A stretch of DNA of 64,000 nucleotides, from positions 55,926,001-55,990,000 of the forward strand of contig NC_086108.1 of the NCBI RefSeq assembly GCF_963921235.1, read 5' to 3'. Numbering within the stretch: the stretch's first letter is position 1; every line of letters begins with the position of its first letter. Below are positions 1-64,000 of this stretch, one piece after another. The DNA comes from Mobula hypostoma. Taxonomy: Eukaryota. Position numbers and translations under genes: made by a program. The notes beneath the pieces are model-generated. The model saw nothing but the letters and a program-made list of their open reading frames with translations. It did not search any database and had not been told where the DNA came from.

Positions 1-765
1 TTACGCTTACAGGGATAAGTGCCGGGTGGGAGATCCGTGGGGAGGGACGTGTGGATCAGGGAGCCGCGGAGGGACCAATCCCTGCGGAAAGCAGAGAGGG
101 GTGGAGAGGGAAAGATGTGCTTAGTGGTGGGGTCCTGTTGAAGGTGGCAGAAGTTGCAGAGGATAATGTGCCGGATCCAGAGGCTGGTGGGGTGGTAGGT
201 GAGGACAAGGGGAACTCTGTCCCTGTTGTGGTGGCGAGAGGATGGGGTGAGGGCCGAAGTGTGGGAAATGGAGGAGATGCGAGTGAGAGCATCATTGATG
301 ACAGCAGAAGGGAAACCACAATCCTTAAAGAAAGAGGACATTTGAGATGCCCTGGAACAGAAAGCCCCATCCTGGGAGCAGATGTGGCGGAGACGGAGGA
401 ACTGGGAATAGGGAATGACATTTTTGCATGTGGCGAGGTGGGAAGAGGTATAGTCGAGGTAGTTATGAGAGTCAGTGGGCTTGTAGAAGATGTCAGTGGA
501 CAGTCTGTCTCCAGAGATGGAGACCGAGAGATCGAGAAAGGAGAGAGAAGTGTCCGAGATAGACCAAGTGAATTTCAGGGCTGGGGGGAAGTTTGAAGTA
601 AAATTGATGAAATTGACGAGCTCAGCATGGGTGCAGGAAGCAGCAACCAATGTAGTCGTCAATGTAGTGAAGGAAAAGTTGGGGAGAAGTACCAGAATAG
701 GTTTGGAGCACAGACTGTTCCACATAACCAACGAAGAGGCAGGCATAGCTGGGGCCCATGCGAGT
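1..765 (-). mobile_element. Penelope-like element (PLE) RT region, 5'-truncated, running off the window edge
   Basis: Minus-strand translation MGPSYACLFVGYVEQS...FLHYIDDYIG. After a +1 frameshift near 645 it continues ALKFTWSISDTSLSFLDLSV...YKPTDSHNYLDYTSSH...IPYSQFLRLRHICS, which are typical PLE RT and thumb motifs. Confidence 0.92.
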
Positions 766-1499
766 TTTGCTGCTTTCCCATAATTGCAAAGCTAATTTAA
801 CGTTCCTCAACCTCCAAGTGGCTTTAAAAAAAAAACAAAGATCTCACATCATCTGACAACACTTTTATCTATGCTGAAGATTTCTTTTTAGTGGATCATC
901 TGGACTCACTTGAGAAGCTTCATAGATCATTCACTTGTAGTGGAAATCTTGGCCATCTCACAAGATGTTTGTAGTAATTCCTTAGAACAACTTCCTGCCG
1001 GTGCACAATTATCTAAAGGATTTCAGGACAGTCATGTTCAACAGTGATGATCGAGTGATCTGTGCTCATATTTTGTTGAAATACATGCTGGCATTTTTCT
1101 CTACAGCTGCCCGTTTTCCAGGATGATCAGTTATGACAATGGTTCTGTACTCTCCTAACTACAGCCTGTACAGACTTTGGCCAAAAATCTGAAGTACTAT
1201 GCAAATTCTTCTTCTGCAGGTAAGAGACTCCTTACCTCTGCACTTCTGTCATGGTACTTTTTTTCATTTTTAATAGTTTGTTCTATATTTTGGTTTTCAC
1301 TTTGGGAAGGTAAGATTTAAAGGTGGCTTCAATTTCTTTGCCCGTAAGTAACTCTACAGGAGATGGTGTAGCTATAGACTATAGTATTATGAACAGGAAC
1401 TGAGACACTTAGTTTTCAATGCTGCTTCCTTGCACTTTCTTGGTTCCTTCTTTGAAAGTCTAAACGGCTCTCCTCACTTAAATCATTAGAGAAAAGATG

Positions 1500-2870
1500 A
1501 ACTGGACAGATGTTGCATAAATTTTGCCATTTTGTTTCTTCGGTGTGCTTCTTAACAACTTCAACCATGCTTGTGAAGCAACTTCCATTGTCTGATACAA
1601 ACATATGAGATAATCACGGCACTGAAAATTTGTCTCATCCTTCAGTTTTGACACTTGACACTAAAGCATTCATTGGGCATACAGCATCAAGAATAGCTGA
1701 CCTACAAAAAGTCTCGACTGTAGGTACTCGGACAATTCAAAAGTATGCAAGGAAGAAGAATCAGGTATTTTTCTGTTTTTGCTCAAGACTACACTTCTTG
1801 TTCAATGCAGTTGAGATCAATTATTCTCTACAGCTGCCTGTGTTTTGGCATACACCCTGGTGACCTTTCAGGTAATCTTCCATTCAATGGGAATCACAGC
1901 ACAAATGCCTTATGGTAATACCTCACAAGATAGGATTAACTTTTGATCAGTAGTGTAGTAGATGAGCTATCAACAGCCTATATATTTCTTTGGAATGCAC
2001 TAAAGCTTTTCCAAGAGCTTCAGGCCATATCCACCTCCTTTCACAGTTACTGATGCAGTAAAGTTAAGAACTTTGTGATATTTGGCAAGTAGTGTTGACA
2101 AGAATTTATCATAATAATTCAAAAATCGCATTTAGCTGGGTCCAAAGAAATAGAACTGGATTTAACCTTTTCAAACTGTAGATAACCCTTTGCACCCACA
2201 CATTATACAAAGTACTGTACTTCATTTGTCAAAGAAGGTACATGTTGCCCTGTGTTTTCCAGTCTGGTGAACACATATTGCACATATCAGGAATTCTTCC
2301 CCCATGTCTCTGTAACCTGGATATTCTTGTATTTCCTATCAACAATGATGGAGGTCATTTGGTCTATTGAAACTTTGCAGACTGCCAGCATGATTTCATC
2401 AATTCTACCCCCCTACTTATATCAGTCAAGTATACAGCAACCCTAGGAATGCCCTGAAACAACCCTTCCATGTTCCTCTGAAAGACAGCAGCTACAAACA
2501 AAACTTAAAGGTAGTCGGTGAATAAGCTCTTGTTTCTATTGGCATCCAAAAATATCTTTGTCTGATCCTCTGGTTCTATTCATTGATCCATATGAGTTGT
2601 ATTGAAGTTGATGAACTTCTCACCCAACAAAACTACAAATAACTCTTCAGTTTGATGAATGGAATAGGGTCAAGACTTGATTAATGATAGCTAGCAATAT
2701 TCACAATTCCTGATGGATCCTCAAACACTGGCACTGTGGATGTGACCTGATCTGGAGTACTTAACTGGTTAATCATCTTCTCTCTGAGAAGCCTGCCGAT
2801 CAATGCTTCCAATTTTGGTTTTGTTGTGTTTTGTTTCATCTGACACCGACCTTGGCTTTAAAAACCATAC
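1500..2870 (-). mobile_element. Highly decayed Gypsy/Ty3 pol remnant (RT/RNaseH/integrase)
   Basis: Integrase motif FVSDNGSCFTS (1604-1570), a GHQGV zinc-finger remnant (~1850) and TSTVPV, which resembles the RT start (~2740). Many stop codons. Confidence 0.6.
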
Positions 2871-2924
2871 TGGATCATCTGGACAGCATTACAAAAAGTA
2901 CAGATACAACCCACTCTATCTCAG

Positions 2925-3408
2925 GGAGTGCTCCCTCCACCATTGTGCACATCCACAAGGAGCACTGCCACATGAAGCCTGCAACCATGATCAAAGAACC
3001 ACACCATCCAGGCTACGCTTGATTCTCACTTCCGCCATCGGGAAGTATGTACAAGAGTCTTCGATCCCATGCACCAGGTTCAGGAACAGTTATTACCCTT
3101 TAACCATCAGGCTCCTGAACCAACATGGATAATTTCACCCACTTCAACTCTGAACTGATTCCACAACCTATGGACTCACTTTCAATGACTCTAAAATGTT
3201 GTTCTCAGTACTATTTATTTATTCATTTATTTTTGTGTTTTGTCTTCTTCTGCACGTTGGTTGTTTGCAGTCTTTGTTTGTGTGTAGGTTTTCATTGATT
3301 CTATTGTATATCTCTGTTCTGCTGTGAATCCCAGCAAGAAAATATATCACAAGGTAGTATATGGTGATATATTCTATATGTCCTTTGATAATAAACTTAC
3401 TGAGAACT
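2925..3408 (+). mobile_element. Rex1/Babar LINE 3' fragment
   Basis: HHPG...TRFRNSYYPLTIRLLN C-terminal motif, plus the 3' UTR ending GATAATAAAC shared with other Rex1 copies in the window. Confidence 0.85.
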
Positions 3409-3650
3409 ATTTATTTATTTATTTATTTATTTATTTGGAGATCTAGCCCAATCATGGGAAAATTTACAATAACCAATAAACGTACTAACTGGCACATCAT
3501 TAGATTTTGAGAGGAAACTGGAGCACTCCGAGGAAATTCACACACTCGTGAGGAGAACGTACAGACTCTGTACAGAAGATGCTGGAATTAAACTCTGAAC
3601 TCTGACACCCTGAACTGCAATAGCATTGCGCTAACCACTACGCAACCGTG
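3409..3650 (-). mobile_element. tRNA-derived V-SINE (HE1-like) with (AAAT)n tail
   Basis: Minus strand reads tRNA-like head GTAGTGGTTAGCGC...GTTTAATTCC, then V-domain TTTCCTCGGAGTGCTCCAGTTTCCTC. The (ATTT)n array at 3409-3436 is the tail. Confidence 0.8.
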
Positions 3651-5074
3651 AAATTTGGATTTTGTTTTGGGCGCACTTCAATGTACTCTGCTCCTTTTTT
3701 GAAAACGTCTTGTAATAAAGTCTCATCCTTCACAACATAATGAATGTAACTCCATTCTGGAGGTATTTGTTTTCAACAGCCTTTTCCAACAGGTCCAGTC
3801 CAGAGCCTACAGCAACTACCAATGTTATGGTTTTAACATGTCTTTGGCATTTCGCTGTCATAGCAGCAAATCCACCTATTCCAGTCCTTTCATGTGGAAC
3901 AGAGAAAGTTGAGGTGTAGTGTTTGTTAGCCATTCAGCTCCTTATCTTTCTGGTTTATCAGTGTAACACCACACCCATTGTCAAGATGAACTGTCACAAT
4001 TATGTCTTTTATCTTCATTACATCAGTCAATGCTTCTTCTCTTGTTCAGTCAACCCTCTTTATGTGGAACATGGAGAGGCTACACTGTGTTGCAATCTTC
4101 ATTTGCTTTCTTCTTACACTGACATTGGTGGACACTTAGGAAATTTGTAGCAACTTCACTTGATTTCTTTCCATTCTGTTTTCTCAACTTTATTATTGTT
4201 CCACAAGCCCCGGCATTATGGCCCTTCAAAGCATAGGTGTGACACTTCATCTTTGAACTAGTATTAAGAAGATGTATTATTCCCTCCATAATAACCTTGA
4301 TTTAGCTTCTGAAAGTGGTTTAATTTGCTTCAGCGCAGAGTCTTTTACAGCATGTCCTCTGTGCATGCTGTTACATGGAATAGCAGGCCCAACTTGGATG
4401 TTTTGAGTATTTTTACTTGCCGATTCCCTGCTTTTCCATGATCTTGCTTGGCTTTAGGTTCAGGTGATTGTTTAACAAATTCCCAGATGCCTGAAGGATT
4501 TTAAGATCAGGTTATCTCGAGCTCAGCAGATTTTTCAGTAAAGTATATTTAGGAGCTCCCATGACACTGATTAAAGTAGACTTACATTTATTTCCATTAT
4601 CAATTTCAGGAAAGAAATGTGCCGATGCTCCACACATCAAATGTAGCAACTGAGCCTATTGTTGTAATCATTACTCTTTTCATAATTTTTCTATTTTCTT
4701 ATGCACGTAGTTGTTAGTTTGTCATCATTCCCCCTGGGTTTTTGCTAAAATGAGTGTTCTTCAGTCACCTCACTTCAGGAACAATTTTCCTCATCACCAA
4801 AGTCATCACCTTGAACAAAAATGGGAGACAGATACATCAATTAGACAGCTTTATCCATGGCTTGCTGAGCTAGCTCAAGTCTAGCAGCTACATCCCAAAT
4901 GGCTTCCAAACGTTAGGAAGCCTTTAATGCACAATGACCCCTACAGGCTTGGAAGGTAATGATCAATCTGACATTAATGCACTCTCCTTCTGTCTCTTCT
5001 CTCTCTGCTTTTCTTATTGCCTCTGCCTCAGCCCCTGCTCTTCCCCTTTTCCTGCCGCTGACTCTGTCTCTTCC

Positions 5075-5165
5075 ACGGATACTGCCCGACCTGCTGAGTT
5101 CCTCCAGCATGTTGTGAGTGTTGCTTTGACCCCAGCATCTGCAGATTATTTTGTGTTTCTGTCTC
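5075..5165 (+). mobile_element. Short PLE 3'-terminal fragment between 26-bp direct repeats
   Basis: GATACTGCCCGACCTGCTGAGTTCCTCCAGCAT...CCAGCATCTGCAGA, flanked by TTCCTGCCGCTGACTCTGTCTCTTCC at 5049-5074 and 5166-5191. Confidence 0.85.
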
Positions 5166-5589
5166 TTCCTGCCGCTGACTCTGTCTCTTCCTCTCCTTCT
5201 CCTTTCACAAGATGAAACTTCTGCCACTCCACCCTCTGAAGGCCTCTCAGAATCTTATATAGTTCAAACATCCCCTCCCTCTTTCATAAACTTCATCAGA
5301 CACAGGCCTAGCTGTCCCACCTTTCCTGGATCCTGCCCATTCTGGAATTTAGTTTCACCAAATGGAGCTGGGATAATATTGAAAGCCTGAGACGATGCAT
5401 TGGAGCACAGAGAAGCTCTGTATATGTGAAAGAAGGAGAGCACCACCCCACAAACTGCTCATCCACCTGTCTTGTCAGCCACCTCCAAAGTGTCTGTTGT
5501 TTTCACATTGACCTCACTGGCCTCCTCAAAACCCACTTAACCGGTATGGAATCACATCATCCTTGATTGCAAGAGACTGCCTAAGGAGA

Positions 5590-6060
5590 ATAAAATAACA
5601 TAACTGAAGAATAATTCCATAATTTGTGTTCAATCCTCCAGGCAATAAATAGTAACATTCTGAGTATCTGTATTGTCGTTTACAAAAACCTGAATACTTC
5701 CCTTTTTGTCCACCATGCATCCCAGATGTCTCACCGTCTGGAAAACGTGATTTTTATTTTTCCTGCTGGGATGCACTATTTTCCCACATTATTCTGCATT
5801 TGCCAGACCTTTGCCCACTCACTTAGCTTGTTTTTACCCTTTGCAGCCTCCTTGCGGCTTATTTCCACTTTACTTCTCAACCTATATATTGTGTCTTCAG
5901 CAACCATATCTTTAGTGCTTTCATCCAATATACAGTATATAAATTGTGCAAAATTGAGGTCTCAATACCCATCACCCTGGCATAGCGATTACTGGATTTT
6001 GACAACCAGAGTGAAGCTTGCATTTCCTTCTGTTCCGCTTATGGGATCCTTTTATCTGCA
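5590..6060 (-). mobile_element. Old CR1 LINE RT fragment
   Basis: Minus-strand LSEWAKVWQMQNNVGK matches the CR1 motif seen in younger copies in this window (WADAWQMQFNVDKC). Confidence 0.65.
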
Positions 6061-7577
6061 AATTGTCTGCTATTTTGATTTTAATGATCAGAAGTTTCCA
6101 TGTCTGTGAAAAATGTATTTCAACAATCAAAATTACCTTGTATATAGATGTAACTAACTAGCAGCACTTAACATTTCCATTGCCATTTATCAGGAGAGAT
6201 GCAGTTTTTGCTCTGTTGTGCAGCTTTTCTTCAGTACAATTTTCTCAAATTTGTTTCCAATATAAATCCTTTATTTTTCTCTCATCACCTGACTATATAT
6301 TCCCTAATCGTCCTGCGATATTTTTCCTTCTCTATTTCCAACTTTCTTGATTATAACCTTCAATGGCAATCGACTGCCAGGCTTTATCTCTGAAATTCAA
6401 TTCAATTCAGTGTTTAATTGTCATTTAACCATACATAAATATTCATGAATACAACTAAATGAGACAGCGTAACTATGGGGTCAAGGTGCAAAGACACATT
6501 ACCAACAGTCACACACAGTACACACACACGGTCACAATCGCGTAATACGAGCCCTGGGGCCCAGCTCCCCCCTCTGCCCCCCGCGACACCGTGGTTTGAT
6601 GTATAAAAGTCAACAAACCCATATAGTATATCAGTAAAAAGTACAATGACACAGAATATGTGTGTGTGTATATAGTCCAGTTTATAGTAGATTATAGTAG
6701 ATAATAGTAGAGTTTATAGTAGATAAATTACTGAAGGCTTGGTGGCTTGAGGACACACAGCAAGTGCTGAGACATGGGATAATGAAAGGTGGGGCAGGCT
6801 TGAGCTACATCTGTTCCTGCTTTCTTGTGCAATTGTGACTCAGAATTTTGTTTGATAATGGTATTATGAAGGGCCTTGAGACATGTAAATAGATGCTATA
6901 TAAATGCAAGTTGTTGTTCTTTTCATTGTGGAAAATACAATGATAGGGAGAGGACAGTTTCTCCTTTTCTCTATGAGGTTTAAATTATTAGCAGTATGGA
7001 AAATGAAGTGAAATGAAATCCTCAGTATTGTGGGGTGAGGGGGTTGTTGACAGCTTTATCAAACCATTAGCCCGCAGCTTCCCAGTGATGCTCTTTTAAT
7101 AGGTCCTGTGTAGTAACCTCTTGAGAACATTAATTAAAAGGCGATTTGTTAAATCTTTAGATATTGAACAAATTCTGTCATGTTGATCAATATAATGTAA
7201 TGCATTTTCAGAGGTCCAGCGGTGCTAGGATATACACAATGAATGGTAATGCTCTCATGAGTTTTGAGGGATAGAGAGGCCCTGGTATACAAATCCAAAG
7301 ATTCTTGAAAGTCTCAACACAGATGGTTAAGATGGTGAAGCAGGTAAAATGGATACTTGCCTTCATCGGCCAAAGCTTAAAATATATGATCAGGGAGGTT
7401 ATAGTAAAAGTTCATAAAAGATTGGCTAAGCCACAGCTAGAGGACATGTACTGTTCTGGTTGCTGCATGAAGTGAAAGCCCTATTTGCACTGAGAGGGAG
7501 CAGAGGAGATTCCCCAGCACATTTCCTGGGATGGAATGCATGAAGAGAGTATGAAGAGGTATGAAGAGAGGCAAGAT

Positions 7578-9500
7578 CAGAGGCATTCATGTTTGGTGAC
7601 TAAGAGGTCCAGGTGCAATCTCTGGAAAGCCATCTCAAAGGCAAAGGGGCAATTCCAGACTAAACTTGAATTAACAAAGGATGCTCAATAGTTTTGGCAG
7701 GGCTTGAATGCTATCACTTCTTATAAAGTTAAACCAAGTGACAGCAGGGCTTCACTTCCAGATGAGCTCAATGCCTTCTATGCTCAGTTTGACTGCGAAG
7801 ACATGAAGGAACCATCACAAAATCCCATAGTCCCCGATGATCCTGTCATTTCAGACTCTGAAGCCAACAAGCCAGCAGCCTTAAGAAGTATGAACCCAAG
7901 AAGACCATCCAGCCTAGATGGGGTACCTGACCAAATACGGATCAACTGGCTGGAATGTTCACTGAGATCTTTAACCTCTCACTTTGGCAGGCTGAGGTAT
8001 CCACCTGCTTCAAGTATACCGGTGACTAAGAAGAGCATGGTGACCTGCCTCAATGACTATCATCCAGTAGCACTTACATCCACTGTGATTAAGTGTTTTG
8101 AGAGTTGGTGATGAAACATATCAACTCCTGCTTAAGAAGCATCATGGATCCACTCTAATTTGCCTACCAGAGCAACATATCCACCCCAGATACCGTCTCA
8201 TCGGCTCTTTACTCAACCCTGACACATCTGGACAGCAAAAGTGCATACATTAGTCTGCTCTTTATCGACTACAGCTCAGTATTCAACACCATCATCCCCT
8301 CAAAACTAATCAATAAGTTCTAACACCCTCGCCTCAACACTTCCTTGTGCAATTGGATCCTCTATTTCTTCACTTGCAGACCCCACTCATTTTGGTTTGG
8401 AAACAATATCTCCTCAACAATCTCCATCAGTACAATTGCACCACAAGGCTGTGTGCTTAGCCCCCTGCTGTACTACTTTACACTGTGGCTAAGCACAGCT
8501 CTAATGCTATATTCAAGTTTGCTAATGATATAACTGTTGAAGGTCAAATCAAAGGTGGTGATGAATCAGCATATAGGATGCAGATTGAAAATCTGCTTAG
8601 TGATGCCAGCTTATCAACCTCTTACTCAATATCAGCAAGATCAAGGAGCTCATTATTGACCAGGAGAATGAAACTAGAGGTCCATGAACCAGTCCTCATC
8701 AGAGGATGAGAGGTGGAGAGGGTCAGCAACTTTAAATTCCTCTGTGTTATTATTTCAGACAACCTGCCCTGGGCCCAGCATGTAAGTGTAATTATGAAGA
8801 AAGCACAGCAGTGCCTCTAGTTCCTTTGAAGTTTGTGAAGGCACGGCATGACCTTGACAAACTTCTATAGATGTGATGTGGAGACAGAATTGACTGGCTG
8901 CATCACAGCCTGGTATGGAAAAAGCAATGCCCTTGAAAGGAAAATCCTACAAAAAGTAGTGGATAAAGCCCATTCCAACACAGGTAAAGTCTCTCCCACC
9001 ACTGAGCACCTCTGCAAGGAGCATTGTCACAGGAAAGCAGCCAACATCATCCGGAACCCCCACCCAGGCCATCACTCTCTTCTCGCTGCTGCTGTCAGGA
9101 AGAAGGTACAGGAATCTCAGGACTCACACCACCAGGTTCAGGAACAGTTATTACCCCTCAACCATCAGGCTCTTGAACCAGGGGGGATAACTTCACTCAA
9201 ATTCACTTGCACCATCTTTGAAATGTTCCCAAACCTATGGACTCACTTTCAAGGACTCTTCATCTCATGTTCTCGATATTTATTGCTTATTTATTTATTA
9301 TTATGCTTTCTTTTTAGATTTGCACACCTTGTTGTCTTTTGCACTCTGGTTCACTGCCTAAACTGGCGCAGTTTTCCATTGATTCTGTTATGGTTATTTT
9401 CTATTATGGATTTATTGAGTATGCCTGCAAGAAAATGAATCTCAGGATTATATATGGTGATATATATGTACTTTGATAATAAATTTTACGTGGAACTTTG
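7578..9500 (+). mobile_element. Rex1/Babar LINE, 5'-truncated, decayed RT
   Basis: [44 protein letters not shown] and ITAWYG motifs; 3' tail GATAATAAATTTTAC..GAACTTTG; AAGAT on both flanks. Confidence 0.92.
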
Positions 9501-9562
9501 AAGATAGGTTGGGTTAATTTTCCCTGGAGCAGTGGAATGTGTGGGAGAACCAATAGAGATGT

Positions 9563-10122
9563 GTTGTTCGTCCATCATTGACGTCGATGAGGACCTCGAC
9601 ACCATTATGATGGTGTCGAGACTAGCGCGTGATTTGGACTTAAGTGAGGGAGAGTTGCGCAGCGTCAGCCTCACTCTCTCTTCCCAATTCCCACCTGGAT
9701 CCAGTGGCAAGACAGAGTCTAGACGGCTGGAGATGGGACTAGGCGCAGTGGATGACCAGGACGTCTTCTGTGTCTTGTCCTGCTCTACACGTTCCACAAT
9801 GCTTGCAGAGACCGCCTTCTTGACCGTTGGACCTTCCATTGGTCTCGTCCGCTCAATCCGCCGGAGTCTGTCTTCACATGCTGGGATAGACAACTCCCTA
9901 TCTCACCGAGGGTTTAAGACCCGTCGGCTACCCTCACCTGGTTTAGCCGGCTTGTCGAAGCCGTTGCCCGGGGTGTGGCTGCTGTCGCATGCAAACAGCT
10001 ACGAGAAGCCACAGGTGAGAACTGAGTGCCAGGTGGGGACCAAAGGTGGACTCCACACCCTGAAAAGGACGCGACATGTTCCCCCACCAGAGGTGCTACC
10101 CCTCCCTGACACCCCATACACC
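9563..10122 (-). mobile_element. Non-autonomous RTE-derived (bipartite, SINE-like) element
   Basis: Exact 13-bp TSD CCAATAGAGATGT (9550-9562 / 10123-10135). CpG-rich. Minus strand ends GGACGAACAAC, with an 11-bp perfect hairpin at 9595-9620 near that end. Family and strand assigned from recalled similarity to RTE-derived SINEs. Confidence 0.75.
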
Positions 10123-10304
10123 CCAATAGAGATGTACATAATTAAGTGTGGCACACTTAGAATAAAAGGTTTAAAAAAAAACTGTTCCCCATAATAGAGG
10201 TGTCAGAATGAGTGGTTTGAGGTAAGTTGTAGAACGTTTAGAGGGAATCTAAGGAATTTATTCACCTAATGGATGGTATCTGGAAGGTTCGGTATAAGTG
10301 GGTT

Positions 10305-10637
10305 GTTCAAAAGTTCATAGTTCAAGGTAAATTTATTATTAAAGTATGTATATGTCATCATATACTACCCTGAGATTCATTTTCTTGCAGGCATTCACAG
10401 TGGAACAAAGAAACACAACAGAATCAATGAAAAACTACACACAAAGACTGGCAAGCAACCAATGTGCAAAAAAAGACAAACTGTACAAATACAAATAATA
10501 AATAAATATGTAAATATTAAAATGTTAATCATTGAGAACATGAGTTGTAGAGTTCTTGAAAAAGAGTCCATAGGTTGTGTTCAGTGATCAGTTCAATGTT
10601 GAGGTGAATTAAGTTATCCATGCTAGTTCAGGAGCCT
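10305..10637 (-). mobile_element. Rex1/Babar 3' UTR fragment
   Basis: Reverse complement of the Rex1 tail at 9150-9500 (GTTCAAGGTAAATTTATTATTAAAGTA...). Confidence 0.85.
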
Positions 10638-12199
10638 GTGGAGACAGCTACTAGATACCACTTAAGAGGTACCTAGATGAGCACTTAAGTTAACGAGGCA
10701 TGGAAGGCTATGAGCCAGGTGCTGGTTAAAGGAATAACTAGAGATGTATACTCAATGGTTGGCCTAGACAGGGATGAAGAGACTATCTTTATATTGTATG
10801 ACCTCTTAGCTGTACGACTGCAGTTTTTCATTGGAGTCCGAACAATGCTATTTACAGCAGAAAGAAATTGATTACTAATTTATGCAACCTTCCTGTGAAT
10901 TTGGTCATTGAGTTCTTATTTTCTTCAGCTGGGCTGTAACGTAAAGCTCTCTGCAAGTATTCTGACTCTAAACTGGCTAACTGGACAGATCGACTACATA
11001 AATCAATGGGGTCACCTGTCAAAGGATTCCTGCCTATTTGCATCTCATCCCAGTGGATTGTTAACCTTTATTTCTCTCATTTCTTAAAACCTTTCCCTCA
11101 ATGGAGACCAGAGGAGTCACCATGGCAAGAGGCCCTTTGATTGCAGCCAATGTTCAAAAATAGAAATGCAATTCAGTGACCTGTGTTTCTACTATCTCAC
11201 TCCAGTTGTATTGTTGATAATTCAATTTAATTCTGCAACCTTTATTGCTAAATGTGTGTGTCTGTATAAGGGTGGATTATCTGGTTGTTTAAAATATCTC
11301 TGGCACACTGGGAATTGAAGGCTGAATCTACCAAGCTAAATGATGTAGCAGCTCTGCGCTGGATGGTTAAAAATAGTAACAGGTGAGGATAACATTTTCT
11401 TCAATCCCCTGAGATCACCTTGTAGGAATGTAATGAAACAGTCTATTTGAATTGATTAACTCCAGTGTGATGCTGCTATTTAGCTGCTGACAGTGCATTT
11501 TAGTCTCCCTTCTAGGCTTTTGTCTTAAATATCAAAGAAACAAATGTTCTGTCTGGGCATTTGCTATTATGAGAATTTTGTGCCAATGGCTGCCACACCA
11601 ATTTGATGACTCCACTGCCAACTTCTTATCATTCATTTTCAAATGTTCTTTATCTTCTAATATATGTAACCTTTATCATTAATTTCAGCACAGTATTTGG
11701 ATTGCTGATCTAAATGGGTAAGATACTTGGTTGAGAAATGGAGTAATTTTGTTGCACCACAAAACAGTTGGCAACGGTCTGCCTTTGTAAGCTCCCTTTC
11801 TCAAACTTATGTCAAAGTAATGCTGCTGGCATTTAACATGAGTCTGTTCCAGTTAGCTGCTATTGCCTATTTGCTCACTCTAGCTCACAGTCCAGCATCA
11901 CTGATGGTCCTCTCTGCTGATAGTAATGTGACTCTATCACCAGGGTGATGATCTGGGCTTAAACCCCAAGGATAGGGTAGTTTGTCCTGCCAAGATGGGC
12001 CTCTACCAGTGTGAATGTCCTTGACAGACTCAAATCTGTCTCCTCATATGAGGACACCACTTGAAGTCCTCCCAGCTGGGCTAACAATTCTCTACTTCCA
12101 TTCTGAAACAGATTATTTTGGAATTAAATTGAGTGAGCCATATGAAAGTTTGTGACTTGGAGGAACTTATGCTAGTTTAGCTCAACTTATGTGTCATTT

Positions 12200-12369
12200 G
12201 ACCAGTAGCTAATCTGAACATTGGAAGTTTGGGAGGAAGGGATTTCACTTAGGCCCACTACCCGAGTAGAAGAAGGGAGCAGTGGGTCGTGGCAGTGTAA
12301 TAGAGCTTAGACCAGTGACCAATCTGGACATCAGAAGTTTGAGAGGAGGGGATTTCACTCGGGTTCACT
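12200..12369 (+). repeat. Imperfect ~60-bp direct repeat with 110-bp period in the putative CR1 5' UTR
   Basis: GACCAGT..AATCTG.ACAT..GAAGTTTG.GAGGA.GGGATTTCACT at 12200 and at 12310. Confidence 0.75.
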
Positions 12370-12450
12370 CAGATCCTTCCCTTCTTTATATCTGCTCAGC
12401 CAGGATAGTTGAGATGCCAGGCAGATAGAGTCCCCAGCATTCTTAAGTGA

Positions 12451-14195
12451 CAATTGACAATAGACAATAGGTGCAGGAGTAGGCCATTTGGCCCTTCGAG
12501 CCAGCGCTGCCATTCACTGTGATCATGGCTGATCATCCACAATCAGTATCCAATTCCTGCCTTATCCCCATAACCTTTGATTCTGCTATCTTTAAGAGCT
12601 CTATCCATCTCTTTCTTGAAAGCATCCAGACTCTTGGCCTCCACAGCCTTCTGGGGCAGAGCATTCCATATATCCACCACTCTCTGGGTGAAAAGGTTTT
12701 TCCTCAACTCCGTTCTAAATGGCCTACCCCTTATTCTTAAACTGTGGCCTCTGGTTCTGGACTCACCCATCGGCGGGAACATGCTTCCTGCCTCCAGTGT
12801 GTCTAATCCCTTAATAATCTTATATGTTTCAATAAGATCCCCTCTCAGCCTTCTAAATTCCAGAGTATACAAGCCCAGTCGCTCCAATCTTTCAACATAT
12901 AACAGTCCTGCCATCCCGGGAATTAACCTTGTGAACCTATGCTGCACTCCCTCAATAGCAAGAATATCCTTCCTCAAATTTGGAGACCAAAACTGCACAC
13001 AGTACTCCAGGTGAGGTCTCACCAGGGCCCTGTACAGCTGCAGAAGGACCTCTTTGCTCTTATACTCAATTCCCCTTGTTTTTAGCTTGTTTTTGCCATT
13101 AGCTTGCTTCACTGCCTGCTGTACTTGCGTGCTTGCTTTCAGTGACTGATGTACAAGAACACCTAGATCTCATTGTGCTTCCCCTTTTCCCAACTTGACT
13201 CCATTTAGATAATAATCTGCCTTCCTGTTCTTACCACCAAAGTGGATAACCTCACATTTATCCACATTAAACTGCATCTGCCATGCATCTGCCCACTCAC
13301 CCAGCCTGTCCAAGTCACGCTGCATTCTCATAACATCCTCCTCACATTTCACGCTGCCACCCAGCTTTGTGTCATCGGCAAATTTGCTAATGTTACTTTT
13401 AATTCCCTCATCTAAATCATTATACATATTGTAAACAGCTGCAGTCCCAGCACTGAACCCTGCGGTACCCCACTGGTCACCACCTGCCATTCCAAAAGGG
13501 AGCCGTTAATCGCTACTCTTTGTTTTCTGTCAGCTAGCCAATTCTCAATCCATGTCAGTACCCTGTCCCCAATACCATGTGCCCTAATTTTGCCCACTAA
13601 TTTCCTATGTGGGACTTTTTCAAAGGCTTTCTGAAAGTCCAGGTACACTACATCCACTGGCTCTCCCTTGTCCATTTTCATAGCTACATCCTCAAAAAAT
13701 TCCAGAAGATTAGTCAAGCACGATTTCCCCTTCGTAAATCCATGCTGATTCAGACCGATCCTGTTACTGCTATCCAGATGTGTCGTAATTTCATCTTTTA
13801 TAATTGACTCCAGCATCTTTCCCACCACTGTCGTCAGACTAACCGGTCTATAATTCCCTGTTTTCTCTCTTCCTCCCTTCTTGAAGAGAGGGACGACATT
13901 AGCCACCCGCCAATCCACAGGAACTGATCCTGAATCTATAGAACATTGGAAAATGATTACCAATGCGTCCACGATTTCTGAAGCCACCTCCTTAAGTACC
14001 CTGGGATGCAGACCATCAGGTCTCGGGGACTTGTCAGCCGTCAGACCCAACAGCCTATCCAACACCATTTCCTGCCTAATATAAATTTCCTTCAATTCAT
14101 CCATTACCCTAGGTCCTTTGGCCACTATTACATCTGGGAGATTGTTTGTGTCTTCCCTAGTGAAGACAGATCCAAAGTACCTGTTCAACTCGTCT
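12451..14195 (-). mobile_element. Younger CR1 LINE, 5'-truncated, inserted into ORF1 of the older CR1
   Basis: ORFs 13412-14260, 13170-13490 and 12543-13112 join through frameshifts into an RT: GNYRPVSLT, YLDFQKAF, GVPQGSVLG, KFADDTKL, RPHLEYCVQFW. (CTATTGT)n tail; AAGTG on both flanks. Confidence 0.95.
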
Positions 14196-15630
14196 GAAGT
14201 GGGAGGGTGAACAGCCAGAGGTCGTGGTCCAAGTAGGTGCCAATGACATGGGTAGGACAAGTGATGAGGTTCTGTAAAGGGAATTCAGGGAGTTAGGTGC
14301 TAAGTTAAAGGTTAGGACTTCCAAGGTTGTGATCTCAGGATTGCTAGCATGCCACGTGTTAGTGAGGCCAGAACTAGGAAGATTATACAGTTTAATATGT
14401 GGCTAAGGAGTTAGTGTAGGAGGGAGGGCATAAGATTTTTGGATCCTTAGATTTTCTTCCAGGGAAGGAAGGATCTATACAGAAAAGACAGTTTGCATCT
14501 GAAATGGCGGGGGGAACTAATATTCTCGTGGGAAGGTTTGTTAATGTTGCATGGTGGGGTTAAACTAGAGCTGCAGGGGATGGGAACCAGAATGCCAGAA
14601 CAGTTAGTGGAGAGGTTGTGGAGGCAGATGTTGGTAAGACCTCAGGAAATGTAAGGAATTAAAAAGTTGAGTATGGTGCTACTAGTGTCCTGAGTTGTGT
14701 ACGTTGCAATGCACGAAGTATCATAGGAAAGGCGGATGAGCTCAGGGCACAGAACAACACCTGGAATTATGACATTGTACCCATTAGTGAAACTTGGTTG
14801 CAGCAGGGGCAGGACTGGCAGCTCAATATTCTGGGGTTCCGTTGTTTTAGACATGACAGAGAGGGAGAGTTAATAGAGGAGGGGTGGTGTTACTAGGAAA
14901 AATGTCATGGCAGTGTTCGGGCAGGACAGACTGGAAAACTCATCTGATGAAACATTATGGGTGGAACTGAGAAATAAGATAGGTTATGACTACATTAATG
15001 GGGCTACATGACAGACGACCCAACAGTCCGAGGGATTTAGAGGAACAAATTTGTAAAGAGATCGCAGACTGTTGCAAGAAATATAGGTGATTTTAATCTT
15101 CCACTGGGAATCCCATACTCTAAATAGACTAGATAGATATAGTTTGTTAAATGTGTTTCCTTCATCAGTATGTAAAAGTCCCATTGAGACAATATGCAAT
15201 ACTGGAAATGTTAATAAGGAATGAGACAAGCAGGTGACAGAAGTTTGTTCACATGAATATTTTGCATCCAGTGACCACAATGCCATTAGTTTCAAAGTAA
15301 GTATGCAATGAGAAAGGTCTGTCTGTGGGTTGAGGTTCAAAATTGGAGAAAGGCCAATTTTGATCTTATCAGAAATGATCTGGCAAGTGTGCATTGGGGC
15401 AGGCTGCTTTCTGGCAAAGGTGTACTTGGGAAGTGGAAGGCCTTCAAAAATGAAATGTTGAGAGTACAAAACTTGTGTGTGCCTCTCAGAATAAAAGGTA
15501 AAGATAACAAGTGAGGGAACCTTGGTTTTCAAGAGATATTGAGGCCCTGGTTAAGAGAAAAAAGGAGGTCCACAGCAGGTACAGCCAAGTAGGAATACAT
15601 GAGGTGTTTACGGAATACAAGAAATGCAAG

Positions 15631-16313
15631 ATTAGACTAGGTTAGATTATGAGGACTCACAGTCCTCTTTTATTGCCACTTAGTAATGTCTCCATTAAGA
15701 AATGATACAATATTCCTCCAGTATGATATCACAGAAACACAAAACAAACCAAGACTAAAAAAACTGACAAAAACCACATAATGATAACATATAGTTACAA
15801 CAATGCAAAGCAATACCGTAATTTGATAAAGAACAGACTATGGGCATGGTAAAAAAAAGGCTCAAAGTCTCTCGAAAGTCCCATCATCTCACGCAGATGG
15901 TAGAAGGGAGAAACTCTCCCTGCCATGAACCTCCAGCGCCGCAAACTTGCCGATGCAGCACCCCGGAAGCACCCGACCACAGCCGACTCTTGAGCCCGTC
16001 CGAAAGCTTTACGCCTCCGACCAGCCCTCCGACAACCGAGCACCGAGCACCATCTCTGCCGAGCGCTTTGACCCCGGCCCCGGCAATGGGCAAAGCCGAG
16101 GATTTGGGGCCTTCCCCTTCAGAGATTTTCGATCGCACAGTAGCAGCGGCAGCAAAGCAGGCATTTCAGAAGTTTCTCCAGATGTTCCTCCGTGCTTCTC
16201 ACGTCTGTCTCCATCAAATCAGGATTGTGCACGGTACCTACTTACAAATACGATATCATTTCAGAGTGGCCGCACGTACTGCATTGTGCCGCTAACTTCT
16301 CCTCCCCCCCGCC
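15631..16313 (-). mobile_element. Non-autonomous retroelement with GC-rich head and AATAAA/(AATCT)n-type tail, inserted in CR1 ORF2
   Basis: CR1 text AAATGCAAGA|GAACACTTGAG is interrupted, with CAAGA on both sides. Minus strand starts GGGGGAGGAGAAG and ends CAATAAAAGAGGAC...ATAATCTAACCTAGTCTAA. No recognisable coding motif. Confidence 0.7.
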
Positions 16314-19004
16314 CAAGAGAACACTTGAGAATTTAGTCAGGAAGGCTAAAAGAAGGCATGAAGATGCTCTGGCAAACAAGGTGAAGGAAAATCCTCAAGG
16401 ATTCTGTGGGTATGTTAAGAGCAAAAGGATTGGTAGGGACAAAATTTGTCCTGTGGAAGACCAGAATGGTAGTACACGTGTGAGGCCAAAACAGATGGTG
16501 GAGATCTTAAAATGCATTCTTGGTATCTGTATTAACTCACGACACGGATATAGAGTATATAGAAGTGAGGCAAAATGGCATCAACTTCATGGACCCTGTA
16601 CAGAATACAGAGGAGGAGGTTTTTGCTACCCTGAGGCATATCAGGGTGGGTAAATCCCCAGGGCCTGTCAAGGTGTTCCCTTGGACCCTACGGGAGGCAA
16701 ATGCAGAAATTTTCAGGGTTCTAACAGAGATATTTAAAGCATCCTTAGCAGCAGGAGAGGTACCTGAGAATTGCAGCATAGACAATGTTGTTCCGGCATT
16801 TTAAAAAAAGCTCTAAACAGAAACCGGGAAATTATAGACCAGTGAGTCTGACATCAGATGTGGGGAAGTTATTGGAATGTATTCAAAGGGACCTGATACG
16901 TAAGTATTTGGATAGACATTGACTGATTAAGGATAGTTAACATTGATTCATGCATGGTAGGTCATGTCTAACCAATCTTAGAGTTTTTCAATGGAGTTAC
17001 CAGGAAAGTGGATGAAGGGAAGGCAGTGGATGTTGTCTACATGGACTTTAGTAAGGCCTTTGACAAGATCCGGCATGGGAGGCTGGTCAAAAAGATTCAG
17101 TTGCTTGGCATTCAGGATGAGTTAGTAAATTGGATTAGACATTGGCTTTGTGGGAGATGCCAGACAATGGTAGTAGAAGATTGCCTTTCTGACCGGAGGC
17201 TTATGACTATTGGGGTGCTGCAGGGAATGGTGCAGGGTCCTTGGTTGTTTGTTATCTATATCAATGATCTGGATGATAATGTGGTTAACTGGATCAGCAA
17301 ATTTGCAGATGACACCGAGATTGGGGGTGTAATGGACAGTGAAGAGGGCTATCGTGGCTTGCAGAGGGATCAGCATAAGCTGGAAAATGGGCTGAAAAAT
17401 GTCAGATGGAATTTAATGCAGACAAGTGTGCAGTTTTGTATTTCAATAGGACCAACCAGGGTAGGTCTTACACAGTTGGTGGTAGGGCACTGAGGAGTGT
17501 GGTAAAACAAAGGGATCTGGGAATACAGGTCCATAATTCGTTGAAAGTGGCGTCACATGTACATAGGGTCATAAAGAAAGCTCTTGGCACATTGGTCTTC
17601 ATAAACCAATGTACTGAGTACAGAAGAAGGAATTCATAGGTGAGACATTGGCGAGTATTGTGTGCAGTTTTGGTTACCTACTTACAGGATAGATGCAAAT
17701 AAGGTTGAAAGAGTACAGAGAAAATTTACAAGGATGTTGTCAGGTCTGGTGGACCTGAGCTATCAGGAAAGATAGAATAGGTTAGAGCTGTATTCTTTAG
17801 AAATTAGAGGATTGAAAGATTTGATAGAGCTTTACAAAATAATGAGGGGTTTAGATGTGGTAAATGCAAGCAGGCTTTGTCCACTGAGGTTGGGTGGGAC
17901 TACAACTAGAGTTTAGGGCTCAAGAGTGAAAGGTGAAAAGCTTAAGGGGAACATGAAGGGAAACTTCTTTACTCAGAGGGTCGTGAGAGTGCGGAACGAA
18001 CTGCCAGCACAAGTGGTCCATCCGTGCTCAATTTGAAGGTTTAAGAAAAGTTTGGAGAGGTATATGGACAGTAGGGATATGGAGGGCTATGGTCCCAGTG
18101 CAGTTTGTTGGGAGTAGGCAGTTTAAATAATTTTGGCATGGACTAGATGGGCCAAAGGGTCTGTTTCTGTGCTGTACTAATCTGACTCTATGACTCCATT
18201 TTCAGAGAATCAAAGGGCAGATTTCCCAGGAAATCCAGAAATCCCGTCCTTTCTTAATATCTGTGTAATGTGGGGAGGGTGGGTGAAGATTGATGCAGTT
18301 TGACTGAGGACCTAATTGTGTGCTAGTTGCCCTTCCTGTTCTCTCAATATTAGTTAAATGACTCATTTCATTGGAAATGGATTGAACGCCAAATTCTAAA
18401 CCATACCCTGAGACTAATGGAAATTGCCTAGACTCCAAAAGTCCCAGGAATTTCAGAGCCCTTAATTGAATTGTGGTCAGATATTGTATAATCACTGACT
18501 TTATTAATATTGGATATAATGGATTAATAAGAAAACTGGGAATTTCAACAAATTTTTGCCTCATTAACTGTACATCACCCTTTCACTACAGACACTGAAG
18601 ACAAAATTGAGCACGTTACTAACTCAGTATCCTTGTGCCCAATTATTTTGTATTTCCAAGTCTCTATATTATATCAACAGAAGCCAATTATGTCCCTTGC
18701 CTGTGACACCTAGTCATTCCTTGTTCCTCAGATCCCAGAGTACAGGACGTATTCATCAGAAAGTTTTGAATTGCTCTATCCCTTGATTTTGCATTCAATG
18801 TGTCTGATGACTAGAAGTCACAGCAATACTTGGTAAATATTATTAATGAAGATGATGGGGCAAAGTCAGGAGATAACTACAGTGATGTCAAGAAGAGAAA
18901 GCACTGGGACAAATAGTAATTTGAAGTCAGTGGAAGAAGCGCATGAAGTAATCCAGATGAACAGTGTGGAGGTGGTGCAGGAGAAAGTTTCCCAAATACC
19001 ATGA

Positions 19005-19553
19005 ACCTAGACCTAATTTGGAGTATTTCTTGTAGTTCTGGTCAACTAACTATAGAAAAGATATCAATAAGATTATAAGAATGCAGAAAGGAATTTACAA
19101 GGACGTTGCTGGGACATGAGGACGTGATTTATAGAGAAAGGTTGAATAGATTTTGACTTTGTTCCATAGAGAGTAGAAGATTGAGAGGCGATTTGATAGT
19201 CTATGAAATTGAGAGGTATAGATAGGGTAAATGCAAGCAGGCCTTTTCTCTGAAGTTTGGAAGACTAGAACTAGAGGTCATGGGTTAGGGGTGAAAGGTG
19301 TAATATGTAAGGGGAACATGGGGGGAGGGCGCGACTTCTTCACTCAGAAGGTGGCGCAAGAGTGGAATGGCTGCCAGCAGAAGTGGTGAATGCAGGTTTG
19401 ATTTCAACATTTAAGATAAATTTGGATAGGTACTTGGATGGGAGGGTTATGAAGAACTATGTTCCAGGTGCAGGTTGATGCAACTAGGCAGCAAAGTAGC
19501 TTGGCGTGGACTAGATGGGTCAAAGGGCTTGTTTCTGTGCTGTACTACTATAT
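19005..19553 (+). mobile_element. CR1 3' fragment
   Basis: Collinear with 17650-18190 (LEY..W; ACTAGAGGTCAT; GGACTAGATGGG..AAAGGG tail). Confidence 0.85.
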
Positions 19554-19637
19554 GAACACAAGACACTGGAACAGAATGATAGTCTATGGCTGTCTATGAT
19601 ACTGGATTCAAATACATAGTTGAGACTCTTTTGAAAA

Positions 19638-20385
19638 TTATTTATTATTATCACATGTACTGGGATACCGTGAAAAGCTTTATTTTTGCAACCCATCCAT
19701 ACAGATTATTTCATCACAATAATGCATTGAGGTGGTACAAGGAAAAACAATACTAAAGTGTTACTGCTACAGATAAAGTGCAGTGCAGGCAAGCAATAAG
19801 CTACAAGGCTTTAACAGGGTAGATCTTGAGTCCATTTTATCAGACTAGGGGACAATTCAATTGTCTTATGATAGCAAGAGTAAAACTGTTCTAGAGCCTG
19901 ATGGTATGTTTTCAGGCTTGGTTATCTTCTGCCTGACGGAAGGAAGGAGAAGAGAGAATGTCCAGGCTGGGAATGGGTCTATGTTCATGTTGGCTGCTTT
20001 ACTGAGTCAGTGAGACACATAGACAGCCTCTCCAGAGAGGAGGCTGGTTTTTGTGATGTGCTGAGCTGTGTCCACAACTCTCTGCAGTTCCTTGTGGTCT
20101 TAGACACAGCAGTTGCCGTACCAAGCTGTGATGTACCTGTATTTGGATAGAATAGTTTTCACGATGCATTGATTAAAATTTGGTGAGTGTCAAAAGAGCT
20201 AGGCCAAATTTTTTTAGCATACTAAGGAAACAGGCATTGGTGAGCTTTCTTGGTCCTGGTATCTATATCCTTGGAACTTGAAACTCTCAATCCTCTTGAC
20301 CTCAGCACTGATGTTGTAAGTATGAAAGTTTGTACCGCACCCCTTTTTGAAGTCTCTGTTTTGCTGACATTGAGGGAAAAGTTAT
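19638..20385 (-). mobile_element. Decayed Rex1-like LINE 3' part (second subfamily)
   Basis: Minus strand ITAWYGNC (~20110-20132) and LNVSKT (~20360-20375). Tail resembles 60140-60300. Confidence 0.7.
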
Positions 20386-22810
20386 ACAAACCCAGTAGGG
20401 TACACAGTTGGGCTTATCCTGAGTTAAGAGACTAACTGATGGTCTAAGCGGAAGTAACAGTGAGAGCTCATCAGAATGGAACCCTTTTATTAAAATCGTT
20501 GAATAGAAAATTCATGTTGTACATTTTAACAGAGCTCAGGCTCAGCTTGTAGGCTAGTGGGTGATGGTACAATACTATTAACCAGGAACAAGAACAGAGT
20601 TCTATTGGTCTTAACCTTCACCTCAACTGGTACATAATTCTTCACTATTTCTGCCTTCTCTCCCTGATTTTCTATCAACTGTTAACCCGAAGGTTTTGGA
20701 AACTTTTCCATATGATGAAGTAATGCTACAACATTAGCCTTTATTAATGGCCAACTTGAAAGACATATAGAGAGAATAGGATACAGGAATATAATTGGGT
20801 GAATGGAACAGATGGGAATGCACTTAGTGGAGCAAGTGGACTTTTATGTTGTACGGAAACATGAGATCCCATCACGCCTCTAGGAAGACTGAAATGAATC
20901 TGAAGCTGAGAGGCTATCTTGCATTTGGGGCAAGTCCCATAATGCAAGAAAACACAAATACCAAAGCCACAAGATAAGGTGGGAAGGGTAAAAATTGGGA
21001 TTAAGATGCAGTTAGTGTAAAATAGGTGGTTGATGGTTTGTGTTGGCTTGATGGACCAAATGGGTGGTTTCCATGTTGTATTTCTCTATGACTGCAAAAG
21101 ATACAATTAGTGTATAGATTGCAGCTTTTTTTTTTACACACTTACTGGATCTCTGTGCATGTTCGTGGTGAAACCATACTGAAAAATACTTGGAATGAAT
21201 GTTGTCCAATCAGCCAGTGCCAAGATTCATTTCTGCTTTTTGTGTTAATTTACTGTGCCTAATGAAAGGGAGAGAATTACAGTACAAACAAGTGAAATTT
21301 GAATGGAAACATGAAAAATGTCAACTAAATTGCAACAAAAGAGGAATTGTTGAAAAGGTAGGGTCCTGGACTGTAATCTGAAGCAATCTGTGCATACCTG
21401 GGATCTTATTGTACAACCCTCGCTTCATGATTTGGTGGAATGCGAAATTGTTGAAATGTAGAAAATTATTTTCAATAATAAACTATTTCAAGTCTGAAAC
21501 TGAAGAGGGTGGATGTTGTGATAGCCAAAACCCAGACTGTGCAGGTGATGAGCACATTGCCATATTTAAAGAGCCTTTTAGAAATATTGCAAACAGACGT
21601 AAGGTGTAGCTCTTCAAAACTAAGCTTGCATTTGTGGAGATAAGTCAACATCTATCTGTGTAACTCCCCATGTCACTGTCAGCAGTTTGGGATATTTTTT
21701 CATGGAGTTCAGAGTTAAACCCCATAATAGTAACATCTCTCCACCACCTACACTGGTGCAAACATTGGGGCTGGTGCAGAGAGTGCCTCTGTGCCTATTA
21801 CAATGCAGGGGTTTGTTGCAAGGGGCCAAGTAATATATTTATTGGCATAGGCTCTTATAAATTTAATAAGTTTAACATTTTTATAATTTTCTAAAATTTT
21901 ATTTTTTAGGTATAGCTTTATCAATATTAATTGATTTAAAACATTTAAAAATTGAAATTAGTTTTTACATGTCCAGAATATTGCAGTTCCAATATGCTTA
22001 TTCTTTTGGCTCTATGTAACTTAGAATTTGTTTTTACTTTTATTCTAAGTGTGTACAAATGTAAAGAGGCTTTTAGTTTGTTATTGATAGAACCATGATG
22101 CTGCCAGGGCCTTGCTGACTCATTCCAGTGGTTGAGGTCAGTTTATTAAAAGCTGAAAGTTTATCAAAGTCTGCCCTCTGCTGTCCATTTAAAAAAAAAC
22201 TTAATAGCAAGCACCTTCCTTCAGGTTGACTTTCTGGATTTGTCCTGTGGGATGTCAGACATTTGCTTCTCAAAAGGCTGTTTATGGCCTAAGCAAGGAA
22301 TATTTTAAGTATTTCAAATATTTTCCTCATTGCAGGCAAGTATTATTATTTTAAAAAAACATTTTGTTATTCTTGACACGAGATTCTGCAAATGCTAAAG
22401 ATCTTGAGTGTTATTTTGTTATTTTTGAATGTCATCTTTTCATGTTCTTTGTTTAAGCCACCCCTCATTAAGTAGTTTTTCTTTACCTGGTGATACCCTC
22501 CCATGACAAGTTCAGGATACAGTGTCTGCTCAGGGTTCTGGCGTTGGACATGTGAGTGATATGGCCTGCCCATTGTAGCCAAACTGCAAAAAGGACCTCA
22601 ATAATTAGTTTATTAGTCTGTCCAGAACATTAGTATTGGTTCACTTATCATTAAAGTAAATTTGAAGAATTTTGTGAATGTAAAACTTTGGTGATATTTT
22701 TCCAGCACCTTGATATGCCTACTGTGGTTAGTCACAGTTTCAAAAACAAATAGGAGAGCGGGTATCAATGCCGTTCAATGACTATATCTTTTGTGCCATG
22801 TCTTCACAAG

Positions 22811-23090
22811 GGTGCCACGGTAGCATAGCAGTTACCATGACGCTATTACAGCTTGGGATGTCAGAGTTCAGAGTTCAATTCCAAAGCAGTCTGTAAGAAG
22901 TCCGTACATCCTTCATGTGAGCACATGGGTTTCCTCCAGGTGCTTTGGTTTCCTCCTACATTCCAATAGGTTTACTTGGTCATTGTAAATTGTCCTGTGA
23001 TTAGGTTAAAGTTAAATAGGTGGGTTGCTAGTTGTGTAGCTTATTGGCTTAGAAGGGTCTGTTCCATGCTGTATCATTAAATAAAAATAA
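22811..23090 (+). mobile_element. Full-length V-SINE
   Basis: tRNA-like A/B boxes (GGTAGCATAGCAG, GAGTTCAATTCC), V-domain GGGTTTCCTCCAGGTGCTTTGGTTTCCTCC, CR1-like 3' end and A-rich tail. Confidence 0.88.
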
Positions 23091-23995
23091 CATTTTGAAA
23101 AAATTATTCAAAAATTAAAAAGTAAATAAATAAAAATAAGTAACTTGAGAATAATGTTCCTCAACTGACCATGGGCTGTGCTAACACACTGAAGAAAGTG
23201 ATGATTTTTATCAAAATTTTGCTCTGCACCACTATTGTCAGAAAACAGACAAACAAGTGCAGCAGGGACAGGTTGGCAGATAAATCTCCATCTTGGTAAT
23301 ACTGAGTGAAATATTCACCCTTCACCCTTCATAGCACCCATAGGTGGGGGGAAGAGATGTATTGAAAAGATGAAACACAAGTTTAGATCTAAAAATTCCT
23401 ATTCACTTGAGGAAGATCTCAATGCCCAAAATATGGTGTTGTTTTCAGAGTAAGGAAAATTCAAACTCCAGGAAGAAAATTTGCTCTTGCTATACTTTAC
23501 TTTTAATATTTGTGTTTATAACAATATTATTCAGCACTGCCTTACTTGCTTTTCACCTTTGAGCAGATGGAAGTCGCATGTACTATGGAACTTGTCTCAT
23601 CTGGCAGGGTCACCCCCAAATTTAATGACTCAGAAAATATTAGATTAAGAAGCTCTGCGAACAATATTGATTTTAATTTAAATATTACCAAATGGCCCTT
23701 ACCCCTGGGTCATATGGGAACTAATACACTGGAACACCTAATTCTTGCCTCTGGCAAAGTGATTTTTCCCGTCCGTCTAAACACTCACTCTGACTGTATT
23801 GCAGACAAAATGAACATAGATACAAAGAATCACTTGCAGAAACAGGAAACCGGCACTTCGATCCACCTGGTCGGTGCCAATCCATCAATCTCCCTAGTCC
23901 CATTGACCTGCACCCAGACCATAGCCCTCCAAACCCATCTAGTCCATGTACCACATTTATTCCAGCCTGCCTATACCTGCTGTGCACCTCCTCCT

Positions 23996-24218
23996 TTTTA
24001 TTTATGTATTTATTTATTAGGATACAGCATGGAATAGGCCCTTTCACCCTCTGAGCCACACCACCGGGCAATACTCGATTTAATCCTAGCCTAATCACAG
24101 GACAATTTACAATGACCAATTAATCTACCAACTGGTATGTGTTTGGACTGTGGGAGAAAACTGGAGCACCTGGAGGAATCCCATGCGGTCACAGGGAGAA
24201 AGTACAAACTCCTTACAG
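23996..24218 (-). mobile_element. V-SINE (5'-truncated)
   Basis: Reverse complement of the 22890-23085 body, with an (AAAT)n tail. Confidence 0.85.
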
Positions 24219-24605
24219 GGAGCTGCACAACGGGGCTAGAAAGAGTGGCATAAATGTTACCTGCTCCATTCTTTCCCAGGCCAGTTTACTGCAGCTGGTG
24301 GGGAAACTGTCACAGTGGTCAAAATGCAGCAAAGAGAAAGTTAAAGACTATTCCTCTCACTCCTGGTGCATGGAATGTGCACACACTGGTGGACAGAATC
24401 GATGCTGACACACTTCCCAGAGGAGAACTGCTTTAATAGGGAGAGAGAGAACCTGATATAACGTCGATATCACAGCACTGAGTGAGAGCCAGTTTGCAGG
24501 AGAGGGCAAACTTTGTGAAAGGGGTACAGGAAGCACCTTTTAGAGTGGAAGAGGAAATCAAGACCAACATGAGGCTGGGGTTGGATTTGCAGTGAAGACT
24601 CATGA
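24219..24605 (+). mobile_element. RTE-clade LINE 5' fragment (APE start)
   Basis: IPLTPGAWNVHTLVDR...RRTAL...YNVDITALSES, the N-terminus of an RTE endonuclease. Confidence 0.8.
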
Positions 24606-24629
24606 ACATGAACTCCCGCTTATTATATT

Positions 24630-27600
24630 TGTAACTCCAAAAACTAATCGAAAGAAAAGCCTGGTACAGCCAGCAGATGATATGTGTGTCTATTTCATTT
24701 TTACTTTTAAGGCACGCATTTATGACGTGGTGGCATAATGACATGTGCCATTTTGTCCCTCTTAGTCCTAAAAATGTAATCACTGTGGAGAATTTCTTGC
24801 TCTTGTGGGTCACTCTGCTTGGCCTTTGAGACTTGTGGCTACAAAACAATCTCAGGTTCTGGGACCTCCTCTGTGGTGGTTGTAGGAGTCAAATCTGGGA
24901 CTGCAGAAAGTCGAGTTGGCATCCCGAAGAGTGCATGGCAAGCAGCTCAATCTGCTGATCTGTTCCATGCCACCAGACAATACTTTGAGTCAATGCTTTC
25001 ATTTTTAATCACACCTAGATGAGGGGCATTTAGCTCTCAACTTGGATGGTACAACTCTCCATCCCCACATAAGGCAACTTCTAGTCCAAGGACAAATTCA
25101 TCCAGGCACTGGTAAAAATGGGGGAATGGGATTTCTGCTGCACGTTCCAGACATTTTGGGTTGACATGTAGACCGGAGACAGTGTGGGATCTTTTCTGGT
25201 TTACCTTTGGGTCACCTCTGCCATAATAGAGAGAATATGCCAAGAGGAGTGTCCTTTTTTGTAAATGTTCAGTTATTTCCTTTTTCAAGGGTAAACAGGA
25301 CAATCCATCAATATTTCCATGATTAGTCATCCTCATGATTTATATCTTGTAATTGTATCCTCCAAGAAACAGAGCCCACCTCTACATTTGTGCTGCTGCT
25401 GTTAGTGAGTCACCCTTCTGTGGATTGGAAATGGACACGAGTGGTTGATGATCAGTAATGAGGGTAAATTCTCTCCCATACAAGTACTGGCGGAAACGTT
25501 TTACACCCTAAGCCAGACTCAAGGCCTCCCTGTCGATCTGTGTGTAATTTTTCCCTGCAGCAGTAAGAGTATGTGATGCAAGGGCTATGGGACGTTCACT
25601 TCCATCATTCATATTATGTGACATGGCCGTACCTCTACCTTAAGGTGAGAGTTCACAGGCAAGGTTCACTGGACAATGTGGATCATAATGTGTGAGTACA
25701 GTGTCCGATGTCACCACTTCCTTTGCCTTTTGAAAGACCATCTCACACTGCTTTGTCCATTGGTCCTTTGAATGTTTTCTTGTAAGATTCCCGAAACTAA
25801 ACGATCTCCCAGTGCATCATGAAGCCCATCAATGAATTGACAATGCTCAGACAGTCTCTTCAATTCAGCCACGTGAGCTGAAATGGACTCCACTTTTTTT
25901 GTGTCTAATTATAAGACCATAAGATATAGGAGAAGAATTAGGCCATTTGGCTCTTTGAATCTGGTCCACCATTTCATCATAGCTTATCCATTTCTCAGCC
26001 CCAATCTCATACCTTCTCCCACATAACCCTTAATGCCCTAAATAATCAAGAATTTATCAACTACTGCCTTAAACATATCCAATGACATGGCCTCCATAGC
26101 CATCTGTGGCAATGAATTTCACAGATTCACCACTTTCTGGCTAAAGAAATTCATCCTCATCTCCATTCTAAATGGACATTCCTGTATTCTGAGGCTGTGC
26201 CCTTGGTCCTAGACTCCCCCACAATGGGAAACATCCTCTCTACATCCACTGTATCGTGGCCTTTCAACATCAGATAGGTTTCAATGAGATCCTCCCTCAT
26301 TCTTCTGAATTCCAGTGAGTACAGGCCCAGAGCCATCAGTCAGTCCTCATATGGGAACCCTTTCTTTCCCAGAATCATTCTCATAAACCTCCCCTGAACA
26401 CTCTCTAATGCCAGCACATCCTTTCTTAGATAAGAGGTCCAAAATTGCTCACAGTACTCCAAGTGAGGCCTTACCAGTGCCTTATAAAGCCTCAATATTA
26501 CAGTCTTCCTGTTATATTCTAGTCCTCTCGAAATGAATGTTCTTCCTTGCCACTGACTCAACCTGCAATTAACTTTCAGGGAATCCTGTATGGGGACTCC
26601 CAAATCCCTTTGCACATCTGATTTTTGAATTTTCTCTCCATTTAGAAAATTGTCTACACTTTTATTTCTTCTGTCAAAGTTCATGACCATACACTTCCTG
26701 ACACTGTATTCCACCTGCTATGTCTTTGATCATTCCCATAATCTATCTAAGTCTCTCTGTTTCCTGCTTGACCCCCAACTATCTTCATATCGTCCGCAAA
26801 CTTCACTACAAAGCCATCAATTCCATCATCCAAATGATTGACGTATAATGTAAAAAGAATCAGTCCCAACACAAACCTCCGTGGAATACCACTAATCATC
26901 AGCAGCCAACCAGAAAAGGCTCCCTTTATTCCCACTCTTTGCTTCCTGCCAATCAGCCAGTGCTCTATCCATGCTAGTATCTTTCCTGTAATACCATAAG
27001 CTCATAGCTTGTTAAGCAGCCTCATGTGTGACACCTTGTCAAAGGCCTTCTGAAATCCAAGTACACAACATCTACTGATTCTTCTTTGTCTATCCTGATT
27101 GTTATTTCTTCAAAGAATTCCAATAGATTTGTCAGGCAAGATTTTCCCTTGAGGAAACTATGCTGACAATGGCCTACTTTATCATGTGCTTCCAAGTACC
27201 CTGAAACCACATCCTTGAGAATAAACTCCAACATTTTCCCAACCACTGAGGTCTGACTATTATTTACTTTCTCTTGCCTCTCTTTCTTCTTGAAGAGTGG
27301 AGTGACATTTGCAATTTTCCAGTCCTCTGGAACCATGCCATTCTGAAAAATCATTACTAATACCTCCACAAGCACTTCAGCCACTTCTTTCAGAACCCTG
27401 GGGTGTAGTCCATCTGATCCAGGTGATTTATCCACCATCAAACCTTTTGCTTTCCCAAGCACCTTCTCCCTGATCATGGCAACTTCACTCATTTCTGCCC
27501 CTGACACACTTGGAATTCCGGCATACTGTAGTGTCTTCCACAGGGAAGACTGATGCAAAATACTTATTCAGTTCATCCTCCATTTCCTTGTCCCCCATTA

Positions 27601-28484
27601 CTACCTCTCCAGCATAATTTTCTAGCAGTCTAATATCTACTTTTGCCTGTCTTTTACTTTTGATATATCTGAAGAATATTTGGGTATCCTCTTTAATATT
27701 ATGGCTAGCTTACCTTCATATTCCATCTTTACCATCTTTATAACTTTTTAGTTGCATTTTGTTGGTTTTTAGAAGCTTCCCAATCCTCTATATTTCCACA
27801 AAGTTTTGCTCTATTATATGCCTTTTCTGTGGCTTTTATGTTGGCTTTGACTTCCCTTGTCAGCCTCAGGAGCACCATCTTCTCTTTAGAATACTTCTTC
27901 TTTGGGATGTATCTATCCTGCACCTTCCAAATTGATCCTGGAAATTATGAAACCTAAGCATTCTGGAATCAACAATGGTTTTGGTTCTAAATGTTCCTGC
28001 ATTACTTTCACAATATTGGCAAAGTTCATTTCAGTTGGTTTGGTTGGAGCATTCAGACCTCTATCTGTATGCTTGTCCACCAATTGCACTCAACTAAACT
28101 GGCACTCATTTCTCATCAGCTATTCTGTTTGCTTTAAAATACTGCTCAATTCACTAAGTATAAATCACCCAGTTATCTTCTGTGGAATCAAACTCATCTA
28201 TCTTTCCAAAATGGCCAGTTATTTCTGTTTATTATAATTATTATGATGGCCCAGTACTCACTCATTATGCACCCATGAATTTCATCCATCTTCTGCCTTC
28301 TTTTAACTCGACTTTCTCGAAGAAGCATGTGCTGCACTTTTGTTTTTTACTTGACCATTCCTCTCCTCTGGTGAAGGCGTACTATATTTTTTAAAATTTC
28401 AAATGTCTTGCTGAGCTTCATCAAGTAGGTAGTTATCTCAGTTTCATTTGAAACTTTCTTGCTCTCACTGTTATGTTTTGTAAC
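24630..28484 (-). mobile_element. Decayed, internally deleted Gypsy LTR retrotransposon interrupted by a CR1
   Basis: gag GHFGKIDEFD (~28220-28190) and ESISAHVAELKRLSEHCQF...DRLV (25893-25790); RNaseH ERPIALASHTL...FTLITDHQPL (~25600-25440); LTR-like ends at 24630-24750 and GTTACAAAACATAACA at ~28470-28484. Confidence 0.8.
25910..27945 (-). mobile_element. CR1 LINE, 5'-truncated
   Basis: KSPGSDGLHPRVLKE, KSCLTNLLEFFE, KFADD and RPHLEYCEQFW motifs; (TCTTATG/TCTTATA)-type tail at 25910-25930. Confidence 0.92.
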
Positions 28485-28665
28485 ATCATTGTTATCAAAG
28501 TACATATATGTTACCTTGAGACTTGGTTTCTTGTGGGCATACTTAGAATTAATGAAACACCAGTCTCAAAAGGGCAGAGATATAACCAATGTGCAAAAGA
28601 CAACTGTGCAAATTCAAAAGAGGAAAAATAAATAATAATAATAATAAATAAATAAGCAATAAATA

Positions 28666-29413
28666 CACTGGACAACAAAGATTTTGCTTCCTGAATACTT
28701 CTGGATGTATAATTATTGATTTAAGCTGCTGATCACGAACAACATCATAACATTTCCCTATCACACACCATTTGTTTTTAAAGAATGCCTATATTTGTTA
28801 TTTCAATTCATAATTTAATTCAGAATTACTGATGCCAAGATTAAGGATGGCATTTTTGTTGGTACACAAGTCAAACTTCTTGTAGAACCAGAGAAAATCA
28901 CGTGGAAGATATTCAAGGATGTTGTAAATTTTTCTAGTAAGTACACAGCACCAAACTACATGCAGCTGGTTGACAACATGCTTCAAGCATACAAAACCAA
29001 GAAGTTTTCATGGAAGGTTCATTTTCTGCATTCCCATTTAGAATTCTTCCCTGCAAGTCTTGGCGCTGTCGGTGACAAGCATGGTGAAAGATGTCAGTGG
29101 GGCATTATGGTGATGGAGAAATGGTATCAGGGCAACTGGAATCTATCAACGCTGGCTGATTATTGTTGGTCACCTAAGCGAGAAGCCTCAGACACTGAGT
29201 ACAAATGAAAATCATCAACAATTTAGCTTAGTTGAACTATTGCAAAGCCTCAACTATTAAATGCATTATGTTTAATAAAAGTTAATTCCCTGTTTCTCCA
29301 AATTTCTGTGTGATAAAAGTGGACTGAAATTATATTTGTGTTCAGCTTCAAGTCTATCATAAACAAAAAAAATCTGAGAAAATTACACTTCCAAAAATAT
29401 TTGTTGTCTGGTG
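28666..29413 (+). mobile_element. Chapaev3 (CMC) DNA transposon, internal-deletion derivative
   Basis: TIRs CACTGGACAACAAA / TTTGTTGTCTGGTG (12/14 match), 3-bp TSD ATA, and transposase C-terminus KVHFLHSHLEFFPASLGAVGDKHGER...MEKWYQGNWN..LADYCW (28960-29208). Confidence 0.85.
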
Positions 29414-30297
29414 ATATTGAGAACATGAATGATGAATCCTTGAAAGTGAGTCCATAGGTTGCGGAACAGTTCAGTGATGGGGCGAGTGAAGTTATCCCCA
29501 CTGATTCAAGGGCCTGACGCTTCAGGGGTAACAACTGTTCCTGAACCTGGTGGTATGAGTCATGAGACTTCTGTACTTCCTTCCTGATGGCAACAGCGAG
29601 AAGAGAGTATGGCCTAGGTGGTGTTGGTCCATGTTGATGGATGCTGCTTTCCTGCAACAGCGTTCCGTGTAGATGTGCTCAATGGTGTCTCTATAGAAGT
29701 TTGTGAAAGTTTTAGATGTCATGCTGAATCTTCACAAATTACTAAGGAAGTAGAGGCACTGCCGTGCTTTCTTCATAATTGCACTTATGAGGTGGGCCCA
29801 GGACAATTCTCTAAAATGATAACTGTGAGGAATTTAACATTGCTGACCCTCTCCACCTCTGGTCCCCCAATAAGGACTGGTTCATGGGCCTCTGGTTTCC
29901 TCCTCCTGAAGTCAATAATCAGCTCCTTGGTCTTGCTGACATTGAGTAAGAGTTGTTGTTGTTGTGGCACCACCCAGCCAGATTTTCAAACTTCTTCCTA
30001 TATGCTATTCATTACTAGGTTTGATTCAGGCAATGACAGTAGTGTCATCAGCAAACTTAAATATATTATTGGAGCTGTACTCAGCTACACCATCTTAAGT
30101 ATAAAGCGAGTAGTACAGGGGGCTAAGCACACAGCCCTGTGGTGCACCTGTGCTGATGGAGATTGTGGAGGAGATGTTGCCAATCCAAACTGACTGAGAT
30201 CTACAACAGGAATTCTGCAGATGCTGGAAATTCAAGCAACATACATCAAAGTTGCTGGTGAACGCAGCAGGCCAAGCAGCATCTATAGGAAGAGGTG

Positions 30298-30334
30298 CAG
30301 TCGACATTTCAGGCCGAGACCCTTCGTCAGGACC
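30298..30334 (-). ncRNA. Minimal type I hammerhead ribozyme motif (PLE-type)
   Basis: Minus strand reads GGTC-CTGACGA-AGGGTCTCGGCCT-GAAAT-GTC-GACT: CUGANGA and GAAA core, short stem II, GUC cleavage triplet and short stem I. Activity untested. Confidence 0.7.
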
Positions 30335-30366
30335 TGACGAAGGGTCTCGGCCTGAAACATCGACTG
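30334..30366 (+). ncRNA. Hammerhead ribozyme core (mirror copy)
   Basis: CTGACGA-AGGGTCTCGGCCT-GAAAC-ATC-GACTG. The 5' strand of stem I is lost at the palindrome centre. Confidence 0.55.
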
Positions 30367-30579
30367 CACCTCTTCCTATAGATGCTGCTTGGCCTGCTGC
30401 GTTCACCAGCAACTTTGATGTATGTTGCTTGAGATCTACAAGTGGGGCAATTGGGGATCCAATTGCACAAGGAGGTGCTGGTGAAGCCCAGCAATTATTT
30501 CTCAGTGGCAAATAAACCAAAGAATACAACTATATACTTCATTAATAACACTTTCTGGTAAGCTATCACAGCAAATGAT

Positions 30580-31160
30580 GGAGAAGCAATGCAGATTCAA
30601 GGGTCAAGGCAAGTGGGTGCGAGGCAGAGTGAGAGCGAAGGAAGATCCGAAGTTTGATCGATCTAAGCACCAGGCTGATTTGGAAAGGTTGAGTATAGGC
30701 CAAAACGTGGCTGTGGGGTGCAGGCTCAGAGCATACCGAAGTGACAGGGCCCGAGTCCAAGAATGAGGAATGACCCAATATTTGGATCATTTAAATGCCA
30801 GGGAAGCTTGGAAAGGCAGAGTGTTGGGACCAGAGGCAAGGGCTGGGCTAGTTGTGCTTGCTGCTGGCAATGTATACTTGGCTCTACACTGCAAATGAGG
30901 CTGCGGCCTGCTCTGACTGCAGTGATGCCTGGCTTCATGTCTGTGGTCTCTCTTCCATTCTGAACGCTATTTGCTTACTTTAATTGTTTGCATGATTTGA
31001 TTTTTGTTTTTTTTTCTTCTCTGCACATCTGGTGTTTGACAATCTTTTATTAATGGTTCTTTTGGGTTTTTATGTTTTGTGACTGCCTGTAAGCAGACGA
31101 ATCTCAATGTTGTAAAATGTATACATATTTTGATAATGAATGTACTTTGAACTTGAATTT
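30580..31160 (+). mobile_element. Non-autonomous element with Rex1-type 3' tail
   Basis: Ends GATAATGAATGTACTTTGAACTTGAA like the Rex1 tails here. The non-coding body has an imperfect internal repeat (..TTTGATCGATCTAAGCACCAGG..TTGGAAAGG at ~30650 and ~30780). Confidence 0.6.
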
Positions 31161-33930
31161 TGAGGTATTGCGGCCAAGATCTTGAAGCTTATAGATTAGT
31201 TTTGAGAAGATGATAGTGTTGAGTGCCAAGCTGTAGTCAATAAAGATCATCCTGATGTATGCATCTTTGCTGTCCAGATGTTCCAGGGTTGAGTGAAGAG
31301 TCAGTGAGATGGCATCTGCTGTGGACCTGTTGTGCCAGTGGGAAAACTGGAGCAGATCCAAGTCACTTCTCAGGCAGGGGTTGATATGTTTCATCACCAG
31401 CCTCTCAAAACACTTCATCACAGTGGATGTAAGTGCAACTGGACGATAGTTATTGAGGCTGGTTACCATGTTCTTCTTAGGTACAGGTATGATTGAAGCC
31501 TGCTTGAAACAGGAGGGTACCACAGATTGCTGAAGTGAGAGGCTAAAGATATCAGCGAACACTCCAGCCAGTTGATCAGAACAGGTCTTTCGTATTTGAC
31601 CAGGTACCCCATCCGGGCCAGATGCTTTCTGTGGGTTTATCCTCCTGAAGGATGTTGGTTTTAGGAACTGAAATCACAGGGTCATCAGGGGCTGTGGGAG
31701 TTCATGAAGGTTCCTCCATGTTTTGCCACAGATATCAAGCATCCTTCATTGATTCAGGTTTAGTCTGGAATTGCCACTTTGCCCGCAAGGTGGCTTTCTG
31801 GAGATCGTACCTGGACCTCCTGTATCTTATTTGGTCACCAAACCTGAATACCTCTGAACTGCAGATCTCATGATTCATCCAGAGATTCTGGTTGGGGAAG
31901 ACTCTGAATGATTTTGTTAGAACACACTCATCTACGACTGTTTTTATAAAATCTGTGACAACTCTGGTGTACTCGTTCAACAGAGGCCATAAGACCGTAA
32001 GACATAGGAGCAGAATTAAGCCACGTGGCCCATTGTGTCTATTACATCATTCAACAATGGCTGATCCTTTTCTCGCTTCCTCAGCCCCACTCTCCAGCCT
32101 TCTCCCCGTAACCTTTAATGCTGTGTCCAATCACGAACCTATTAAATTCTGCCTTAAATACACCTAATGACCTGCTGCTTATGGTAGTAAATTCCACAAT
32201 TTCACCACCCTCTGGTTAAAGAAATTTCTCCACATCTCTGTTAGAAATGGACATCCCTTTATCCTGAGGCTGTGCCCTCTTGTCCTAGACTCCCCCATCA
32301 TGAGAAACATTCTTTCCTCATCTACTCTGTCTAGGCCTTTCAACATTCGAAAGGTTTCAATGAGATACCCCCTCATCCTTCTAAATTCCAGGGAGTACAG
32401 ACCCAGAGCTATCAAATGTTCTTCATATGATAACCTTTTCATTCACGTAAACCTCCTCAGAACCCTCTTCAGTGTCAGCACATCTTTTCTTAGATGAGGA
32501 GCCCAAAACTGTTTACAAAACTCAAGGTAAGGCCTCACCAGTGCCTTATAAAGCCTCAGCATCACATCCCTGATCTTGTATTTCTAGACCTCTTGAAATG
32601 AATGCTAACATTGCATTTGCCTTCCTCACTACTAACTCAACTTGCAGGTTAACCTATAGAGTGTTCTGCACAAGGACTCCCAAGTCCCTTTGCATCTCAG
32701 AGTTTTGGATTTTCTCCCTGTTTAGAAAATAGTCTGCACATTTATTTCTACTACCAAAGTGCATGACCATGCATTCTCCAACATTGTATTTTACTTGCCA
32801 CTTTCTTGCCCATTCTCCTAATCTGTCTGTCCTTCTGCAGCCTACCTGTTTCCTCAACACTACCTGCCCTTCCGCCAATTGCCGTATCATCTGCAACTTG
32901 GCAATAAAACCATCTATTCCATCATCTAAATCGTTGATATACAGCATAAAAAGAAGTGGTCCCAATACCGGCTCCTGCGGAACACCACTAGTCACTGGCA
33001 GCTAACCAGAAAAGGATCCTTTTATTCCTACTCACTGCCTCCTACCGATCAGCTAATGCTCTAACCATGTTAATAACTTTACTGTAATACCATGGGCTCT
33101 TAGCTTGGTAAGCAGCCTCATGTTTGGCACTTTGTCAATGGCCTTCTGAAAGTCCATATATACAACATCCACTACATCCCCTTTATCTATCCTACTTGTA
33201 ATCTCCTCAAAGAATTCCAAAAGGCTTGTCAGGTAAGATTTTCCCTTAAGGAAACCATGCTGACTTTGTACTATTTTATCCTGTGTCACCAAGTACTCCA
33301 TAACTTCATCCTTAACAATTGACTCCAACATCGTCCCAAACACTGAGGTCAGGCTAACTGGTCTATAATTTCCTTTCTGCTGCCTTCCTCCTTTCTTAAG
33401 TGCACTGATGAGAACTCGAACACGGTCCAGCCCACCAACTCAAAGCAATCCTATCTCTGGAGCCTTGGTCTTTAGCCTCTGCCTGTATGCAGGTAGAAAG
33501 ACAGCCAAGTGATCAGATTTCCTGAAATACAGTCTGGACATGGAACAGTAAGCATTCCTGATCATAGTATAGAAGTGGTCTAATGTGTTGGGACCACTGG
33601 TGTTACAGACTATATGCTGATGGTAATTGGGCAGAGATTTCTTCAAACAAACCTGATTGAAGTCCCCGTTTATAATTTGTTTGCTGATTGCAGCATGCAG
33701 TATCTCAAGTGCCTTATTAGAGTTAGCTGATGGTGTAATGTAAACTGGGCTCAGGATCATGGAGGAGAACTCTCTTGGTTAATAGAAGGATCAGGACTTG
33801 ATCGTTAGGTGTTCCATGTCAAGGCAACCAGAGAATGACAAAACCACCACAAAGAGTTTATCATAAAACACACACACTCACCTTTTGTCTTTTCCGAATC
33901 TGCAGTTCTGTCCATCCTGTGTATCAGGAA
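31161..33930 (-). mobile_element. Rex1/Babar LINE 5'/middle part (APE and RT N-terminal half), interrupted by CR1
   Basis: GDFNQ..LKKSLPNYHQH...[36 protein letters not shown] and [11 protein letters not shown] motifs. Confidence 0.9.
31988..33400 (-). mobile_element. CR1 LINE, 5'-truncated
   Basis: QHGFLKGKS, YMDFQKA, GVPQEPVLGP and YINDLDD motifs; tail CATAAGACCGTAAGACATAGG on the + strand. Confidence 0.92.
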
Positions 33931-33951
33931 TCTGTGTATACAGTGTATATA

Positions 33952-34308
33952 TGTAACGGCCTTCTGAGACTCCGGCCACCTTCCGAACCCCCGAGGTCTG
34001 ATATCCACCACCCTGGAACCGCTGGCCGTTCCTCACACGTCCGTCCTCTCTGCTCGCCTCCAGAAAAAGCCCGCGCTCCTCAACTCAGCACATATATACA
34101 AGATAACAGAGCATGACTTCCACTGGCTAACAAATGAATACAGTTTCCATTATCACATTGTATAACCCAAACATTGCTGTTACAGAGAACCCCTTGCTCA
34201 GCAGTTAACAGCACAAGAAGCAATTTTAATATAACACCTCAGAGAAGCCATTATGGTATTAAGCAATTAACAGTTAACAGTCCGTCTAGTATTACTGAGA
34301 GCCCTACA
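33952..34308 (-). mobile_element. Solo LTR
   Basis: TGTA...TACA termini and 4-bp TSD TATA (33948-33951 / 34309-34312). Shares TTCTCTGTA.CAGCAAT.TTTGGG.TAT with the LTR at 41525 in opposite orientation; strand is relative to that copy. Confidence 0.75.
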
Positions 34309-35011
34309 TATACTTATATAGTTGTTTGTGTATATTCTATATAATTTATAGTATATTTTATGTATTACATTCTACCGCTACACCAAAACAACATAATTCG
34401 TGACGTAAGTCAGTGATAATAAATTTGATTTTGATTCTGAATAGGTACATTCTGAGAACTTGTCTTCAAAAGTACAGATCTGAAAGCTTTTCTTCAAAAG
34501 CCAAAATAAGCTTGGAGTAAGCTTTTCTCACAGAAGCTAAATTTAACATTACTCCTGGTGTGCTTTTATCAAAGAAAGAGGCATGTTTTTTAGTTGATTT
34601 CACAGCCCAGAGGCACTAAAAGCCAGATGGTCTGTACTTGTTTTGATTTCTTACGTTCTCTGTGTTCATTGTGCGCTGTCTGTTGGCCTGAGTAATTTCC
34701 TTCCACTGCGAAGTGTATAATTTTTCAGACATTGCTGCATGTTTTCCATCTGTCTGCTCAGGATCCTGTGCTTCTTACAGTTCCAGTTTCAAGAGCTTTT
34801 GTGGGATCTTCTTCTGTTGTCCCAAAACTTTTTGCCATAATCTGTGCACCTGAATTTGCATATATGCTATAGATATGTCTTTGCTTTTCTTGTGCTTGGG
34901 GACATCCAGGTCTATCCACTTGAATCTCCAATAATTTTGTTCTAATGAACTTTCAGACACATGTTATGATAATTCAGATACATCATTTGTCCAACTCCAA
35001 TAGGAGTGAAT

Positions 35012-35190
35012 GACAAACAGCTGGGGGATCTCAGCAAGTGAAGCAGCATTTGTGGAGGCAAAGTAAGGGCACAACTCAAAGCATCAGATATCTCTCTGTC
35101 TTCACAGATACTGCATGACCCATTGTATTTCTCCAGCAGTTTTCTTATTGCTCAGATCGCCAGCACCTGCAGTCTCACGTGTCTCCAGCT
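35012..35190. mobile_element. Old degenerate inverted PLE-terminus pair
   Basis: GCTGGGGGATCTCAGCAAGTGAAGCAGCATTTGTGGAGGC versus GTCTTCACAGATACTGCATGACCC...TCTCCAGC. Confidence 0.6.
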
Positions 35191-35314
35191 CCAGTAGAGA
35201 TAGTTTGGCCTTGGTAATTTGTTTCGGTAATTCCAGACCCATTGTCAGTCCCTTTTTGCACAATCATGTGGAAAAGCTTTAAGCCATAATCTGTGCACAT
35301 GATGGGTCACCAGG

Positions 35315-35790
35315 TTATGGTCTGGTTGCCTTATTATAGGAAGGATGGGGAAGCTTCAGAGGAGATTTACCAGGATGCTGCCTAGATTACGGGGTTAGGT
35401 TGAGCAAGCTAGGCCTTTTCTAGTCGGAGAGAACAAGTATGAGAGGTGACCTGTTTGAAATATATAAGATACTAAGACGCAGAGATAGACAACCAGAGAC
35501 TTTTTCTCAGAGTGGAAATGGTTTAAGAAGTTTGGAGGATAGGAAAGGGAGACTGTCAGTAGAAGTTTTTTTTAAATACAAATTGGTGCCTGGAATACGC
35601 TTGCCGGGACTGGTGGTAGAGACAGATATATTTGGGATATTTAAGGGACTCTTACATAGGCAAATGGATGAAAGAAAAATGGAGGAGAAAGTGAGAGGGA
35701 AGGGCTAGATTTGATCTTGGAGTAGGTTAAAGGTTGGCACAACATCATGGGCTGATGGGCCTGCACTGTGCTGTGCTGTCCTATGTTCTG
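35315..35790 (+). mobile_element. CR1 3' fragment
   Basis: MRGDLFEIYKIL motif and tail GGCACAACATCATGGGC..GGGCCTG..CTGTGCTG. Confidence 0.8.
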
Positions 35791-35864
35791 CATTTTCAAA
35801 GAGAACGTGTTGATGCACTTGGTGCAATTGAGTTTATTAACAACAGCAGGTCATGAGAAGGAAG

Positions 35865-36557
35865 GTGGGTGGGGGGATCTCATTGAAATCTACTGATTAT
35901 TGAAAGGTCTAGACAGAGTGGACGTGGAGAGAATAGTGGGAAAGTCTATGACCAGAGAGCACAGCATCAGAATACCTTTAGAATGGAGATGAGAAGGAAT
36001 TTCTTTAGCCAGAGGGTAGCGAATCTGTAGAATTCATTGTCACAGACGGCTGTGGAGGCCAAGTCATGGCGTATATTTAAAATGGAGATTGATGGGTCCT
36101 TGGTTAGTAAGGGTGTAAGAACTTAGAGAGAAGACAAAAGAATGGAATGGAAAGGGAAGATAAATTAGTCATGATGGGGCAGCAGAGTGGTGTAATGGTT
36201 AGTGTAATACCATACAGTACCAGTGATCCAGATTCAATTCCTACCCCTTTCTGTAACGAGTTTATACATCCTCCCCATGATTGTCTGGATTTTGTCCCGG
36301 TGCTCCAGTTTCTGCACACGTTCCAAAGTCATGCAGGTTATGCTTAGTAAGTTGTGGTTTTGTTATGCTGGTGCCAGAAGCATGGTGACGCTTGCAGACT
36401 GCCCTAGCTCAACGTTGGACTGTGTTAGTCTTTGACGCAAATGACACATTTCACTGTATGTTTCACGTGACAAGTAAAGTTAATCTCTCTTCAAAAGCTC
36501 TCGTGGAGAAAATTTGATGGGCAAAATGTCCTAATTCTACACCTATATCTTATGGCC
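35865..36557 (+). mobile_element. CR1 3' fragment interrupted by a SINE
   Basis: GDLIE motif and EMRRNFFSQRV; the tail resumes at ~36515 (GATGGGCAAAATG.CCTAATTCT). Confidence 0.75.
36175..36488 (+). mobile_element. V-SINE variant with a non-CR1 3' tail
   Basis: Head GTGGTGTAATGGTTAG...GATTCAATTCC, V-domain CCCGGTGCTCCAGTTTC, tail CATTTCACTGTATGTTTCACGTGACAAGTAAAG. Confidence 0.75.
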
Positions 36558-37051
36558 TTTTGGACTAACATTGTCTTCAGACCTGGCCCAGCCAACCACT
36601 TATCATAAGCTGGATGCTGTGAAGATAAATGTGACAGATGGATCTAACCTGTACATTTAACGTAAAATGCTTTGTCCTTTGCACAATATGAACATTTTCC
36701 TTTGGTCTTTTCAAAATACAACGTTTTTCTGAGCTAAGTGCTTCTGTTTTGCATATTCTTGGAGTATTTTAGGTCTCCAGTTCATGGTAATCTTTTCCTG
36801 TAACATCTCTGATACATTACTGACTGCTCTTTTTATTGTAGAATGAAATATTTCTGGAAATTCAATTTAAATTACTCAAATGCACTACATTCATCTGGTA
36901 GCCACACTAATATCCATGTCGTCTCCAGTAAACTTTAATCTTCAAAACTACTGTCTCCAAAGTTAGACTCTTTCTGCTTTACCCTGCATTTTCTGCAAAG
37001 AGCAATGGCCTTCACTATTGCCCAGATACACTTGAAACATCCTACCATGCG

Positions 37052-39300
37052 TAGAACATAGAACAGTATAGCACAGGGGAGGAGCTTCTGCCCATGATGA
37101 TATTCTGAACTAATTTGACCAGTGACTCTTAATTAATCTGACCCCCCCCCCACCTTCCCATACATTGACTTTACCCCTCCCTTCTCTACATTTTCACGTG
37201 TCTGTAGGAATTTTTCAGCCCTCCTTTGCTATCTGTGACTATCACCTCCCCAGCAGTTCATTACAGGCTCACAGCACTCTGTAATAAAAATAACTTGCCT
37301 CACACATCTTCTTTACACTTTCCTCTCTCACATTAAATACACGGAGAAAAAGATACTGGCTGTCTTGCCTTCTATCAAATCTTCCCTCGGCTTCTGCTGC
37401 TCAGGAGAAAACAGCCTCAACTCGCCCAACTTCTCATAGCATGTGTCCTCCAGACTAGACAGCACCCTGATAAACCTCCTCCACATCCTCCCTATAATGT
37501 GGCAACCAGCAATGAATGCACTAGTCTAATTGTAACCTAATCAGAGCCTTACAAAGCTGTAACAACCTCTTGGCTCGTGAACGCAGTGCCTCAACTAATA
37601 ACAACAAGCATGCCAACCTATCAACCTGCATGACCACTTTTAAGGAGCTACTTACCTGGACTCCAAGATCATTCTGTTCATCAGTGCTGGTAATGATCCT
37701 GCCATAAACCGTGTACTTTCTCTTTATGCTAGCTCTCCAAAAGTGAAGCCCCTCACATTTAATAATAATTATAGTAATAAGAATAACTTATTTATAAAGC
37801 ACTTTTCAAGCAAACAATGTAGTTCAAAGTGCTTTACAATGGGATAAAATGTAAACATAAAAATAAAAGACAAAATGATGTTAGTTAAAAACAATGTTAA
37901 ATGAATAGGCTTTGAATTGCCATTTGTAAGTGTCAACTGAGTCTGCATCCCTTATAGCTTTAGATATTGAGTTCCACAGTTTAGGAGCATAGTTCTAAAA
38001 AGCTGACTTGTCAATTCTCTTTTCAGGAAAATTGTTTAAATTTAAGAAACTGGCAGAGAAGATCTGAGAGCTTGAGCAGGGTTATTAAATAAAAACAATT
38101 CTGTGATGTACTCTGGTCCCAGACCATTCAGAGCTTAAAAAACAACCATGAGAACTTTAAAATCAATTCTAAAAGATACAGGAAGCCAATACAGAGTAGT
38201 TGGGATGGGAGTGTAATGCTTCCTCATCCTGGTTTTAGTTAAGAATCTAGCAGCAGCATTCTAAATGAGTTGAAGATTGCCAATAGATTGCTTTGGAAGG
38301 CCAATTAAAAATGCATTGCAGTAATCTAGTCCAGATTAAATGCATTTGCCACTTTTACAGCCATGTCTGCAACTAGTCTATATCCTGCTGTGTCCTTGGG
38401 CAAACCGCTATGCAATCGACAAAGCAACAAATATTTGTCATCTGCAAACCTTCTCACCTACCTTACCACATTTTCATACAATATATATGCCAAACAACAG
38501 CGTTCCCAGATTCACGTGGAACACCACTCATCACAGATCTCCATCCAGAATAAGACCCATCGATTACTACCCTTTGACTTCCATGGCCAAGCCAACTCTT
38601 GATCTAGTTCACCAAGTCACCATGTATCCCATGCATCCTAATTTTCTGGAAGAGCAGAACCTTGTCAAGTACCTTAATAATATCCAGGTATGCAACATCT
38701 ACTGCCCAAACTTCGTCAATCACCTCATCACTAAACACAAGTTCCTTCCTTTATCTTTGAGCAATCCTACCCCCTTCCTGGTTATCCTCTTGATCATGAC
38801 ATATGTGTAAAATGTCTTCTGATTCTCTTAAATCTTACGCAGTAAGAACTTTTCATCAACCCGTCTAGATCCTAAAATTCCTTCTCAAGTTTGCATCTGG
38901 CTCCTTTATAGATCTCAAGCAGCCTGTTCAATTCAAGCTTCTTAAGGCTTACATATGCTTCCTCTTTCTTGACTGAATTAACTGCCTCCTTCATCATCCA
39001 AGGTCCATGCACCTTCCCATCCCTGTCTTTCCTTTTCACTGGAACAAACTGGTTCTGAACTCTGCACAGCTGGTCTTGAAACAACCTCCATAGGTCAGAT
39101 ATGGAATTGCCTGAAAACAAGTCTTCCCAGTTAACTCGCCCTGGCTCCCATCTGATCCCCTCACTATTTGCCCTCCCCCAGTTTAATTCTTTCCTGCAAG
39201 GTCCACTCTTATCCTTATTCATAGCCATCTTAAAGTTTAGAGTTGTGATAATTGTTTCCCAAGTGTTCACCAACTGTAAGATCAGTCACCTGGCCATGCT
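37052..39300 (-). mobile_element. Old CR1 LINE interrupted by an L2
   Basis: Tail TAGAACATAGAACAG on the + strand; LNFKMAMNKD...LNWGRAN...VNWEDLF linker (38872-39273). Confidence 0.75.
37760..38335 (-). mobile_element. L2-clade LINE 3' fragment
   Basis: Minus strand LDYCNAF...NAAARFLTKT...LYWLPVSFRIDFKVL; 3' stem-loop AAAGCACTTT...AAAGTGCTTT and (TTA)n tail. Confidence 0.85.
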
Positions 39301-39414
39301 TAAACGCCAGTAGAAGATCCAGTCTAACCTTCCCTCAGCTGGACTATCCACAAATCCTCTTGGACACAGCAAACAAATTCTGCCCCATTTATCGCGGAAT
39401 TTGAAATTACGCAC

Positions 39415-40775
39415 AGTGATAGGCAGCTGTCAATTTGAGGGGAGCATGGGTTTGCGCCTCTGCTGGACTGGGATAAGCAGCATCTGCTGTGACTGTGGAG
39501 TCCAGTGCAGGAGTGACAGTCCTTGTCACACTGTGCACAGCAGGCCGCTGAGGCAGTTCTGATGTCTTGGACAGTTTGGGCACCTAGCTTTCGGTGGGCT
39601 CTCTTTTCCTCTGCTTGCTGCATCAGAGTGGTCTCATACCTCAAGAGATCCTTTTCCACCTCCTGCTTCCAGGCACACCTGCCTGAGGCGAGTCACCGCC
39701 ATGTGTTGGCGCTAATACCACGGGCCGTGAGGTCGCGCTTACAGGTGTCCTTGTAGCGCAGCTGGGGTCTTGCTGTTGCCTCTTTCCAGACTCCAGCTCC
39801 CCAAAGAGAAGGTCCTTTGGTATGTGCCCATCTGCCACTCGCAAGATGTGGCCTGGCCAGCGCGTACGCCTCTGTTTGAGGAAGGTGAACGTGGAGGTGG
39901 TGCCTGCTCTCTCGAGCATTGTGTTGTTGGTAACTTTGTCTTCCCAGGTGATACCAAGCATGCGTCTGAGGCAGCGCATGTGGAAAGCATTGAGTTGCTG
40001 CTCTTGTTTTGTGCGCAGGGTCCAAGTTTCACTGGTGTAGAGCAAGGTGCTCAGCACACAGACTGTGTACTCCTGGACTTTGGTATTCATGGCCCAGATT
40101 CTCTTAGTCAACCTTGAAAAGGTTGTGGCTGCTTTTCCGATGTGTTTGTTGATCTCACTTTCGAGTGACTGGTTATCCGAGATCGTGGAGCCCAAGTATG
40201 TGAATTCATGGACAACTTCCAGCTCAGAGTCTACAATGGTAACGGATGGCTTGTTGTTAATGTTTTGCCCCATCACCTGTACCTTCTTCAGGCTAATAGT
40301 CAGGCCAAACTCTCTGCAGGCTTCCCCAAAACAGGTCATAAGATGTTGTAGCTCCCGTTGTGAGTGAGTTGCAACAGCAGCATCATCGACAAGCAGGAAG
40401 TCTCTGAGGAGCCTTCTCTGCTTTGGTCCACGCTCTGAGTCTCGACAGTCTGAGCAGGTTTCCATCTGATCAGGAACAAAGATAAACGCCCTCAGTGGCC
40501 TCCCCAAAGGTGGACTTGAGCAGGACTGCAAAGAAGATGCCGAACAGCATCAGAACGAGGACATGCCCCTGTTTTACCCGCTGAGGATGTTAAAGGACTC
40601 TGATGTGGAGCAGTCGAATACTATGGTCCCCTTCATGTCGTCATGAAATGACCAGATGATACTGAGTAGGATTGAGAGGCAGCTAATCTTGGCAAGGATC
40701 TCAAAGAGGCCATTTCTGCTCACAAGGTCGAATGCCTTAGAAGGTTGATGAAGGCGATGTAGGGTGGTTTCTGCT
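39415..40775 (-). mobile_element. RTE-clade LINE, 5'-truncated, frameshifted RT and C-terminal C2H2-like motif
   Basis: RDFLLVDDAA, FGLTISLKK, FTYLGSTIS, LLYTSETW, AFHMRCLRR and CAQCDKDCHSCTGLHSH motifs. Confidence 0.92.
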
Positions 40776-40794
40776 GTGATAACCCTGTTATATC

Positions 40795-41238
40795 AGAAAT
40801 TCTAGCAAATTTCTAGAGGTACCATAGAGAGCATTCTGACTGGTATGGAGGTTCCAATGCACAGAATCAGAAAAAGCTGCGAGGGTTGTAGACCTTGCCA
40901 GCTCTATCATAGGCACTAACTTCCCCACCATAGATGACATCTGTAAAAGACAGCATCCTTCATTAAAGAGCCTCACCATCCAGGACATGCACCCTTCTAA
41001 TTTCTACCATCAGGGATGAAGTACAAAAGCCTGAAGGTGCACACTCAATGTTTTAGATTCCTGGATGGTCCATGCATCCATGAATATTACCCCACTATGC
41101 TGCACTCTTTTTGCATTATTTATTTATATATATTTCTTGCAGTAATGTATCGTATTTTTAAAGAATGTACTGCAGGTGCTGCTGCCGCAAAACAACAAAT
41201 TAGAGAACATGCGTCAATAATAAACCTGATTCTGATTC
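40795..41238 (+). mobile_element. Rex1-like 3' fragment
   Basis: F.RGTIESILT and HHPGH motifs; AATAAACCTGATTCTGATTCT tail. Confidence 0.75.
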
Positions 41239-41244
41239 TACAAA

Positions 41245-41372
41245 AGGCAACAAAAATACAGATGCTGTAAATCTGAAATAAACACAGAAAATGCAGGCAA
41301 CTCTCGGCATGTCAGGCAGCATCTGTGGAAAGATAAGCCAAGCTATCATTTCAGATGAATGACCTTTAACAG
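41245..41372 (-). mobile_element. PLE terminal fragment, degenerate
   Basis: CAGATGCTG..AATCTGAAA...AACTCTCGGCATGTCAGGCAGCATCTGTGGA, homologous to the other PLE termini. Confidence 0.7.
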
Positions 41373-41524
41373 TCAGAACCTTGTCAGTCCCATACATTGC
41401 TTATCACTTACACTCTTCTGCTAGGATCAGAATATAATGTATTTTCACTAATGAACCCTGAAATTATATGTATACACAACACCTTCCTTTTACCTCCAAC
41501 ATATAAATATTCTTTCAATGTATG

Positions 41525-42083
41525 TGTAATGGCCCCTCTGCAATGTTTCACTGCTAATGTAATGGTTTCTCTGTAGCAGCAATATTTGGGCTATGACTAG
41601 AGATAACAGAGCTTTGGAATATATGTTATCGAATGGGAGAAATGTTGTTCTTTCTTGTGAGTCTGGAAACGAGATTTTTGCGGTCTTTTGTCAGCTCGAG
41701 GAAAAGGAAGATGCGTGTGGAGAGAACTGGTAGACCACCGGATGGAGTGGTCCGGGAGTGAGGGTCCGAAGGTTGGCGATGCTCGGAGGAGGTCAATGGT
41801 TGATGCATAGCCATAGCAGTGAGCTCCAACGTGCACTTCTGACTTTTTCCTTAAAATGGTCCCTTTTACTTTTTATTTTCTTTACTAACCCTCTATTCAG
41901 ATTAAGGTTCATAAATTTCAGTCACTTAATTGCGTATGGTGCACTGTCTGATATTTTGCGGTGCGGATTTGTAACCGGGTAACACATCATGCAGCATCCA
42001 CACAAATGAGATTTCTCAGTTTGGCGGGGCCAGAAGTTGTTTTCCCCTAGATTAACATGTGCTGCCTGAGCATGAGGATTACA
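41525..42083 (+). mobile_element. Solo LTR (559 bp)
   Basis: Terminal inverted repeats TGTAAT...ATTACA and exact 4-bp TSD TATG (41521-41524 / 42084-42087). Confidence 0.85.
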
Positions 42084-42158
42084 TATGTGAATATGCAAAT
42101 TTGTGTATGGAAGATCTAGACTTTGATCTGTTCATTCAACATGGCATTATATCAACAC

Positions 42159-42419
42159 TGTTGTGTATTTAATATTTCAGTAATATTTGAATAATCTTGT
42201 GTGTGTGTGTGTATATATATGTATGTTAATTATGCATTCTTATTCATTTAAATAATTCATTACGAGTTATATGTGTAAATACATGTCAGATATGTCATGA
42301 CACTACATCATGATCTGTGCACACTTCGCTTAAAGTAAACACAAAGTTAGATCCACGTTCCCAGACTTCAAAGTCATCCTTTGAATTAATTTAAAGTTTT
42401 GAAGTTACAAAACATTACA
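42159..42419 (+). mobile_element. Solo LTR related to the Gypsy at 24630-28484
   Basis: TG...CA termini. The end GAAGTTACAAAACATTACA matches the LTR end at ~28470-28484. Flanks AACAC/AATAC are an imperfect 5-bp TSD. Confidence 0.7.
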
Positions 42420-42574
42420 AATACTATGTTATATAAACAGATCAAAGTCGAGGCAGTTTTAGCACACCGAGGAAGGAATAAGGTGCACTGACTAGGGGGC
42501 AGGTGGAGATTTTAATCCTGAATACTGTCTTGGCTTGCAGTTACCCAAGAAATGTGACTGGATTCCAGATAAAC

Positions 42575-42792
42575 AAGAGACTAGGGGAATTCAGTGAGTC
42601 AGGCAGCATCTGTGGAGAGTAATGGACAGCTGACGTTTTGGATTGAGACCCTTCATTAGCCCTGATAAAGAGTCTCAGTCCAAAACGTGAACTATCCATT
42701 TCCCTCCACGGATGCTGCCTGGCCTTCTGAGCTTCTCTAGCACTTTGTTTGTTGCTCCATATGTCCGCACCTGCAGCCCCTTTTGTCTCCAT
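42575..42792. mobile_element. Older palindromic PLE-terminus insertion
   Basis: CAGGCAGCATCTGTGGAG...ACGTTTTGGATTGAGACCCTTCATTAG C CCTGATAAAGAGTCTCAGTCCAAAACGT...CTCCACGGATGCTGCCTG, centred at ~42660. Confidence 0.85.
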
Positions 42793-44974
42793 GCTGGGCA
42801 TAGTTGGGACAGCTGTACTGTAGCATTGCTGGCAATTGCTGTCATTGTTTATACATAAAGTATTACCTCAGGAGAGATATGGATGACCTGACAATAATCA
42901 TGGAATTTCACTCAATGGGGGTCGATAGCTGGGAATGAAATGTAACCCATGTATAATCTTTAATATAAGTAAAGGTTTAAAGAAATTGGAAAGTTATGAA
43001 CAAGAGATAAATAGAACTGTTTACTAAAACCATACTTTAAAAGGACATGTCTTTGACAAATCAATTTATTTTACGGCTTTGCCAAGTAAAATTGATTCAC
43101 CTTGGGTCAAAGTACATAATATCATTCTGGCTGTTCTTCATCTCCAGACATTAGGATGTTATCAATGATCAAAGTATCCATAACATTTTTAGGGCACTGG
43201 TAACCAAACAGCAGAACAATAAAAGTATTTTTTTTTCTTAGACTACTTGATTTGAGAAAATAGAGCAATTTGAATGTAAAATTGGCTTAAGTTCACTATG
43301 GCTGATTCGTATTTAAGCTATTTTTTTTTTCTAGAGCTGCGAAAAGTGCCTATATTTAACGAGAACCAACACTTATTTCCTCCTCCATGTCTGTCTTCAC
43401 CAAGAGGTGACTCCTGAAGCAGAGAAAGTCGTTCATGTTTTCAGTGATCTGGACATGAACCTTTACTGTCAGGGGATAATGTAGAAGGTTGTAGATGCTG
43501 TGTGAAATGCATATTTTGACTTATTGTTTGCCAAGTGAGTTAACATTGTTTTTGAGCTCAGCCTCTGAATGTAAATAAAGAAAGCATTATAGATATATTG
43601 CACTTTGACTAGTGGCATTCAGGTGAATTAGTTTCTGGAGTTCAGTCCTGGAGTGTCTGTTGGTAGTGGGTTGTAATATTGCAATTTTAAAAATTGAGGA
43701 AAATATTCAGGCATTATACAATCTGTTTAACCCCAGAGATAACTGTGTCAGACAACAGAGAGATACCATTTATTTAATCCAGTTGAAGTTGACTTCTTTC
43801 TTGAAGATGGTCATGTTTAGAGCATCCCAGAAGTACCCTGGCATGGCCTCCTCTTCCCAGTTATTGAGGATGAGATTTGAGACAGAAGATTTTCATCCTG
43901 ATTTCAGTGGGAAGACTATCTGCTCTCTCGACTTTTTGCTTGTCAGGAGTGACAGCAAGACTGGCCTGAACGGGCTGCTGTACATGTAGTCTGGGGGGGC
44001 TGACATCAAGGACAGAGTCACAGTTGAGAAGGTCTTCCAGTGGGAATTGACTGACTCTCCATCCCTGATTAGACACCATATGTAAAACTGCCTTAGACAT
44101 TGTGAATTGGGCAATGTGAAAATGGGGTGGGGGGGGGCTATTCATTTTCAGTTAATCATTTAATTTTGAGAGCCAGATTGTAGATATTGCTCTAGATGTG
44201 TTGGTTGTTATTTACTGCGTGCAGGTGCCAGTCCTCCCAACTGGTTTCTAGATTGATTTCCAATAATTAAGGTTAGACTAGTGATTTTGTTGGTTTTCTC
44301 TAATTTTAGAATTGTACTTCCGTGCCTTCAGTCTGCTGGAACCGTGCGGAATACCATCAATATAACTCATTATTAACCTTCTCTCTTGTCTACCTTGTTC
44401 ACAATGATTGTTACTCATTCTCATTGAGGTGTTCACCGTTTTGAAGTCATTCAGCATAAGGGGGATGGCAATTGGAAATCAGTTCCTTTTTCCCCAGAAA
44501 GGCAATGCACAGTATTGTTTCTGTTCATGAAATGTGGAAGGCTTTGTTTTAGCTTGATTTCTTGTACCCAGGCATCCAGACTTCCACCAGAGGTCACCAG
44601 TTAACTCCTGGGGAAATATTGTTTCCTTTCCTAAATATAAGAAACATGGTGAGCAGCCCTAGGGAGACTAGTAATTAGAACAATCTGCAGATCAAAATTA
44701 AATCATAATCTAAATTAAAACTTGCCACCTCAGGATGTTTACCATAGTAAGTAATCTATGTGCAGTAGCTATTCAAACTTCTTTTTATCGGAAGTACTTA
44801 TAGTACATAAGTACAGCTACTAAGACATGTTCTAGTAGCTCTGCTTGCTTCAAACAAAATACTCTCTATTCCTTTTTGTGGGCTTTTGGTGATGCATGTT
44901 ATAAAATAATTTTGAGCTCCTTGCAATATGGTTGTCCTTGATCCTAGCAACATTGTCTGAATGGGAAATTGGTC

Positions 44975-45502
44975 AGATCCCACTTGGAGTACTGTGTTCA
45001 CTGCTGGTCACCACAATACGGGAAGGATGTGGATACTATGGAAAGAGTGAAGAGGAGATTTACAAGGATGTTGCCTGGATTGGTTGAGTGAACTTGCCCT
45101 TTTCTCCTTAGAGCGACGGAGGATGAGAGGTAACCTGATAGAGGTGTATAAGATGATGAGAGGCATTGATTGTGTGGCTAGCCAGAAGCTTTTTCCCAGG
45201 ACTGAAATGGATAACACAAGGGGACATAGTTTTAAGGTGCTTGGAAGTAGGTACAGAACGGATGACTTTTTTCACACAGAGATTGGAGGGTGTGTGGAAT
45301 GCACTGCCAGCAACAATGGTAGAGGCGGATACAATAGGGTCTTTTAAGAGACTCTTCGATAAGTACATGGAGCTTAGAAAAACGGAGGGCTATGCTGTAG
45401 GGTAATCCTAGGCAGTTTCTAGAGTAGGTTACATGGTCGGCACAACATTATGGGCCAAAGGGCCTGTAATGTGCTGTAGATTTCTATGTTCTATATTCTA
45501 TG
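44975..45502 (+). mobile_element. CR1 3' fragment
   Basis: HLEYCVH.WSP, LFSLERRRMRGNLIEVYK and TRGHSFK motifs; (TTCTAT)n tail. Confidence 0.9.
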
Positions 45503-45756
45503 GTATGCTTGGTGCTTACAATTGTATTTTCATGAGAACATTCCCTTTTTTTTAGGGATTTCAGTATTCAATGTATACAGAGTCCATGCTCCTAGTGCTT
45601 CAACAAATTAAATACTGATGACAACTATACAGTAAATCCTTTGGATAGGAGGACAGTTCTCTTCAAGAGCAGCAAATTCTGCTTTATACATTTCTTTCTT
45701 TGAGTTTTTTTCATTTTAATCATGCATTTGCCTGGCAATGCCACATTATATATTAC

Positions 45757-45838
45757 AGCAACACACACAAAATGCTGGAGGAACTCAGCAGGCCAGGCGG
45801 CATCGATGGAGAAAAGTACAGTCGACGTTTCGGGCCCT
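45757..45838 (-). mobile_element. PLE terminal fragment retaining the 3' half of the hammerhead
   Basis: Minus strand GGGCCCGAAACGTCGACTGT...GATGCCGCCTGGCCTGCTGAGTTCCTCCAGCATTTTGTG. Confidence 0.8.
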
Positions 45839-46974
45839 TGTAGCTCTTGTTTTGTCTGCACACTTGCTTACTGATGTCACAATGTTACTTATAGCTCCAT
45901 TATCTACCTAGAACTTTGCTTTTCTTCCTTCTTATATTTCCCATTGTGTTTCCAAGATCTCTGGGTTGAGTATCTGGCCTGCTCTATTCTACTCAGTGTT
46001 CTATTTCTTTAGTGAGTTCGGTGTAGTTGTGGTCTCCTTCAGAAATCTTATATAAAGTTTTATCAGCTTGTTTGACCCTGTTAACTAGCCTTGCCCCTTT
46101 ATTGTTACTCCTCTTGCAACAAATCTTCACTCTACCTTTTGTAGTTGTGACATTTCTTCCTAATAGCTAGCAATTTGTCTTCTGCCATTTCTTTTCTTTC
46201 ACAACTGATACTGTTTGCCATAACACTGGCATATCTCAAACCCGTACTGCTCTTTCTCTCTGTGATTGCATGGAAAGAGCTAGGCTTTGTGCCATCCAGC
46301 TCATCGATTCTGCCTTTGGACGGGTCTGCAGTATTGAACACACTTTGCCAGGAGTAAGTTTGTTTCTCTCAACAGATGCTTCTCACTCAAGCGTCTGATT
46401 GCCTTGTTCTTTCCAAACAGAATTATAAGTGGAACTCTGGGCATCTGAAATCAAATTTCCAACCAGCAATGTCGGTCTACCCATTCACCCGACATTTTTA
46501 AAATGTTTGAATCTGCCCACCATCTTATAGCATTGGAGGGTTGAAATGATTTTTCAAAGTCCTTTAAAACAACTGAGAGCAACTTAGTAGTAGGCATGAA
46601 TACTTATTAGAGAGCTCAGTCTCAGTGACCAACCTGTTACAACAGCATCTTCATTTTCCTTTCACTTTATTAGTCATTTTCAGCTTTATGTATAGGAGAG
46701 AATTTGCTTCCATAGATTGGCGGTTTGCTAGCCTCGAGCAGAATTGCTCTAGTCTGTCAGTGGTGTACCATCAAATGGAAGCAAGCCAAGTCTGGCAATT
46801 CCAATTAAACAGCCACTCATGGATCAGGTAATAGTTCAACCAGGCTATTCCTATCCAGTACCAAGTTACACGGCGATTGATATTCTGGCCAGAGGGTGAG
46901 TGCAACCATACATCGTCTTTCCTGAAAAGCAGGTCAGTGAGCCATGTAAAACCACTTAAAAGATGTTATAATAT

Positions 46975-49783
46975 TGTGGCATTCTGAAGGCGTCGACAGC
47001 TTCCCCAGCATTCCTGGTGGCCAACTTGTGTGTTTGTGGGTCACCCTGACTGTAAGTGGGGTGTGTGATAATCACCTCTCCGGTCTGTATGTGACTGGGC
47101 TGGTTCTCACTGAGCGATGGCGCTCTGTCTGTTATTGTGCTTGTCGCAATAAAACCAGCAATTGAGATAAACGAGCTCTACTCTTCTGTCATCATGGTCT
47201 GAAAGCTCACCACATTGGTGTCGGGAGTGGGATTAGAAATTGACAGCAAGGTTGAAGAGCTACAATGTTGGATGAAGCGCCTCAAATCCAGGGAATGTCA
47301 AGCAGTTTGCTTCCCCCACACCCCGAGGCTAGGCTCCCGAAGACGGGGTGCCGACCCGGAGGGAGAACTTGGGAACCGAGCTTTGTGCCTTCCCAATGCG
47401 ACAGGCGTACCCAGGGTACAGCGCGGAACGCATCACCTGCTACCCTTGCGGCCTGCACCAGGGAACCCAAGACGCCATAGCCATGGGAGGACGGACAAAG
47501 CGGCAGGCACCACCCATGCCGCCAGAGAAGGACCAACGAGCCCCAGCAATTAACATCGCAAAGTCCTCCCTGAAGCTCCCAGAACACACAATCGTACCAG
47601 CTGCCTGGAGCCTTACCAGGCGTAAGTCAAACTTGCCACATGGCACAACGGATGGAGCCCTACGGAGACGGTGGTGAATCTTTCCCTGGCACTGGAGGCT
47701 GATGCCCTGTGGGCCCTCCTCGACATAATGCATTTTCGGAAGATCTCTGCCATTATGCTCAGTATGGCTACCCGCCCTCCCCCAACACTAAAGGCACTGA
47801 TGCCAGAGCACCCTCACCTGACATCACCATCATTGCTGTCATTGCTGGCTAAGGTGCTGGCTGAGGCAGAGAGGGCAGAAGCAATTTTAACCCGCCAAGG
47901 CGTTCCAGCATCGCCACCCCACGCCACCTGGCTGGGCTTGTGTCACTGAGTCAGAGGTGGAGAAGCCAATGAGACAGGTCCGACCAGCTCCGTGACGGGC
48001 CCCTACTACCAGTGTGGCAAGGCAGGCCATGTGGCCTAGGACTGCCCCACACCAGCACCACACCACAACCCAGCGCAACCATCGGGAAACGCCAAGAGGG
48101 TGGCACTGGCTGAAACCTCTAGCAGAGTCCCTTCATTGTCAACTCTCCAGGTGGGGCATTTGGATGGAGAGCAAGGTTTATACATGGACTGCATGGAGGA
48201 GAGCACAGATGCTGTGTGTTGGTGGGGTCAACAATCACCGCCATCCATCTGGGTGTCCTCCCCAACACGGACCAGCCACCCCCCACCTGGGTGGACAACA
48301 ATGGCAATCCAGCTGGCTACTGTCACCGGCGACTGTGCGGCAATGAGAGGGAAGATGAGGCGGCACATCACAGTGGGGAGAAGCACAGTGGAGCACGAGC
48401 TGTGGCTGGCCGACATCCAGGAGTCCTGCATCATTGGCCTGTTGGGGGCCCATGTGGATGTGCTGGTGGCAACATTCTACCTCGGCGCTGAAACTGTGGC
48501 TCTCTGGCGGGGCGGCTCCAGGAAGTGGACTAGGCGGGCACGGCAACGACTATCACCGGTCCTACAGCGGCCCACCGCGGTGCAGCACGCTGCGCAGTGG
48601 CCCAGTGCAACACTGTGGGAGCAGGGGCAAGCGGTGGGTGGTGGTACCTCAGGTGGCAGCCAGTGGTGAGGTAAACCTCCCCACCATTGACCACCAGCAG
48701 CTGCGCAGCAAGCAGGAGACTGATCCCCTGCTGGCTTGGATGAGGGGATGGCTGAGTGTGGGATGGCGGGCCAAAGTGCGCAGAGGTCTCCGCCCTGGAT
48801 CCAGTGGGGTGCACTGGAGGTGCGCAACGGGTGGTTGTTCCAGTGGTGACAGTCTCCTGACAGTGACAGGCATCTCCTGGAGCTGGTCGGCCCCAGAGGC
48901 TCTACGCTGCGTAGCTGCGGTCAGTGAAAGGGCTGGTGGGGGCCAGCCATTTCGGGGTCGCAAAGACGTTGGGCAAGCTGGGCAAACGCTTCTATCGGCC
49001 TGGGTACAGGCAGGATGTGGAGCTATTCATGCACTGCTTGTGACGCTTGCACGGAGGGGGCCAGGGCACCAATGCAGCAGTATGGGTCTACTGCCCTACC
49101 AGCAGAAGGGACTGTCTGCAAGGGGCCAGAAGAAGTGCTCAGTCGCATCTCCAAGGTGGTCTCATGGATGCGGTTGCCCGAGCGGCAGAAGGCAGTCAGG
49201 CTGCACTGAGACCCGCAGGCACCATATTGACCCTTGGCCACCCCCAACCCAGCAAGGCTGAAGGGAGGAAGTGACACTCCAGATGTCCTGCCAATTGCCT
49301 CACCAAACAGTGCCTCCCCTGGGGTGGGGCACAGACATCCCCCAGCGCCCCAAGGCAGTGGTGTCAACCACCACTGGGATTTTGGGACTTTGTTGTGGAC
49401 ACTGCAGTTGCCGAGGATGGCTGAGCCATCCGGTGGGGAAGTGTAGCGCTCCTGGGGTGTGGTCAACAGCTGACCCCAGCATTCCTGGTGACCAGCGCTA
49501 CTTATTGTTCTTGTTTTCAAATGTGTCTAGGGAATTATGGTGAATTGTACAAGTTAATTTATTTTTACATTTTAGCTTGGGTTATACAGCTGTTCGCTTG
49601 TGTGTTTGTGGGTCACCCTCACGAAACTGGCGTGTGTAATAATCACTTCTCTATCTGTACATGACTGAGTGAGTTCTCACCTAGTGATGGTGTTCTGAGT
49701 GCTATTGTGCTTGTCACAATAAAACCAGCAGTTGAGATAAATTAGATCCTCTCGTCTGTCATCATGGACTGAATGCTTGCCCG
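46975..49783 (+). mobile_element. Two-LTR Gypsy element, internally deleted (no RT/RNaseH seen)
   Basis: 5' LTR 46975-47214, 3' LTR 49442-49783, TSD ATAT. PBS TGGTGTCGGGAGTGGGAT at 47216; purine-rich PPT before 49442. gag WHNGWSPTETVVNLSLALE, knuckle QCGKAGHVA*DC, protease remnant WLADIQESCIIGL, integrase zinc-finger remnant HFGVAKTLGKLGKRFYRPG..CDAC. Confidence 0.9.
47216..47233 (+). promoter_or_regulatory. Primer-binding site complementary to tRNA-Leu 3' end
   Basis: TGGTGTCGGGAGTGGGAT begins 1 nt after the LTR-terminal CA and differs by one base from the complement of vertebrate tRNA-Leu(CAG) as I recall it. Confidence 0.75.
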
Positions 49784-51619
49784 ATATTCTCAAACTGCTT
49801 CTTACTACCATGTCTTGAATAGCTATTCATTCTTCAAATAAAGAATGTCTTTTCATGTGATATGGTTCTTAGTGAGTTATAGTGTGTTTTTCGGCTACAC
49901 CATCTAACTTGGAAGTTCTTGCTGCTTAGAGTGGTTTTACATTGGGATGGAACTAGATGGCACAATATCTCTTCCAGATGAGAATCCCTGTGAGTCTACA
50001 GTAATGTGTTTTGAATCAGTTTTAGGAAAGCTAAATTGAAACTTGTGCAATTTCACAGTGCCAATATATTGAGTAGGTGACACGATAAAGAAAATGATCT
50101 TTGTGTTTGCAGACTAAGTGAGAGCGAGTTAGGTTATGAGAAAATAAGGGAAGTAAAGAGCATTAATTCAGCTTCACCGCAGGCACTTTTCCTTGTGGGT
50201 GACACAAAGGAGACAAATTTCCTTGGAGCTAACATAAAAATAAATCTATTCATTTGACAGTGTATTATACTAGAAATGGAGGGGCAGTTTTAATGTGATG
50301 TACATTGGACTGCAAAGCAATTGAAATGCACTTTTACTGTCACCAGAGGGAGGTTGTCCAGCGCAGCTTGTTAGTTGGGGGTTTGTTTTTGCATTACAGA
50401 GAGAAAATTCTGGAGTGATCTGCCTTTGTTAGCAAGAGAGAGGAATTCAACTCCCTGCCTGTGAATCAAGGATGGCCATGAAGGATTCAAACACCACAGT
50501 TATCCAGAAATTGAAGAACAGAAAGCAACTCTGACTGTGGTGCTGCAAAAGATGCTGATTCTAATCTTTTAGTTGTGCACTGAGGAGAGCAACAACCTCC
50601 AACACCAGAGAAGCATTGTGATAATCCTCAGTTGACAGAAAAAGCGATGCTCACCTGCTTTGCATTAGATTGACGGCTGCTGAATTTTGCCTGCTGTACG
50701 GTGGCACAGGGGTCTGCTGTGGATGGTAACATTTTTATTGATTTTAATTTCTCTGGAAACTGTGTGGCAGAATGTTTAACCTGTGCCTAAATAATTATAA
50801 AGAGTATTTAGGTTTCCTATATTATTATTAAATGCTTTTATGAGATAAAATAGATGAGCTAGTTTTGTCACCACCCACACTGCATAACACGTAATGATGA
50901 GATTGGAAAATACATTTTATTAAGCACTTAGGTATTTTAAACTCATTGATGAATTGAGATCACAACTTTCTTTCATACTGAGACAAAATTGTCAAAGGCT
51001 TTAGATTAGCTCAAACCACAAAATTATCTTCAGGTCCAATAATTGTCATGAAAGCCTTCACAGAGCACGGTAACAAACCCTACATGGACTTTGCCAGCTC
51101 AGCCACCTAGAAGGCAAGCCCAGAAATTCTATTGCATTTTGCACAAGGGAATTTTTTGAAGACTCGACCATTAAAGCTTTGATAGTTTATTGACGTGACG
51201 TTCATTTTAAGAGCACTGTGCAGATGAGCCAGTGTACAACAGGTGGTTGGCAAATGGTTCAGAGCCAGGTTGAGGACACTCATTGCTCTCAGAGGAACAT
51301 GAGTGCTTCACTCGGCCAGCACCCAAGATAGATTTTTCTTCTCTAGCCATGTCTGGTACAGAAGTAGGTGTTTAGATCAGAGAGCAGTCTGATTCCTGAA
51401 TTGATTCTGGATGAACTGAAAAACGGATGCTCTTTCCCTGTGAGGTACATTTTTTCCTGCCAATAGTGTGGAGGCCCAATTATTTTCCAGACAGGTTTGC
51501 AGAGCAAAGGGGTAACAATTCTCGATTTGGAAACAAGTGAAGTGTGTTTGTGTTAGGAATGGATGGGGTAGTTTCACTTTGACGTATAGTTAGAATATTA
51601 TGTTAAAAGGAATGATAAA

Positions 51620-54600
51620 ATATCCTCGGGAATGGTCTAACCCAAGGTTCCCAGCATGAGAAGTGTCAGCAGGTAAGGCTGGCCAACAGGGCTCTGGTGG
51701 AGCTGCTAAGGCCAATCCCCTGTACAGTGGATACAATAGATGACAGAAACATTGATGAACTCCAACAATAGCTTCGACTTTGTGAGAAGAGGCTCATCAC
51801 TGAGTGAGCGGATGATGCAGCACAGGGAAAGTCATCAGAATCCTGCGCAGCTGCCATCTCTTTTCTCATCAAAGTCCATATCTACCTTGGGTATCGGGGC
51901 AACGCTGCTGCCTCAGAGCAGATGAGGCAGATCTCAATTGTTTGTTGCACCGAGACTTGGGTATCAGTGAACACATCGGATGCAGCAATCCGACCAGAAG
52001 GTTATACAATTTTCAGAATGGATCGAACCGCGAACTCTGGTAAGGAAAAAGGTGGCAGTGTGTTCTTTTCAGTCAATTGGTGTTCAGATGTGAGGGTTTT
52101 GTCAATTTCTTGTTCCCCTGACTGAGAACATCTACCGATCAAATGTAGACCATTACATTTTCCTCGGGAGTTGTTATCTGTATCCCGACCTCAGTTTATA
52201 TACCACCAGTGGCCAATTATAAACAAGCACTCGCAAATCTCCACAATGTTGTCTGCAGGCAAGAAATAGTCCATCTTGATATACTTCAAATTATAGTTGG
52301 TGACTTTAACCAGGCCTGTTTGAAGAAAACCCTGCCCAATTATCACCAACACATAACCTGTTGCACCAGGTCCTAACAGACGAGACTACTGCTACACTAT
52401 GATAAGGATTGCCTATTGTTCCTTTCCAAGACCACGTTTTGGCAAGTACTCCTACTACCTACATACAGACAAAGCCTAAAAAGCAAGGCTCCAGAGATCA
52501 AGACAACTAAGAGATGGTCACAGGAGACACAGAAAAGGTTACAGGATTGCCTTGAGTGAGTGGACTGGGTCCTGTTCCAGCACTCATCTGAGGATCTGAA
52601 TGACTACACCAGAATTGTAACAGACTTTGTTAAAGCAGCTGCAGATGAGTGTGTCCCCACAAAATCATTCAGGGTTTACCCCAATCAGAAGCCCTGATGA
52701 AACATGAAACTGGAATTTGCTGAGACCCAGATGAGAGGCTTTCAGATCTAGAGATCAAGAATGCTACGAGGTGCAGTAATGATCTCTGGAAAGCCATCTC
52801 ATGAACAAAGTGGAGATTCTGGACTAGACTGGAATCAACAAGGGATGCCCAACAGCTGTGGCAGGGTTTGAATGAAATCACCTCCTACAAAGTTAAATCT
52901 AGAGACATGGAGGACAGCAGGCTTTTGCTTGCAGATGAACTCAATGCTATCTATGCTGGCTTTGACCACCAGAACAGGGAGAAACCATCATGCACCCCCA
53001 TGTCTCAATGATCCTTTGGTCTCAGCATCTGAAGATGATGTGCAGGTCATCTTCAATAGAGTGAATCTAAGGAAAGCATCCAGTCTGGATGGAGTACCTG
53101 GCCAAATACAGAAGACCTGTGGTGACCAACTGGCTATGTGTTCACGGATATCTTAAACCTCTCACTTTGGAAGTGCATGATACCCACCTTCTTCAGGCAG
53201 GCTTCAATCATACCAGTGCCCAAGAAGAATGTGGTAACCTACTTCTATGACATCACCCAGTGGCATTTACACCCACAGTGATGAAGTGTTTTGAGAGGCT
53301 GGTGTTGAAACATATCAGCTCCTGTAAGAGTGGTTACTTGGATCCGCTCCAATTTGTCTACCAAAGCCAAAGTTCCACAGCAAATGACATCTCGTTGGCT
53401 CTTCACACAATCCTGGAACATCTGGACAGGAAAGATGAATTCATTAGGATGCTCTTTATTGATTACAGCTCAGCATTTAATACCATCAACCCCTCAAAAC
53501 TAATCAGTAAGCTTCTAGACCTGAGCCTCAATGCACCTTTGTGCAATTGGATCTCAGATTTCCTCACTTGCAGACCCTAGCCAGTCTGGATTGGCAAAGA
53601 CATCTCATCCACAATCTCAATCAGCACAGGAGCACAACAGGGATGTGTGCTTAGCTCTCTGCTCTACTCACTTTACACCTAAGTCTCTGTGGCCAACACC
53701 ATGTACAAGTTCGCTGATGATACCACTGTTGTGGGTTGTATCAAAGATGGTGATGAATCAGCATATGGGAAGGAAATTGAAAACTTGGCTAAGTGTTGTA
53801 ATAACAATTACCTTTCACTCAATGTCAGCAAGGCCTAGGAAAGTATTGCAGACTTCAGGCGAGGGAATCCAGAGGTCCATGAACCAGTACTCAGAGGTGG
53901 AGAGGGTTAGTAACTTTAAGTTCCTGGGTGTCACTATCTCAGATGGCCTGTCCTGGACACATCATATATATGAAATTGCAAAGAAAATATGACAACGCCT
54001 CTACTTCCTTAGGAGTCTGTGGTGATTTGGCTTGTCGTCAAAGACCTTGACAAACTTCTATAGAAGTGTGGTGGGAAACGTATTGAATTGGCTGCCTTAT
54101 GGCCTGGTATGGGAACACCAATGTTTCTGAATGGAAAATCCTACAAAAAGTAGTGGATTTGTCCCAGTACCTCACAGGTAGCGTCCTCCCAACCATTGAG
54201 CACATCTACATGGAATGTTACCATAGCAAAGTGCCTCAGGACTCGCATCACCAAATTCAAGAACAGTTAATACTGCTCAACCATCAGACTCTTGAACAAA
54301 GGAGGATAATTTCGTTCATTCTATTTATGGTGTTACTCCAACCAATGGTCTCACTTTAAGGACTCTTTATCTTGTTATTTATTAATATTTGCATATGCAC
54401 AGTTTGTTGTTCATTGATCCTGTTTACAGTTACTCAGGGTTGTATATGGTGACATATATGTACTCTGATAATAAATTTTACTTTGAACTTTGAACTTTTC
54501 AATGTGAGAACCATGTACCAGGCAGGAAGATACACCATCATAGCAAGTGAGATGAAAAGTTACAAACAGTTAACTCTTGGGCTGAGTAAGACAAGATGGA

Positions 54601-57267
54601 CGTCATCTGGAGAGACCCGACTGACAGTGAGAGTACGTATCATCTACTCGGCCATCAAAGCAATGATGCACCACAAACAAAGGGTGTAACCTTCATGATG
54701 ACACCAGAAGCACGTAGAGCCATGGCTGCATGGGAAGCCACCAGTTCCAGAATTATCACTGCTGGCTTTAAAACCAAGCAGCAGAAGATAACAGCTCAAG
54801 TTATCCAATGTTACCCACCAACAAACGATGCCAATGAAGGAGACAAAGATGAGTTCTACAACACACTCAGTGGAGTCATCGGCAGAGGGAAGGAAAAAGA
54901 CCTGACCATCGGCATGGGAGATTTAATGCCAAAATAGGCAGGGATAATGCAGGATATGAACAGGTAATGGGAAACATGGTCTTGGAGAAACGAATGAAAA
55001 TGGGGAATGATCTGCTGAAACCTGTGCTATCTTCCAGCTAGTTATTGGAGGAAGTTTTTCCCACACAAGCAAATACACAAGCTAACATGGATGTCACCAA
55101 ACAAGGTCACAGAGAACCAGATCAACCACGCCTGTATCTCAAAGAAGTTTTGAAGATCTCTCCATAATGTCAGAGTGAAACGTGGTGTAGATCCAGGGTC
55201 AGACCACCATCTTCTGATCACCAAAGAACAGATGAAGCTAAAAAGAAACTACGCACTACCCAATCAGAGACTGAGTACAATGTGAACTACCTGAAAGACA
55301 AAGAAACAGCTCAGAGATTTGCCTTCACACTTTCCAACAGGTTCCAGGCGCTTGAGGACCTTGATATCAAAGACGAATGGATTGCCGTCAAAGAGGCAAT
55401 AAAAGAAGCTTGTGAGGAAGTGCTGGGTAAAAGGATATTTGAGCATAAGTAGTGGATTACACCAGGAACGATGGAAACAATCAACAAGAGGAGAACACTA
55501 AAAACAGAGGCACAGAGGGAATATGACAGAGTGCACAAGGAAGAGAGGAGAAACATCAAGAGGGACAGGAGAGAGTGTCCCAAGCAGAAGAAGCCTCAGC
55601 AAATGGGGATATGAAAGAACTACACAATACTACCAAGAAACTAGCTTGCAAATTCAACCAGATCAACATCCAAGTGAAGGATAAAGATGGAAATGTCCTA
55701 ACTAAAGAAGACAAGCATTACTTCAAAGAGATTCTGAGCAGACCACCTCCTCCAAAATCTCCTTTAATTCCAGAAGCACAATCAGACTTCGATGTCAACT
55801 ATGCCAAGTTATCAAAGAAGGAAATCAAGCAGGCAATCAAGAGGCTAAGGTCAAGAAAAGCACTTGGCCAGACAGGATTCTACCAGAGGCGTTGAAGGCA
55901 GACTCTACACTTCTGGAAGATATCCAATGCACTTTGTTCCACAAGATCTGGGACAAAGAAGAGATGCCACAAGAGTGAAAAGAAAGTCATAAATTCAGGC
56001 TTCCAAAGAAAGGTAACCTATGAGACTGTAAAAACTACAGAGGTATATCCTTAATGTTTGTAGTTGGAAAGGTGCTAAACAGAATTATTCTGCAGCACTT
56101 TCAACAAATTGTTGGCACAACAGGCTTTAAGAACGATTTCTCCAGCACAGACCTGATAGTTACCTTAAGAATAACCATGGAATAGTCAATCGAATGGAAT
56201 ACTTCACCCTACGTCAACTTCATTGTCAACAAGAAAGCCTTCGATAGCTTAGACAGAAACACCTTATGGAAACTTATGAAACGTTATGGAATAGTGCAGA
56301 AATTTATCAATATCATCAGGACTCCTACAACAACATGTCCTACAAAGTCATACATGTGGGAAAACTGTCAGAAAGCTTCAACATCAACACTGGGGTGAAG
56401 CCGGGATGTTTGATGGCTCCTTTCCTGTTCCTGTTGGCAATAGATTGGATTATAAAATGGACAGGTGAAAAATGAAATTGAATCCAGTGGCCTATGTGGC
56501 AGCAAATTAATGACCTAAGGTTTGCAGATGACATCACCCTACTGTCTAGTTTAACCAACAACTGCTAACTCTACAATGCTGGGTCTAAGACCAAAGGTAG
56601 ATAAAATGAAAGTGATGAAGGTAAACTGCACCAGCAATAAACCCATAGTGATGAGAGATACCACCCTGGAAGAAGTGACTTCCTTTGTCTATCTTGGAAG
56701 CATTGTGAGTATATGCGGATAAGGATGTAAAATCCAGGATCAACAAGGGCAGACTAATATTCAACATCTTGAAAGAAGTCTGGGCATCCAGAGCCATATC
56801 AAGAAAAACCAAAATCAGAATCTCCAAATTTTAAACAGTGCTCCTGTACGGCTCTGAAACCTAGAAAACAACAAAGAAGACACGACAAAAACTGTAGGCT
56901 TTCATCAATCAGTGCCTGAGAAGGATCCTAAACATCAGAGGACTGACAAAGTAACCAACCAGACACTGTGAAAAGCACCAACAAGGAATCCACAGAGATA
57001 TAAATATGCAAACTGAAATGGAGGTGGATTGTCAATGCCTAGAAGAAGTCAACCAACTTCACTAGGCAGGAATTCAAATGGAATCACCAAGGAAAGGGGA
57101 AAAAGGGATGACAAAAGAACACATGCAGGAGAGACATTAAGGCTGAAATTAGACAATGGGGACACTCTGGTCCACCCTCAGAAACTGGCTCAGACAGAGG
57201 ATAATGGAAACCGTAGGCTGTCGAAGGCCTGTGCTCCACTGGAAGCTTTGGACCCAAAAAAAAGAAG
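51620..57267 (+). mobile_element. Near full-length decayed RTE-clade LINE interrupted by Rex1
   Basis: ...PSLFSSKSISTLGI (ends ~51895) rejoins FNVRTMYQAGR (54498). Then VIQCYPPTND, GSDHHL, NYRGISL, KAFDS, FADDITLLS and LLYGSET motifs; 3' end GGCCTGTGCTCCACTGG..AAAAGAAG. Confidence 0.85.
51896..54496 (+). mobile_element. Rex1/Babar LINE, near-complete ORF (APE+RT), decayed
   Basis: [51 protein letters not shown] and FKFLGV motifs; tail GATAATAAATTTTACTTTGAACTTTGAAC. Confidence 0.92.
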
Positions 57268-57344
57268 TTGTTCAGCTTTGATGGATGATGGCAAGGACAT
57301 ACCCATCCTCAGGGAACAAGTTAGCACTTCTCCCCTTTACAAAA

Positions 57345-57848
57345 GGAGGAGACAAACACCTTACATTCCATTAGGGTAGCCTCCAACCTGATGACATGAA
57401 CCTCGATTTCTCCAGCTTCCAATAACATTCCCCCCCCCCTTCATTCTTCTTCAATTCCCCACTCTGGCCCCCTTCTTATTTCTTCTCACCAGTCGATCAT
57501 GTCCCTCTGATGCCAATGCCCCTTCTCTTTCTCTCATGATCCATTCTTCTCTCCTATCACATTCCTTCTTTTCCAGCCCTTTACCTCTTCCACTTATCTC
57601 CCAGCTTCTCACTTCATCCCCCATCCCCCACCTACCTGGTTTCACCTATCACCTTCTAGCTTGAACTCCAGCCCTCCCTCGCCTTCTTATTCTGGCTTCT
57701 TCTCCCTTCCTTTCCAGTCCTGATGAAGGGTCTCAGCCCAAAATGTTGTGTTTATTTATTTACATAGATGCTGCCTGACCTGCTGAGTCTCTTCAGCATT
57801 TTATGTGTTTTATCTGGATTTCCAGCAGCTGCAGAATCTCTTGAGTTT
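57345..57848 (+). mobile_element. Penelope 3' end: GIY-YIG C-terminus, pyrimidine-rich UTR and terminal repeat with a mutated hammerhead
   Basis: HLTFH*GSLQPDDMNLDFSSF; C/T-rich tract; CAGTC-CTGATGA-AGGGTCTCAGCCC-AAAA (57715-57743, GAAA mutated); GATGCTGCCTGACCTGCTGAG. Confidence 0.85.
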
Positions 57849-57884
57849 AAGAGGAATGAGAGAACTTGAGACAATGGAGGAATT

Positions 57885-58200
57885 AGAGGAACAGAGATGG
57901 AGAAGATCAGTAGCTCTAAATTCCTCAACGTCAATATAATCAGACGACCTTTCCTGCGACCAGCACAGTGTCATCACAAAGAAGGCATAACAGCACCTCT
58001 ACTTTCTTGGAAGTTTATGTAGATTTGGCACATCGCCAAAAACTTTGACCAACTTCTATAGATGGACAGTGGAGAGTATTCTAGCTGGTTCTATCATGGC
58101 CTGGTATGGAAATGCCAATGCCCAGGAAAGGAAATGGCTACAGAAAGTGGAGCATACAGTCCAGTCCATCACAGCATCGAGTGTGCAGAGTGCTGCTACA
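57885..58200 (+). mobile_element. Rex1 fragment
   Basis: TNFYRWTVESILAGSIMAWYGNA motif. Confidence 0.8.
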
Positions 58201-58204
58201 AGAA

Positions 58205-58980
58205 AGTTCAAAGTAAATTTACTATCAAGGTACTTATACGTCATCATATACTGCCCTGAGATTCATTTTTTGTGGGCATACTCAGTAAATCCAGAATAGA
58301 ATAATAACTATAATAGAATCAATGAAAGACCACACCAACTTGGGCATTCAGCCACTGTGCAAAACTGTGCAAATCCAAAAGGAAAGAAATAATAATAATA
58401 AATAAGAAATAAATATTGAGAACATGCGATGAAGAGTCCTTGAAAGTGAGTCCACAGGTTGTGGGGACATTTCGTTGATGAAGTGAAGTTTGGTGAAGTT
58501 ATCTCCTTTGGCTCAAGAACCTGATGATGGAGGGGTAATACCTGTTCCTGAACCTGGTGGTGTGGGTACTGAGACTCCTGTGCCTTCTTCCTGATGGCAG
58601 GAGCGAGAAGAGAGCATGTCCTGGATGGTGGGGGTCCCTGATGATGGATGTTGCTTTCTTGTGACAATGTCTTGTGCAGATGCGCTCAGTGGTGGGGAGG
58701 GCTTTACCCATGATGGACTGATCTGCATCCACTACTTTTTATAGGATTTTCCATTCAAGGGCGTAAGTGCTTCCATACCAGGCTGTGATGCAGCCAGTCA
58801 ATATACTCTTCACTACACATCTATAGAAGTTTGTCAGAGTGTTAGATGTCATGCCAAATCTTTGCAAACTCCTAAGGAAGTAAAGGCACTGCCATGTTTC
58901 CTTTGTAATTGGACTTGTGTGCTGGGCCCAGGACAGGTCCTCAGAATTTAAAGCTCTGACCCGCTCCACCTCCGATCCTG
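58205..58980 (-). mobile_element. Rex1 3' fragment
   Basis: LTNFYRCVVKSILTGCITAWYG and DPHHPGHALFSLLPSGRR..TTRFRNRYYP motifs, plus tail. Confidence 0.9.
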
Positions 58981-60144
58981 CGAGTACATCTGGAATGCTG
59001 ATATGATTTGGGAGGTCGTATTTACTTGCCCCTATTATATCCTGTTTCTTAATCTGTCATCTCAGGAAGCAGTTTCCTGGATATTACATAATGAATTTCT
59101 GGATTTTTCTGCTTTCTCTCATTCTCAGTCACAAATCTCTCAAAAGCACATGACCATTTATAATAGTATTCCATCCCTCATTAGTAGCACAAGTTTTTTT
59201 TATCTTCTGTTGATAGTCAGTATGTTACTTTAGAGAGTCATGTTAAATGGCCAATTGAATTGGTATTTTTAACATCAGAGTGAAGAGGGGAAAATTCACA
59301 CAACAGTTGAAACAAAGCATTGATAACAAAGAGATTCTAATTTTTTTGTTATTTACATACAGTATTCATGTAATTTATTTTGCCATTGAACAGTAAAGGA
59401 AAGCAATCACTCCAGCATTTTGTGTGACATACCAGGTTTGTTGTGATCATGCCATTACATGAATTCACGCAGTGATTGGTGGTGGTTGGTTTTTATTCTG
59501 CTGCACTTGCAAGAGTGACTTTTTGCCTTATTTCTTTCTCATTAAACGAGAAATTTGATGAAATAATGGTATTTTCTGGTATTTATTTACTGCAGTTTTG
59601 CTGATATATCTAGTTTTCATAAGTAAAACTTTATAAAAATTTTGCATCTTTATTTTTACTCACAATGAAGCCTAGACAATTAAGATTTATCTAGCAAATC
59701 CTAGTCACTACTACACTTCCCCACAAATTCAATATCCAATTCTCTGAGGCTGCCGACAGTCATAGTCCAGAAGGCATCAAGTGCTCAGCTCCAGATGGAA
59801 AGGCAGATTGAAGCCGTATGAGTGGGAGGAGTAAATGATGCATCTGTCACAGAATAGGTCCCTCACATGGTCTTAAAGCATGACTACTGTAGCTTGTTGA
59901 TGAATTCAAAGGCACGACTTTACAAAGCAGGTCCATGCCAGATTTTTTTTTGTGTTTGTATGATGGTAATATGAAGAATTTCATTTATGTGGTGCCTGAG
60001 AATGTTCCTGCTTGCTGTAGCTCAACTACAGTAAATCGTGAATTATAAACTCTTGATAAAGATATGAAACTAGATCAAGATTACAATGTTCACAGGTTTT
60101 GAAGATGATATTGACAATTGTTTGGGCTCCATATGCATTAGTAA

Positions 60145-61690
60145 GTTGGTTTATTGTTGTCATATGTACTAAGGTAGGCTAGAAAAACCTGTCTTCCATA
60201 TCATCCATTGCAACAGTGCAATGAAGAACTGCAAGGTAAAACAATAACAGTGCAGATTTAAGTGTTACTGTTACAGAATGCAGTGTGGTTAAACAATAAG
60301 GTCTGTCTGTCTGTCTAGGTACCATATCCAATGCGGACATTGGTGACCATGGTCTTCCATGTAGACCTATCCCTCGTTCTTTGGATGACTTCCATTTCCT
60401 CGATGTGTAACCACCTGGCTAAGCTTTTGATGTACATAAGCCGAGGTCTTCCTCTAGGTTTGCTCCCCTCGATCTTCCCAGAGAGTATGAGTTTTTCTAG
60501 TTCATCTTTCCACATGTTATGTCCTAGGAATCTGATTTGTCTTCCTCTTATTGTTGGTATGAGTGATCAAACTGCTTGGGCTGTTCTGAGAACTTCTTCA
60601 TTTGATGTGTGTGTGGTCCATGATATTTTTAACATTCTCCTGTAGAACCATAATTCAGCTGCTTCTAGTCTCTTTTCCATTGCTGGAGAAATGGTCCAGC
60701 ATCCACTATAGGATAGAATAAACATAACACTGCAGTATTCTGTTTTTGGTGTACGTGCTCATCTTTCTGTTTGTTAATATGGTCTTCATTTTCTGGAAAG
60801 CTTCTTTCACCATTGCTATTCTGTATTAATAAGCTACAAAGCCATAATGAGGTAGATCGTGAGCCAAGAGTTGATTTTATCATACTAAGATATTTTTCAA
60901 TAGTCTTACTGCAGTGGGATAGAAAATCTCTGTTAGCCTGGTGGTCCATACTTTCAGGATTTTATTTCTGCCTAATGGAGGAGGAGAGAAGAGAGATTGT
61001 CCGACATCTTTGATTATCCTGGCTGTTTTACTGAGGCAGTGAGATGTAGAGACAGAGTCCCTGGAGAGCAGTTGGTTTCTTTGGTTTACCCAGCTGTGTC
61101 CATATCTCTCTGTAGTTTCTCACTGTCTAGGCAAAGCAGTTGACACACCAAGCTGTGATACAACCACAAAGTGTACCAATAAAAACTGGTGAGGGAAAAA
61201 GGGGACATGTCAGCTTTAGCTTCCTGAGGAATATAGAGGTACTGCTGCACTTTCTTGACTGTGGTGTCCATGACAGGCTATTGGAGATGTTCACTCCTAG
61301 AAACCTGAAGCTCCTAACACTATTGATGTAAACAGGAGCATGTGCTCTTCCGGCTTTCTGAAGCCAATGACCAGCTCCATTGTTTTGCTGACAATGAGGG
61401 AAACCTTGTTGTTATGGCACCATGTCACTAGGCTTTTTATCTCCTTGCTGAATTCTAACTCAATCATTGTTTATGAATTGGTGCTTTACTGTAGTGTTAT
61501 CTGCATACTTGTAGATGAAGTTAAAGCCAGAACTGGCCATGCAGATGTGAATGTACAGCGAATGGGGATGCAGTTTAGTGGGGCACCAGTGTAGAGAATA
61601 ATAATGGCTGAGGTGTTACTGCCTGTTTAGACTGATTGTGATCTGTTGGTCAGGAAGTTAGAATCCAGTCACAAAGGGAGGTGTTGAGTA
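60145..61690 (-). mobile_element. Rex1-like second-subfamily element interrupted by an RTE fragment
   Basis: Homologous to 19638-20385, with minus-strand ITAWC, FRFLGV, LIVSKT and YAD remnants. Confidence 0.65.
60301..60825 (-). mobile_element. RTE-clade 3' fragment with (AGAC)n tail
   Basis: LEKLILSGKIEGSKPRGRPR and LEAAELWFYRRMLKISWT motifs; (GTCT)n on the + strand at 60302-60316; AATAAG on both flanks. Confidence 0.85.
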
Positions 61691-62109
61691 CACTCAAATC
61701 GTTGTTTTATACAGGAACCTCAATAAACAATGGCTTAACAAGCTTAGTCTCATCCTCTTCCTTATTGGTTCCAGTTGGTGTGAATTGACCACCTTCCCAA
61801 TCTTAATATATTCAGATTCCCCACCTCCCTGCCATATGGGAAGCTTCGCCATGTCAATGACATCATTTTTGAAGTTAGGGGAGTTTCTGAAGTCAGCTAC
61901 AATCTGGAATCAAGAGTCCCTGCTAACAGGTATTAAACACTAAATGACTGACTGGATAATATTGATGCAATCTGAAATGTTACATTGCTTCCAAAACTAT
62001 GCCAGATTTTCCATTCCTCTTTGATCAATTGTATGTGAAGCTTGGTATATAAGATTTAACAGCTTTAATAACACCCTAGTCTATAGATTATAAAATTAAA
62101 TTGGTTTAT

Positions 62110-63212
62110 TACAAGACATAGGAGCAGAATTTAGCCATTTGGCACATCAAGTCTGCTCTGTCATTCCATCATGGCTGATTTATTTTGCCTTTCACCCCCA
62201 TTCTACTGCATCCTTTCTGTAACCATTGACACTCTTACCAGTCAAGAACCCATCAACCTCCAATTTAAATATACCCAATGTCTTTAAATGTACTCAGTGA
62301 ATTCCACAGATTCACCACGCTTCTCCTCATCCCTTTTCTAAAGGAATATCTTTGTATTCTGGGGCTGCGGCTTCTGGAATCATCCTCTCCAAGTCCACTA
62401 TCTAGGCAGTCAAATGTTCCTCATATGTTAACCCTTTTATTCCTAGGATCATTCTCATAAACCACCTCTGCATTCTCTCCAACGCGAGTATACATCCTTT
62501 CTTAGATACTAGCCATAAAGCTGCTCTAAATACTTCTCTCTGTCTCTGATCCTTCTCTGAGTACTGACTCATGGACCTCTGATTTCTCTGTCCTGAATTG
62601 TACAATCAGTTCCTTGGTCTTATTGACATTGAGTGAGAGAATTGACACCACCACCTTTTCCTTACCAGAATTCAAAGTTCAAACCATTCTGAAAATCATA
62701 AAACTACTTATCAGCAGCCAACCTGAAAAGGTCCCCTTTATTCCCACTCTTATCCTCTTTCCAGTCATACAATCTTCTATCCATGTTATTATCTTTCCTG
62801 TAATACCATGGGCTCATGTTTACAGCCTCATATGTAGCACTTTGTTGAGGGCCTTCTGAAAATCCAAGTAAGCTATATCAATGGATGGACACAAAATGCT
62901 GAAGGGTCTCAGCCTGAAACATCAACTGTACTGTTTCCCATAGATGCTGCCTGGCCTGCCGAGTTCCTCCAGCATTTTGTGTGTGTTGCTTGGATTTCCA
63001 GCATCTGCAGATTTTCTCTTGTTTGTATATCAACCAAGTCTCCTGTGTCTTTCCTCCCTGTTATTTCCTCAAATAATTCACAGATTTATCAGGCAAAATT
63101 TCCCCTGAAGGATACATACTGAATTCCTTCTATTTTATCATGTGCCTCCAAGTACCCCAAAACCTCATCCTTAACAATGCACTCTAACATCTTACCAAAC
63201 ACTGAAGTCAGG
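62110..63212 (-). mobile_element. Decayed CR1 fragment with internal deletions and inserts
   Basis: LTSVFGKMLECIVKD..YLEAHDKI and LERMQRWFMRMILG motifs; tail AAGACATAGGAGCAGAATT. Confidence 0.8.
62882..63025 (+). mobile_element. PLE terminal insertion with short 5' inversion and 8-bp TSD
   Basis: TATATCAA at 62874-62881 and 63026-63033. The 5' ACACAAAATGCTG is the reverse complement of internal CAGCATTTTGTGT. Partial hammerhead TGAAGGGTCTCAGCCTGAAACATC. Confidence 0.85.
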
Positions 63213-63477
63213 CCTGTCTTTCCTGTCTTTTGCCTGCTTGTATAGAATGTGCTGCCATAGGGGTTTGTGGAACGAAATGCAAGCACTATACTTAAGAGAC
63301 TTTTAGACAGTCATGTAAACAAGCAAGGCATAAAAGGAGGTGGACCTAACACAGGCGAATAGATCAGTACTGAAGAGCAACACACTCAACATGGGTGATG
63401 TTGGCTAAAGGGCCTGAGCCTGTGGGGTACAACTGTGACTATAATGCAGCTTTCTAGCCTTTTTCAATATTTTCTTA

Positions 63478-63680
63478 TTTCCACTGCCTGTAAGGAGTTT
63501 GCATATTCTCCCCCATGACTGCATGTGTTTCCTCAGGGTGATCTGGTTTCCTCCCACAGTCCAAAGACGTACCGGTTGGTAGGTTAAGTAGTCATTGTAA
63601 ATTGGCCCATGATTAGGCTAGGATTAAATCGGGGATTAATGGGTGGTGCAGCTCAAAGGTCAGTACTTCTCAATAAATAC
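63478..63680 (+). mobile_element. V-SINE fragment
   Basis: GTTTCCTCAGGGTGATCTGGTTTCCTCCCACAGTCCAAAGACGT..GTCATTGTAAATTG. Confidence 0.85.
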
Positions 63681-63855
63681 ATTGTAAAGTTTTTATTTGT
63701 AACAAACAGATTTAAATAAATTATGTAAAAACAGTTATATCAATTTGATGGTTGATAATGAATATTAACTCATCTACTGAAAACATACAGGAAGTGTACC
63801 ATGCATTCTGGTGAGCAGGATACTGCAGTCGAGAATGAAAGAGAGATTCCTTTGA

Positions 63856-64000
63856 ACAAAATGCTGGACGAACTCAGCAGGTCAGGCAGCATCTATGAAA
63901 ATGAATGCATTTTGGGCCAAGACTTTTCATCTGGACGGGAAAGGAAGGGGGAAGATGCCAGAGTAAGAAGGTGGGAGGAGAAGGAGGAGGAGAAGCTGGA
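63856..64000 (-). mobile_element. Penelope 3' terminus running off the window
   Basis: Reverse complement of the 57650-57810 region. Confidence 0.8.

Follow-up and report, generated by a model that had tools for sequence, protein, structure and literature searches.

A palindromic insertion in a decayed LINE of Mobula hypostoma, very probably the truncated, head-to-head terminus of a Penelope-like element

The window, a 64,000-nucleotide stretch of Mobula hypostoma contig NC_086108.1, contains a palindrome inserted into a decayed retroelement. Its two arms (30232-30331 and 30333-30432) are 100 nt each, 98% complementary and separated by a single nucleotide, which bears out the earlier description of a near-perfect palindrome with 100-bp arms and a 1-nt centre. 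The inner perfect stem alone measures 25 bp, compared with 6-10 bp in 20 of 20 shuffled sequences. The two mismatches in 100 positions are adjacent (30305-30306 vs 30359-30358), and both arms read CA on the plus strand. The insert is flanked by a 12-bp TSD, TGAGATCTACAA, with copies at 30195-30206 and 30430-30441 on the plus strand that are identical at 12 of 12 positions. This TSD overlaps element sequence at both ends: the last four nucleotides of the left copy, ACAA (30203-30206), are also the native end of the element, and the last three nucleotides of the right arm, TGA, are common to the right copy. In the short-read table the family contigs align from 30203 on, with loose ends ahead of that position.

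The left arm (30232-30331, minus strand) is a 5'-truncated pLTR end with the element sense on the minus strand, and the right arm (30333-30432, plus strand) is the same pLTR end without a tail. The arms meet in a head-to-head junction, CAGG-A-CCTG (30332-30333), at the upstream edge of the hammerhead core and with a 1-nt overlap. The left arm alone carries a one-sided extension of 25 nt (30207-30231, minus strand; 29 nt with microhomology), the "tail" of Penelope-like elements (PLEs). While the palindrome arms described earlier are real, the insert is 223 bp long and not 201 bp, and it is asymmetric by these 25 nt, which had been omitted. A segment of the tail (30218-30226) forms the 3' strand of a 9-bp stem with 30277-30285, and the predicted stem-loop is a candidate RT-binding fold. 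The stem is kept in six of six aligned tailed arms, with no compensatory changes. Of the insert's two ends, the short one falls within this stem-loop and the long one just past it.

The host of the insertion is a decayed, RT-bearing LINE on the minus strand (29414-30490), split by the palindrome and with its upstream part at 31104-31724. Its frame matches RVT_1 in Pfam (E=1e-8). The earlier label "Rex1" (Rex1/Babar-like) is plausible for this element, which was matched here as an RT-bearing LINE. Deletion of the insert together with one TSD copy restored a continuous RT-like frame, and the reconstructed empty site aligned without gaps at the site to both of the two LINE paralogues tried. The proposal that the TSD cuts an RT frame cleanly therefore held in that the TSD is exact and the frame is restored on removal, but the LINE had already decayed and has stops nearby. 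At three positions both TSD copies depart in the same way from the LINE family sequence in the short reads; these shared differences and the nearby stops imply that the insert is younger than the decay of the LINE. Empty sites in organisms B and D were considered as orthologues and set aside, being indistinguishable from LINE paralogues. Some 50 bp to the right of the palindrome, the same LINE is interrupted again by an insertion of about 670 bp (30490-31160).

At the ancestral CpG site beneath the mismatches, the seven other arms in the window that cover it read CG in three cases, TG in three and CA in one. The three CG arms support the earlier reading of the mismatches as CG>CA decay of one CpG, although 30306 has no row of its own in the read table, possibly owing to the way the mirrored part is handled. 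Since the same site has decayed in four of the seven other arms, a double hit at one CpG is unremarkable.

The element family is identified by a copy on the plus strand (57351-57848) in which a GIY-YIG C-terminal remnant, a pyrimidine-rich UTR, the core and the arm follow one another on one strand. The remnant (57351-57485) matches the C terminus of a PLE protein (tblastn E=1e-5 to P0002). Because the arm follows the GIY-YIG remnant on the same strand, the core-bearing strand is the PLE sense strand and the arm is the pLTR end. The idea of a non-coding insertion built solely of the hammerhead-bearing PLE terminus is upheld. At the window start lies a well preserved PLE reverse-transcriptase ORF fragment (3-765, minus strand) that runs off the edge; it is 75-77% identical to ray proteins, with best named relatives in Hypanus and Mobula. 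Its homologues carry PF00078, and 5 of 50 carry PF01541 (GIY-YIG). The homologues P0001-P0005 have a Cys-rich linker, at the start of which the window fragment ends.

Compared with endonuclease-bearing (EN+) PLE insertions, a PLE RT and C-terminal GIY-YIG ORF are linked to the arm indirectly, through the homologous copy and the homologues of the RT fragment, the insert itself being non-coding; an inverted 5'-truncated copy adjoins head to head; the one-end tail falls slightly under the usual 30-40 bp; and the exact short TSD leaves an empty site collinear with the paralogues. The locus is thus very probably a young and minimal insertion of a cartilaginous-fish, endonuclease-bearing PLE in head-to-head form, composed of inverted pLTR, pLTR, one-sided tail and TSD, with the rest truncated away, and now a neutral fossil. 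The 64-kb window holds 10 arms at 8 places, and at 3 of these 8 places they stand head to head. In four public short-read runs, 6,630 to 75,608 contigs per run were aligned on 29900-30362. The summed depth over the arm in run X1 was 4-11.5 million versus 13.9 for an exact flank contig, which shows a very large family, summed contig depth not being copy number. One arm copy without a core (5049-5191) lies between exact 26-bp direct repeats, unusually long for a TSD.

Beyond this family, a Pfam search for host genes in 300 of the 339 non-repeat ORFs of at least 50 aa recognised no host exon, though short exons could escape such a search. RT-related matches were obtained for two of these ORFs and weak, sub-threshold matches for six. 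A weak C2H2 zinc-finger match (11088-11315, plus strand; E=7e-4) lies below the cut-off and is possibly due to chance or transposon-derived. A 129-aa frame (28819-29208, plus strand) has the look of a remnant transposase, and a block rich in GC and dense in ORFs (47200-49540) that of a decayed LTR element; neither has a Pfam match.

The hammerhead-like sequences were inspected on both strands. Each strand reads CUGACGA-A-stem II (4 bp, two G.U)-GAAA-N-NUC-GACU, and the CTGACGA-stem II-GAAA core of the earlier note was recovered once per strand, at 30334-30357 (plus) and 30307-30330 (minus). On the plus strand, the minimal type I hammerhead-like core (30334-30365) has a stem I broken by A.A at the second pair, ACAU at 15.1-16.1 and a predicted cut after 30361. 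On the minus strand (30299-30334), stem I has 4 bp, one of them G.U, 15.1-16.1 is AUGU and the cut is predicted after 30303. The minimal type I pattern, CUGANGA / GAAA / NUH with an extra nucleotide before stem II, is present on both strands. Helix I, which has 4-5 bp in this class, is predicted with 4 bp on the minus strand and is broken at its second pair on the plus strand. The palindromic 15.2-16.2 of a dimeric helix III is lost, with ACAU (plus) and AUGU (minus) compared with ACGU. A toy helix III duplex yielded -5.0 and -9.8 kcal/mol for the sequences as found, versus -14.1 kcal/mol with ACGU. The cores described earlier are not intact, as the helix III palindrome is CpG-decayed in both and stem I is broken on the plus strand.

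The loose core motif by itself gave 7 matches where 7.3 are expected by chance, so that the hammerhead call rests on its context. Across helices I and II of 10 decayed arms, a comparison of low power, compensatory change was found in none of 8 pairs, and 76.9% of cells were paired, not above shuffles. The Rfam covariance search that the earlier note had itself proposed as a check gave no hammerhead match up to E 10, and nothing in the whole window reached gathering. Matches to mir-3926, mir-2131 and mir-662 were discarded as generic hairpin matches below gathering. A search of viral and metagenome contigs with the core pattern returned 0 matches. A 22-nt arm pattern hit seven metagenome loci and one genome locus; all eight agree over 22 nt only and were discounted as chance matches. 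As a family motif the sequence conforms to the minimal-hammerhead pattern; the two copies here are probably inactive, given their damaged helices and the more stable hairpin. Minimal hammerheads are described as requiring a dimer and as cleaving weakly even then (Cervera and de la Pena 2014, PMC4209133).

In 57690-57722 and 63925-63990 (minus strand), the core is directly preceded by a pyrimidine tract with a terminal CAG (in the second copy CCG), like a 3' splice acceptor. The intron of Drosophila virilis Penelope is described as ending at helix I (PMC4209133). By analogy, the tract-CAG/CCG of these two copies, which keep upstream sequence, may recall the Penelope intron end, as a lead only.

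The full-length hairpin was predicted at about -208 (plus) and -214 (minus) kcal/mol, the mismatches forming G.U pairs on the minus strand. Forcing the hammerhead fold in the full transcript cost 53 (plus) and 56 (minus) kcal/mol. The competition between hairpin and ribozyme fold that had been anticipated is accordingly seen in the model, with the hairpin favoured by 53-56 kcal/mol, and the predicted hairpin stands on condition of transcription.

Two more head-to-head junctions are present in the window. The first is an older palindrome of a related subfamily (42575-42790), with 54-bp arms scored at 82% and a centre in the same register, 1 nt shorter. Its left arm seems to be deleted internally, and its flanks yielded no TSD of at least 6 nt. 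The second is a lopsided junction on the plus strand (62874-63033), in which a 13-nt inverted stub (62889-62901) faces a tailed sense arm starting in the core, with a possible 8-bp TSD and 7 extra nt. Here, TATATCAA flanks both sides, its left copy being interrupted by the 7 extra nt. The two palindrome centres differ by 1 nt and belong to different subfamilies, and all three junctions of the window differ in centre and subfamily. With these and others in short-read contigs, head-to-head mini-palindromes are not rare.

Among the 15 joints listed of 606 in the short-read contigs, at least 8 tie varied left-arm positions to 30333-30338 (runs X1, X5 and X15). Since 5 of those 8 contain unknown letters in between, the reads fall short of proving that the 5' boundary is fixed. 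The loose ends at 30333 were rejected as such a boundary, for in consensus they look like the purine-rich sequence natively upstream, which is absent here. The deepest joint listed in the DNA runs (30302 to 30336) exits the left arm at 30302, a position that mirrors the first base past the predicted cut. Three letters of this joint fit either side, and a deletion between GAC repeats spanning the hairpin would account for it just as well. Other joints, listed with no strand, lead from 30252-30259 back to 30203-30208, suggesting partial tandem copies of the tail end, or from 30333-30334 to 30297-30300, which might be short tandem hammerhead repeats.

Inverted pLTRs, tails, TSDs and palindromic junctions are described features of PLE insertions in PMC3846280 (Arkhipova et al. 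2013), PMC8557442 (Craig et al. 2021) and PMC11167929 (Frangieh et al. 2024), the first of which reports head-to-head inverted pLTRs, a 31-bp one-sided tail, 8-10-bp TSDs and junction palindromes. The back-to-back structure is no surprise but a standard PLE product of inverted pLTR plus tail, recurrent in the window and in the family. Like the EN+ PLE insertions in PMC3846280 and PMC8557442, the ray insert has a head-to-head inverted 5'-truncated copy, a palindromic junction, a one-end tail, a short TSD and another non-LTR element as its target. It differs from them in that it has no ORF body and its arms are stumps of about 100-125 nt, so that the whole insert is one hairpin, and in the lengths of its tail (25-29 vs 30-40 nt) and TSD (12 vs 8-10). 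As in Poseidon_Ac (PAc, PMC11167929), the two ends lie about a tail apart and an uncut hammerhead is kept in the cDNA. The distance from the long end to the start of stem II is 116-120 nt here, versus 111-118 nt in the anole element, measured there from the ORF start located at stem II. In contrast to Poseidon_Ac, the homologues of the ray element have a Cys-rich linker that may be Neptune-like, the Neptune clade having a Zn-finger-like linker between RT and EN, and the ray junctions show 3-4-nt microhomology; the main text of PMC11167929 does not deal with the joining of inverted arms.

The cores share with metazoan PLE minimal type I hammerheads, as described in PMC4209133, the conserved core, the extra nucleotide before stem II, a short helix I and the absence of helix III. 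They differ in lying 3 nt apart, in a G10.1.U11.1 wobble for G-C and in the loss of palindromic 15.2-16.2 in both arms; pairs on opposite strands 100-700 bp apart were noted there in 2014. Non-LTR retrozymes, according to bioRxiv 10.64898/2026.07.22.740005, are likewise non-coding, pLTR-derived, hammerhead-bearing and found in a chondrichthyan, but their tandem direct repeats permit dimer cleavage, whereas in the ray insert the pair is inverted and each strand bears a single core. Assignment to that class was rejected, as its members have direct repeats in tandem and two or more hammerheads on the same strand. A MITE or class II foldback element, which would show symmetric terminal inverted repeats and uniform copies, was also rejected, given the 25-nt asymmetry, the single arms of most window copies and the differing junctions. 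In the literature covered, largely open-access papers, no account of such palindromes in sharks or rays was found. The ray palindrome adds another PLE insertion of known build, and its value is that of one data point on PLE insertion mechanics.

The ends of the insert bear on how it formed. Their spacing is 25-29 nt, and the stopping points of the two arms, at the upstream edge of the core, differ by no more than 1-2 nt. As both arms retain sequence upstream of the cut site, the template was uncut. Both arms also carry T30242, a minority variant making up no more than 19% of the family depth in X1 and 3% in X5, and A30275, another, with ceilings of 30% in X1 and 15% in X5. This sharing indicates that the arms derive from one molecule or one source locus. 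The same two positions were considered as private mutations marking arm-to-arm conversion and rejected, the reads showing them to be subfamily variants. In vitro, both DNA strands are cut and extended by the anole PLE protein, a predicted dimer with two RT starts that bracket the tail; its main template is uncut RNA, and its RT start site is described as "not homologous" to the cut DNA (PMC11167929).

We lean towards priming on both target strands as the route of formation. The PLE enzyme would make a staggered cut leaving 12-nt 3' overhangs, and both target 3' ends would prime reverse transcription on the PLE RNA, one at the distal start through 4-nt ACAA pairing and the other 25-29 nt inside through 3-nt TGA pairing. 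Both cDNAs would extend as far as the uncut hammerhead's upstream edge, be joined end to end via the 1-nt overlap and then be filled in. Later, the same decay-prone CpG would have been hit by two C-to-T deaminations on the minus strand, and any transcript would form the hairpin of about 100 bp without self-cleavage. Microhomology at both target ends and the lopsided junctions speak, in our reading, for priming from the two nicked strands rather than for fold-back alone. Microhomology at both junctions nevertheless stands against the scheme, given the non-homologous RT start in the anole element. In L1 twin priming, both target strands prime to give an inversion with microhomologies, and the product arms do not overlap; in contrast, both ray arms copy the same segment. 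The identity of the insert and this two-primer mechanism, taken together, are probably the best overall explanation.

Alternatively, though rather unlikely, one cDNA (or, as Arkhipova et al. proposed, an antisense template) could have primed itself at the hammerhead edge, copied itself and joined the target by the TGA microhomology. PMC3846280 interprets the junction palindromes of PLEs through such self-priming. It would explain the common origin of the arms equally well, as they are identical save for one CpG, minority subfamily variants included, and the native end CAGGACTG is weakly self-complementary. However, a 1-nt loop is unable to serve as a priming hairpin without slippage, and the stop of the short arm near those of other copies (45757; stub at 62889) is left unexplained. 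The junction at 62.9 kb is likewise unaccounted for, since its 13-nt stub facing a full arm is impossible from the fold-back of a finished cDNA.

It is improbable that the palindrome itself is a non-autonomous unit copied whole by the PLE enzyme, giving many loci with one centre (a "retro-MITE"). Some of the joints listed do recur in two organisms at depths well above single copy, which for the exact flank contig in X1 is 13.9: the joint 30236 to 30333 has depths of 108.8 (X1) and 105.3 (X5), and 30302 to 30336 has 276.8 (X1) and 162.3 (X5). Yet contig depth is not copy number, a 100-bp hairpin is a poor RT template, and the three head-to-head junctions of the window are unlike in centre and subfamily.

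An active ribozyme switch or a selected source of hairpin RNA (Dicer/ADAR) is very improbable. The predicted hairpin is stable, and the family arm sequence is present in X15, a run guessed to be RNA, but the insertion is young and lies inside a decayed LINE, its cores are damaged and a host exon went unrecognised in the ORFs scanned. The Dicer or ADAR substrate envisaged earlier was not supported, as the Rfam miRNA matches lie far below cut-off and no transcript, small RNA or editing was found. An assembly or library artefact (fold-back chimera) is hardly credible: among the pieces listed, from runs of which X1 may be the source sample, no contig bridges the locus, and the exact locus is unconfirmed by reads, but the flanks are unmirrored and rejoin into one LINE, the TSD is exact, the insert is asymmetric by 25 nt, the arms carry CpG decay, and an older decayed palindrome of like build lies 12 kb away.

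The locus is most likely neutral, and its use is that of a clean, young specimen of PLE insertion. In practical terms, such palindromes risk mis-annotation as MITEs or miRNA hairpins. The formation of PLE inversions and tails and the in vivo cutting by minimal hammerheads are still described as open in PMC8557442 and PMC11167929. Quite tentatively, ray genomes may hold a very large natural record of PLE insertions, in which the two ends would mark the two RT starts and the centre the template end, mostly the upstream edge of the hammerhead and sometimes exactly the predicted cut (joint 30302 to 30336). If true, the mini-palindromes would settle PLE inversions as priming on both target strands and would provide the first in vivo footprint of minimal-hammerhead cleavage, with long hairpins seeded across the genome. 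A junction census in a ray genome could test both the formation of inversions and tails and the cutting by minimal hammerheads in vivo.
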